Positions 1 to 64,000 of a DNA stretch of 64,000 nucleotides are shown here, one piece after another. Origin of the DNA: Squalus acanthias (lineage: Eukaryota); assembly GCA_030390025.1 (NCBI GenBank), contig CM059431.1, forward strand, positions 110,238,001 to 110,302,000. Reading direction: 5' to 3'. The notes under the pieces were generated by a model that was not told the origin of the DNA, ran no database searches, and saw only the letters and a list, made by a program, of their open reading frames with translations. Positions within the stretch are counted from its first letter, which is position 1. The number at the start of each line of letters is the position of its first letter. The translations under genes were made by a program, and so were the position numbers.

Positions 1-535
1 GCCAGAGATGAGAAAGGTTACAGAAATGACCTGGTGTATTGTCTGCCTGTATTATAGGTTGAAAATGTATCATCCATAGTAACGGAAAAATAACTTGTAA
101 CGTGCGATACAGACATCGTAAGCTGCAGTTGTGTTGAGTTTAGTTACTGCCTGTTGCTTTCCTTGGGTTCTTGCATTTCATACCATTTTCCACTCACTCA
201 CTATCATTTTTCTTGGATTTCTAACTTCAATTTTATTCCATTATTTTGGCCTGTCTTTTCCCTGAACCCACTTCCATACCATCTCACAGTAGCAACCATG
301 AGATAGGCATTGTGTAAATTGTATTTCCATTCTTGACACCCCGATAGATTCCACCGTGCAATGCATGAGATATCACACGGTTTCCATTTATGTTCTTGCA
401 CTGATTGAAATACACTCTGAGCTGAGAAGGTTATGCATGGCGCTGAATGCTGTCAGTCATTTAAAGTGAAATGAGATCTTTATTAGTCCTATTGCCTACA
501 GGAGCAGCTACAGTTCGATTTGAATGTACTGTCAG

Positions 536-990
536 TGTCAGCTGTGGCCCAGTGGGTAGCACACTCGCCTCTGAGTCAGAAGGTTATGGGTTCAGTGTCC
601 CACTCCAGGGACTTGAGCACATAATAAAAGCTAGCTGGCACTCCAGCTGAGGGAGTGCTGCACTGTCGGAGATGCCGTCTTTCAGATGAGACGTTAAACT
701 GAGGCCCCGTCTGCTCTCTCAGGTGGATGTAAGAGATCCCATGGCACTATTTCGAAGAAGAGCAGGGGACTTATCACCGATCTGCTGGCCAATATTTATC
801 CCTCAACCAACATAGCAAAAACAGATTATCTGGTCATTATCACATTGCTGTTTGTGGGACCTTGCTGTGTGCAAGTTGGCTGCCACATTACAACAATGAC
901 TCCACTTCAAATAGTACTTCATTGGCTGTAAAGCACTTTGAGACATCTGGTGGTTGTGAAAGGCGCTATATAAATGCAAGTCTTTCTTTA
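536..990 (+). mobile_element. tRNA-derived DeuSINE (SacSINE1-like)
   Basis: tRNA-like head, Deu-like core GCCGTCTTTCAGATGAGACGTTAAAC and tail GGCGCTATATAAATGCAAGTCTTTCTT. Confidence 0.8.
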
Positions 991-1364
991 TACTAGGGAA
1001 TTGGGTAGACAGTTAGCAGAAGAAATTCAATGTAGAAAAATGCAAAATGCTTCACATGGGGGCTAAAAATCTAGGAAGGGACTATTACTTAAATGGAAAG
1101 AAAATAATGTGCATGGAAAATGAAAGGGATCTGGGGGTCCTAATTGACAATAAATTGAAACTATTGCTCAGCAGCAGTGAATAACGCAAACCAGATGTTG
1201 GGATTTATAAAAAGCTCAATATTGAACCGAAATAGCAAGGTGATCCTGCCACTTTATAAATCATTGGTGCAACCACACTTACAATACTGTAAACAGTTCT
1301 GGTTGCCACAGTACAAAAAGGATATGGCAGATATTGAAAGGATATAGAAGCGGGCAATCAGAAT

Positions 1365-1600
1365 TTTTAATTTTTAAAAATTTGTTTATGGGACGTAGGT
1401 GTCGCTGGCAAGGCCAGCATTTATTGCCCATCCCTAATTGCCCTTGAGAAGGTGGTGGTGAGCCACCTTCTTGAACCGCTGCAGTCCGTGTGGTGAAGGT
1501 ACTCCCACAGTGCTGTTAGGGAGGGAGTTCTAGGATTTTGACCCAGCGACGATGAAGGATCGGCGATAAACTTCTAAGTCAGGATGGTGTGTGACTTGAT
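1365..1600 (-). mobile_element. 3' end of a CR1/L2-group LINE
   Basis: The minus strand reads NSLPNSTVGVPSPHGLQRFKKVAHHHLLKGN*, followed by a GGGCAATAAATGCTGGCC tail and A-rich end. Confidence 0.7.
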
Positions 1601-1831
1601 TGATTGAGGGGATGGAGGGATTGGATTATGAGGAGTGATTATGTAAATTGGGCACGCTCTCACTGGAAAAGAGAAGGTTGAGAGGTCATATGATTGCTGT
1701 TTTTCGAATTCTAAAGGGACTAGATTATGTCGACCATGACAAGCTATTTCACCTTGTCCAGAACAGTAGAACCAGAGGACACAGCCTGTGCTTGAAGAGG
1801 GGTAAATTCAAAACTAATCTCTGGAAACAAT

Positions 1832-4527
1832 GGCCCCGATATTTAAGGGGAGGGAGCAGGGGGGCAGGGCGGGGGTTGTGCGTGTCAGCGGCCGGGAAGC
1901 CCGGAAATGTCGGGAATGGGGAGGTCCTGCAGAATTTAACTGCGGGACCTCATTCGAATTTTTTACTCCGTTTCCATTCTGACAGACGTTGCCGGGCAGA
2001 AAAGCCAGTGGTAGAAGTCTGCAGCTGGGGACCAACCCCAGCGGAGAGGATCGTGGGTTTGTAGGGGGTGGTGTGTGGGGGTCAGCTTCACCTCTGACTT
2101 CAGTGAGCGGTTCGAATCGCTCCCACTCCCCTGGTTCTAGACCTTGGACTTATTTGGGGGTCGTGAACAAAAGGTGCAGCAAACAACAGGTTTTGATGAA
2201 AGAACTTTAACTTTTATTCAAGAAAAGGTAAATACAACACAAACAATCTTAAAACATACTTAATACTTAAACACAGGTTGGGGAACACACAGTACAGGCG
2301 AGGGAGAATTACAGTATACAAAACCCCTTATCCCTCCCAATCCCACTGCCTAGCTAGGTTTGATTCCAGAGGACCAGGGATAATGCTCACCAAATGACAG
2401 TTCTCGACAATTGAGGTATTTCACGATTTCGGGGTTCACTGGGGTTTTTGGTTGTTGGGGCCTGCCGTACCCCGGACGTGGTGGAAGACTTCAGCTGCAC
2501 TCCAGGTCAGTTTGGGTCTGTCCGCTGATGCGGTAAGGTGCGTATTGGATTGTATCAGGTGAGTACAGTACCCAATTTTCTTCGTTAGAGGTAGGGTTTA
2601 GAGTTTTTTAAGGAAAAATCTTACCCAGGGGTAAGTCAGGAATAGTTTGTAGCGTGGAAACTTGCGTGTCTTCGGTTTTTCCTGGTGTTGGTCTTTTGGT
2701 GGTCGTGACGGCCTGGTTCGCACCTGGTTGGTCGGTGGCGTTGTGTTGGTTGGTTCGTGGGGCCTTGGTTGCTGCGAGGCGTTTGGGAACCTCTTTCCCA
2801 GTCGGGTCCGTCGATGACCCTCCCTTACTGTGGTGTGTTGTCCTTGCGTGCCTCGGTACTGTTACTAACTTTAAACTGCCTCTCTGGACAGCCTTGAACT
2901 AACTTTTAGTATAGTGTTGTAACAAACCGCACGGCTTGAACAGACACCACCACAGTGTCTCTCGGGTTCCTCGTGTCTTCTTGCCCGTGGCTTTAGGCCT
3001 GCCTGCCTTCCGAAGGTTCTTCTTGTGACTCGTTCCTTGTTGCTTGGCTCTGGTGTCGCCCTCGTGTCGTGTGTGTTGAACCTGTGTGGCTCTCTTTCTT
3101 CGCTTTAGGCCTGCCCTCCTTCGCTTCCTTCTTGGGGGAATAGGCCCCCAATTATACTGTTCAGGTCTATTGTGTTCTTTGCGCCAAAACTGCTTTACTA
3201 ATCGATTTCGTGTTAAAGTGATTTAGGTTTCAGTTGAGGCCTGTTTATCTTCACGCCAAATCTCGCTTCTTTTGTCTTAGGTTTTGGCGGGCTCGTAAGT
3301 CTGATGACTTTAATTTTGTGTTAACTTGTCCTGATGGCTACCGATGTCTTCCATTGAGACAGGGCCTCTTTCTACGCGCCAAATCTCGCTTCTTTTGTCT
3401 TAGGTTTTGGCGGGCTTGTTAAACTGTTCCTGTCGATACTTGGCTAATCGGTTTTGATGGGATGATGGGCTATGAAACTGTGTACTGGAAGTTTTATTGT
3501 TAGGAATTGCTTTCAGACTTCCAGTATCCTGTCTGGACCTGGGGATTTCAAAAGGGGTCTTGGTTTATTCATTTTTGAATGTGTTTGTGAGGTTTTGGAT
3601 GAGGCTCTTCCTCCTTGGTTGGATTGCAGTGCAAACATCTCCCAGACAGCTTGACTTGGTCCCAATACCCAAAAGCTGTCCACTGTCTCACCACACCCCT
3701 TCCCGCAGCCTGTGATTCTGTGACTGCAGGTTTTCCCAATAGCCCTTTTAAAAAGGTATCTTATCATCCAAAGTCATTTTCCTCAGGTTTTTTTCCTTCC
3801 TTGATTCTTTTCAAAATATACTTTGAAACTGAGATTTTGACCTCAAATTCCTTCATTTCGGTCCCACCATTCCAAATTCGTGTAAGATCCAAAAATCACC
3901 CCCTTTAGGGTTCTATTCGAGTTTCTGGGGGATTTTGCGAAGCCTACAGTTGTCGGTCGGGGGGGGGGGGGGGGGGCGCTCGGAGCGTATCAGAGAGATT
4001 GCAGGGGAAAGTGATCATGGGGGGAAGAGATCGTGAGGAGGGAGAGATTGCGGGGTTCTGAAGATCGTGGGGGGGGGCGGTGGGAGAGGGGTGCTGGCCG
4101 ATCGCGTGGAAGGGAGAGATTGCAATGGGTTTGCTTGAGGGGCCAGGGGAAGCAATCCTGGTCTACCGGCCCACAAGCAGCACTGGAAAGCACTCATCTG
4201 CTGGATCTGAAGCTTCCTCCTCCCTTCAGCTGCCAGGTTTCCCAAGCCCTGGGAAACCTGGCTGGCCAGCGTTAAATTCAAATGGCTCCCAAAATCTGAT
4301 GAACGGAGTCCCATTTAAATATTGTGACCATGGACCTGCCTCTCCAGAGCGGGTTACTCAGGCCGACCCCAAACCCACTGCAATTAAACTGGAAGTAGGC
4401 ACGTTTGAGGCGGGTTGGGGTCGGGGGGGAGGGGTCGGGGGGGGTAAATTGGTGAAAATGACCCTCTCCCGCCTGTCATTAGGGGGAGGGGTGGGGGGCG
4501 GGGGGAGGTGGTGGTTAAAATTACCCC
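1832..4527. mobile_element. Harbinger-like non-autonomous element with a nested LTR-like insertion
   Basis: It interrupts the CR1 reading frame precisely. AAT is duplicated at 1829-1831 and 4528-4530, and the ends (GGCCCCGATATTTAA, TTAAAATTACCCC) are loosely inverted. Confidence 0.6.
2060..3948 (-). mobile_element. Probable solo LTR (~1.9 kb)
   Basis: Termini TGTAGG...CCTACA, minus-strand AATAAA at ~2213-2218 (~150 nt from the end), a 40-bp internal duplication and no coding similarity that I recognise. Confidence 0.55.
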
Positions 4528-4772
4528 AATATTTCAGTGAGCGTGCGGTTAATCTATGGGACAGGCTCCCTAAGGAGACAGTGGAAGCAGCTAGTGTTGA
4601 TTAATTAAAATGTAAATTAGATCGATTTCTTTCACAAAATAATATTTTGGGATACAGTATATGGGTAATCTGAGACATAACATGTCGTAAGCGTAGCAGG
4701 CTGGGGAGGAACAGGTGACTTTGGACATGTGGTTTCCAAAGCTCTCCAGCATGGGGTTTTCCTCACCTCATT

Positions 4773-5064
4773 AAAAAAAAGACAAAAAAAAAAGGTTAAA
4801 AGCTCAACTGCAGACGGCAGGATTTGACACGTTGGACCCCCTGTGACCCATCTCATTGTCTTGGCTGTGCTCTGGTGTGTCTTTGATATAATGCCTCCCT
4901 GAAAGATTGTATCTCTGCAGACAAATGGCTTTCTGTGTTTATATACTGTGTAATACTGTAGATTCCCTCATTGTACCTTTACCTGACGAAGGGGCAACAG
5001 CTCTGAAAGCTTGTAATTTTAAATAAATCTGTTGGACTATAACCTGGTGTTGTGCGACTTCTCA
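4773..5064 (+). mobile_element. Penelope-like 3' fragment (pLTR) with hammerhead motif
   Basis: Shares sequence with 26581-26880 and contains CTGACGA...GAAAGCTT at 4983-5012. CTCATT is present at both junctions. Confidence 0.7.
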
Positions 5065-6594
5065 TTTGGGCCTATTCTAGACTAATTTATAGAGATTGAT
5101 TGCTATGATTGGTCAACAACTCCATTATCATTGTACCACGCGACTACCAGGATGGTAGGAGGTGAACTAGAGGGACCTTGGTCTTTTTTCATCTAGTAAT
5201 TCCTATGTTCCGACCCTCCTCTCTGATGCTTTGTACTTTTTATCTTTATGGTTGCAAAATAATTTCAGAAATGTAATATTAATTTTTATTATCTATATTG
5301 GAATTTTGCAGAATAGAATTTGCAATGAACTGCAAAACATAGCTTATATTAATTGTGATTCTGATGTACACTTTAATATATCTTGTGATCCTTGTTCTTG
5401 ATGTTATAAAGAACTCACAAACTTTATATGCAAACTCTATTGGAATCATACAGCTTGAAGTAAGGTCAGTAAAGTAAGGAATATTAAATGTCAGAGTTCA
5501 GGCAGACTTAGATTTAATAGCATGAGATATGGACTTAAGAGAAGAAATTTAATCAGTGGTCTGTTAATCAGTAAGGTATATTTTAATGAATAAAGCAAAC
5601 ATTTAAGTTTAAGAAAGTAACCTTTAATTTTTATAGGATAGGAATGTCTGTGGGATTTGTCAAAGGTCCAGTAACTACAACTTTTGGATGGAAAAAATTG
5701 TGTAGTAAGTTAAGGAAATGTACTGGCAGGGTTGAAGTAGAATTTAATTCTATATCCAGTATGCTGGCACCTTGCCAAACCAGCAAGGTTCCAATATACT
5801 GCATACCAACTTGCATTTTCCACATTTCGAGAGTGGCACAATGGAACTACATGACCTCATGCCTGTCATTGCGTATGTGCCACTGATTGGAAAAAGAAAA
5901 TTCTTCTGGTCATTTTATTGGTAAATGTAGAAGCATATAAAAACACTTCATATTTTTGTTAATAATATACAAAGGAGACAGAAGATCCAAGCAATAGCTG
6001 AGGATGCCTGATCAAGATGGTAACTGTGAGTGCTGAGATGGAAGTTAAAACGTGCGCGACCTCAAAAATAGCAACAATGCTGCCACCATTAACTACAGAC
6101 ATAGCCCGGAATGACAGAGAGTAGGAACTCTGGTACATACTTCAAAGATCCATGCTAGACTAAGGCAGCGGGTTGAAGCAAGTTAAGGGGCTTGACGTTG
6201 ATAGTCATTTCATTAAGATGCTGAGAGACCGATGTCAGTGAGCTGTCTGCCTGTATTTAATCTGCTGAATCTAGCTCCCTTACCCTGGCAGAAAAAAATG
6301 ATAGATTCAGTTTTTCATGAGCCTGCTACCGGGATAGGGAAGCGAGCACGTGGGCACTGGTCTCCAGGCATCCGAACTGAAAAAAGCTCCTATTAAAGAG
6401 CACACATTCTCACACTGAGTAACTCCAATCCAAAATGTAGAGAAGTGCATAGGCGATGTGTTCGGAATACATAAAACTAGTGCTAATAGATTGGCAACAA
6501 CTACCAAGGTTTCTCAGAACTGCACCGTCGGAGGTTTCATCTTTGGCTGCCGTGTTTCCTACATTACAACAGTGACTACAGTTCAAAAGTACTT

Positions 6595-7320
6595 TGAGGA
6601 GACCAAACGCAGATTGGGTGACCGCTTTACGGAACACCTCCGTTCAGTCCGTAAGGGTGACCCCGAGCTTCCGGTCGCCTGTCACTTTAATTCTCCGCTC
6701 CACTCCCACTCTGACCTCTCCGTCCTCAGCCTCTTACACTGTTCCAATGAAGCTCAACGTAAGATTGAGGAACAGCACCTCATCTTTCAATTAGGCACTT
6801 TACAACCTTCTGGACTCAACATCGAGTTCAACAATTTCAGACCATAACCTCTGCCCCTATTCATTTTTTTCATTTTTTTTCTCTCTCTCTCACATGGCAG
6901 CTGTTGATGATTCTGCCATTGCCATTTGCACTTCATCTAGAGTCATCTTTTGTTTCTTAACTTGTCCCATTACCATCTTCTTTTGCCTTGCACCATCATC
7001 CCTTTTGTCTCTTAATCTCTCCTGCCTTCCAACCTATCACAGACCTTCCCTTGTGTTCTTTCCTCCCCTCCCCCCTTTTCCCTGCCCCTTACACTTGCTT
7101 AAAAACCTGTTCCATCTCCAACTTTTTCCAGTTCTGACGAAGGGTCATCGACCTGAAACGTTAACTCTGTTTCTCTTTTCACAGATGCTGCCTGAGCCTG
7201 TGGATTGGTGTCAAATTTGTTGTCTTAAAATACTCCTGTGCAGCGCCTTGCGACGTTTTACTACGTTGTTGTTGTTGTTGACCTGCTGAGTATTTCCAGC
7301 AATTTCTGTTTTTATTTCAG
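6595..7320 (+). mobile_element. Penelope-like element 3' part (GIY-YIG C-terminus plus hammerhead), inserted in a DeuSINE
   Basis: ETKRRLGDRFTEHLRSV...PVACHFNS...EEQHLIFQLGTLQPSGLNIEF. TSD AAGTACTT at 6587-6594 and 7321-7328. Confidence 0.85.
7130..7166 (+). ncRNA. Minimal hammerhead ribozyme motif (Penelope type)
   Basis: AGTT-CTGACGA-A-GGGTC-atc-GACCT-GAAA-CGTT-AACT: intact core, stem II, palindromic ACGT and stem I (AGTT/AACT). Confidence 0.65.
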
Positions 7321-8217
7321 AAGTACTTCATTGGCTGTAAAGTACTTTGGGACATCCTGAGGTCATGAAAGGTGCCGATATAAATTCAAGTCTTTCTTTC
7401 TTCCCTCCCTGTAAAGGTCTGCAGCAGGGGAACTGAGAGTCACTTCAAGAATAAAGGAGAAAGAGAGATGGTTTGACACAGCAGTCAGTTGATGCAGCTA
7501 AGATTTTTCAAAGAAGTATCCACCAAAATTCCTTCCCGAGTTTGAGGAGATGGCAGGTCTTCTCCAACATATAGTAATATCCTAATTCCCTCCGCGTGGC
7601 ATTTAAATTATTCATTCCGTGGGGAAGTGATCTAAATACACACATCCTCAGATCCATTTGAGGCTAATTGCTGAGGAAAGTTTCGATAGATTGGCAACTG
7701 CTTGTAAATCCTTGATCTTTACTGTTGGAGATGCTAGAAAAACACAGCTTTCTTTTTCTTTATACTTCTGACAATTAGAAGTGTGGTGTCCGAATGTGAT
7801 CGAAGCACACTAGAGGCAAGACATTTTTACTATTATATATAATCAGGTTGTTAGTCCCATTAAAATACTAGAGGCTCTACCATCAATCCAGGGCAATTAG
7901 CGCACTGTTGTATACTAAGTATTTGTTGTTGCACGGTGGTGAGAAATATGAGTACCACATATTTAATAATGCATAATTATTTAATTCATAAGAACCTATT
8001 CATTAAAAGGAGATAGAACCACCAGCAAGTGTGCCGATCAATTATTGCTTATTCTTATGCTTCATGCTTGAAGACTTCTGGTAGACTTCCCATCTTCAGC
8101 AAAGATTTACTTCTCCTATGCTGAGAAAATTGCCCTGTCATTATTGGGTAATTCTACATAATCTGCTTCCAGGATACTTCTGTCTAAGAGCTTAATACAT
8201 CAAAGACAGGAACAAGG

Positions 8218-8446
8218 CATAGAATCATAGAATCATAGAATGGTTACAGGGCAGAAGGAGGCCATTTGGCCCATCGAGCCCGTGCCGGCTCTCTGCAAGA
8301 GCACTTCAGCTAGTCCCACTCCCCCGCCCTTTCCCTGTAGTCCTGCAAATGTTTTTCCTTTGGGTACTTATCCAATTCCCTTTTGAAAGCCACGATTGAA
8401 TCTGCCTCCACCACCCTTTCAGGCAGTGCATTCCAGATCCTAACCA
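8218..8446 (-). mobile_element. CR1 3' end
   Basis: [27 protein letters not shown] plus a (TTCTATGA)n tail. Confidence 0.85.
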
Positions 8447-9420
8447 TGGCTGCGGGATCACTGACAAGTGCGCTCATATTCCCTTTTAGTAGCATTTGAG
8501 GACTGTTTCAAATTCAGATGAATATGGTTCTCTTTTAATGTTGAAAGGGTTAAACTGATGCCATTTTTATGGTGGAGTTTCACACACATTTACTGAAGTT
8601 GTAAGAGGAAAGAACAGTAGAACCTGTGCAACAGTCCATTAAAAAGCATTTGCCTTATAAAGTGCATGTTGTTTAGACTAAATTGTACCTTGGTTATACC
8701 ATGTTAAAATATTTATCACTTTCCCATTAATCACTGACATGTTCTTGCAATTCCAATAACCACAAGTATGCACATATTGGTTATAATGCAATCTTTTAGT
8801 TCAATTTGTGAAATTGCATTAGCTGCACGGTTTTGAACAACATGCTAAAGTTTTAATAAACTGAGTAAACAACATGAATTCATTCATTACTTTATATCTA
8901 TGTTCAGAAGGCGTGCTATTTCAACAGACAAATAAAATAAGTACTGAAAAAAACTTTAGAAAAATGTCATGTGTCCCCCCTCCACCGGCCTCTTAAATTT
9001 TCCCTCCTCTTGAAGGCACTTACAGTAATACAATTGCATGCTTGCTGACTACTTTCCAGTACCTTATCCAAGTGACCATTCTTCATGGGTAAGCTTCGAG
9101 CTATTCAAATCATGTGCACATCACTTCCAGACCTGGTCCTGTCTTCCCCAGCATCTACAACCACGCCTTCCAACTACCATTAGGAACCCCCTGGATTTCT
9201 GTTCACTCCAGTTTTGGGGCGTGAAGGCCAATTATGCCCCACCGCTGCTGAAGAACGAGAGCTACCCATGGCACATGACACCTTATAAATCTTAAACTGG
9301 TCATAGAGTGAATGTGGGGAGTCTTCTTTATGAATATAATCATAAAAGGCAAGACTTGCAAAGAATAGTTAGAAGAAATGCTAAATACAGAAATCCAAAT
9401 GAAATATTATACACTTTTCA

Positions 9421-10173
9421 TATATTGGCCCAAAAATTCGTGAGGAAGCCTTCATGCGAGGGTAAGGCCTCCCCGCGATCTCTCACTGCGCGTTGGCTTT
9501 TTCAGTTCCAGCTCGCACGAACTTGATGTTCTGGACAGCTGCTGTGCTGGGCTTGCGTATCCCACCGGTGTAGTTAATTCGTGCGAGCTGTGGGATCACG
9601 TGACTCAGTTAGAGCCAATGGCAGCACACCATCTTCCATTCATAACTTTCACATAAGTGCTGTGAAAGCTATGAATCTATAGCCCCCCAAAATAACAGCT
9701 AAGCCTCAATTAAATTAAAAAAAAACCATCACATTAATAAAATAAGTATAGTTAAATAAATTAACCATTTTAAATAAAAAATTAAATTTTTGAAAAAATT
9801 TAAAATCTTTTAAAAGGTTATAAAAATAAACTTACCTGTCTTTAAAGTCTCTAAAAAAGATATACCTGTTTAAAAAAATTCAAAATAATACTTAATTCAC
9901 TACTTACCTTGTTAAAAGTGGGTCTTACTCCTCCTTTTTTTATGTGTAGAATCTTCCGTACTTACCTGCGCGTTGAAACCACTAAGTGCACAGCGTGCGC
10001 GCAGCCTGTAGCGCGCACGCGGTTCACCTAGGACCCGCCCCCTTTTCCATTCACCAAGTGCCGGTTTTCAGCGCATGCGCAGTGCATGCAGAAAACCGGC
10101 AATTGGAGACAGAATACGCGAGAGTACGCAGTGCGTACTCTCGCGTAGCGGCACTAATTTTTGGGCCAATATA
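9421..10173. mobile_element. MITE with perfect 18-bp terminal inverted repeats
   Basis: TATATTGGCCCAAAAATT (9421-9438) and AATTTTTGGGCCAATATA (10156-10173), with an AT-rich core. Confidence 0.75.
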
Positions 10174-11095
10174 TTGTAGACATAGATGCATTTGTAACAC
10201 ATAAGTAAGTGTTTATTTCACACTGCAAAGTGGCATTTATACAAAAGTACATTTGTGACCTCCATATCAATCGGAAAATACTTCCGTTCCCCCCCTCCCC
10301 TCCCACCGAGATGGAGTCTTGTGAAAACAACTCTCCTGCGACCTGAGATACCTGACCAGGAGCACTTGGATCAGCAAGAACTCCTAAGGTATTGTTGGTG
10401 TTTATCTGAAAGATGCCAATGGGTCTGGTTGCAGATCTGTTGAATCAGCTAACACTTTGATGTGCTTGCTCCCACCTCTTGACAAACCATTCCCTAATCA
10501 TCTGTACACCATGTGCTATTGCCTTTGCAAATATTTGATCCACTTAGAGCGGAATTATGCATAACATCTTTAGTGTTGCTGTGAAAAAAGGACCAATGGC
10601 AGATCAAATGTATCTCCAGACCTAACTGTCTAACCCCAGCACCTGAAGGTTTCAGCATTAAACTGCCGATCACTGATCGTAGGGTGAATGTGGTCTTCTG
10701 TAGTTCGAGATCCAAAGTGCAAAGCTTAGGGGGCCAAGAGGAGGGAAAACGTAAGCTTTTATAAAATCATTCTGCATTGGGATTTAGTTTTAAAACTAAC
10801 AAAAAAAAATTAATGGAGCTGCTATGTGCTGTGATGTCCTGATGTATTCTACCAACCTAATCCCCATTAGTTCAGATAAAGGTGTGATCGGAGCCTCCAA
10901 ATCCAAACTGAATTCAGCAACAATTTGCTCCCAAGTTACATGATGGAGTTTGAGTGGAGCCTACGTTCAGGCCATAAGGAAGGCATTCTCTTATCTTGCT
11001 TGTGGTTTTCTCTAACGAGAATCATACACTTTCTAAATAATTTCCAACTTCACTCGTGTTCCCTCAACTGCTTTAATGTATTTATAACCCTTTCT

Positions 11096-11618
11096 TGAGG
11101 TCATCCAAGACTCGGCTGCCCGTGTCCTAACCCGCACCAAGTCCCGTTCACCCATCACCCCTCTGCTCACTGACCGACATTGGCTCCCGGTTAAGCAGCG
11201 CCTCGATTTCAAAATTCTCATCCTTGTTTTCAAATCCCTCCATGGCCTCCCCCCTCCCTATCTCTGTAATCTCCTTCAGCCCCACAACGCCCCGAGATAT
11301 CTGCACTCCTCTAATTCTGCCCTCTTGAGCATCCCTGATTATTATTGCTCAACCATTGGTGGTCGTACTTTCTGTTGCCTAGGCCCCAAGCTCTGGAATT
11401 CCCTCCTTAAACCTCTCTGCCTCTCTACCTCTCTTTCCTCCTTTAAGACGCTCCTTAAAACCTACCTCTTTGACCAAGCTTTTGGTCACCTGCCCTAATT
11501 TATCCTTATGTGGCTCGGTGTCAAATCTTTTGTCTTAAAATACTCCTGTGCAGCGCCTTGGACGTTTTACTACATTAAAGGCGCTATATAAATACAAGTT
11601 GTTGTTGTTGTTGTTGTT
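11096..11618 (+). mobile_element. L2-clade LINE 3' end
   Basis: IQDSAARVL...SPITP...HWLP...LWNSLP, then the tail GGCGCTATATAAATACAA(GTT)n. Confidence 0.85.
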
Positions 11619-12884
11619 TCTTGAATTGTTTGTTTCCCCATAATTATCTCACTTAGAGCGGAAACTGAGCAGCAAAGTTGTGTTGAATGGAAAATATTGA
11701 ATGTCACGGTTTTAATTTCAACTTGTTTTGTGATTGCATTTATATTCTTCCAAGGATGAATACTTTCAAGGCAAACAAAAGGAAGGGACCCCAACAGTTG
11801 GAGTGCTATCTGTAGGTTGATCTGTCTTATTGCCTGGGACTTGGGTATTTCCCCCCTCCCCCAGATTTGCAATTATGATTGAAGAACACAAACATTTTGA
11901 TCTTGAGCTTGTTCCGATAGCTTTGTTGCACTGGATGCCATTATAACTTGATGTCTTTGTGGAACACAGTCCCATCTGGAAATTATTTTTGTCTTTTCAA
12001 AGACTACTGTTTACCATTACTACAATTTATTTTAAGTACTTTAGAAAAGAAACCATATGACTGCAATTGCCATTGATGTCAGCATGTGGTGAAATTTGCT
12101 CGAGAGAGAGAAGGAGGAGAAGAAGATGGGGAATGTGCTGCTCACCACTGGTATCCTCTTCCCCATGCACACCACCATCCTCTCTGGGCCCCAGGAGCCC
12201 AAACAATCTGACGTCGCTCAGTCGCCTATTGCTAACAGATATTGTGATCCTTCTCAGTCTCCAGATAGACTCCACCTCTGCTATAGCACTCTCTTTATGA
12301 GACTTTTTTTTTTAGTAATAATGCAGCATCTTCCGTGATTATATTTTAAAGCTGAGTTTTTTAAAATCTTGCTGAACTTCATTTTTTCCCGAACTAATTC
12401 CCTCCTGCTCCTTTCTCTCAGCATAACTAAGGCCTATACTAATGCTTTTAAAATGAATAGCGATAGGGCATCCTGATGGCTCAGTGGGTAACTGCACCAC
12501 GTGCTCTGGCTACACAGGCCAAGAAGGTCCCAAATTTGATCCTTTGTTTGCATTGAGTTGTCTGTCCTTTGACCAAAGCAGCAGAACCCAACCTCATAAT
12601 TGTAGTGCTTACTTAGAATGTCTGCATTGTTTTAAAAGCTATCTGACTTGCAGCTTTTGAATAATGTACTTTACTTTTTTAAGAAAAGGTTATTTGCTAG
12701 CAGAAATCCAAAGTTATTTTTTTATAAATAAGCACCAACAGAGGGTAAAAAAGCCAATCACATTTGTTTTAATGGATCACACAGCTGAGAGGGCCAGTAA
12801 GCGACCTGTTCCTAATCCTTTACCACTGTCATCAGTCTCTGTCACAAGAAAGCTAGGATGAGTCTTCCTCTGATTATATGACTT

Positions 12885-13218
12885 TAAAAAAATATATGTT
12901 TTGGATGTGGGCAACACCAGAAAGGTAGTGGTTATTGCCCATCCCTAGTTGTCCTGAAGGTATTAAGAATCAACCATATCGTGTAGGACTGGAGTTAAAT
13001 GTAGGCCAGACTGGGCAGCAGGTTCCCTTCTCTGAATGACATTTCTGAATTAGTTAGGGTTTTACAATGAACCAGCAGTTTTATAGTAATTTTTCTGGAT
13101 ACTAGCCCACAAATTATCAGATTTATTGAATCCAATTTTGCAATTTGCCATGGTGGGATTCTGAACTTATGACCTGTGGGTTGCTAGCCCAGTATGATAA
13201 CCACTAGGATACCATAGT
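12885..13218 (-). mobile_element. tRNA-derived SINE sharing its 3' tail with the LINE at 1365-1600
   Basis: tRNA-like head on the minus strand, with tail GGGATGGGCAATAA...CCCACATCC and polyA. Confidence 0.55.
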
Positions 13219-15414
13219 GGTTATTTCTCCTGTTCCTGTGGAGATTGGAGAGCTGCTACACTTCTACCCAATATGTTCCTACAATGCCATGGCTGAGACT
13301 GGGAACTCATAGTGCTGAATTGTGTATATTTGAACCCATATCCGACTATTCTGTTGCACATAGCGTTGGAGCACCAGCTCAATATGCCGCCACGGTGCCC
13401 CTTAAATTTAAAATAATATTTTGTTGTTAATGACAGGAAATCGGTTTTCTAAATTTGGACTTAGCTGTATGTAATGTGGGATTGATAATTCCAGTTTTCT
13501 CCTTAGTATGACTTTGCTCAGAAACCTATGATCTACCACAATAGGCTTGAATTAAAACAACCAGAGTATAGCATCTGTTTCAACATTTTTCTCAGAAAAG
13601 AATTAGAAGGAGTCCAAGTCACTAGTCGGAACATTTGTGCTTGACCTGTCTGGTGACTCTGTCCTTGATTTGTCTGGTTCTCTCATTATGCTGAGGATTA
13701 GGAGTGATTACAAGATTTTAAAATAAAGCTGCCACTTTTTTACGGATCAATTGATCGCACATGTCCTGGCAATTGCAAAATGTAATTTTACTTAAGGGCT
13801 CAGAAAAGAAATAGATAAAAACAATTATGTATTGAAGGGTCACCTGTCAATATATGAACACTTCTATACCTGCTGTAAAATTATGCTTTTGTGCATTCAT
13901 CCAGGACTGCCATAACTAGTCAGTCCATAAATAAAATGAGATTATGTTTTATCATTTCAAAATCTAAAATTAAATTGATTCTTTTTTGCAATCAAAATTT
14001 GCGGGGTCACACAGATTGAAATCTTGCTAATTTAAGATTGCTTCGTGCTAACTGTTCTTTGTCAACATAGGCAATGTAATGTTGGCCACAGAGGCATGAC
14101 GATCTGTGAATATTATTCACATACTTGTTTCTTTAATTTCGTTTTGGTCTCGTGTTTTGATGCCAACAATAAGAAGCAAGCTAGACGCTGGGCTTTTAGA
14201 GAAGATTTGTGCTGGTGCAGCTTGGGAATGGAGACCAAAAAAGACACCCAGGACAAGGTAAGAGCTGGAGAAGAGCAGAGAGCAAGTAACAAAAAATCCC
14301 TTCGGCTAAAGTTAAATGATCTCATGAAGGAAACGAAATAAGAATGTTACGTGATTGCCAATTTTTATAGGGTAGTATTCTCAATCGGATGTCTGAATAC
14401 AAGGTCCCGTTACCAGTGTAAAATCATCAGATCCTGCCTTCTGAGTTGGTCCTGGCATAAATACAAGGACAATTCTGGAGTAAAATTTTACACTTTGCTT
14501 TCTGTGTTGGAAATTAAAAAAAATATATGTGTCTGGTGAAAATACGCATCTTGCTACATCTGCACACTTGTATGTCATGCATGTGTAGAAGTAAGTAAAA
14601 ATGGCCACGGAACTGTTCGCTGAGAAGTAGTGGTATAGACTGGGCAACTCTATTCAAACCATACTTCTGAACTCATATACTGAGCCTGGATTATAGCACT
14701 CGGTTGTGGGATAAACAAGACTGAGGGTGCTTGAGAAGTGGACCCCCAGATAGAGTGGTAGGAAGTGGACAGAAGTACACTCAAACCACCAACACATTAT
14801 CAACCTTGATGTCATTACTATAAGAAGGTTATTTTTTTTCTATTGTACAAACCACTACCTCATACTCACCTAAACCCATGAGTAATGCAAACATTCTCAA
14901 TTGCCATTACATCACATGGTGTTTTTTAACCTTTACAAAATGATTTTTTTTGGAATGGTAGGCTATGCCGCTTAGAAACACCAGAAGGGAACAACAGAGA
15001 GAAAACAACTCAGAAAAATGCAATGGGTCACGGTGAATTAGAAAGTATTTAGTGCCGTTTTTAAGTTACTTCTGAGCTGATGTGAACTTTCTTTTACACA
15101 CACTTTCCCTATAATTGTATTCTATTTTATCACTGCTAATCTTTTGCTTCCTTCTCCAGCCTTTGCACGGCTAAAAACTACACCCGACCTATTCAACATT
15201 TTTGTGGTTCAAATCGTAATCTTTTATTTCACAATGGTATCCCTGATTTGACCTGGTGATAAATCATTGAAAGTCTGTTTTCAAGTACACCTGAGGAACA
15301 TAGGAACAGGGATAAGCCATGCAGGCCATCAAGTCTGTTCCGCCATTCAATTAGATCATGGCTGACCTATACATCAACTCCATTTACCTGCCTTTGTTCC
15401 ATATCACTTGATAC

Positions 15415-15553
15415 CAATGTTCCCTCTAATGTTTTTTTGTGCACGGTTCCTTCAAATTTGCTGCCTGGTTTCTTCCAGTGGCAGCAGTTGGCGAGCGGCC
15501 TCCTTGGGACCACCCGATTGTTGCGTGGCCATGCAACCTTAGGGGGAGCATTG
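15415..15553. mobile_element. hAT-type MITE (139 bp)
   Basis: TIRs CAATGTTCCCTCTAA and TTAGGGGGAGCATTG. 8-bp TSD CTTGATAC at 15407-15414 and 15554-15561. Confidence 0.8.
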
Positions 15554-15764
15554 CTTGATACCCTGATCAAAAATGTCTATCGATCTCGGTCTTGAAAATT
15601 TCAATTGATCCAGCATCCATTGCCTTTTGGGGAGCGAGTTCCAGATTTCCACTACCCTTTGTGTGAAAAAGTGCTTCCTGATTTTACTCTTAAAGGGCCT
15701 AGCTCTAATTTTAAAATTATGCCCTCTTGTTCTGGATTCTCCCACCAGAGGAAATAGTTTCTCT

Positions 15765-16608
15765 GGGCTGGATTTTCTCAATGGGGAGCTTTTGGAGGCG
15801 GGACTCCCACTTGTTGGGTTTCAGTCCTGCCTCCATCGACTTGTGGCCAACCCACGCTATTTTCCCTTGATTGACCTTGTTAAGCTCGCCCAGCAGGCTT
15901 AGCAGGCCAATTAAGGGAAAGCCGCCTACAGGTGACGTCAGCGAGTGACGTTTCATCTGTCAAGAGCTTTTGACAGATGAAATGTCAGTGTTTGACGGCT
16001 CTGTGAAGCTGTCAAACACTGACAATTTGTCTTCTAAGTTGAAACCTGGGACACAGGCTCAGTTAGAGATCTCTCCTGAGCAGAAAGCAGAAGGCTGCAG
16101 CTTTTGACAGTTCAGCGGCCATTCTGCTTTCTGTGCTGGTGAGCTGAGGGACTCCCGAGACCTGAAGGGAGGAAGCCTGCAGGAAGAAGTAAAGGTAAGT
16201 AAAACTTATTAAAACACTTTACACTCACCTCACATGCTTACCTCTCCACACTTGCACCCATCACTCACCTGCACACCGGACATCTCGGCCCCTGCGACCC
16301 CTGCAGACCGACGGTCTGCCTCGCTGACCCTGGCGTGGTTCGGAGCCATCGGGAAGCCCACACTTCAGGGCTGAAAATAGGTATTCTCCAAAAAACTGCC
16401 TGTTAGCTACCTGTTAACAGGCAATTAATTGGCACAATCCTCTTCCCGCCTCGGGAGGCGGCTCCCAGCCTGGGTCGGGTACCCGCCTCCTGGGAAGATG
16501 GCACGGAGACGGGTTGGGGGCGGGATGGGTACCCGCGCTCAGATTCTGCCATTTTTCCGGCAGTCCCACCTCCTTACCCGCCTCCCCAGGGCTGGCAAAA
16601 TTGCCCCT
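15765..16608 (+). mobile_element. Harbinger-type MITE, family A copy 1
   Basis: Similar to 52969-53811 and 54781-55604. TSD TCT, interrupting the CR1. Confidence 0.75.
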
Positions 16609-18683
16609 TCTGTATCTACCCTATTGAATCTCTTTATCATTTTAAACACCTCGATTAAACATTTACTCAACCTTCTAGACTCAAGGAAATACACCAAGTT
16701 TATGCAACCTGCCCTCATAATTTAACCCTTTAACCCCTGGTATCATTCTAGCGAGTCTGTGATGTTCCATTTCCAAGGCCAATATGTCTTTCCTGAGGTT
16801 TAGTGCCCAAAACTTAATGTAGCACTACAGATGGGGTGTGACCAAGTTTTGTACAAGGATGACTTACGCACTTTTGAACTCCAACCCCCTTGAGATAAAG
16901 GCAAATATTCCATTAGCCTTTCGGATTAATTTTTGTACCTGTGCACTAGCTTTTAGCGATTTGTGTACATGGACAACTACATTCCTTTGCTCCTCCACAG
17001 CTCCTAGTCTCTCACTATTAAGAAAATATCCCGATTTGTCTTTCTCAGATCCAAAGGGGATAGCCTCGCACTTCCCCACGTTGAACTCCATCTGTCATAG
17101 TTTTACCCACTCTCTTAGCCTGTCTATGTTCCTTTGTAACTTTCTACTCTCATCCAAACAACTTGCTGTGCCTCTTAACTTCGTGTCATCTGCGAACTTG
17201 GATATACAACTCTGTATTGCTTCAACCACTTCATTAATACATATGGTGAAAAGCTGAGGCCCCAGTACAGATCCCTGGGCAACACCACTTGCCACATCCT
17301 GCCAATCAGAGAATGAGCCCTTTATCCCTACTCTCTGTCTCCTACCTCCCATCCAATTACCGAGGGACCTTGTAGAATCTAGAGGGCCGAACACCTCAAA
17401 CATGCAATTGCAGATCGACATCCATTCAGAATATACCATTCTGTCTTAAGGTGTATGGCAATGAAGACATTAAAACATGTGCCTGTTAAACTGGAATATT
17501 TGGGAAACAGTGTAGATTACTTTGCTCAGGAGGGGTGCTTTGTTGAATTTTTAAAAAAAGCTGCTGCCTTAGGTAAACATCCTACTGTGCCCAGTAATTA
17601 CAAATTCTCATTCTAATGATCCTCCTAATTTGGTTTTGTTTGGTATTAGATTGGAATGCCTGATAGCAATTAATATTAAAATTCTCATGTTAAGTTATCC
17701 AGTGTCTGGTGTAGATACTTGATCAAAACATGCTTACTATGGAAGAAACCTGAACCAAGGATATAGCTCGTGGCAATTTAACGTTTGTACATGTCCCTGC
17801 TGCTTTTCGTCTCTCTTCCCCTCCCCCCCGCTCCACCCCCACAACCCGCGCGTATCTGGCAGGTGAGCACAGAAACCAACTTTGTAGACATTGCAGTCTA
17901 TGCTGCTTTCCAGCCTCTGAATACACCTTCAATGTTGAAATGAACGTGTGTGCAATTTTGTATACCTTCCTGTGTCCCTGACCTCCTGAAACACAAGATA
18001 CTTACAGATCAGGAAGGCCATTTTTCCAATATAAATTCATGCAAGCAGTAAGATCCTGCAGTGCTCCCGCCCCCGCCTGCTGTTGCAGCATCCAATTGTT
18101 TCTTAAATGCTTCCAGGGCTTTTGCCTCCAGTACTCTATCTAGAAATCTATTCCAAATGTTAATCACTTTCTGTGTGATGAAGGATTTCTTGACATCAGT
18201 CTTAAGTTTGTCTTTTACTAGCTTGAGCCTTTATCTTTTTGTCCTATTCTTATAAATTAATGTTTAAAATAATTTTCTGGATTTACCTATACATTTCTTT
18301 AATTGTCTTGTATATTTCTTAAGATCACCTCTCAGACTCCTTTCACGCTTGAATCGCCCAAGTTTCTCCTGTCTTTCCTGCTTAACTCAGATGTTTGACA
18401 CTATGGATTAGCCGTGTGCTTTCAGGGTTTATGGAAAAATAATGCATTAGAGAGTTGGGTCTAAATAACCCATGAGCCCTAAGAGGATGGAGTCTCCTGT
18501 CGAGTTGAGGGATAAGTCTCAGTTATACGCTGATGAGAGAAGAGCCCAATCCTGAACGCACACATACAGCTACACATATTGCATTGAAAGCCAGATGAGG
18601 CATTAGATGAGTTGCCTTGTGTGCTTGGCAAGCAAATCTAACAACCTCACATTCATTCAAACTGGCCTGGTAGACCTGATGCC

Positions 18684-20140
18684 TGATTTCTTTGTAAATC
18701 TGCTCCTCTATCTCCTTCCCACTATTTGGTGGCCTATAAAATACACCAAGTAGCGTAAGAGCTCCTTTATTGTTTCTTGACTCCAACCAAATAGATTCTG
18801 TCTTTCACTTCTCAAGGACATTTTCTCTTTCTAGCGCTGCAATATTTTCCTTAATCAAAACTGCCATCTCTCCTCCTTTTTTTTTCCTTCCCTATCTTTC
18901 CTGAATACCTTGAACCCAGGAATATCAAGCATCCAATCCGCCCCTTTTTTGAGCCAGATCTCAGTTATTGCCACTACATCATATTCCCATGTGGCTATTT
19001 GCGCCTGTAGCTCACCAACCTTATTAACCACACTTTGTGCATTTACACACATGCACTCCAAACCTAACTTAGACTTCTTTGTATTTTCTATGATCCCACC
19101 TACTTCTGTATTATTTCTAACTCTAACTGTCTCTCCCAGTCTTCTGTGAACCTTGTTTCTACTTTTTAATACTACATCCTGGTGCCCAACCCCCAGCCGA
19201 ATTAGTTTAAACCCTCCCCCTCAGCACGAGTGAACCTGCCCGCGAGGATATTGGTCCCAGCTCTGTTCAGGTGCAGCCTGTCCATCTTGAACAGGTCCCT
19301 CCTATCACAGAACTGATCCCAATGTCCCAGGAATCTGAAGTCCTCCCTCCTGCATCAGGTCTCTAGCCACGCATTAACCTGCCATATCCTTCTATTTCTA
19401 CTCTCACTAGCACGTGGCACTGGGAGTAATCCAGAGATTACTAGATTTGAGGTCCTACTTTTTAACTTCCTCCCTAGATCCTTAAACTCTGACTGCAGGA
19501 CCTCAACCCTTTTCCTTCCTATGTTGTTGGTTCCGACATGGACCACGACTTCTGGCTCTTCCTCTCCCCCCCGCAGAATGTTCTGCACCCTCTCCGTGAT
19601 GTCCCTTACCCTGGCACCAGTGAGGCAACATACCATACGGGTCTCATGTCAACAGTAGCAGAACTGCCTGTCTGTCCCCCTGACTATCGAATTCCCAATT
19701 ACTACTGCATTCCTACATTTTGCTGTATGCCCCCGTGCAGTCCTTTGCCTCACGGTGTCAGACTTGGGAATGCACTCCTTTGAGGTGTCATCACCCTTAC
19801 CGGCATTCAATGCTGAATATTGATTTGAGAGTGCGACACTCCTGGAGGATTCCTGCACTGCCTGCCTCTTCCTATCCTTCCATGCAGCCACGCACTTGCT
19901 ATTCTGAACTCTATCTGGCTGTGAGGTGACCACCTCCTGGAACCTGCGATCCAGGAGACATTCAGCTACCTGTAGGCCCTGCGGTGAATCCAGCTGCCCG
20001 TCAAGCTCAGAAACCCTCAGCGTGAGTTCGAGCAGCTGGAAGCTCGTCCTACAAACATGGGCCTCTGGGACACATGAAGCGTCCTGAAGTTTCCCACATG
20101 GTGCAGGAATTGCAGACTACAGGTCGCAGCTGTCCCTCCA
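18684..20140 (-). mobile_element. Decayed CR1 5' part (ORF1 esterase plus start of endonuclease)
   Basis: VVIGNSIVRG, MVCCLTGARVRD...HVGTN, CVNAQS...VAITEIWL and YRPPNS, with frameshifts. Confidence 0.85.
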
Positions 20141-20603
20141 TTCTAATTAGAATCGTAAAATAAACTCCTTGGATATAAGGTGACTATTTATATAATTGCG
20201 ATTAACTAGGTCTAAACTACACTGCTATTTGTCTATTTGTTTCTAACTGACCAATGCCGTTTCTTTTAAGTTGCAAGACCAAGCTCCATTCCAATCTTAT
20301 GACTATTTACCTAATACCTAACAGTGAATTCATACTATAACCAAATTAAAGTTCCTGGAATCGGATTTGAATCCATAATCTTCTGACTCAGAGGCAAGGG
20401 TGCTACCCACTTAGCCATAGCTGTCCACACCTTTGAACTTCCTGAGTGAATCATGTGTGATAAGAAGCATTTGCAAAAATCACATGAATTACGAGTGTAG
20501 GTAATGCTGGTACCCGAGAGCTTGGTCCCCTCCAGTTAAAGCTTTAGGCTTACTTAAGGTTGGAACATAAAGGGTCTCTCCAACTCACAGTTAAGAGTAC
20601 TTG

Positions 20604-21518
20604 AGGGAGAAATTCAGTATCGCCCCATTTGGGGCGCAATTATCGGCCGGGTGCAAAGATTAGCGCCTGGCGCTAATTATCGCCACCGACTGCAAACTTG
20701 ACTTTTATCGCCCTTGGAGGTGATTGCAGCGCTAAATCAGGCGCTTCACACCTGTCTTAAGGCGCAAAGGCTGAGGAGCGAGGCGCTACCTCAGAGCGCT
20801 GGCGAAGCTCATGTAATGTCAGTCAGCAATGGAACACACACACAATGGCACGGGCCAGTTCTTAAAGGGGATGGTTAATCTTGCTTTCCATCCACATCCT
20901 GCTCATTGCAGCCTTGAATCTCGGCCTGGAGAGGCCTGCACATCAAATCTGCTGGAAAGAACAATGGAGAGTACCAGGCAAAGAGCTCAGAGTGCAGCCC
21001 CCACAGTCTCTTCTAAATCGATACAAGGAATGGCAAATCAAAATGAACCTGCAAAGTGCTGCTCAGTACCCAAAACTCCTTCACACAACGTTGAATCTCT
21101 CCAGAAGTCTCTCCCTCTCTCTCTCAGAATGCGTAGTTCAAAAATGGCCCCAACAATAAAAGGCAGGAAGCGGTCACCTTTAAATAGCGCTCCCCCTTTC
21201 CCTTCATGACTGCAGAACGCTCCCCTCAACCTGTCGTTGCTAGCGTCAGGCGGTAAGGCAGGGGGCGCCACTCAATATCCGCTCCGGGGCGATACCGGGG
21301 CGTTGCGCACTCGACTGACGTCACGATCTGCCGGTGCAGGAGATCGTGGCGGTAGTGTTTAGCGCTGCCGCAAAATGTCTAGTTAATTTCGCGAGCGGCG
21401 CAAACTTCGCCGCGCCTGGGCGCCAGATGCTTTGCGCCCCGGCGCCAGATGCTTTGCGCCCCATTAGCGCCCTCTTAAGGCGCTAACGGGAGGCGCAACC
21501 AACTGAATTTTTCCCCCC
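20604..21518 (+). mobile_element. Harbinger-type MITE, family B copy 1
   Basis: Ends GGGAGAAATTCAGT and ACTGAATTTTTCCCCCC, TSD TTG, internal ~21-bp tandem duplication near 21419-21461. Confidence 0.8.
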
Positions 21519-22255
21519 TTGTCTCTTATAATTTAAGGTTGCCATTGGTTTCGTTTTGGACTGAACACTGGCCTTTTTCCTTCTGTGTTCTGTGATGTAC
21601 ATGTATTGATTAACTTTTCAATGCATTTTCATCAGAAAGAATGCCAGTAGTGTGCATTCAGAACTGCAGCCATCATCCCATTCACTGTTCAGGTATGCAC
21701 TTGGCAAAAGATGAAAACTTAATGATTCTCCATTTGATCTGGTCTCCCTATGAATCAGATGTGTGCATTTAGTATTTTCTCTCCTTTCCTGTTTAGGATT
21801 TCCTTATTCCATGCATCATTTCTTGAATGGGAGTGGGCAAGCAGCCTGTTCCATGCATTTGCTGAGGTCTTAAGCTGATTTCAATAGGTGTGGAAGGGTA
21901 GGATCGGTCACTAATTTCCTCTACATTTTCTGTTGGGTTTCCCCTTTGCACCTTCCCCTTACGGCATGTCTGGCATCAGGAGCTCTCTGTATTGAGTCAG
22001 CTTTTATACAAGCAATTCATTTATTTGATTTTCTATGCTTAGCTTTGTCATAAAGCTCTCATCTTTAGTGGGTGAGAGATGCAACCCTTCACTCACTGAA
22101 AATAATGTGTGACAGTGCTTGAGGATCATAAGTAGTCAACAAAAACATGAAAATTGATTGCTGAAACTGCCTGAATCTGAGAATGTGAAAAGAGAAATTA
22201 GCCGGCACGGACTAGATGGGCCGAATGGCCTCCTTCTGTGCCGTTATGACTCTAT

Positions 22256-23149
22256 GGGGGAGAAATTCAGTATCGCCCCATTTGGGGCGCAATTATCGGC
22301 CGGGCGCAAAGATTAGCGCCTGGCGCTAATTATCGCCTCCGACTGCAAACTTGGCTTTTATCGCCCCTGGAGGTGATTGGAGCGCTAAATCAGGCGCTTC
22401 ACAACTGTCTTAAGGCGCAAAGGCCGAGGAGCGAGGCGCTACCTCAGAACGCTGGCAAAGCTCATGTGATGTCAGTCAGCAATGGAACACAGACACAATG
22501 GCGCCAGCCAGTTCTTAAGGGGGAGGGTTGATCTTGCTCTCCATCCACATCCTGCTCATTGCAGCCTTGAATCTCGGCCTGGAGAGACCTGTACATCAAA
22601 TCTGCTGGAAAGAACAATGGAGATACCCAGGGAAAGAGCTTAGAGTGCAGCCCCCACAGTCTCTTCTAAATCGATACAAGGAAGGGGAAATCAAAATGAA
22701 CCTGCAAAGTGCTGCTCAGTACCCAAAACGCCTTCACACAGCGTTGAATCTCTCCAGAAGTCTCTCTCTCTCTTTCTCAGAATGCGTGGTGCAAAAATGT
22801 CACCAACAAAAAAAGGCAGGAAGCGGTCGCCTTTAAATAACGCTCCCCCAGTCCCTTCCTGACTGCAAAACGCTCCCCTCAACCTGTCGTTGCTCGTGGC
22901 AGGCGGTAAGGCAGGGGGCGCCACTCAATAGCCGGTCCGGGGCGCTACCGGGGCGTTGCGCACTCGACTGATGCCACGATCTGCTGGCGCAGGAGATTGT
23001 GGAGGTAGTGTTTAGCGCCGCTGCAAAATGTCTAGCTAATTTCGTGAGCGGCGCAAACATCGCCGCGCACAGGCACTAGTTGCTTTGCGCCCCATTAGCG
23101 CCCTCTTAAGGCACTAACGTGAGGCGCAAACCAACTGAATTTTTCCCCC
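22256..23149 (+). mobile_element. Harbinger-type MITE, family B copy 2
   Basis: 16-bp TIR GGGGGAGAAATTCAGT / ACTGAATTTTTCCCCC and TSD TAT, inserted in a CR1 (ACTCTATG)n tail. Confidence 0.8.
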
Positions 23150-23451
23150 TATGACTCTATGACAAGAAATTACATGTTGACTATTTCTAGAGTTTAAAAA
23201 TGAAGTGGGATTATTAAATATATACAGGATTTGTGCATAACTATACACAACAGTGGAACATACTCAACTTTCAGGATTATTTTGTTTTCTAACTGACACA
23301 AGAGATTAAGATGGTGGGCGTCAAAGATGACAAGTGTGACCTTTGACAGTCCAGACATGTGACTGACCGAAGAAAGATGAGTCAAGATCAGCCTTGACTT
23401 TCCTCAATTTAGTCCCAAACTGGCACTTGGAAGAGAGCATTGCTCAGCTCT

Positions 23452-23458
23452 GTCAGTC

Positions 23459-23492
<34 letters not shown>

Positions 23493-23932
23493 TGAAAGTT
23501 GTGGGTTCAGACTCCCACTCCAGTGACTAGAGCACAAAATCCAGACTGGCACTCCAACGCAGTACTGAGGGAGTGCTGTACTGTCAGAGGCACTGCCTTT
23601 CAGATGTGATGTTAAACTGAGGACTCTGTCTGCTCTCTCAGGTGGATATAAAAGATCCCATGGCAACATTTCAAAGAAGGGCAGGGCAAATCTCCCTGTT
23701 GCTCTGGCCAATATTTATTCCTCAAGCAACATCACTAAAAAAAAAACTAAACAGATTATCTGGTCATTGTCACATTGCTGTTTGTGGGAGCTTGCTGTGT
23801 GCAATTGGCTGCCACGTTTCCTACATTACAACAGTGACTACACTTCAAAAGTACTTAATTGGCTGTAAAGCGCTTTGGGACATCCTGTGGTTGTGAAAGG
23901 TGCTATATAAATGCAAGTCTTTCTTTCTTTTC
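23452..23932 (+). mobile_element. DeuSINE (SacSINE1-like)
   Basis: Head, core and tail as at 536-990. Confidence 0.8.
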
Positions 23933-24289
23933 AACTATTTAAAGTCCTGGTGAGAAGCGTTTTTTTTAAGTTTATCGGTGGCGGACAGTTTAAACAGCTG
24001 ATCAATAAACTATAATACTGTACAATCCTTGAGTCAACCTGGAGATTAAACACAGGATCAAAATTCAATCTTTGCTAGCTTTTGTGATTAATGCTTTATA
24101 GGTTCATATTGTAAAGTATGAAAGATTGAAAGCAAGAGCACTTTGACGCTGCTACCAGATATGAAAATGTTTACGGAGAACTCCTACATCCAAATGATGT
24201 GCGCCAAATGAACAAAGCATTCCTGTTATTTCATTTGCAGAGCAAAAATTTGTTTTAGATGATTTCTCCAAAGCAGTTAATAAGAAAAA

Positions 24290-24478
24290 GAAAGAAAGAC
24301 TTGCATTTTATATAGTGCCTTTCAAGTACCTCAGGACGTCCCAAAGTGCTTTACAGCCAATAATTTATTTTTGAAGTGTAGTTACTGTTGTAATGGAGGA
24401 AACTCAGCAGCCAATTGTGCACAGCAAGCTCCCGCAAACATCAATGTGATAATGCCCAGATAATCTGCTTTTGTTAGG
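24290..24478 (-). mobile_element. DeuSINE 3' fragment
   Basis: Reverse complement of the SINE tail (AAAGAAAGACTTGCATTT...). Confidence 0.7.
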
Positions 24479-24485
24479 TTGATAA

Positions 24486-24945
24486 GGGTGCGAAATTCGG
24501 TTACGCCCTGTTTTGGGGCAGTAACCGAGTTAAGGCCAGGACATATAGGACCGGCCGCGGAAGTACCGCCCCGGCCGCTAAATTCGGCTTACCGCCCCGC
24601 ACAGGAAGTGGAGCGCAATCTCGGCGCTCCACTTCCTGGTGGGGCTGTAACTGAGGAGATGTCGGGGCGCGATTGGCAGCATTCCGCGGCGCGCTGACAT
24701 GTTTCAACGCTCCTCCCCTTCAGTTAAAGGGGAGCGCCGCTGTGCACTCTGCAGGGCCTCCGATGGCCCCAACTAGGCCACCAGGGCGGCGTGGCGCTAT
24801 CAGGTAGCGCCTCAGCAACGCCCTGCTGAATGTCCTGGGAGGTGCTTTTTCGCCCCCCCCCCCCACGGGCGATAAGCCCTTTGCGCCCCATTAGCGCCCC
24901 CCCGAGGCACTAACGGCAGGCGCAAAGGAGCTGAATTTCTAGACC
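24486..24945. mobile_element. GC-rich Harbinger-type MITE related to family B
   Basis: Ends GGGTGCGAAATTCGG and CTGAATTTCTAGACC. Shares TTTGCGCCCCATTAGCGCCC with family B. No clean TSD. Confidence 0.55.
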
Positions 24946-26363
24946 TTTGTGTTTAAACATACATCATTTGGAGCATGATATTTCCTTTTTAGAAAATGCA
25001 TTATGCCAAGATAGAATGTAAAATTCACAGTACAACAAATAATAATATTAAATATGACTAGCCTGTTTGCTATTTATTTTAGGATTATGGCTTTTTTCAT
25101 TTAAAAATTCAATAATTGCTAAGCTAAGATGCTTAAAAAATTATTTGCTATATTTTGCATTATTTTATCTTTATTTAGGTTGGTCATGAATATTTAGAGA
25201 TACACTCTGCTTATCCTCACATGTGCATCCTTACATCACCTATTGTACACGTGCCCTTGGGCCAAGCCAGGCACATGTTTATAGACAGAATCTTGAATAT
25301 CTGTAGCACAGTAATGTGTTTATCTTCCTGAAATATTTCAATAGGTTTTACATATGTAATTTAATACAGAGAAACTCATTAAATGGTTGAGCCATTAGAA
25401 GCATTCCATACAGGCTTTAGAAATTAGTACAATTAATTTACAAATTACACACACTGTAACACTGACTATCATTCATATGGAAAACTTGTAACTCCTAAAG
25501 TTCATAACGGGTCTTTCACATTTGAGGAAAAACCTCACAAAATGATCCATTATTGCAAATGCTTACTGCTCTATAGTCTTAATGTGCTATGATTCTTACT
25601 TTTCTGGAACTGTGAGGCTTTCAAACAGGTTTTCTTTCTAAGTAAATATAACTGAGTTGTCAGAAAATCTTTGTTCCTATCATGCTTTACATGTTTACAT
25701 CTGGTATCTGTGCAAGTCAGGAATTTTTTTTAACGTACTTCCTACTCCTACTTCTCCTTCTCCCTTACCCTGTTTACAGTAACAATTATTTTGAAATTTT
25801 CACTATTTAAAACTTGATCAAAAATAGAAACTATTAAAGTTCTTGTTCAAAAATCGTAAGGGCAAAATGACTATTACATTTTGAGTGGAAATTAGTAAAA
25901 AATTCAATGTTCTTAAAAACTTTGAATCCTTCCGTCCTTTCCTCCCTGACCAGTAAATGTAGGATAATTTTCTCTGTTCCATGAACTACTTTCCTGTGGT
26001 TTTTTTTTTAAACAACTGCATTATTTCTGTGTCAGCTTGACTGAGTTGGTAGCATCCTTGCCCCTGAGTGAGAAAGTTGTGTGTTCCACTCCAGACATGA
26101 GCACATAATCTGGGCTGGTACTTCAAAGCAGTACTGCGGGAATATTGTATTGTTGGATGAGATGTACTGTCCTTTGGATGAGATGTTGAACCACTCTTCA
26201 GATGAGATGTTAAACCAAAGCCTCATCTGCCTGTTCCGATGATTTATGTGAACACTAAAGATTCCATGGCATCACTCAAACAGCATGGAATTCTCCCTGT
26301 GTCCTGGCTAACATTCCTCTCTCAACCAATTCCATCAAAAAACTGGTTAGTTGGTCATTTATC

Positions 26364-26880
26364 GGCCTTCGAGACACACGACAACGCAAAATCATCGAGC
26401 AGAAACTGATAGCCAAGTTCCGCACCCATGAGGACGGCCTCAACCGGGATCTTGGGTTCATGTCACGCTACATGACGTAGAGTCATCCAGACTCGAGTCG
26501 TCGTTGGCTTGTTCACAGATGTGATTTCCAGTAAAAAAAAGTAAAAAGTTTAAAGTTTATGGTTTTCCATACAGACTGCATTTGACACATTAGACCCCCT
26601 GTGACCCCACCTCATTGTCTTAGTTGTATCTTGCTATGTCTTTGATATAATGCCTTCCTGACTGACCTGATTGTTTCTCTGCCGAGGTGTGATAAAAGGC
26701 AGTCAGAAAGATTAACTGTAGTCGTCTGACATTGTACGCTACACAGGCATTGTTCTCTGTCTATATATGCTTTGCCGAATCGTATTCCTTCACTTCACCT
26801 GACGAAGGAGCAGCAGCTCCGAAAGCTTGTGATTTCAAATAAAACTGTTGGACTATAACCTGGTGTTGTGCGACTTCTCA
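26364..26880 (+). mobile_element. Penelope-like 3' fragment with hammerhead motif
   Basis: GLRDTRQRKIIEQKLIAKFRTHEDGLNRDLGFMSRY (GIY-YIG C-terminus). TSD CATTTATC at 26356-26363 and 26881-26888. Confidence 0.8.
26795..26832 (+). ncRNA. Minimal hammerhead ribozyme motif (Penelope type)
   Basis: TCAC-CTGACGA-A-GGAGC-agca-GCTCC-GAAA-GCTT-GTGA: perfect stem II, palindromic AGCT and stem I (TCAC/GTGA). Confidence 0.7.
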
Positions 26881-27605
26881 CATTTATCTGATTGTTATTT
26901 GTGGGATCTTGTGATACCCAAAATAGCTGCTGCATTTGCCTACACAAGTCAGAGTCACTGTACTTCAAATTCAATGCATATGAAACACTTTGAAATGTTT
27001 AAGTCATAATGCGACACAATATAAAGATAAGCCTGTTATTTTTTTCAAAGAGATTCCTTTGATTTGTGCGGAATTAAAAAAAATAATTCTTCTGTCGAAC
27101 CCGAATGTCCTATAGTTCGATGCACTGCCATGATGTTGAGAGCTGTTGTCTTTGGGCAATGTGATCACATTTACCAGGCCCGATCAGTGGCACCTGACAG
27201 ACCATAATACCAACGTAAATCATCCCTGCCAGTTATGGCAGACTGTTGCAGATAGTAGTGGAGGTTCCAAGTCAAAACAAACTTTATAGCATGGTGTACA
27301 ATCATAACTTTTTAAAAAACACAAAATGATACATGCAAGACATGCTATTGTCTTTAATGGTTTATGAAGTAAAATGTACTAGCCATCTAGAATAATCCAC
27401 TTAGTACAACAGCACTGCAGCATAAAAGATGTGCAATATCACTTCTGTTTATGCGCTGTAAGTATGGGAATTTACCATCTTTCTCAACAGAATATTAACT
27501 TGTCGGTTTGTTTAAAAAAAAAATCTAAGAATGAATCTTTATATGTTGCGTAGGATTGCTCGTTACCTGGTGTGTGTTAAAAGACAGTAATATATCAGTG
27601 AATTT

Positions 27606-28045
27606 ACAACAACAACTTGCATTTATATGGCGCCTTTAATGTAGCAAAATATCCCAAGGTGCTTCACAGGAGCGTTTCAAACAAAATTTGACACCGAGCC
27701 ACATTAGGACAGTTGGTCAATGAGGTAGGTTTTAAGGAGCATCTTAAAGGAGGAGAGAGAGAGAGCGAGCTCGAGATCCGGGGAGGTTTAGGGAGGGAAT
27801 TCCAGAGCTTAGGGCCTAGGCAGCTGAAGGTGCGGCCGCCAATGGTGGAGCGATGGAAATCGGGGATGCTCAGGAGGCCAGAGTTAGAGGAGTGCAGAGT
27901 TCTCGAAGGATTGTAGGGCTGGAGGAGATAACAGAGGTAAGGAGAGGGCGAGGGCCATGGAGGGATTTGCAAAACAAGGATGAGAATTTTTAAATCGTGG
28001 CGCTGTCGGTCCGGGAGCTGATGTAAGCCAGCGCGTGCAGGGGTT
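27606..28045 (-). mobile_element. L2-clade LINE 3' end
   Basis: Reverse complement of the family at 11096-11618 (GGRTFSCLGPKLWNSLP). Confidence 0.8.
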
Positions 28046-28491
28046 AAGTTAAAGTGTAAGAGGTTTATCAACATCATGTGATTCCCTCAGATGTTGCATC
28101 CTTGAAACAATCCAACTTGTGTTCATCTCTAAGATGTATAGTAGGATGTCCAAACTGATTTTGTGGACCTCATCAGGTCCTCGAAGCTCAGCTGACCCTG
28201 TATTATTTCCTGGTTTGTCCTCTTTAAATTTTGGGGGCCTGGAGGTTTGTAAAGGGCTCTTCCGAGTGCTGTTGCCTCATTTGGTGGCTAAATCCTAAAT
28301 CGGTGTACAAAATCTATTCATTTCAGTAATTTGAACTGTATGCCAATTAATGGAGACATAAATTTAAAGCTTACAATGTGACCTCCAAGGCTTTATGGTA
28401 CCTTCTATTCAAAGACAATTAAGTTTGGAAGTCCTGATATACAGTTTTTCTTGTTATCAAGGTAAAAGTATAATTCAATAGGCTTATAATA

Positions 28492-29641
28492 GGCTTGCCA
28501 ACAAAGTTGAAGCCCATGGAATAAAAGGGACAGTGGCAGCATGGATACGAAATTGGCTAAGTGACAGGAAACAGAGAGTAGTAGTGAACGGTTGTTTTTT
28601 CGGACTGGAGGAAGGTATACAGTGGTGTTCCCCAGGGGTCGGTACTAGGACCACTGCTTTTCTTGATATATATTAATGACTTGGACTTGGGTGTACAGGG
28701 CACAATTGCAAATTTTGCAGATGACACAAAACTTGGAAGTATAGTGAACAGTGGGGAGGATAGTGATAGACTTCAAGAGGACATAGGCAGGTGGGTGGAA
28801 TGGGCGGATATGTGGCAGATGAAATTTAAAGCAGAAAAGTGCGAAGTGATACATTTTGGTAGGAAGAACGAAGACAGGCAATAAAAACTAAAGGGTACAA
28901 TTCTAAAGGGGGTGAATGAATAGAGAGACCTGGGGGTATATGTGAACAAATCATTGAAGGTGGCAGGGTAGGTTGAGAAAGTGGTTAAAAAAGCATGTGG
29001 GATCCTGGGCTTCATAAATAGAGGCATAGAGTACAAAAGCATGGAAATTATGATGAACCTGTATAAAACACTGGTTCGGCCTCAACTGGAGTATTGTGTC
29101 CAATTCTGGGCACAGCACTTTAGGAAGGATGTGAAGGCTTTAGAGAGGGCTCAGAAAAGATCTAGAAGAATGATTCCAGGGATGAGGGACTTCAGTTACG
29201 TGGATAGATTGGAGAAGCTGGGGTTGTTCTCCTTAAAGCTGAGAAGGTTGAGTGGAGATTTGATAGAGGTGTTCAAAATCATGAGAGGTCTAGACAGAGT
29301 AGTTAGAGAGAAACTGTTCCCATTGGCGGAAGGGTCGAGAACCAGAGGACACAGATTTAAGTTAATTGGCAGAAGATCCAAAGGCGACATGAGGAAAAAC
29401 TTTTTTTACGCAGCGAGTGGTTATGATCTGGAATGCACTGCCTGAAAGGGTGGTGGAGGCAGAATCAATTGTGGCTTTCAAAAGGGAATTGGATAAGTAC
29501 CTGAAGGAAAAAAAAATGCAGGGCTACGGGGAAAGGGCGGGTGAGTGGAACCAGCTGAAGTGATCTGGCTGAGAGCCGGCACGGGCTCGATGGGCCAAAT
29601 GGCCTCCTACTGTGCTGTAACCATTCTATGATTCTATGATT
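28492..29641 (+). mobile_element. CR1 3' third, decayed
   Basis: IYINDLD...FADDTKLG and LVRPQLEYCVQFW with in-frame stops, plus an (ATTCTATG)n tail. Confidence 0.9.
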
Positions 29642-29844
29642 CAGCATGCCATCCAATTGTGCCACATTGAGAAACTTTGCACATACACTACAATACCAAA
29701 TAGCAAAAACGAATCTCCACCATAGCTGTATCACAAGCACTTTACAATTTTCTTATGACAACTGTGGGGGCTGGGGCCGGGGGGTTGGGTGATTTCTTCC
29801 TGTATCTGCAACAGGTACTTTAGTGCCAGATTGAATCTTAGCGC

Positions 29845-30933
29845 ATCAGCTGTGGCTCAGGTGGTAGCACTCTTGCTTCTGAGTCAGAAGGTTGACCACT
29901 CCAGAGACTTGAGCACAAAAATTCAGGCTGACACTCCAGTGCAGTGCTGAGGGAGTGCTGCACTGTCGGAGGTGCCGTCTTTCAGATGAGACGTTAAACC
30001 GAGGCCCCGTCTCAGGTGGACATAAAAGATCCCGTGGCACTATTTCGAAGAAGAGCAGGGGGAGTTATCCCTGGTGTCCTGGCCAATATGTATCCCTCAA
30101 CCAACATCACTAAAACAGATTATCTGGTCATTATCGCATTGCTGTTTGTGGGAGCTTGCTGTGCGCAAGTTGGCTGCCGCGTTTCCTACATTACAACAGT
30201 GACTCCACTTCAAAAGTACATCATTGACAGTGTCAGCCATGGCTCAGTGGGTAGCACTACACTTCAAAAAGTACTGCATTGGCTGTAAAGCGCTTTGGGA
30301 GGTCAGGTAGATGTGAAAGGTGCTATAGAGAGTCATAGAGTTATACAGCACAGAAAGAGGCCCTTCGGCCCATCGTGTCTGCGTCGGCCATCAAGCCCTG
30401 TCTATTCTAATTCCATTTTCCAGCACTTGGTCCGTAGCCTTGTATTCTATGGCGTTTCAAGTGTTCATCTAAATGCTTCTTGAATGTTGTGAGGGGTTCC
30501 TGCCTCTACCACCCTTTCAGGCAGTGAGTTCCAGATTCCAACCACCCTCTGGGTGAAAAAGTTTTTCCTCAAATCCCCTCTAAACCTCCTGCCCCTTACC
30601 GTGAAACTAGGCCCCCTTGCTATAGAAATGCAAAAGTGAGAAGTCGCACAACACCAGGTTATAGTCCAACAGTTTTATTTGAAATCACAAGCTTTCGGAG
30701 TGTCACTTCACCTGACCAAGGAGCAGCCGCTCCGAAAGCTTGTGATTTCAAATAAAACTGTTGGACTATAACCTGGTGTTGTGCGACTTCTCACTTTTGT
30801 CCACCCCAGTCCAACACCGGCATCTCCGCATCATAGAAATGCAAGTCTTTCTTTGTTATTGGCTGTAAAGTGCTTTGGGACATCCGGTGGACGTGAAAGG
30901 TGCTATATAAATTGCAAGTCTTTTCTTTCTTTT
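29845..30933 (+). mobile_element. DeuSINE with nested CR1 3' end (30330-30617, minus) and Penelope fragment (~30631-30832)
   Basis: TGCTATAGA is duplicated at 30321-30329 and 30618-30626. ATAGAAATGCAA is duplicated at 30622-30633 and 30833-30844. Confidence 0.75.
30631..30799. repeat. Perfect 70-bp inverted repeat with 29-nt spacer (inverted Penelope pLTR)
   Basis: 30631-30700 is the exact reverse complement of 30730-30799. Confidence 0.9.
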
Positions 30934-30997
30934 TGAATCTTATCTGATCATGTACCTGCTGTAATATGTAACTTGACACCTCAATATTTCTGTCAGA

Positions 30998-31090
30998 GCC
31001 CGCCCCTCTGCCCCTCGCCGATTGGTGACTTGGCAGATCACTCGGACGGGTAGGGGCTAATGATTGGCGGACTCGAGTGCCAATCAGGCC
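30998..31090 (+). promoter_or_regulatory. KLF5 proximal promoter: GC box plus three CCAAT boxes, no obvious TATA
   Basis: GCCCGCCCC at 30998-31006, ATTGG at 31021-31025 and 31063-31067, CCAAT at 31080-31084. CpG-rich and ~250-330 bp upstream of the ATG. Confidence 0.7.
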
Positions 31091-31330
31091 GAGCCTGGAA
31101 TACAGCAGTGGAAGGGAAAAGAGTGTCAAAGTGCCAGAATGTGTTTGGACACTCGGCATTCGCTGGGCGCGAGTGAAGGCTTCGCAAAGGGGCGCGACAG
31201 ATGCTGATCGGCCGCAACTGCAAAGGTTTTCTTGGTTGCTAAAACTGAACCTCACTCACTTCACTCACTCTAACACACACACACACAGACACCACATACA
31301 CACCCTCGCAGCCCTGTGTGTGTGGAGCAG

Positions 31331-31504
31331 ATGGCCAGCAGCATACTCAGGGGCGCTTTGGGCGGGGGCAGCCCGGAGGAGCCCGTCTTCACTCAACTCA
31401 AGCCGGTGAGTCTTGTCAGCGAGGAGCAGGCGGCGATGTTCGAGGGCATGAAGAGTGCACCGAGGATGCTGGCGGCGGAGAGCCAGGCGGACGATCTGGC
31501 CCAG
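31331..31504 (+). CDS. KLF5: KLF5 coding exon 1 (58 codons, phase 0)
   Basis: ATG at 31331 gives MASSILRGALGGGSPEEPVFTQLKPV...DDLAQ, resembling the KLF5 N-terminus (human EPVFAQLKPV...EDLVQ). Donor CAG|GTACGG at 31504/31505 joins in frame to TRCEMEKY of exon 2. Confidence 0.9.
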
Positions 31505-32375
31505 GTACGGCTCCAGGGGGCAGGGCGCAGTGCCAGGGTTACCTGACAACATTCGTGTCTTCCTCAGAGAAACTCGAGAGAGAGAAAAAAAAACTTTTTT
31601 TCTTTTTAAAAAAAACAAAAAAAGTTCTTGGAAACCCAACCTGCCCTTCCAGCCATTGGGAAACAACTTTGTATAAAACTTTCCCCACCCACCTTTCCCA
31701 TCGCAGAAGTTTCTTATCTTGTTTTTTTTACCTCGCTTGAGAATAAACGTGTGTTTGTAAAAGTTGGGATTCTTTTTCAGGAAGTGCTGGAATGGAACAC
31801 TTTCTGATCTCCCAAGTTTTTTTCTTCCGTTTAACCTAATTTAAATTCCTATGGCTTCAAACTTATTAAGTTACCGAAGTCCCTAAAACGTTTTTAAGAA
31901 GGGGGTGGGGGGGAAAAAACCCCGCCACACTTGTTGTGGGGGGTGGAAAGCCTCTCCCGCCCATTCTTGCAGGCACTGCCTGTTAATGCTAATGTGGGCA
32001 GACTGCGGTGAGCAGCCAGTGCATGCTGCTGTGTGGAGATCTCGGTGTCTCCCAAGTTGGCATTAGACTTCAAACCGGACCCCATTTCTTCCGGGGGGGG
32101 ATGGAGCCAGTTGTGAGATGCTGCTGCACTGTAGTTGCAGCCTCTCGGTACTGACTTCCACCGTGTCCTGAGTTAAAAGCACGTTAAACTGGAAGGGGTT
32201 GTGGTTTTTTTGTTGCGCTGAAATTGTAAAGGAAGCAGAGTTTGCATCGTTTAGCTGGTAGTGCATTGATTTGAAGATACACAGTATAGTTGGATAGGCA
32301 ACCCCACGATTGCATCTGCACTGCCTCCCAGTTATAGGTCAACAGGCGGGAGTGGCTCCTTCATGTAAACTGGCA

Positions 32376-33052
32376 AAGGAAGACATGCATTTCTATAGCG
32401 TCTTTCATGACCTCATAGGATATACGGCACAGAGACAGGCCATTCGGCCCAACCAGTCCATGGCAGCATTTATGCTCCACTCGAGCCTCCTCCCGTCTTT
32501 CCTCATCTAAATCGATCAACATCACCCTCTATTCCCTTTTCCCTCATATGCTTGTCTAGCCTCCCCTTAAATGCATCTACACTATTTGCTTCAACCACTC
32601 CCTGTGGTAGCGAGTTCCAAACCTCAGGACATCCCAAAGCGCCTTACAGCCAATTAAGTACTTTTTCCAAGTGTAGTCACTGTTGTAATGTAGGAAACGC
32701 AGCAGCCAATTTGCGCACAGCAAGCTCCCACAAACAACAATGTGATAATGGCCAGATAATCTGTTTTTGTGATGTTGGTTGAGGGATATTGGCCAGGACA
32801 CCGGGGACAACTCCCCTGGCTCCTCTAAGAAAAATGCCATGGGATCTTTTACGTCCAGCTGAGAGAGCAGACGGGGGACCTTGGTTTAACGTCTCATCCA
32901 AAAGACGGCACCTCCGATAGTGCAGCACTCCCTCAGCACTGTACTGGAGCGTCAGCCTAGATTTATGTGCTCATGTCTCGGGAGTGGGACTATGAACCCA
33001 CAACCTTCTGACTCAGAAGGCAAGTGTGCTACCAACTGAGCCACAGCTGACA
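32376..33052 (-). mobile_element. DeuSINE with nested CR1 3' end (~32414-32620), KLF5 intron 1
   Basis: Reverse-complement SINE head at ~33050 and tail at ~32376. Confidence 0.75.
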
Positions 33053-34065
33053 CAGTGCAATGGTAGTGTTGCAGCGGGTTAAAGTGATGGGATGTGTGTG
33101 GAGAGGGGCAACGTGTTCCCCATCTCCCCCAGACTATACAATGTGCAGTATGCACCAGGCGAGGGCGAGGATGTGTTTTTTATTTGAATTATTATTATTT
33201 TTTTGGTGGCTGGCTGAGAATGCTGCAGCTGGTTTAGCACTTGCCGTGTAGCATCTGACCCTCTCCTCGCCCACACAGCGAGTCATTGAGACCAGAAAAA
33301 ACTTCCCAGCACTTTGAAACTCTCCCTGAGCCACTGTACCCAAAATATGCCAACGACAGCTGGAAGATCTATAATCAGAAAACTCTAAACGTGTGGCCAG
33401 CACCAAACTTTGTAACATTTTTCAAGGGGTTGATAGAATCCGAATTCACTGCATAGTTGTTCGAGTACAGTCATTGATCAGATTTTCCATTAGTCAGCTG
33501 ATTTTCTTTGGCGGGTGTGTGTGGGGTGGAGGGGGGGGGTTATTGCTAAAAAATATTTGGCATTATGTAGAGGTTTTTACAGATGAAGGGGGAATGTAGC
33601 ATTCGTATCTTCAACGGCACTGTGCTTGATGAATGTTTTCCCGATGACTGAAAACCCACCACCCGCCGGCTGTGTTGATCTGTGTGTCAGGCCATTACCC
33701 AATAGTGTTTTCTATTTCAGATATTTTGATCTGTTTTGGAAAATATTTGAACAACTGTCTTGCAGTTTAAGTTTTACTTCAACTTTTTTTGAACTCATAA
33801 GGAATGTAGAACTTTATTTCCCCTGTATACCGTAAAGGTATGGTAAAGCTTTATTTATGTATTATTTTAATGGAATTTTTTTTTTAAACTTAGTGCTCTC
33901 CCTAAGTAATTAAGTATGCTGTTTCACTTCAAATGGTAGCCCGCACATCATAATCCTTACACTTAATTCTTTCGATATTTTGTAATTGGTTATTAAAAGT
34001 GCCAAGCAATATGGATGTGTTTGCATGAAACATTTTAAGATTAAGGCTCTCTCATTTTAAAGTTT

Positions 34066-34512
34066 ACATAAGAACATAAGAAATAGGAGCAGGAGTCGGC
34101 CATTTGGCCCCTCGAGCCTGCTCCGCCATTCAATAAGATCATGATGCGGAGATGCCGGTGTTGGACTGGGGTGGACAAAAGTGAGAAGTCGCACAACACC
34201 AGGCTATAGTCCAACAGTTTTATTTGAAATCACAAGCTATCGGAGCGCTGCTCCGCTCTTGCGCTCAAAGCCACTTCCCTGCCCGCTCCCCATAACCCTT
34301 CACTCCCTTATCTTGCAAAAATCTGTCTATCTCCACCTTAAATGTATTTAATGACCCAGCCTCCACGGCTCTCTGGGGCAGAGAATTCCACAGATTTACG
34401 ACCCTCTGAGAGAAGAAATTCCTCCTCATCTCAGTTCTAAAAGGGCGACCCTTTATTCTGAAACTATGCCCCCGAGTTCTAGATTTCCCCACGAGGGGAA
34501 ACATCCTCTCTG
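34066..34512 (-). mobile_element. CR1 3' end with nested Penelope pLTR fragment (~34141-34255)
   Basis: MFPLVGKSRTRGH...WNSLP. The insert is the reverse complement of ~30720-30834. Confidence 0.8.
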
Positions 34513-35984
34513 CAATTCGTATTCGTATTCAAGTGGTTCAAAAGATCAGAGCAAAACAAGTAAAGGAATAAGAAGCAGCTGGATTAGGTTGCTGTTGTGA
34601 GAGTGCAGTGAAATGTTTCTGGTATGCTGGAGGTGGCTGCTAATTCCTGGTACCAGTTTCAGATGACTCTGTAGAATCCTATCCCAAACAAATGGAACGG
34701 GCTAGATTTGCAAGCTGCCAAAAGTTCATGTGTATGGTAGACCCCTATTAAAGATGTGTACCTGTGTTAAGCATGCCTAGTGTTGTTACTGGACATGTTT
34801 AATGTATTGATACCAATGTCGTTTAAGAAAAAGTGCAGTAAGGTTATATGACACTGTTAATTCATCACCTCAAATTGATTTCACTAAAGTGAAAGACAGG
34901 TGATATTGATTGAGGGATAAATATTGACCAAAACACCGGGGATAACTCCTCTGCTCTTCTTCGAAATAGTGCCATAGGATCTTTTACGTCCACCTGAGAG
35001 AGCAATCAATATCACCAGTACTTCACCCTAGTGTTGTGTAACTCAGTTAGTACTGATACAATCTGTAATTGAACTGCTAAGTTTTCTTTTAACAGTTCCA
35101 AGTGGATGTAGTATGAAAACTTTACATGCCCCACCATTATTTAACTGAAATCCTTGTGACAGCACTAAGCTGGCAAGCTTCAGCCGCATCAATTTTGCTT
35201 TAACCCTTCCAGTGAATGTCATTAACATGCCTGCCTTGTCGGGAAAAGCCACCAGTTTTCAACAGTGTTATGGATTGTGCAATCTAATTGTTGCTTGATG
35301 CTTGCTCAGTGCAAAACTTGCTCATAAACTCGGTTTTTAATATAGCTTTTAATTGTGCAGGTGCATGTCTCACAGTTCACCTTGTAACTTCTGACTGTGC
35401 ATTTAGAAACTTAGCAATAAGATACAGTTTTCTCCCATATGTTACAAACCTGCTCAAAGGTTCAGAGTTCAGTTTTGGGATTACATAATTTTTGTCTCAT
35501 GTTGCCATTACCAGTTTTTCATTCCAGAATTTATGAGGAACTGAAAAGTTAAGAACCTTTATTGGCATGAGCGCACAGATTGTGAATTTGAAGTTGACCT
35601 CTCCAAACTAATGATGTTGGAAATAAGTGTCCTAATTGACAAATATATTGTGTGTGTGTGTCGTGGGGGGGGGGGGGGGGGGGCGGGGGGGGGTGGAGGA
35701 TGTGGGGGTGGGGTGAAGAAGAGAGAAGGGGTTTAAAAAATATATTATTTAAAATTTTCTCCTAACATTTGAAGTTCCAGACATGTGATTATGGATATTT
35801 AGGGTGGAAACCAGCCATGGTGGGCTTTCAGTAGTTGGTCCTTATTGTGCTGATTGGGGATCTGACACTTTCCAATTCCAGATGTTGACTGCTAGAAACA
35901 ATTATAGTCTGGTCCTCAAAGGTAATATAACAAAGTTCATTGCAGGCCAGGGGTAGAGTTAAGATTAGTGTTTGTGAGAATTTA

Positions 35985-36360
35985 AAATTCTCGTCCTAGT
36001 GTTCAAATCCCTACATGGTCCGCCCCTCCCTATCTCTGTAACCTCCTCCACCCCTGCCACCCTCTGAGATCTCTTGTGTTCCTCCAATTCTGGTCTCTTG
36101 TGCATCCCCGATTTCCATCGCCCCACCATTGTCAGCCCTAAGCTCTGGAATTCCCTCCCTACACATCTCCGCCTCTCTACCTTTCTCTCCTCCTTTAAGA
36201 CGCTCCTTAAAACCTACCTCTTTCACCAAGCTTTTGGTCACCTGCCCTAATTTCTCCTTACGTGGCTCGGTGTCAAATATTGTCTGATAACGCTCCTGTG
36301 AAGCACCTTGGGATGTTTTACTATGTTAAAGGTGCTATATAAATGCAAGTTGTTGTTGTA
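35985..36360 (+). mobile_element. L2-clade LINE 3' end
   Basis: Same family as 11096-11618. Confidence 0.8.
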
Positions 36361-36379
36361 AGGATAACAATTTCTGCTT

Positions 36380-36827
36380 AGTGTCAGCTGTGGCTCAGTG
36401 GGTAGCACTCTCACCTCTGAGTCAGAATGTTGTGGTTTCATAGTCCCACTCCAGAGACTTGAGCACAGAAATCTAGGCTGACACTCCAGTGCAGTGCTGA
36501 GGGAGTGCTGCACAGTCGGAGGTGCCGTCTTTCAGATGAGACGTTAAACCGAGGCCCCGTCTGCTCTCTCAGGTGGACGAAAAAGATCCTATGGCACTAT
36601 TTCGAAGAAGAGCAGGGGAGTTCTCCCTGGTGTCCTGGCCAATATTTATCCCTCAACCAACATAACAAAAACAGATTATCTGGTCATTATCACATTGCTG
36701 TTTGTGGGAGCTTGCTGTTTGCAAATTGGCTGCCGCGTTTCCCACATTACAACAGTGACTACACTCCAAAAGTTCTTCATTGGCTGTTGGTTGTGAAAGG
36801 CGCTATAGAAATGTAAGTCTTTTTTTC
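36380..36827 (+). mobile_element. DeuSINE (SacSINE1-like)
   Basis: Complete head, core and tail. Confidence 0.85.
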
Positions 36828-39081
36828 AACGTAACCTAGTCAGAGTTGGCTGGCTAATGATCCAACCACGTATGTCATAGAGCAATTCTATTCCAGTTCT
36901 TTAAAAATAAAAAAATCCCGTACTGTGTTTTTTCCTGGACTTGTCTTTAAATTTTCTTAGAGAAACCAGAAGTGAAGTATAAGTGCGCAAAGAATACAAG
37001 ATAAATCAGGAAGTAGAGATTAGGTGTCTAAGTTTTAAAAGTGTAGGTGGAAGTAAAGATTGAGACAGGTAAAGTATTTCATCATTTTGAGGTCCCAAGA
37101 AAGAATAAGTTGAAGTAAGAGACTGTGTGATGATTCTTTATTTCTACACCATAGGATGTAGGGAGCAGGAAGAGAGGTATAACATGGTGTAATTGGAGCT
37201 CAGAAAGAACAACAGAGGGAAGTTCAGAGGATCACCAGCTCAAGGAGTATTGACAAATGAAGAAAGTTAAGAAAGATAACCGGGAAAGAGATTGGAAACT
37301 AGATGTGAGAGGTTGTCAATCAAGAAATTAGCTTTTGCTTGCATCCTGTCCAGGAGTGTGTTAGAGCCTTTCTAGATATCAACATTTTTTGAAGTCTTGA
37401 GCTGCTATTACGCTATTATTTTAACCGATTCTGGGAGCGCTGTGCCCATGAGCTAGTTCCTGGCATTTATGTTGTTCAGTCGATTTTCTGTGGCTCAGCA
37501 GCAGACTTAAAGACCCAGGTAAATGGGTTTACAAGTATGTCACTGGGCGATGGGAAACTGATTTTATAGCATTCATGCCAGGAGCTGGCTTTGAGAATCC
37601 GAATAAAAGAAACATATTAAAAGCACTTTTTGATAGACTTGGGCTTCATAGAGAGGTAATAGATGTTGAGGAGCAGCAGGAAAGTAAGTTTAGCAATGAC
37701 TGAGATGTGAGGGTTTCAGTTGAGGTCAAAGAAGGTCTGAGAGGCTAAGACTGTTGATCAATGAAGGACTAAGAGATGGTAGCAGCTGGTTAGACTTTGA
37801 AGGAATAGGAACGTTATGGAAGAACAGTCTCCGTACTTTATAAATTAAGATTATCAGGGATAAATTTAATTTTGTTTGGTGTGAATTAAGCAAAGGGGAT
37901 ATCTATCTTTCACCTGCCATGATTACTGTTAGAATTCTGTGTGTAATATGTCATGAATAAACACTGCAGCTGGTGATTGATTTTCAAGTGACAAACAGAT
38001 TTAGCTAAAGGTCATTCACACAATCATGTGAAAAAATGATTGGCTGATGACTTAGCAGAAGCAACAGGGAGAAACTAATCTAATTGGCACAGTGGTAATA
38101 AATCGTACTGAGGCAACGGTATTATAAGCCGCATTCAAATGTTTGCCCACCAAATATTGATCCACTTTGCTAATCTTCCTTCCTTCTTCTCTGCTCACTG
38201 TACAGTGTTGCATTCCATTCAAGACTAAACAAGCAAGTTTACCAAAATTCAGATATTTTCTGAGGGTGACCGTACTTTTCACCATTGCATCTCATTCTTT
38301 CCTTTCTGCTCAAAGCTGAATGGGGAAGCGATGCAGAAAGGCAAACGTGCTCGTTTAGTATCGACTGCGACCAGTGTTTTTGTAACTCTTGTATTAAGCG
38401 GTGTGCATCCAGTATCAGGCAGGGGCTCCTCTTGCACTTATGCGTTAATCACACCCGCTACATATGTGCCCGTGATTATTGTGCAGAGCTAATTTGGGTT
38501 GTTCCACAAAATAGCAAATCCACACCGAGAGAACTCATTTTATAACCTGTGTCATTTTTTTTTCCTGTTGACAATTCGCAAAATGAATTCTGGTTCTGTC
38601 AGAGGCCAGGCATAATTTTCTCATTGACAATTATACAAAGGATGGGCTGGATAAATATTGGGTTTTAATGCTTTTATGTATGTTTTTATACAAGTTTTTA
38701 AAGGTGTTTTCCTTCGGGATGGAAGAGGGGGAGCGGGTAAATGAGCAGCACGGAAAACTACTGAACATTGTGGCTAAAGCTGAAGTTTCAAGCTGGTTTC
38801 TTTAAATAATCTTTTAGCCATATTGAACACTCGGAAGATGATCATACAGTTCCTTGTCTTGCAACCTTCCCTCTTAGTTACCCATTAATGACCCGAAGCA
38901 CAACAATAAAGCCACCAGAAAGTCTAAAGTGGTTTCAGAAGGTGCAAAATAGTTAATGTTTCAGTGTAAGTGGGGCACAGTTAAATGCTTAGGGTTTCCT
39001 AATACCATCTGTCACATAATTAATTTAACAAATTTGAGTTCAGTCAAAACAGGAATCGTTTTTTTTATTTTTAAATCTCTT

Positions 39082-39760
39082 GGGGGGGGTGGGGGGGAAT
39101 TGGGTGGCGCCCATTTTGGGGCGTTAACGTCGCCGGGGCGCTAATTTTAGCGTCCTGAAAAAGTTAGCGCCCCCACGCCGTAAGTTCAGTAGTAGCGCCC
39201 CAAGCAGGAGGTGGGGCGCGACGGGAAAGTGCTCCACCTCCTGCCTGGGGCGCTACTGAATCTCGCGCTGTAGCGCTGCGTCATTGCAGGCCTCCCCCCC
39301 TGATTAAAGGGGAGGGGCCTAGCGCTGCGCACACCGGGGCCCTGCTGGACCACCGGGGAGCGGGGTGCCGTGAAAACAGCCCGGCACTCAAGAGGGGTGC
39401 CGGGCTGAGCGATCGCGGCCGGCACCCCGAAGAAAAAAGCGAAAGTGGGCAGGTGCTGGCAGTCGGCCAAAATAAAAATGGTCGCCCGACACCTGCCCTT
39501 TAACTTGCGCCGCTGCCAAACCGCCCCCTGATCCTGTCGCACATATCGTGCGGCGATAGGTCAGGGGGCGCAAGGGAAGTTTGCGGCCGGGGCGCTGTGT
39601 GCGGCGATTACATCATCGCCAGCACTGCGGGGCGCTACCGGCTACCGCCGCCACTAGACTCCCGCTGAATTTCGTGGGAGGCGTTAGCAGCGCCGCGCCC
39701 GGGTGCTAGGGGATTTGCACCCTGTTAGCGCCCAGGCACAAACCAATCCAATCTTCCCCC
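39082..39760. mobile_element. GC-rich Harbinger-type MITE
   Basis: GGGGGGGAATTGGG and CCAATCTTCCCCC ends, TSD CTT at 39079-39081 and 39761-39763, and GCGC-rich motifs shared with family B. Confidence 0.65.
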
Positions 39761-39946
39761 CTTTATGTCTCCATGTGTGTCTGTTCCTGTTCCCCACTCG
39801 CTTTCTTGTGTTACCCTCATTCATGCTTTCTTGCCTTTGCTCGCTCTGTCTCATTCCAGATGTTGTGCAATTTTTAAAAATAAAAAAGCACAAACAAAAT
39901 ATTTAATAAACAATTCCTTAATTTTGTTCAAATTTCAATGGCTTTC

Positions 39947-40497
39947 AGTATCAGCTGTGGCTCAGTGGGTAGCACACTCGCCTCTGAGTCAGAAGGTCGT
40001 GGGTTTAAGTCCCGCTCCAGAGACTTGAGTGCAGAAATCTAGGCTGATACTGCTAGGTGCCGTCTTTTGGATAAGCCGTTAAACTGAGGCCCCGTCTGCT
40101 CTCTCAGGTGAACGTAAAATATCCCATGGTGCTATTTCGAAGAAGAGAAGGGGAGTTATCCCCGGTGTCCTGGCCAATATTTATCCCACAATCAACATCA
40201 CCAAAACAGATTATCTGCTCGTTATCACACTTGTGGGAGCTTGCTGTGCTGTGCACAAATTGGCTGCTGCGTTTCCTACGTTACAACAGTGACTACACTT
40301 CAAAAGTACTTCATTGCCTGTGAAGCACTTTGGGATGTCCAGTGGTCGTGAAAGGTGCTATATAAATGCACTAAAAAAAACACACTATGGGAAAAGAGTG
40401 GGGGAGTGGGACTTACTGGATTGCTCTTCGAAAGAGTCGGCGCAGACTCGATGGGCCGAATGGCCTCCTTCTGTGCTGTTATGATTCTATGATTCTA
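39947..40497 (+). mobile_element. DeuSINE followed by a CR1 3' tail
   Basis: SINE to ~40370, then CR1 3' UTR with (ATTCTATG)n. Confidence 0.75.
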
Positions 40498-43431
40498 AGA
40501 TTTAAAACATACTTCTAAAGCTTGAAGAGAACTGCAGCCAAATGTTCTCTTGTGACCCATGAGTTTACAAACCATTAGCACATTCATCATTTTAAATTAT
40601 TCTTTCATTGTTTTTGTTCCTGCAACTGTATCAGCTTAATTAAACATTAACTTTTACATGCAGTAACATTTAAAATGCAGCTCATTGCATTCTTAAGTGT
40701 CTGCACCTGGATAGATAAAGCTTATTCTCCAATCTGAATTGTTTGCAGACTTGACATTAGACCAACTCTGTTCCAGCTATATTTTTGGGGAAAAAGTTAG
40801 AAAGGTGAGTAATTTAAACACGTAATATTTTTAATTTTTTTCTGCCCGTCAATCTTTGGGAAAGTTGACTGTTTCTGGTATATACATACAATCGAGATTA
40901 GAATTATTCTACATGATACTATCCTCTGGTTAGTTTTTATATTAAGACAATGTGAGCATTGTTGAAAAAGTGAGATATGTATTTTAAAAATAGATTGTGT
41001 CTAGGTACAACTATTACCATATTAAGGGTATTTAGAAGTTTTGCTAGGAAATGCTCAGTTTCTAAACAGCTTGCTTTGAAAACCCATCCCACTGTTAATA
41101 TTGGCTGCTTGAGTATGCTTGGATTGTGGTATATGCAATATCTGGCGTATTAAGTTTTGAGGTGTAGTCTTTAGATTTTTTCTGAAGCTGTGATTTAATA
41201 AAATGTTAGTTGCAAATGGTGATGTGGTGCTTTTGTTGAATTCATAATTGTCTTTGAGCCTTCCTTGTATCTGTGCATGAAGTGACTTGCAATTTCTAAT
41301 GTGACGGTAATATCCTTTTACTAATTCTGCAGAACCAACATTTAAGCATCAAGCATCTCTCTTCGGATCAAGCTTGTATAAAATTCTTTAACTTGTTATA
41401 GAAAATAGTGTTATAAAGAGTTAGTGTAAAGATCTGTTTTCCTTAAAGTCTGCTTGTATATTTTGCAAACAACTCGGATTACATTCACTTGAAATCATTC
41501 ACTTAAGGTCTTAATGACCTGAACTGTGAATGTAATCCTTGGGGCTTTAAGATCAGAGTTACCCAATCAGCTTATGTACGGGGCATATTCAACACTATTA
41601 AATTACCGATCGCCGTGCAGCAATTTTTTATAATATACAGGGGGTTTACATCCATAAATATCAGTATTATACTGATGTCAAATTCCTGAAATTCTAAAAT
41701 CCCATAGAGTGAAACCATGATTTTATATTTTTCTCTTCGCTGCTGTGATTCACAAAGAGCAAATTCCCAGTACTAATTTACAAAGGTGGTAGCACAGACA
41801 CTATACAAAATACAAGCTTTATAACAGACCTTCGTATAATGTACTTTCAGATTGAATCTATACTGCATTTCATTCCAGGCATTTTTTTTCTGTTACGATG
41901 CATTTATTGATCAGTAAAACAGGGAATCTAAATCCTACTCTAGACGACCTGGAGATCCGCGCATAAGTATCTGCAACTGGTGTCTAATATAGCTCTATGC
42001 TATGTGAAATCAGCTCAGAATGATGGTTCTATTCTTTCTCTCATGCGGCCTTTACTTGACCTTTTCCCAGGGTGGCTTCGTTGCGATTGGGAACTCGAAC
42101 TCCAGGGATTTACAGGCTATTTCTTTCCACTCTGGGGCAGTGCCTCTATGTCTAGAAATGATGCCGAGCACTGTTGGGTTAGCTTTGTGCTTGTAAAAAG
42201 CAAAAACCGATGTGGAGACCTGTTGTCCACGGTTAATAGATGGTCATTTGTACGCCACCTAAGTTTCAGTCTAGAAGTCTCAAGTTCAAACCGAGTAGAT
42301 TTTCTGGCCTAAGCCCAATAGCACAGGAGCAGAACGTGTGCGGGAGGGCCAAATCTGGCTAAAGCCATGTCTCCCAACGGCACTTTTGTGCTGAACATGA
42401 TTTTCTGGCAGGCATTTCAGACCAGCCTAAATTGGTCCAGCTGAAGATGAGCCAGAGCTTCATTTAACTCTATGAAGCCTGGCGAGATTGTCCATCTGTT
42501 GAGAATGGGATTGAGCTAGATGCTCACTTTGCCCATCTACAATGGACCTAAGGAGCGATAGAGCTCTTCGTGGTCAAGGTTTATTAGACTTTGCGTTTTT
42601 TATGTAGTGCAAGCTTCTGTTCTTTTTTTAAGCGCTGCGAATAATGTTCACCTTGGTTTTATTTTACTTTTCTGTCGTCTTACAGCGTGTTTAATTGGAA
42701 ACTGAACTAGCTGAATGCTGTCTGCTAATTCACTGGCAAACGGATAATAATTGAAAAACACACAGAGCAAAGAGAGATGAAAAAAGGGAAATGGAATAAC
42801 TCGCCATAGAATTTTCACAGGTGCTCAGGGAGATGCGAGTTCAGATCAGTGATGGGGGGTTGGTTTTGAAGTTGCCCTAGTCACAGTATTTCATGGTTGA
42901 GTGGTACGAGATGAAATAAAACAGGCCATCAGGCACCAGTACCATAACTGTATCTTCAGGCCCCGGCTCATTGACCAGACAGTGACTAAGGACAACTACC
43001 TCCACAAGCCTTTGGTCAGTGCAAAGCTCATTGTAGATCAGTACCATTTGATGGAAGGAAACTTCCATCACCATCAACAACTTGCATTTATATAGCGCCT
43101 TTAACGTAGTAAAACGTCCCATGGCACTTCACAGGAGCGCTATCAAACATCATTTGACACTGAACCACATAGAGAGACATTAGGACAGGGGCAACACTGC
43201 GCTGACGGTGAAGATCACTTCCTCCCACAACTTTTCCACCACCACATCCCGCTGTCCTGTCGGGAGGGAATCTTGAAGTTTCAGGCAAAACAGTCCTCCT
43301 CGCACACATCTCATGCACAGCAACTCTGCTTTGCCAGCCATCAAACTGGGGACTTTGGGCGCTGCATCCCTTCCATCAGTTGATAGATTCCATTTCCTGC
43401 CTCTGCATTTATTTTGCCAACCATATTGTGC

Positions 43432-43815
43432 CATATAAAATTCTGACAGGTCTGGACAAACTAGATGCGGGAAGAATGTTCCCGATAGTCGGAGAGTCCA
43501 GAACCAGGGGTCATAATCTAAGGATAAGGGGTAAGCCATTTAGGACAGAAATGAGGAAGAATTTCTTCACCCAGAGAGTGGTGAACCTGTGGAATTCTCT
43601 ACCACAGAAGGTAGTTGAGGCCAAGTCATTAAATATATTCAAGAATGAGTTAGATATATTTCTTAAAGCTAAAGGTATCAAGGGATATGGGGAGAAGGCA
43701 GGTACAGGGTACTGAGTTTGGATGATCAGCCATGATCTCATCGAATAGCGGAGCGGGCTCGAGGGGCCGAATGGCCTACTCCTGCTCCTATCTTCTATGT
43801 TTCTATGTTTCTATG
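43432..43815 (+). mobile_element. CR1 3' end, close relative of the intact element at 58001-62020
   Basis: YKILTGLDKLDAGRMFP...KAKGIKGYGEKAGTGY*, very similar to the ORF2 C-terminus ending at 61926. Confidence 0.9.
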
Positions 43816-44767
43816 TGCCTCATAGAGACTTTGGAGACGCTGAAATATGCAGTGGAAAGCTGTTCACGTTGCCCCCATATGCAGCTACTTACCTTTAGAT
43901 GGTGCATTTTCTTCATTTTCCCAGCGACTGTCTAGCGCTTGTCATTTCTTGTGCCACCTCTTTGGTAAGCTCCCAGAGCCAGGCTCAATATGGGCGGGGA
44001 ACTTGGCATGATTATGTAACTAGAGCCAATCCCGGGAGTTTGTCATGAATATGTAACTAGAAGCAATCCTACAAACTCCTGGGTGCTTAGTCCTGCCGGA
44101 GACCAGCAAGTGCTGCGTTTGGATGTGATTGATTTGCTGGTTTCTCTTGACCCGAGGAAAATCCATCCTAAAGCCTTTCAGCATTCAATATTCAGCGATC
44201 AGAATTTTTTTTTTCAAACTGGTAAAAAGCTTAAACTTCAAGGATGGAAATTAAAAAAAAAAAGCAGTTGTATTTTAAACAAGATTTAGTGGAATGGTGC
44301 AACGGAATCAGTCATCTTGAAACCGAATGATGATTGTTCATTTTCACCTCCCTGAAGTCTTATTAATGTTTAATGTAATTTGACAAATAACCGAAATGTA
44401 TATATTTTGTCACACTACTAAGATTATCTTCCCAAACCTTGCCTCCTCTGTTGCAGTTCTGATTGTCTTTCCAATATTTCAGCAGCGAAGTTGAGAGATG
44501 AAACTGACTGCATCTCAAAACAGTGGCTGCTTCTAGGCTGTAATTTTAAAATATTTGGTCTGGGTTAGCAGATTTTTTTAGTGGGTTTTTAAAATGCCAC
44601 GCCTTGTAAGAAGTGATATTTTTGTGTCTCGGCTGTGCTTGATTTTATATTGGCAATTCTTCAGTGAGGACAATTTGAATGCACTTTGGTCTTGTATATT
44701 TTTTAATTGCGCCCTTTTTGTACTTTTTAATGCTTATTGTGCTCTCTGCCTTTTACTTTTCATACAG

Positions 44768-45635
44768 ACTAGGTGTGAGATGGAGAAGTATCTGTCACCC
44801 CAGCCGCTGCCAATCCCAGAGCTGAAGAAGTACAGAAGAGACAGTGCCTCAGTGGTGGACGAATTTTTCCAGGACGAGAGGACCTCGCCGTACAGCGTCA
44901 ACATCAACGTGATTCTGCCCGATATCACTTACCTGCGAACTGGTCTCTATAAGCCGCAAAGACCACCCATGGCTCAGCCCCATTCAGAACCGGTTACCGT
45001 TTTTACCCAGGAAAACCGAACAATTACGACCCATGCCCTGCCCGAGTTCACCAGCGTGTTCAACACCTCGCAGCCGACCGATGTCAACACCGCGTTTATC
45101 AAGCAGGAGCTGCCCTCACCCGAAATGCATCTGCCTGCTTCCCCGCAACAAGGCCAGCTGTACCAGCTGCTGAGCTCCCCGGACTTGATCAGCATGCCCG
45201 GTAACACTCCTCGTGCACAAGGTAACGCCGCGTGTATGGGCAACCTGGCCAATGCTTCCGCGTCGACAGGAATGACCGGCATGAGCTCGCTCGCCGCGGT
45301 GCGTCCGCAGACGGCGGTGAAACACTTCCACTCCATCTCAGCAGGCACATTTGCGGTGCCGGCGCAGTTCTTCCCGCAGCAGCCGACCTACCTGCCACCC
45401 TCACCGCCAAACTCCGAGCCCGGCAGCCCCGACAGGCAGCCAGAACTGCTGCAAACTATGACGCCGCCTCCATCGTATGCTGCCTCTATTGCCTGCAAGC
45501 TGGGGTCACCCACTGCAACCCATGCCCTCCCCGCAACCTTGCAAGTGACGCAGCAGAACATCACGCCGGCTAAGTTCAACCGCAGAAACAATCCGGAGCT
45601 AGAGAAGAGAAGGATTCATCACTGTGACTTTCCAG
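44768..45635 (+). CDS. KLF5: KLF5 coding exon 2 (transactivation region up to the first Cys of zinc finger 1)
   Basis: Pyrimidine tract and acceptor ...catacAG| at 44767. Encodes TRCEMEKYL, KKYRRDSASVVD, LPDITYLRTGLYK, LPEFTS, FIKQELP, PPSPPNSEPGSPDRQ, TPPPSYAA and NRRNNPELEKRRIHHCDFPG. Phase-1 donor G|GTAGGT at 45635/45636, at the point where vertebrate KLF5 exon 2 ends. Confidence 0.95.
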
Positions 45636-45659
45636 GTAGGTTGTATAATTCTAAAAATA

Positions 45660-45990
45660 ATTACACGGAACGTACAGCGCAGAAACAGGCCAGTCAGCTC
45701 GACTGGTCCGTGCCGTTGTTTATGCTCCACACGAGTCTCCTCCCACCACTCTTCATCTCACCCCATCAGAATGTCCTTCTATTCCTTCCTCCCTCATGTA
45801 CTTATCTAGCTTCCCCTTAAATGCATCTGCGCTATTCGCCTCAACCACTCCCTGTGGTAGCGAGTCCCACATTCTCACCAATCTCTGGGTAAAGAAGTTT
45901 CTCCAGAATTCCCGATTGGATTTATTAGTGACTATCTTATATTTATGGCCCCTCGTTTTGGTCCCCCCCACACAAATGGAAGCACCTTCT
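45660..45990 (-). mobile_element. CR1 3' end just downstream of the KLF5 exon 2 donor
   Basis: TRGHKYKIV...NFFTQRLVRMWDSLP. Confidence 0.8.
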
Positions 45991-48069
45991 CTGAGGAAAT
46001 GGCCAATAGTCTCGGCCTTTATTTAAGAAAGGAGTTTTAAATTAAGTTAAAATGTAATAGTCAAAATGGGAACGATAATTATAATCTGTTTAATGCTCTG
46101 CCAAATAATAATTAAAGTACTGCTGTTTTGGAAGATTGCTAGTTGACAGAGTGATGAATTTCCTTTAACGGTCTAGTTTTTCATCAATAAAATATTATTT
46201 GTAAAGGAGGGTTTCTTGGTAATTAGTGAATGGGAATGGAAATCCTTAGGATTTAGAATGGCATCATCACAGTACAGCTGAATCCTGTTGTAAACAATTT
46301 GTGGGTCAGACATTGTTGCCGAGATGTAGATGTACATATTGACACGATTGCAATTTTCTTGCATTAGAATTACATTCAGTAAACAATCAACAGTGTCTGC
46401 TCAACAACTACAGGCTGATTTCCTGCTCTCTTCAATTCCCTTCAAAACCGCTTTGACTCCCTGCCTCTTTCACTGCCATCACAGGCTTCCCGAAAACCTA
46501 CCTCTTCGACCCTGCCTTTTGTTTTCCTCACTTCCCCTTCTCAAATTTTCCCCGGCTTTTGCTTTGTAAAGCACTCAGCTATTTTATTATGCATATAAGA
46601 AGTGCTTTATAAATGTATGCTCTCATTCTGCATTACTGTTGAAAATGATGCTATATAACAACGCATGGTACTTTGCGAACTACACAGTTCTTGCAGATAT
46701 ATAAGTGAGGGTGTTATGCAGCTATACAGTTTCTCACAGTTTTGAATTGCTTGCTGGTAGGGCTAAGGTCATTCTTTGGTGTGAAGCTCAGATCGTATGG
46801 TGGGAGAGGAGAAAGAGATGGAGGATTTGTTGGGTAGTGAGTGCTGCCTGTGGGAGGTGAGAGAGCAGTAGGGAACTGAAATCTGCCCATTCAGTGGAAG
46901 TCTGAGATCCCTTTGACTGTGGTGGCTTAGGTGGGTATTAAGACAGCAGGAAGGGATTTGATGTTTTCTTGACTCCTAGTGCAGCTTGCAGCACTTGCTC
47001 TGATTGACAAGTGTCTCACAGATATTTTGTCTGAGTGTTTCTTGTAAAGGGATATTGGATTGTGCCAAAGCTCACGGAGGCAGCTCCTTGCTGCTGGAAG
47101 ACATGAGAGTGAATGGGTTTCATTACTCTGCTGTCAGGTAGGCTTGAGCAGGCATGAGAATGTATCTAGGGGTTGGTAAGGCTGGTTATTGCTTGCAGAC
47201 TTTCAAGATCTCTATCCAGAAGGGCTGGAGGAAGGGGTAAGGCCACAAGTTGTGTTGGTGTGTACCCTAAACAGTGACTACACTTCAATTCTTACTATTC
47301 TTTGGGTAAATACATTTCTCCTGAATCGCCCATTGGATTTATTGGTGACTATCTTATCCTTATGGCCCCTAGTTTTGCTCTCTTCCACCCAAGTAGAAAC
47401 ATCTTCTTTACATCTACCCTATCAAACCCATTCAGAATTTTAAAGACCTCTATTAGGTCACCCCTCATCCAAAATGCAAGTCCTTTCCTTTCCTATAGTT
47501 CCTCCAGCATTCATCTGATTGAATTGATTGAAATGTTCAGAGGTTGTGTGGAGTAAGGTATAAGCAGTGAAGAATTTTGAGCTAGTCCTCTTCTCAACCT
47601 GCAACAGGTGGAGGTCATGCCAGTCAGCTTGAGCTCTTGTTCCCAAGATTTAGGGCAGCTTTGTGTGTATAGTGATGACCAAGAACAGAGGTAGGAGATA
47701 CCCGGGGTGGGGGGAAGTTCTTGTTGCAGAAGCCTTGTTCTAACAGGGTTAGTTTGGACTGCATTTTAGGCAGCCGACCTTGGAGGTAGTTTTGGATCTG
47801 GACATATGGGGGTGGGGGCAGAATCCTCTTGGATAATGTGGAACCTGGCAGTGAGCCTCTGCAAGGACAGGCTTCTGATGCTGTTAGTGACATTATTTTT
47901 GCCCTACTAGTTATGTGAGTTCCTTCAGTTTACTTCACTTGTAGTGGACCTGGCTGGTCTGGATAATCAAGTAAAATGGACCAAAGCTATATTTTTTTCA
48001 AGCCAAGTGCATTAGAACTAATACATTTGATTGCTTAAGGTGGACATTTCTTTACTTAAATTGACTGAG

Positions 48070-48521
48070 AGGGTTGTCCTATGAGGAGAGATTGAGTAGA
48101 TTGGAGTTTAGAAGAATGAGAGGTGATCTCATTGAAACATATAAGATTATGAGGGTAATTGACAGGGTAGGTGCTGAGAGGTTGTTTCCCTGGCTGGAGA
48201 GTCTAGAACCAGGGGGTCATAGTCTCACGATAAGGGGTCGGCCATTTAAGACCGAGATGAGGAGGAATTTCTTCACTCAGAGGGTGGTGAATCTTTGGAA
48301 TTCTCTGCCCCTGAGGGCTGTGGATGCTGAGTCGTTGAGTATATTCAAGACAGAGATCGATAGATTTTTGGACTCGGGGGGGGGAATCGAGGGATATGGG
48401 GATCGGGCGGGAAAGTGGAGTTGAGGTCGAAGATCAGCCATGATCTTGTTGAATGGCGGAGCAGGCTCGAAGGGCCGTATATCCTACTCCTGCTCCTAAT
48501 TCTTCTGTTCTTCTGTTCTTA
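48070..48521 (+). mobile_element. CR1 3' end
   Basis: SYEERLSRLEFRRMRGDLIETYK...WNSLP plus tail. Confidence 0.85.
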
Positions 48522-49696
48522 TAAATTAGACATGATTTGACTGTAATCCAAATAATCGGGAATCACGTTGCTCTTTGTGTTGCTAATGAAATTGAGCCCA
48601 TTGCTTCTCCTTGAGCTCCTAATCTGAATGTGCAGCTAGTAATCCGCCCACTCACAGTCTGACTAAATGCTTGACACCAGAAATTATTAAGGTGACAGAT
48701 CAAATAAATCTGATTAACATCGACATGGGTGTGTCTTAAAGGCATTTTTAAAGATTCAGTATAGTCGTCATTATGAAATCCAGGACAGTTCTGGTTACAG
48801 TGGACTTCGGTTTAACCAGACAAATCAGCTCTGATTTATGCGCAGGCTTGCACTATTTCAACAATTAAATATAACATTTCGTTACTGCCATATGTTCTCA
48901 CTTTATAAAGATAAAGGAAATGAGTACCTATGAACTGTCTATAGAAAGGACTGGAAAGATGACTGGTTATGTCTCACTGGTTTTTGAGGATCAGGTGTGT
49001 CTCTTTTAATCCCCTTAAAATGTTTTTGTACTATTTCAGGATTGTGGGCATAACCTAACTGATTTTATTTTTTGTGTGAGTGTAATAATTGATGCAGCAA
49101 AGCATCTAAACATCTAACATGACTAAACTCAGGCTGTAGAATATTTTTGTTTTTTCCAACTTTTTTCTCAGCAATTTTCTCCCCTTCTTATCTCTCCTGA
49201 AGAGTGACTCCTTACTGGGGCTCCATTTGCCCTCTGGCACCTTCCCAGCCAGCCATTGCTCATACGGCCGCCTTTGTTACCTCTAGATTTGACTATTCCA
49301 ACGCACACCTGGCTGATCTCCCACGTTCTACCCTACGTAAACTTGAGGTCATCCAAAACTCGGCTGCCCACGTCATAACTCGCAGCAGTGTCCAGTAGTG
49401 TAATGCTTATGATACTGTGCTGGCAACCCAGGGGTTGTGAGTTCAAAGCCCACCATATCAAGTTGGGGGGGGTGGAATTGAACTCAATTAACCTGGTAAT
49501 TTGTGGGCCAGCGTAGAAAGGTAAAATGACTAACTGGTTCACTAATGGCCTTCCTCCAGGGAATGACATCTTCCACCCCCATCCCATCTCGTTTACTCAT
49601 GGGTGTGAAGTAAACTTTTAAACTTCATTCTTTCAGTAAGCCAGACTGCAAAAGCAGTTAATATATTATGATGAATATAAACCATTTCATCTTTAA

Positions 49697-50198
49697 AACT
49701 CGGCTGCCCGTGTCCTAACTCGCAGCAAGTTCCGTTCACCCATCACCCCTGTGCTCGCTGACCTATATTGGCTCCCGGTTAAGCAACGCCTCGATTTTAA
49801 AACTCTGATCCTTGTTTTCAAATCCCTCCATGGCCTCGCCCCTCCCTATCTCTGTAATCTCCTCCAGCCCCACAACCCCCCCGAGATATCTGCGCTCCGC
49901 TAATTCTGCCCTCTTGATCATCCCTGATTATAATCGCTCAACCATTGGTGGTCGTGCCTTCAGTTGCCTCAGCCCCAAGCTCTGGAATTCCCTGCCTAAA
50001 CCTTTCCGCCTCTCTACCTCTCTTTCCTCCTTTAAGACGCTCCTTAAAACCTACCTCTTTGACCAAGCTTTCGGTCATCTGCCCTAATTTCTCCTTATAT
50101 GGCTCGGTGTCAAATTTTTGTCTTAAATTACTCCTGTGAAGCGCCTTGGGACGTTTTATAACGCTAAAAGCGCTATATAAATACAAGTTGTTGTTGTT
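49697..50198 (+). mobile_element. L2-clade LINE 3' end
   Basis: GGRAFSCLSPKLWNSLP...FKTLLKTYLF plus a (GTT)n tail. Confidence 0.85.
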
Positions 50199-50583
50199 AT
50201 GAGCCTTGGTAAGAGCAGCCAAACTCAATTGTGCCATTCTCTGATGTACCACATCCAGCACTTACAGCGGGGTCACTAGATAACTATCAGTAGCAGGACC
50301 CTGGCTGTCACCACCTTGGTTTCTTAGCCTAGAGCTACTGAGGCCCATTGTACTCCCACCCTGTGAGTTCAGGTTACTCGGCACAGACTAGGAATTATAT
50401 CTGAAAATGGGATGGTTTTTATACGTGACTGGCCAGTCTTGAGCCAGCAGAGAGTTAATTCTTTATTCATCGCAACTCTGAGAGAGAGTGGGGGTGTGAT
50501 GGCCAGACTGATGTCGTGATAGCCTGTCAGCTGGTTCCACTGGGAGATACGCTGACTGCTAAAGTAACCATTGAGGCAAACAC

Positions 50584-50734
50584 GGGGAATTTCTGCTGGA
50601 GGTTCTCCTGCTGCAACGGCCGTGAAACCGCCAGAGAAACGGCGTAACTGGCCACAAACAGCTGTTTACAGTTTCTCCAGAGCTGCCACTGGAGTTGCTG
50701 GTGGAGATGGGAGAAGCCCGTAGAAATTCTCCCC
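50584..50734. mobile_element. Short MITE
   Basis: Ends GGGGAATTTCT and AGAAATTCTCCCC, flanked by CAC and CAT. Confidence 0.5.
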
Positions 50735-50939
50735 CATAATGTTTAAAGCTCTTAACTTGACAGAACATTAGTTCAAAAATGAAAATAAAATCCACATGGA
50801 GCATTTGACGCGAGTCACATAGATTCCTTTAAGGGGAAGCTAGGTAAGTACATGAGGGAGTAAGGAATAGGAGGATATGTTGATTGGGTTAGAGAAAGTA
50901 GGGTTGGAAGAGGCTCATGTGGAACATAAACACCGGCTT

Positions 50940-51226
50940 ACATAGAAACATAGAAACATAGAATCTAGGAGCAGGAGTAGGCCATTCGGCCCGTCGAGCC
51001 TGCTCCACCATTCAATACGATCATGGCTGATCATCCAAATCCAGTACCCTGTCCCTGCTTTAATCCCCACAGTACACATATCCCACCCTACCCCCGTAAC
51101 CCCACGTATTTAATTCCCCCTAACATATCCCATCCTATCCCCATAACCCCACATATTTAATCCCCCCCTAACACTAAGGGTCAATTTATCATAGCCAAAT
51201 CAACCTAACCCGCACATTTTTGGACT
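50940..51226 (-). mobile_element. 5'-truncated HE1-like V-SINE with CR1-type tail, nested in a CR1 3' end
   Basis: The minus strand reads AGTCCAAAAATGTGCGGGTTAGGTTGATTTGGCTATGATAAATTGACCCTTAGTGT (V-domain-like) and ends in a (TTTCTATG)n tail. Confidence 0.6.
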
Positions 51227-51694
51227 TAGACTAGTAGGGCCGAATGGCCTGTTTCTGTGATGTAAACTCTATGCAATTCTATGTAATATGTGTCCTTATT
51301 CTCTTTGTAGATGAAATGACTGTATGCCTTGCTTTTAGCCTCCAGTGGTGGTCTGCAGTCAGCAACTATAGTGGACCTCATGCTAAATATTAGTTGTAGC
51401 TGTCATGAATTTCTTTTTTAAATTGGGCTCCACGGTAGCTTAGAAAACGACACTTCTGGGACGGGAATTTGAGCCTGTCACAGAGCGATATCCTCTGTCT
51501 GCCACTTGAAATGTATTTGGGATAGGCTGAATCCAGTTTGAGGCTACACCCAAACTGGGAGGACTTGATACCGACACTGAGTTTAAAACACACAAATCTG
51601 TTCTAGATCCAAAACCAATGTTCCGGACCTTGACTAGCACAGAAATTCACCGAAATTCTAAAGTAACGTAATGATAAATTGATTACTCATAAAA

Positions 51695-52230
51695 ACATAA
51701 GAAATAAGAGCAGGAGTTGGCCAATTGGCCCCTCGAGCCTGCTCCACCATTCAATAAGATCATGGCTGATCCAATCCTGGCCTCAACACCACTTTCCCAC
51801 TCTCTCCCCATACCCCTTGACTCCCTTGTAGTTCAAATATCTGTCAATCTCCGCCTTGAATATATTCAATGACTCCGCCTCCACAGCTCTCTGGGGTAGA
51901 GAATTCCAAAGATTCACGACCCTCTGAGAGAAGAAATTCCTCCTCATCTCTGTCTTAAATGGGCGACCCCTTATTCTGAAACTATGCCCCCTAGTTCTAG
52001 ATACCCCCACTAGTGGAAACATCCTCTCCGCATCCACCCGGTTAATCCCCCTCAGAATCTTATATGTTTCAATAAGATCACCTCTCATTCTTCTAAACTC
52101 CAATGACTATAGGCCCAACCAGCTCAACCTTTCCTCATACGTCAACCCTTTCATCCCAGGAATCAACCAAGTGAACCTTCTCTGAACTGCCTCCAATGCA
52201 AGTATATCCTTCCTTAAATATGGAGACCCA
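51695..52230 (-). mobile_element. CR1 3' end
   Basis: EFRRMRGDLIETYKIL...WNSLPQRAVEA. Confidence 0.85.
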
Positions 52231-52968
52231 CTACATCATTTATGTTTCAACAGCTTGCTTTTCCTAATTGAGGAGTAAGAACACTGCATTTTCTCAAGAG
52301 ATTATGACCCCCAACTGTACTCTAGCAATACAAATCTAGAGATAGTGAGGGGGTGCAATTGATCTTCAACATGGTGACAGTGAATCGACAGCCCCTTTTA
52401 CAACCCACTTGATTTTCCTTCCCATTGAAGGCAATAGAAAAAAAAATTGGGTTGGGTGGGGTGTAAAAGAAGCTGCCGATTCGCTATTGCCCATTTTGTG
52501 CGACCATCGAGGACCAGCTTCACTCCCTGTGTGTTTATCTTGAATGCTTAAAAGGGGAGATTCCTTCTTTCCTCTTTTACTGCTCCTCTGCCACCACTGT
52601 AGAGCATCCTAATGGGAGGAGGGAACTTTAAAAAAAAAACTATATATATATATATGGGGAAGATGCACATTGAAAATACTTCTGGCCCCTCCAGAATGTG
52701 CACTTTAAGATAATGTAATAGTGTGTGCTAACTGCTTATTTAAAATATTAGCACATGTTTTGAATACTCTTTTAGTATGATTCAACACTGTTGAATTTCA
52801 GTGGTTTATTGAACCCTGCTGTAGTGCTTGCTTTTTTGTGGCAACATCATTGCAGTAGGATTATATTTTTTCTCCACAGCTGTTGCCCTTCCTGCAGAGA
52901 AAACGTAAACTCAATAGCGTACCTGTTTTTTTCTATTCTAGGTAGATTTTTTAGGTTTTTGGTCTCTA

Positions 52969-53811
52969 GGGGGCGATTTTGCCAGCCCTGGGGAGGCGGG
53001 TTTGGAGGCGGGACTGCTTGGAAATTGGCAGAATCTGGGGGCGGGTACCCATCCCGCCCCCAACCCGCCTCCGTGCCATCTTCCCAAGAGGCGGGTAGCC
53101 GACCCGCGCCGGGTCCCGTCTCCTGGAGGCGGGAAGGGGATTACAGCCACTTAACTGCCTGTTAACAGGTAGTTAACGGGCAGTTAAGAGGATTATCCAT
53201 AGTTTTCAACCAGAGGTGCGGGCTTTTCGACGTCGGGAAACTCCGCCAGGGTCACCGAGGTGAGCAGTGGGTCTGCGGGGGTGAGAGGGGTGCAAAGTGC
53301 ACTGTGGAGGTGAGTGATGGGTGTAAGTGTGGAGAGGTGAGTATGTGAGGTGAGTGAAAAGTGTTAGAAAAAGTTTACTTACCTTTGTTTCTTCCTGCAG
53401 GCTTCAACAGTTGAGGAACCGGAGACTCTCGCATCTCACCGGCAGAAGTGACAGATGGCTGCTGCATTCTCCGATGCAACAGCCATCTGATTTCTGCTCA
53501 CAAAATAGGTTTGCTGAGTCTTGAATACAAGAACTCATCAAACAACAGAGAATGTCAGTGTTTGACAGCTTCACTGAGCTGTCAAACGATGACAACTCAT
53601 CTGTCAAAAATTTTTGACAGATGAAACGTCATCGCTGACGTTCTCTGTAACCGGCTTCCCCTTAATTGGCCTGCTAAGCCCACTGGGCGGGCTTAACAAG
53701 GTCAATCAAGGGAAAATAGCGTGGGTTGGCCACATGTCGATGGAGGCGGGACTAAAACCCGACAAGCAGCAGTCCCGCCTCCAACGCGCCCCCATTGGCA
53801 AAATCACCCCC
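52969..53811 (-). mobile_element. Harbinger-type MITE, family A copy 2
   Basis: TIRs GGGGGCGATTTTGCCA and TGGCAAAATCACCCCC. Reverse-complement homologue of 54781-55604. Confidence 0.8.
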
Positions 53812-54102
53812 AAAGGGAAACAAGGGATATGGATGTCGGGCAGGAAAGTGGAGTTGAGGCCGAAGATCAGCCATGATCTTATTGAATGGCAGAGCAGGCT
53901 TGAGGGGCTACTCCTGCTGCTATTTCTTATGTTTTTAGTTGATTATAGATTATTGTGTTTTTTGTGCCAGTTTTCTCCTCTCCTTTCCTCTCTGGAAGGC
54001 ATTTGTCCCTGGCTCAGTTACGGTTCCACAGTTTGTGGCCACCCTCTGTTTGCCATTATTAATGGTATGTGTCAACAAGCTATTTTATTATGGCGGTGGG
54101 GC

Positions 54103-54450
54103 AGGTGCATTTTCTCTCTCAGATGAGACATTAAACCGAGGCTCCGTTTGCTCTCACAGGTGGATGTAAAAGATCCCGTGGCACTATTTTGAAGACGAGC
54201 AGGGGAGTTTTTTCATTGGTGTCCTGGCCAATATATTTATCCCTCAATCAACATCACTTTAAAAAAAAAAACATATTACCTGGTCATTATCACATTGCTG
54301 TATGTGGGCGCTTGCTGTGCGCAAATTGACTGCCGCATTTCCTACATTACAACAGTGACTACACTTCAGAAAGTATTTCATTTGCTGTAAAGCACTTTGG
54401 GAAGTCCGGTGGTCGTGAAAGGTGCTATATAAAATGCGAGTCTTTCTTTC
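54103..54450 (+). mobile_element. DeuSINE, 5'-truncated
   Basis: Deu-like core and tail. Confidence 0.75.
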
Positions 54451-54709
54451 TCCTTAACCCAAGGACACTGAGGTTAATTGTGTTCCTGTTGTCACCGGGC
54501 TATGATCAGCTAAGTCGACACAAGATTGAACCTCGCATCTTCCTGGTCTTTAAGCTTAAGTTACTCACTAAGCCATCGGGTGCCTTTTGGTTTACTGCTT
54601 ATGTTATTATGCAACCCATCTGACATTGGGACTTTTTTTCTTGGGAAAATCATGTCACTTCTTGGGTCAAGGTTTTTTCCTACAGGTACTGGAAGAAAGA
54701 AGGAAATTT

Positions 54710-56198
54710 GGTGCAAAAATGGAAAATGCTGGAAATACACAGCAGGTCAGGCAGCATCTGTGGAGAGAGACAGAGATAACGGGTTGAATTTTGCCAATGG
54801 GGAGCTTTTGGAGGCGGGACTCCCACTTGTCGGGTTTCAGTCCCGCCTCCATCAACTTCTGGCCAACCCACGCTATTTTCCCTTGATTGACCTTGTTAAG
54901 TCTGCCCAGCGGGCTTAGCGGGCCAATTAAGGGAAAGCCGGTGACAGAGAACGTCAGCGTATGACGTTTCATCTGTCAAAAAATGTTGACAGATGAATTG
55001 TCATCGTTTGACAGCTTTGTGAAGCTGTCAAACACTGACATTCTCTGTAGTTTGATGAGTTCTTGAATTCAAGACCTCATCAAACCTCTTTCTTTAGCCG
55101 AAATTAGATGGTTGTTGCATCGGAGAATGCAGCGGCCATCTGTCATCTCTGCCGCAAGGTGCGAGACTCTCCGCATACCCACCGACTGAAGCCTGCAGGA
55201 AGAAACAAAGGTAAGTAAGCTTTTTCTAACACTTTCCACTTACCTCACATACTCACCTCTCCACACTTGCACCCATCACTTACCTTCACAGCACACTTTT
55301 GTACCCCTCCGACCCCCGCAGACCCACTGCTCGCCTCGGTGACCCTGGCGGGGTTCGCAGGCCTTCAGGAAGCCCGCACTTGTGTGGTTAAAATGGGGAT
55401 AATCCTCTTATCTGCCTGTTAACTACCTGTTAACTGGCAGTTAAGTGGCACTAATCCCCTTCCCGCCTCCAAGGAGACGGGACCCGGTGCGGGTCGGCTA
55501 CCCGCCTCCTGGCAAGATGGTTGGGCACCCGCCCCCAGATTCTGCCATTTTCCCAGCAGTCCCGCCTCCATACCCGCCTCCCCAGGGCTGGCAAGATTGC
55601 GCCCAAGGTTTCAGGTCGGTGAGCTTTCATCAGAACTGGATGATGCTGCAGATTAAAAATGTTTAAGCAAGAAGCCAGGGAATGTGGCGGGGTGGCGGGG
55701 GGGGGGGGGGAGCGGGAGAAAGAACAAAGGGGAAGAGCTGTGGTAGGGTCTGCAGGAGTGCTTAAATGACAAAAGGGATGATGGGGCAAAAAAAGAGTGT
55801 GGTAATAAGACAAGTAATGAAACAGAAGATGGGTCTAGAGGAGGTGTAAATGGTGACAGCAGAATAACAGAGAGGGAGGGAGCCATGGGGAATCTGGCGA
55901 CAAGGAGATGGCTCCTCGTGGCCCAGGAATGTGAGTAGGAGAAAGGTGGGTAGACCCCAGGGGTGCGGACCACCCTGCCAGCCGTGTATCGAGAGGGGAT
56001 CCCCACCTCAAGCACCGGCCCACACCTCCTCCACTCCCAGTGGCTCTGGTGCAGCCAAACCCTCCATTACCAGCACCTGCTGGCTGAGAAAATGGGAGCG
56101 GTGGTTAAGATCTAAAGTTGTTGAACTCAGTGTTAAGGCCAGAAGGCTGTAAAGTGCCTAATAGAAAGATGAGGGGCTGTTCCTTGAGCTTGCGTTTG
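54710..56198 (-). mobile_element. Penelope-like 3' fragment, interrupted by the family A MITE
   Basis: The minus strand at ~56107-56198 reads KRKLKEQPLIFLLGTLQPSGLNTEFNNFRS*. Hammerhead remnant CTGATGA...GAAAC at 55608-55632. Confidence 0.75.
54781..55604 (+). mobile_element. Harbinger-type MITE, family A copy 3
   Basis: Ends GGGTTGAATTTTGCCA and TGGCAAGATTGCGCCC, flanked by AAC and AAG. Confidence 0.8.
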
Positions 56199-57229
56199 GG
56201 AAGGAAATTTGATGCTGTTTACACTGAACTCCTCCGGGACAAAACCATGGCATAGGCTAAGAAATTATTGCACATTGTGATGGTGAAAAAGGTATATTGA
56301 AATTCTTCTTTCAAGTTCCAAGGCACCAAAACTAAACATGAAATGATAAGTCACTAGTTTCAGAATGACTTGTTTTAGTTTCGTGGCTGAGATTAAAATC
56401 TTTCAACAAGTGATGTGAACCACCAATTCGACCTATTAGTTTCTGTAGCGGCATTGTAGCTTTAGAGGAAACTGAAAGCTCAATCATTCTGTTCAATGTA
56501 CTGCTTGATTCCAGTGACAGTTTCCCCTCTCTCTGTCTCTCTCTCTCTCTTTTTTCTCCCTTATCCATCCCAAGAAATCTAGAGCCATTGTGAAATGTTC
56601 TTTTTCTCTGTAAAATATGCATTCTTTCTCTCTCCCCCTCCCCCTCCCTTCCCCCTTCCTCCCCGAAATGTTCTTGTGAGTAGCCAGAAAGGGGGAATAA
56701 TAAGAGTAGAATATTCTGATTCGAGGAGTAAGAAATCACTGGTGGCATTCACAGAAATTAAATGGCAAGATTATTGAGTAATGTGGCGCAGTGGAATTTG
56801 GTTTTGGTGATCATTTGCATGTTCTGGTTGCCAAACCTGCAACTCATACGTATCTTTGTGATTGTGTCTCCTTTATAAAGCTCAGTTTGGTTAAATTAAT
56901 CAGATTTGTGGTGCCGTACCTCCAATCATAATCTGTTGTTCCAACCAGGGCTGAGATTTTGTTCACCTCGGCGGGTCCAGTGTGGCCGGTGTCGGTGGCG
57001 GGTTGCAGCCCTGCTGCTGGCTTTATCCCACTGTACAAAGTGAGCTTACCTCAGTGGGACTTGTTAAGCCCGCCCAGCGTGTTTCCTGGCCCAATTAGAT
57101 GGAGCGGGTCTGGTGACGTCATTCATGACGCGTCATCAGCCGGTTTCCTTAAAGGGACCATGGCCACCTTACTTTTGACATTTGTGCTCAGTGTTCTACA
57201 GCATTGAAGTGCTGCAAACACTGACAATC

Positions 57230-57470
57230 ACTGCACAGAGGCGCAGGGCTGCACCCAGGCTCTCCCCTGACTCCCTCCATATGCTTATGGAGGGAGTCAG
57301 AGCACGCGGGGAGGTCCTCTTCCCTTCCGATGGGCGGAAGGGACCTCCCCAGGAGATCAACACAGCCTGGTTGCACATTGCAGAGGAGGTCACAAGCAGG
57401 GAGGTGGTCAGGAGGACCTGGATGCAGTGGTGCAAACCTTTCAATGATCTCATTAGATCAGGAAATGTGA
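57230..57470 (+). pseudogene. Harbinger Myb/SANT-like DNA-binding protein remnant
   Basis: RRAAPRLS..SL.ML.EGV..R..VLFP...AW..IAEEV....VRRTW.QW.K.FNDL matches the pattern of the Harbinger/NAIF1-type Myb-like domain. It ends at a plausible GTGAGT donor near 57467. Confidence 0.7.
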
Positions 57471-58045
57471 GTACAAAGCCACACTCACCTTCATCCTGCT
57501 GTGCCACTCATCACATCCCCATCACTCTGTCTTCCCTACCCTACTCCTGCACATCCTTACTCACAACAACTTACCTTGCACCTCCACCCATCCCTCTGTC
57601 TCTATCTACATTATCACATCCCCATCTCACTAGCCACCCCTCAAACTCACCCTCATCCTAGTGCAATCATACCAACTAACAACGCACAAGGGTAGCCACT
57701 TGGGTGTTTTATTCAGTGTTCATGTCAAGTTTGTGATATCAAATATTGAAACCTTTATTTTCAACACTTTGCATTCTTGGACAGATTTGTGTGAACCTTT
57801 GGAAGTGGCTTAGTGAGTTGCAGTGAATGGTGAGACATAATGGTATCCCCCGCAATGGTGATGAGTGTGAAAGGAATGGCTTGGACATTATAGGGATGCT
57901 TTATGGTGTTGGTGTGAGGTGGTGCCAACCTGGTGCATCATGTGGCAGCCAGGGTGTACAGTGTCAAGTGAAGTAAATCTGGCCATGGTGAGGCCATCCC
58001 ATAAACTAAAACTAGAAAATTAAAAAGTAATATAAGGGTTAAGTC

Positions 58046-58993
58046 ATGGCAGTAGAGCTCGGACCTGTGTCATGCTCCTCCTGTAACATGTGGGAAATCA
58101 GGGACGCTTCCTGTGTCCCTGACAACCATGTGTGCGGGAAGTGTGTCCAGCTGCAGCTCATGTGGGACCGCATGACGGCCCTTGAGCTGCGGATGGACTC
58201 ACTTTGGAGCATCCACGATTCTGAGAGGGTTGTGGATAGCACATTTAGTGAGTTGGTCACACTGCAGGTTAAGGCCAGCGTAGATAGTACATGGGTGACC
58301 AAAAGGCAGAGCAAGGGCAGGAAGGTAGTGCAGAAATCCCCTGGGGTTGTCTCCCTTAGCAACAGGTTCACCGCCTTAGGTGCTGTTGTCGGGGGGGATG
58401 ACTCATCGGGGGAAGGCACCAGCAGCCAGGCTCATGGCACCATGACTGGCTCTGTTGCAAAGAAGGGAGGGAAAAAGAGTGGCAGGGCTATAGTAATAGG
58501 GGATTCGATTGTAAGGGGAATAGATAGGGGTTTCTGTGGTCGCGACCGAGACTCCAGGATGGTATGTTGCCTCCCTGGTGCAAGGGTCAAGGATGTCTCG
58601 GCGCGGGTGCAGAACATTCTGGAGGGGGAGGGGGAACAGCCAGTTGTCGTGATACATGTTGGTACCAACGACGTAGCTAAAAAAAGGGAAGAGGTCCTAC
58701 AAGTAGAATTTAGGGAGTTAGGAGCAAAGCTAAAAAGTAGGACCTCGAAGGTAGTAATCTCTGGATTACTACCAGTGCCACGTGCTAGTAACAGTACAAA
58801 GAACAGGATAGTTAGGCTAAATACGTGGCTTGAGCAGTGGTGTAAGAGGGAGGGTTTTAAATTTTTGAGGCATTGGAACCAGTTTTGTGGTAGGTGTGAC
58901 CTATACAAAAGGGACGGTCTACACCTGTGCAAAGATGGAACTGATGTTCTCGGGGTAATTTTTGATAAAGCAGTTCGGGAGCATTTAAACTAG
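58046..58993 (+). CDS. CR1 ORF1p: N-terminal zinc finger plus SGNH/GDSL esterase-like domain
   Basis: CSSC...CGKC zinc finger and esterase blocks IVIGDSIVR, LPGA, HVGTND and DGLHL. 315 aa with no internal stops. Confidence 0.93.
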   Translation: MAVELGPVSCSSCNMWEIRDASCVPDNHVCGKCVQLQLMWDRMTALELRMDSLWSIHDSERVVDSTFSELVTLQVKASVDSTWVTKRQSKGRKVVQKSPGVVSLSNRFTALGAVVGGDDSSGEGTSSQAHGTMTGSVAKKGGKKSGRAIVIGDSIVRGIDRGFCGRDRDSRMVCCLPGARVKDVSARVQNILEGEGEQPVVVIHVGTNDVAKKREEVLQVEFRELGAKLKSRTSKVVISGLLPVPRASNSTKNRIVRLNTWLEQWCKREGFKFLRHWNQFCGRCDLYKRDGLHLCKDGTDVLGVIFDKAVREHLN

Positions 58994-61926
58994 TATGGCA
59001 GGGGGCTAGAAACCTATGTAGTGAAATAGAGGAAAGTGAAAGGCAGACAGAAATAAATGTGAGGAACAAAAAACAAAGGGCCAAACTAATTCATAAAAAA
59101 TGTGAGCATAAAAAAAGCCTGAGGGTTTTATACCTTAATGCGAGAAGCATCAGGAACAAGATAGATGAATTAGCTGTGGAAATAGAGGTTAATAATTATG
59201 ATCTAATTGGGATTACGGAAACATGGTTGCAGGGTGAGCAGGGCTGGGAGCTTAACATACAGGGGTATTCAGTATTTAGGAAGGATCGACAAAAAAGAAA
59301 GGGAGGAGGGGTAGCATTGCTGGTAAAAGAGGGGATAAATGCAATTGAAAGGAAGGATATTAACTCAGTTAATACAGAATCTATATGGGTGGAGCTAAGA
59401 AATAGCGAGGGGCGAAAAACATTAATAGGAGTGGTATATAGGCCTCCAAATAGTAAAATAGAGGTTGGGGAGGGCATCACGAGGGAAATTAGAGAAGCGT
59501 GCAATAAGAGCACAGCTGTCATCATAGGTGACTTTAACTTACATATAGATTGGACTAGCCTAATCAGTAAAAATAATGAGGAGGAGGAATTCCTTGAGTG
59601 TTTAAGGGATGGTTATCTGGATCAATATGTCGAGGAACCAACTCGGGAACAGGCTATATTGGACTGGGTACTGTGCAATGAGAAGGGACTAATTAGTAAT
59701 CTTGTTGTACGGGGACCCTTGGGTCAGAGCGATCATAACATGATCGATTTCTCACTCGAAATGGAGAGCGAAGAAATTGACTCAGAGACTAAGGTCCTGA
59801 ATTTAAACAAAGGGAATTATGATGCCATTAGACGGGAACTGAGTAGGTCTGATTGGACAACGTTCCTGGGAGGACTGGAGGTAGATAAACAATGGCAAGC
59901 ATTTAAAGATAGAATGACAAAATTGCAAAAATTGTTTATACCAATCTGGCATAAAAGGAAATCTAAAAAGGTGACTCAACCGTGGGTAACAGGGGAAATT
60001 AGAGACAGCATAAAATCCAAAGATAGGGCGTATAAAATAGCCAAAAAAAGCGCCAGAGCGGAAGATTGGGAACAGTTTAAGATAGAGCAAAGAAGGACAA
60101 AGGGCTTAATCAAGAGGGGCAAAATAGCTTACGAAAGCAAGCTGGCGGAAAATATAAAAACTAACTCCAAAAGCTTTTATAAGTACATCAAGAGGAAAAG
60201 ACTGGTGAAAACCAAAGTTGGTCCATTGCAGTCAGATACGGGGGAATATATAACGGGAAATAAGGAAATGGCAGACCAACTAAATGCATACTTTGGGTCA
60301 GTCTTTACGAAGGAAGATACAAAAAACCTCCCTGGGATATCGGGAAAAATAGGGACATTGGCAAAGGAGGAACTGACGCAAATCAATATCTCTGAGGATA
60401 TGGTGTTAAGGAAGCTAAAGGGATTGAAGGCGGACAAATCCCTAGGGCCTGATAACATGCATCCTAGGGTACTGAAGGAGGTGGCCCTAGAGATAGCGGA
60501 TGCACTAAGTATGATTTTTCAGAATTCATTAGACTCGGGAACAGTGCCCATGGATTGGAGGGTAGCTAACGTTACCCCACTATTCAAAAAGGGGGGTAGG
60601 GAAAAAGCAGGTAATTACAGACCTGTAAGCCTTACATCAGTTGTGGGCAAAATGCTGGAGTCCATCATTAAGGATGAAATAGCGGAGCACTTAGCAAATG
60701 GGGACAGGATAGGACAGAGTCAACATGGATTTACAAAGGGTAAATCGTGCTTGACTAATCTATTGGAATTTTTTGAGGGAGTAACTGGTAAAATAGATGG
60801 GGGAGAGCCAGTAGATGTGGTGTACCTGGACTTCCAAAAGGCCTTCGACAAGGTCCCACATAAAAGATTAGCATGGAAAATTGAAGCTCATGGGATAAAG
60901 GGGAAAGTATTGACGTGGATAGAGAACTGGCTGTCAGATAGAAAACAGAGAGTTGGAATAAACGGCTCATTTTCTGAATGGCAGGCAGTAACAAGTGGGG
61001 TACCGCAGGGATCTGTCCTGGGTCCCCAGCTGTTCACAATTTATATTAATGACCTGGATCAGGGAGTCGGATGCAGCATTTCCAAATTTGCAGACGACAC
61101 TAAACTAGGAGGGGGGGTGGGCTCAGAGGAGGAGACCAGGAAGCTCCAGAGCGATTTGGACAGACTGGGTGATTGGGCGGATAAATGGCAGATGCACTAT
61201 AATGTGGACAAGTGCGAAGTTATCCACCTTGGGTGCAGGAACGGGAGGGCAAATTATTATTTAAATGGCAATAAATTGGGAGAGGGGGAAGTACAGAGAG
61301 ACCTGGGTGTTCTTGTACACCAGTCACTGAAGGCGAGCATGCAGGTGCAACAGGCGGTCAAGAAGGCAAACAGTATGCTGGCCTTCATAGCAAAAGGGTT
61401 GGAATACAGGAACAGGGATACCTTGCTGCAGCTGTACAGGGCACTGGTGAGACCACACCTCGAGTACTGTGTACAGTTTTGGTCGCCTCATCTGAGGAAA
61501 GATGTTCTTGCCATGGAGGGGGTGCAGCGGCGATTCACCAGGCTGATACCAGGAATGGCGGGATTGACCTATGAGGAGAGACTATGTAGTTTAGGGATGT
61601 ACACACTGGAGTTTAGAAGATTGAGAGGGGACCTCATAGAAATGTATAAAATTCTGACAGGTCTAGACAGACTAGATGCAGAAGGAATGTTTCCCTTGGC
61701 GGGTGAGAACAGAACTAGAGGACATAATTTAAGGATAAGGGCTAAACCATTTAGGACAGAAATGAGGGGGAATTTCTTCACTCAGAGGGTGGTGAACCTG
61801 TGGAACTCATTGCCACAGAGGGCAGTGTACGCCAGCTCATTAAATATATTTAAGAGGGAATTAGATATATTTCTACAGGCAAAAGGGGTTAAGGGTTACG
61901 GAGAGAAGGCGGGGACGGGATACTGA
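58969..61926 (+). CDS. CR1 ORF2p: APE endonuclease plus reverse transcriptase
   Basis: APE motifs YLNARS, GITETWL, YRPP, GDFN and SDH. RT motifs YRPVSLTS, YLDFQKAFDKV, GVPQGSVLGP and KFADDTK, and a C-terminal WNSLP. The frame is stop-free from 58969; the ORF track's start at 59059 is a GTG. Confidence 0.95.
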   Translation, partial: SSSGAFKLVWQGARNLCSEIEESERQTEINVRNKKQRAKLIHKKCEHKKSLRVLYLNARSIRNKIDELAVEIEVNNYDLIGITETWLQGEQGWELNIQGYSVFRKDRQKRKGGGVALLVKEGINAIERKDINSVNTESIWVELRNSEGRKTLIGVVYRPPNSKIEVGEGITREIREACNKSTAVIIGDFNLHIDWTSLISKNNEEEEFLECLRDGYLDQYVEEPTREQAILDWVLCNEKGLISNLVVRGPLGQSDHNMIDFSLEMESEEIDSETKVLNLNKGNYDAIRRELSRSDWTTFLGGLEVDKQWQAFKDRMTKLQKLFIPIWHKRKSKKVTQPWVTGEIRDSIKSKDRAYKIAKKSARAEDWEQFKIEQRRTKGLIKRGKIAYESKLAENIKTNSKSFYKYIKRKRLVKTKVGPLQSDTGEYITGNKEMADQLNAYFGSVFTKEDTKNLPGISGKIGTLAKEELTQINISEDMVLRKLKGLKADKSLGPDNMHPRVLKEVALEIADALSMIFQNSLDSGTVPMDWRVANVTPLFKKGGREKAGNYRPVSLTSVVGKMLESIIKDEIAEHLANGDRIGQSQHGFTKGKSCLTNLLEFFEGVTGKIDGGEPVDVVYLDFQKAFDKVPHKRLAWKIEAHGIKGKVLTWIENWLSDRKQRVGINGSFSEWQAVTSGVPQGSVLGPQLFTIYINDLDQGVGCSISKFADDTKLGGGVGSEEETRKLQSDLDRLGDWADKWQMHYNVDKCEVIHLGCRNGRANYYLNGNKLGEGEVQRDLGVLVHQSLKASMQVQQAVKKANSMLAFIAKGLEYRNRDTLLQLYRALVRPHLEYCVQFWSPHLRKDVLAMEGVQRRFTRLIPGMAGLTYEERLCSLGMYTLEFRRLRGDLIEMYKILTGLDRLDAEGMFPLAGENRTRGHNLRIRAKPFRTEMRGNFFTQRVVNLWNSLPQRAVYASSLNIFKRELDIFLQAKGVKGYGEKAGTGY

Positions 61927-63484
61927 ATTGGAGGATCAGCCATGATCTCATTAAATGGCGGAGCAGGCTCGAAGGGCCGGATGGCCTACTCCTGCTCCTA
62001 TCTTCTATGTATCTATGTATCCCTGGTGTCGCCCGGGCAGCATGTGGTCGGGTGCTGATGCCCTCTGTCCTGTGCATCATCAGTTGATTGCGGAGAAGGT
62101 TGGTGGTGTTGTTGGTGCTGCTGGTGTGTCTGGTGCTGCTGGTGTTGGGGCTGATTATGGTGGGATTTTTAGGACCAAGGTGAGACAGTATAAATGGTAC
62201 CCATGCTGATGGAATAGATGGCAGGTGAAGTTGAGATGCCAGACGCGATCTGTCAATGGTGAGAGAGGTTGCTCCAATGAGGTGACACTGGATAGAGAGT
62301 TTGCTCCAAACACTTGCAAGCTGCATAAAGCTCAATCTGTCTTCCAAATGGAGTAAGCAACTGCTTCTGCGCTTGGAAAGTGAACAGCTGTGAGATGGGA
62401 GCTTTTATAGCACATTTCAAGCTGTCAACTAATCAGCTGATTCAATAGCCATTCAACTCCCGCCTCAGGTTAACAGACGTGGTCCACGAGCTGCATGCAC
62501 TCTGTGGGCGAGCAGTTAAAGTGAAAAGGTAAGGTTAAAACCATTATTAAGGGTCTGTCAACAAGCCAATAATTGCTTTAATAAGGTCGCCCGCCTCTGC
62601 GGGTCGGGTCCGATCCAAAATCACAGACTTGCCATTGCGAAAGGCGTGTTGCGGTGGGATGACAGCGGGTTCCTAACCCGCTGTGAAAAAGATCAAATTT
62701 CCCACCCGACCCACCACCGATCCCGCCCGCTGACCCCCGAAAATTCCGGCCCAGGAAATTCTTTCCCTTGCTGCTAGACTATAATTAAAGGTGCAGTGCT
62801 GCCATTCTATTTGGGGCACAAAGGAACCGGCTTCACTTTGAATGTCGAGCTTACAAAGCAAGGACTAGCATCGGTGAATTGAAGTTCAGAGTTGCTCTTT
62901 TACCAGACCTGAAAATTCACTGGAGGAAAACCTAATGCTGGAAGAACTCTTAGAGCCAGTCTTAGTAAGTCTTGCTTCTCTGTTGCTCCCCTAATCTGTC
63001 TACAGTTGAAGATACAGCAGAAGGTAGAGGTAAAACAAAATAAAGTGAAAGGGAAGAAGGAAAAGTGGACTCGAACTTGTTTCTACTTTGTGGCTTTTTA
63101 TTGTAAGTTTTTAAAAAAAACGTAGTTTCTGGACACGACCGGCAAGGCTACAGATGTATGTCAATATTGAAAGACTTTTTAATGGGATCTGAGGTGATCT
63201 GTTTGAAATCTTTGCTCCTCAGATGAAGTAGCCACTCAGTTATAATGATCAAACGTGGGACCTTTCCAAATTGATCATAACTGAACTTTTTCGTAACTGG
63301 AAACCATATGATATTGGCATTGAGTTTCCCTTTAAGTAGGAGTGACTACTATGAATTTTTTTTAAAAATTGCAATGAGCTGAAACGTTTTCTGGATTGAA
63401 GGCCCTTTTCAGATTGTGGGTGCCCTTAAGAAACAAGAATAATTTAGCCTATCTATGATAGCGATTGTTTGCTGAGTTTAAATC

Positions 63485-63920
63485 TCAGCTGTGGCTTAGT
63501 GGTAGCATTCTTACCTCTGAGATAGAAAGTTGTGGGTACAAGCCCCACTGCAAACACATAATCCAGGCTGACACTTCAGTGCAGTACTGATGGAGTGCTG
63601 CACTGTTGGAGGTGCCATCTTTCAGATAAGACATTAAACTAAGGCCCCATCTGCCCTCTCAGGTGGGTGTAAAAGATCCAATGAAACTATTTAAAGAGCA
63701 GGGGCGTTCTCCCTGGTGTCCTGACCAACATATATCCCTCAACCAACACGACTAAAAACAGATTATTTGATCAATTGTCTCATCAGTGTTTGTGGGAGCT
63801 TGCTGTGCGCAAATTGGCTGCCGCGTTCCCTACATTACAACAGTGACTACACTTCAAAAGTACTTCATTGGCTGTAAAGCGCTTTGGGATGTCCCGAGAT
63901 TGTGAAAGGCGCTGAATAAA
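63485..63920 (+). mobile_element. DeuSINE (SacSINE1-like)
   Basis: Head, core and tail as in the other copies. Confidence 0.8.
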
Positions 63921-64000
63921 TGGTTGCTGCATTTCCCTACGTTGAACAGTGACTGCAACTGAAGTCTTGAAAGGCCCTATTTAAGTGCTAGTTTGTGCTT

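Follow-up and report, generated by a model that had tools for sequence, protein, structure and literature searches.

How does a LINE make its endonuclease and reverse transcriptase if the reading frame that encodes them has no AUG to begin with? The translation of LINE ORF2 has been described as an open question (PMC3894237), and it is raised again by a CR1 element from Squalus acanthias that lies in a 64,000-nt stretch of DNA, referred to here as the window. The initial annotation read the ORF1/ORF2 junction of this element as a −1 ribosomal frameshift site, an interpretation that is supported by the sequence comparisons described below.

The CR1 element and its junction

The element spans positions 58001-62018 of the forward strand, and both of its reading frames are unbroken. 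It is flanked by a possible 5-bp target-site duplication, ATCCC (57996-58000 on the left, 62019-62023 on the right), which is tentative because it is short; an automatic scan for longer duplications returned none fitting the CR1 copy. By direct reading, merely 45 nt of 5' UTR (58001-58045) precede the ATG of ORF1, and hence the copy looks truncated at its 5' end. With its start set at the ATG at 58046, ORF1 (58046-58993) encodes 315 aa, comprising a zinc-finger-like motif, an SGNH/GDSL esterase (Pfam PF13472, E 5e-11) and a C-terminal Leu-Asn before the stop. The cysteines of the N-terminal C-x2-C-x16-C-x2-C motif are conserved in the ORF1 alignment, and residues 149-304 match the ORF1-encoded protein of PDB 4C1B (E 4e-30), presumably the ORF1 esterase of zebrafish ZfL2-1, which we take to be an L2-clade element. 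ORF2 follows in the −1 frame and, counted from the heptamer, runs for 980 codons (58984-61926) with neither stop nor frameshift. After a variable linker of about 49 codons it encodes an APE endonuclease from 59131 (motifs YLNARS at 59131, ITETW, IGDFN and LDWVL) and then a reverse transcriptase at about 60595-61227 (Pfam PF03372, PF14529 and PF00078). The 3' UTR (61927-62021) ends in 2.2 units of the 8-bp repeat TCTATGTA at 62004-62021. Such short tandem repeats in place of poly(A) are characteristic of CR1, as are an ORF2 with APE before reverse transcriptase and an SGNH esterase ORF1 with an N-terminal cysteine motif. By its domains, its tail and its likeness, judged by eye, to CR1-labelled consensus rows, the element is classed as a vertebrate CR1 LINE with esterase ORF1.

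At the end of ORF1 the sequence reads CAT TTA AAC TAG, and direct reading confirmed the annotated arrangement: the slippery heptamer U_UUA_AAC (TTTAAAC, 58984-58990) is in register with ORF1 and is directly followed by the TAG stop (58991-58993). The −1 frame, which had likewise been correctly recognized as stop-free from 58969 and as the ORF2 frame, stays open to 61926 (985 codons). Entry into this frame is boxed in. Between an upstream stop (58966-58968) and the heptamer lie five open codons (58969-58983) with no ATG and no near-cognate start, and the first in-frame ATG of ORF2 is, as the annotation had stated, the Met of SDHNM (59740-59742) at the end of the endonuclease domain, past its APE motifs. 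One base past the ORF1 stop another ATG opens a mini-ORF of four codons (58995-59009); it lies in the third frame and so cannot give ORF2. For a −1 shift at the heptamer, the computed length of the predicted ORF1-ORF2 fusion is 1293 aa, matching the earlier estimate.

A second, decayed CR1 copy lies on the reverse strand, where tblastn found an ORF1 remnant (19205-20092) whose translation contains stops and shares 49% amino-acid identity with copy 1. Its junction (19190-19211) comprises the heptamer (19211-19205), a TAA stop (19204-19202) and a G-run (19194-19190). Downstream of the heptamer, the −1 frame continues without a stop into the endonuclease, and the nearest upstream stop is three codons away; thus, both copies combine an in-register heptamer with a −1 ORF that is open from the heptamer and has no start of its own. 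Copy 2 keeps TTTAAAC, although the codon is shared in just 6 of the 14 aligned Leu pairs, the terminal Leu among them; of the fourfold sites, 19 of 30 are still identical between the copies.

TTTAAAC alone is common, with 12 occurrences per strand in the window, and ORF1 and ORF2 contain seven other in-frame X_XXY_YYZ words, none of which opens a −1 frame of more than 48 codons. For an ORF that ends in Leu-Asn, the codon usage of the element itself predicts the spelling T-TTA-AAC with a chance of about 0.016. What is beyond chance, judging from every readable junction, is the fixed place of the heptamer, which by itself is frequent.

Conservation of the heptamer

The comparison with CR1 consensus junctions that the initial annotation had suggested used published consensus rows from parts of the PMC13343379 supplement, in which junctions were read by eye. 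These parts hold the heptamer at 20 ORF1 ends, from sharks, rays, chimaera, bowfin, coelacanth, frog, lizard and crocodylians. Eighteen of 23 matches to TTTAAAC plus a stop lay at an ORF1 end, and two further junctions have the heptamer with a damaged stop; the 18 intact stops vary (TAG 11, TAA 6, TGA 1). For plain TTTAAAC, 22 of 87 matches in the supplement were viewed. Non-slippery synonymous spellings were absent from CR1 ORF1 ends among 37 matches, in a search that covered TAG- and TAA-stop forms and a minority of AAT forms, and none of seven matches to the AAT spelling lay at such an end. Junctions reached independently of the heptamer via upstream codons all carry it (6/6, among 21 listed of 27 matches), as do all nine fully covered ones reached via G-run terms and all five in 88 consensus rows gone through in full; part 39 of the supplement holds no junction row. 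Since CR1 families share ancestry, these counts are not independent. The −1 phase holds wherever intact sequence was readable. Of five hand-translated consensus rows, two are open from heptamer to endonuclease, while the other three meet a stop, probably due to dropped columns.

A similar picture emerges at the protein level. Of 88 ORF1 homologs, 60 extend to the terminal motif, and 52 of these end in Leu-Asn; the residue preceding the Leu takes 11 different values in these 52. Residues without a U-ending codon occupy that place in only one of the 52 but the place before it in 34, against a background of 20%; low counts are also found at positions −6, −7 and −9. Homolog P0004 has Glu before the Leu, and its heptamer therefore cannot begin with U. 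Across jawed-vertebrate CR1 the heptamer is conserved beyond protein needs: its synonymous positions are invariant, while the stop and the preceding residue vary.

Databases also contain in-frame fused proteins. P0036, P0074 and P0089 read F-K-L at the junction, and two of them continue into the endonuclease; three longer ORF1 relatives were found, one a genuine ORF1-ORF2 fusion. The initial annotation had offered EHFKLVWQG, with Phe for Leu, as a second junction peptide. This is not the expected product, since a slip in the P-site only would presumably put Lys after Leu. When the first 154 ORF2 residues were compared with 1.8 billion representatives, at least 150 matches were obtained, of which 51 have at least 35 residues before the endonuclease motif. 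One of these carries F-K-L upstream and two others start x-G-D-G-N, and with so few informative starts the search said little on the junction. None of nine candidate loci in viral contigs was confirmed, and distant SGNH matches (eight in metagenome contigs, six in genome contigs) were in no case linked to an ORF2.

In reads of four runs, all indels at a share of at least 5% keep the frame, and none falls within 58936-59057. A pile of read starts at 59059 coincides with the 9-nt insertion of the CR1 family and was taken as an artefact. No substitutions at the heptamer appear among the 40 rows listed, a table that was not used as evidence.

Routes into ORF2

From the observed anatomy, −1 phase, lack of an AUG and conservation of the heptamer, we infer that the junction is probably a programmed −1 ribosomal frameshift site that would give rise to a 1293-aa fusion. 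The slip, its rate and the fusion protein are predictions of the following scheme. Ribosomes would enter ORF1 at the ATG at 58046, and most would terminate at the UAG, releasing the esterase protein of 315 aa. In a minority, tRNA-Leu paired with UUA and tRNA-Asn paired with AAC would slip one base back and re-pair on UUU and AAA. The slipped ribosomes would bypass the stop and proceed through the variable linker into endonuclease and reverse transcriptase, yielding the ORF1-ORF2 fusion.

What could stimulate such a slip? A bare heptamer without a stimulator may shift at only a low rate. The initial annotation had found no convincing downstream structure, and this holds: four folds gave z-scores from −0.14 to +0.34, and a simple stem scan revealed one weak 5-bp stem. 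At gathering level Rfam returned no match, and four sub-threshold microRNA matches lie away from the junction. These folds and scans thus gave no stimulatory pseudoknot or stem-loop 5-9 nt downstream. Two further candidates were rejected, namely a hairpin just 5' of the heptamer, whose stability equals that of shuffles (z 0.07), and pairing between the G-run and distant sequence in the 3' UTR or ORF2, whose best value of −18.4 kcal/mol was matched by 11 of 30 shuffles. The G-run itself (59001-59005), which the annotation did not name, starts 11 nt after the heptamer and is a candidate linear stimulator. Copy 2 has it at the same offset. By eye, exact GGGGG at +11 to +15 occurs in 6 of the 20 consensus junctions in the supplement parts covered, and 16 of the 20 have a run of at least four G whose first base falls within +4 to +14. 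Of a longer G-rich motif the window family retains just the first five G, and a two-tier quadruplex is predicted for copy 2 and not for copy 1. More speculatively, the ribosome may pause because of the neighbouring stop codon and this linear G-rich motif at +11 acting jointly, rather than because of a pseudoknot.

The alternatives differ in where the ribosome would enter the −1 frame. In termination-reinitiation, ribosomes would stop at the ORF1 end and restart at the overlapping codon in the −1 frame, at AUG in UAAUG families and otherwise at a non-AUG codon, to make a free ORF2 protein, with the heptamer as part of the termination or restart signal. The initial annotation held that reinitiation at an AUG could not yield the endonuclease. 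Indeed, no AUG precedes the end of the endonuclease; this does not exclude reinitiation, however, since human L1 does not need the AUG of its ORF2 for translating it (PMC4091050), and among 18 consensus junctions in the supplement parts three (ScyCan-1a, SquAca-17a and SquAca-6c) have a UAAUG whose AUG is in frame with ORF2. Reinitiation is known from other APE LINEs: SART1 uses UAAUG coupling, whose geometry equals the −1 overlap at the CR1 stop, and L1, which has a 63-nt spacer, translates ORF2 independently of its AUG. Both SART1 and mammalian L1 are, like CR1, bicistronic APE LINEs, and they make a free ORF2 protein. Copy 1 differs from SART1 in that its UAG-U-AUG places the AUG in the third frame. 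Several other shark consensus junctions in the same material have AUU or GUG as the overlapping codon, but the window has GUA at this place and other families have GGU, GCU, AGC, AGU, GAU, GGA or GAA, mostly non-start codons. Moreover, reinitiation gives no reason for the fit of all three synonymous positions to a tandem-slippage heptamer. The motif UGGGA, known as the calicivirus TURBS motif, is absent from the 120 nt upstream in copy 1; copy 2, however, has three. We regard reinitiation as unlikely, albeit as the foremost rival of a frameshift.

Still less probable is a start at a near-cognate linker codon such as the GTG at 59059, reached by scanning or internal entry, with Leu-Asn-stop kept for esterase structure only. 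The interval 59026-59122 contains nine such in-frame codons, the linker is free to vary in length and sequence, and in the alignment the esterase helix region ends with Leu-Asn. Yet constraint on the protein would leave TTA, AAC and the preceding U free to vary. In addition, both window copies, P0036 and P0089 can be read without a stop and in phase from the heptamer across the linker, the 9-nt indel of the CR1 family at 59058 is in frame, and copy 2 lacks the GTG. A spliced or slipped transcript, with the AG of CTAG as acceptor or a base added by RNA polymerase at the heptamer, would accommodate both the YAG within the CTAG of the window junction and the in-frame fused forms in protein databases. 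Families with a TAA or TGA stop lack that AG, though, and two raw RNA runs, checked over all 30 bins, have no joint or indel at the junction among the rows listed, where most reads are less than 90% alike and a donor upstream of 58600 would be visible only as loose ends. This route is very improbable.

Known systems and meaning

In the parts of PMC13343379 covered, canonical vertebrate CR1 resembles the window element in its ORF1 esterase, APE-RT ORF2, 8-bp repeat tail and the heptamer-stop junction of its consensus rows; the main text of that paper lacks the words frameshift, overlap, start codon and translation and does not address ORF2 production. In the literature searched, which left the primary CR1 papers of 1997-2003 outside its scope, we found no earlier report of frameshifting in CR1. 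For the Dictyostelium APE-type non-LTR elements TRE5-A and TRE3-A, a figure legend in the review PMC5911963 states that a −1 frameshift is required for ORF2. The likeness to CR1 lies in that legend statement on the −1 shift; these elements belong to another clade and another host and have an unlike ORF1.

A frameshifting CR1 would follow the same logic as coronavirus ORF1a/1b and retroviral gag-pol, with an abundant upstream protein and a rare polymerase fusion. Coronavirus and retroviral −1 sites use a pseudoknot or stem-loop located a few bases past the slip site, unlike the CR1 junction, where no downstream structure was found. The heptamer of coronavirus IBV is identical to that of CR1, and PMC5009743 lists U_UUA_AAC as one of the heptamers that shift most readily on mammalian ribosomes. 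The same source describes the stimulator of the arterivirus PRRSV nsp2 signal as a short linear motif that lies 11 nt past the shift site and acts when bound by protein. The candidate G-run of CR1 shares this offset. The PRRSV motif, however, is C-rich, is bound by PCBP and viral nsp1-beta and yields −2 and −1 shifts, whereas that of CR1 is G-rich. Conceivably, and as a tentative extension that we hold to be rather doubtful, vertebrate CR1 at large could make an esterase-endonuclease-RT fusion by a structure-free −1 shift, in which the stop and the G-motif 11 nt downstream, bound by a host or element protein, would set the pause; such a protein-stimulated signal would have persisted ever since cartilaginous and bony vertebrates diverged.

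In the chicken genome no repeat is more abundant than CR1, and in sharks and rays CR1-group elements make up 22-34% of the genome. A −1 frameshift in CR1 would differ from the studied LINE cases, L1 and SART1, which use reinitiation. If it is true, the active CR1 enzyme would bear the ORF1 esterase at its front, annotated CR1 ORF2 starts would be wrong, and engineered CR1 vectors would have to retain the junction. The CR1 junction would then offer a short and directly testable frameshift signal, seemingly one without the usual pseudoknot.

The CR1 copies and their ORF1/ORF2 junctions

The plus strand harbors a CR1 LINE with two unbroken ORFs (copy 1, ~58001-62018), which ends in an 8-bp repeat tail and is flanked by a possible 5-bp duplication (ATCCC, 57996-58000 and 62019-62023). 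A 9-bp tandem repeat of 5.4 copies (62099-62147) lies a short way past its 3' end. ORF1 (58046-58993, 315 aa) encodes a four-cysteine motif and an SGNH esterase (Pfam E 5e-11; PDB 4C1B E 4e-30), and the APE-RT reading frame of ORF2 continues without a break to 61926. The element shows the tested features of vertebrate CR1, to which it was assigned by its domains, its tail and by-eye likeness to rows labelled CR1. Its nearest named ORF1 relatives stem from sharks and rays, including a sawshark protein with 69% identity, which makes a cartilaginous fish the probable host. Another related database protein, P0009, is labelled as a Pseudomonas aeruginosa SGNH hydrolase from a 4-kb contig; it is 57% identical to ORF1, ends in Leu-Asn and probably represents vertebrate DNA contaminating this record. 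With its possible flanking duplication, a 5' UTR reduced to 45 nt and yet two intact ORFs, copy 1 appears to be a recent insertion whose promoter region has been lost. More than 12 other CR1 ORF2 or 3' fragments, 33-82% identical and all broken or shortened, are scattered over both strands between 993 and 52226.

Direct reading confirms that ORF1 terminates in CAT TTA AAC TAG, with the slippery heptamer U_UUA_AAC (TTTAAAC) at 58984-58990, and that the -1 frame, which opens at 58969, is the frame of ORF2. None of the five -1-frame codons preceding the heptamer is a start codon. As claimed in the initial annotation, ORF2 lacks an AUG over nearly its entire endonuclease region, its first in-frame ATG being located at 59740, past all APE motifs except the last. 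An ATG at 58995 belongs to the third frame, where it opens a mini-ORF of four codons. Tandem slippage is computed to give a fusion of 1293 aa, the length originally suggested. The heptamer by itself is common, with 12 occurrences per strand in the window; its position is what counts. From the codon usage of the element, T-TTA-AAC at a Leu-Asn end has an expectation of ~0.016, and none of the 7 further in-frame slippery words in the copy 1 ORFs opens more than 48 codons.

A second, decayed copy on the minus strand (copy 2, ORF1 remnant 19205..20092), whose ORF1 is 49% identical to that of copy 1, ends in GGT TTA AAC TAA. Its -1 frame contains a stop three codons 5' of the heptamer; starting at the heptamer, this frame runs uninterrupted into the endonuclease. 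Both copies use the same codon at 6 of 14 aligned Leu pairs, the terminal Leu among them, and agree at 19 of 30 fourfold sites, which indicates that they are diverged, but not saturated.

Conservation of the junction among CR1 families

The junction signal is real and deeply conserved. In the first 400 letters of each CR1-group consensus from the supplement of PMC13343379, with junctions judged by eye, 18 of 23 matches to TTTAAAC plus stop lie at the end of ORF1, as the comparison suggested in the initial annotation would have it. The stop is TAG at 11, TAA at 6 and TGA at 1 of these, and two more junctions retain the heptamer beside a damaged stop, making 20. Their hosts, which we take from the row prefixes, are sharks, rays, a chimaera, bowfin, coelacanth, a frog, a lizard, two crocodylians and, in one row labelled Crack, a teleost. 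The ORF1 end and junction of this teleost row, AldAff_Crack-2, resemble amphibian or shark CR1; a mislabel or horizontal transfer is possible. Among the consensus rows inspected by eye, there were 37 matches to synonymous spellings that are not slippery and 7 to the one with AAT, all of them outside CR1 ORF1 ends; exceptions may lie beyond the 400 letters covered. The heptamer was also present at all 6 junctions reached from upstream codons (among 21 listed of 27 matches), at 9/9 fully covered junctions reached via G-run terms and at 5/5 junctions within 88 consensus rows examined whole, these sets being overlapping and the CR1 families related by descent. The -1 phase was borne out in part, since two of five hand-translated consensus rows are open to the endonuclease, while three run into a stop; the latter rows appear to have dropped columns.

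The consensuses ScyCan_CR1-1b, ScyCan_CR1-14 and SquAca_CR1-1 begin at or right after the heptamer; this could be an artefact of how the consensuses were built, or a boundary of ORF1-less variants. The dogfish rows SquAca_CR1-3 and SquAca_CR1-18 carry TTTAAAC with a stop-like triplet in their 5' UTR as well, upstream of ORF1.

At the protein level, 60 of 88 ORF1 homologs extend as far as the terminal motif, and 52 of them end in Leu-Asn. Those named include sharks, rays and frogs, and a chimaera protein ends in Leu-Asn-Tyr. The residue preceding the terminal Leu takes 11 different values among the 52 homologs. Met, Trp, Glu, Gln and Lys, none of which has a codon ending in U, occupy this place only once (1/52), compared to 34/52 one place earlier and a background of 20%; as their counts are low at positions -6, -7 and -9 too, this test is supportive rather than decisive. 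Three database proteins cross from ORF1 into the other frame with a junction reading F-K-L, and two of them, P0036 and P0089, have no stop and run on into the endonuclease. By the genetic code, Leu-Asn-stop in one frame together with F-K-L in the other would require T-TTA-AAY.

The region downstream of the heptamer

The initial annotation had found no convincing downstream structure, in agreement with fold z-scores of -0.14 to +0.34, a single 5-bp stem and no matching Rfam family. Long-range pairing was dismissed as a stimulator, performing no better than shuffles. In both window copies, GGGGG begins 11 nt after the heptamer. Among the 20 consensus junctions, it starts at exactly +11 in 6, from chimaera to crocodile and mostly as GGGGGATGGG, and a run of at least four G starts between +4 and +14 in 16. 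This offset matches that of the PRRSV stimulator, a linear protein-bound motif 11 nt 3' of the shift site according to the review PMC5009743, which also describes stimulation of frameshifting by G-quadruplexes in synthetic constructs. A quadruplex is predicted in copy 2, but not in copy 1. Spacing and conservation make the G-run a candidate stimulator, although its conservation may stem from selection on the x-G-D-G peptide that the -1 frame encodes.

Probable frameshifting and alternative routes to ORF2

When reads of two raw RNA runs and contigs of two sets were mapped to 58600-59400, 30/30 bins were covered in all four, most mapped reads being less than 90% alike. Five indels are listed: a -1 and a +1 that offset each other in one contig, a 3-nt deletion, and two insertions of 9 nt at 59058. 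All preserve the frame, and none falls within 58936-59057. The five joints in the joint table all derive from contigs, one backward joint (three reads of one RNA run) lies away from the heptamer, and none of the 40 listed substitutions affects the heptamer. The frame-keeping indels and the lack of a listed joint at the heptamer make it less likely that the junction is spliced or that the polymerase slips there. As related copies carry 9 extra in-frame bases at 59058, the ORF2 linker of copy 1 has a small in-frame deletion.

Anatomy and conservation render a programmed -1 frameshift at the CR1 junction probable. Before reaching the stop, a minority of ribosomes would move back by one base on U_UUA_AAC, giving an esterase-APE-RT fusion. 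Heptamer, frame and conservation are those of a -1 frameshift site, whereas no structured stimulator was found. The main rival, termination-reinitiation to yield ORF2, is rather unlikely. It could draw on L1, whose ORF2 is translated without its AUG according to PMC4091050, so the initial argument from the missing AUG excludes ordinary AUG restart, but not AUG-independent restart of the L1 type. Likewise, SART1 uses UAAUG, and this motif occurs in the ORF2 frame at three shark consensus junctions. Yet most families in the consensus rows covered lack a start codon at the stop, while all keep the heptamer, and a tandem-slippage motif is not predicted by reinitiation. Conceivably, frameshifting and reinitiation could exist side by side in the UAAUG families.

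A literature search retrieved no frameshift proposal for CR1. The ORF overlap may already be described in any of the early studies on CR1, such as Haas 1997, whose title mentions two closely spaced ORFs, Kajikawa 1997, or Kapitonov and Jurka 2003. A figure legend in PMC5911963 states a -1 frameshift for the Dictyostelium APE LINEs TRE5-A and TRE3-A, as proposed here for CR1. Frameshifting in an APE LINE thus has precedent, and the CR1 junction signal is cheap to test.
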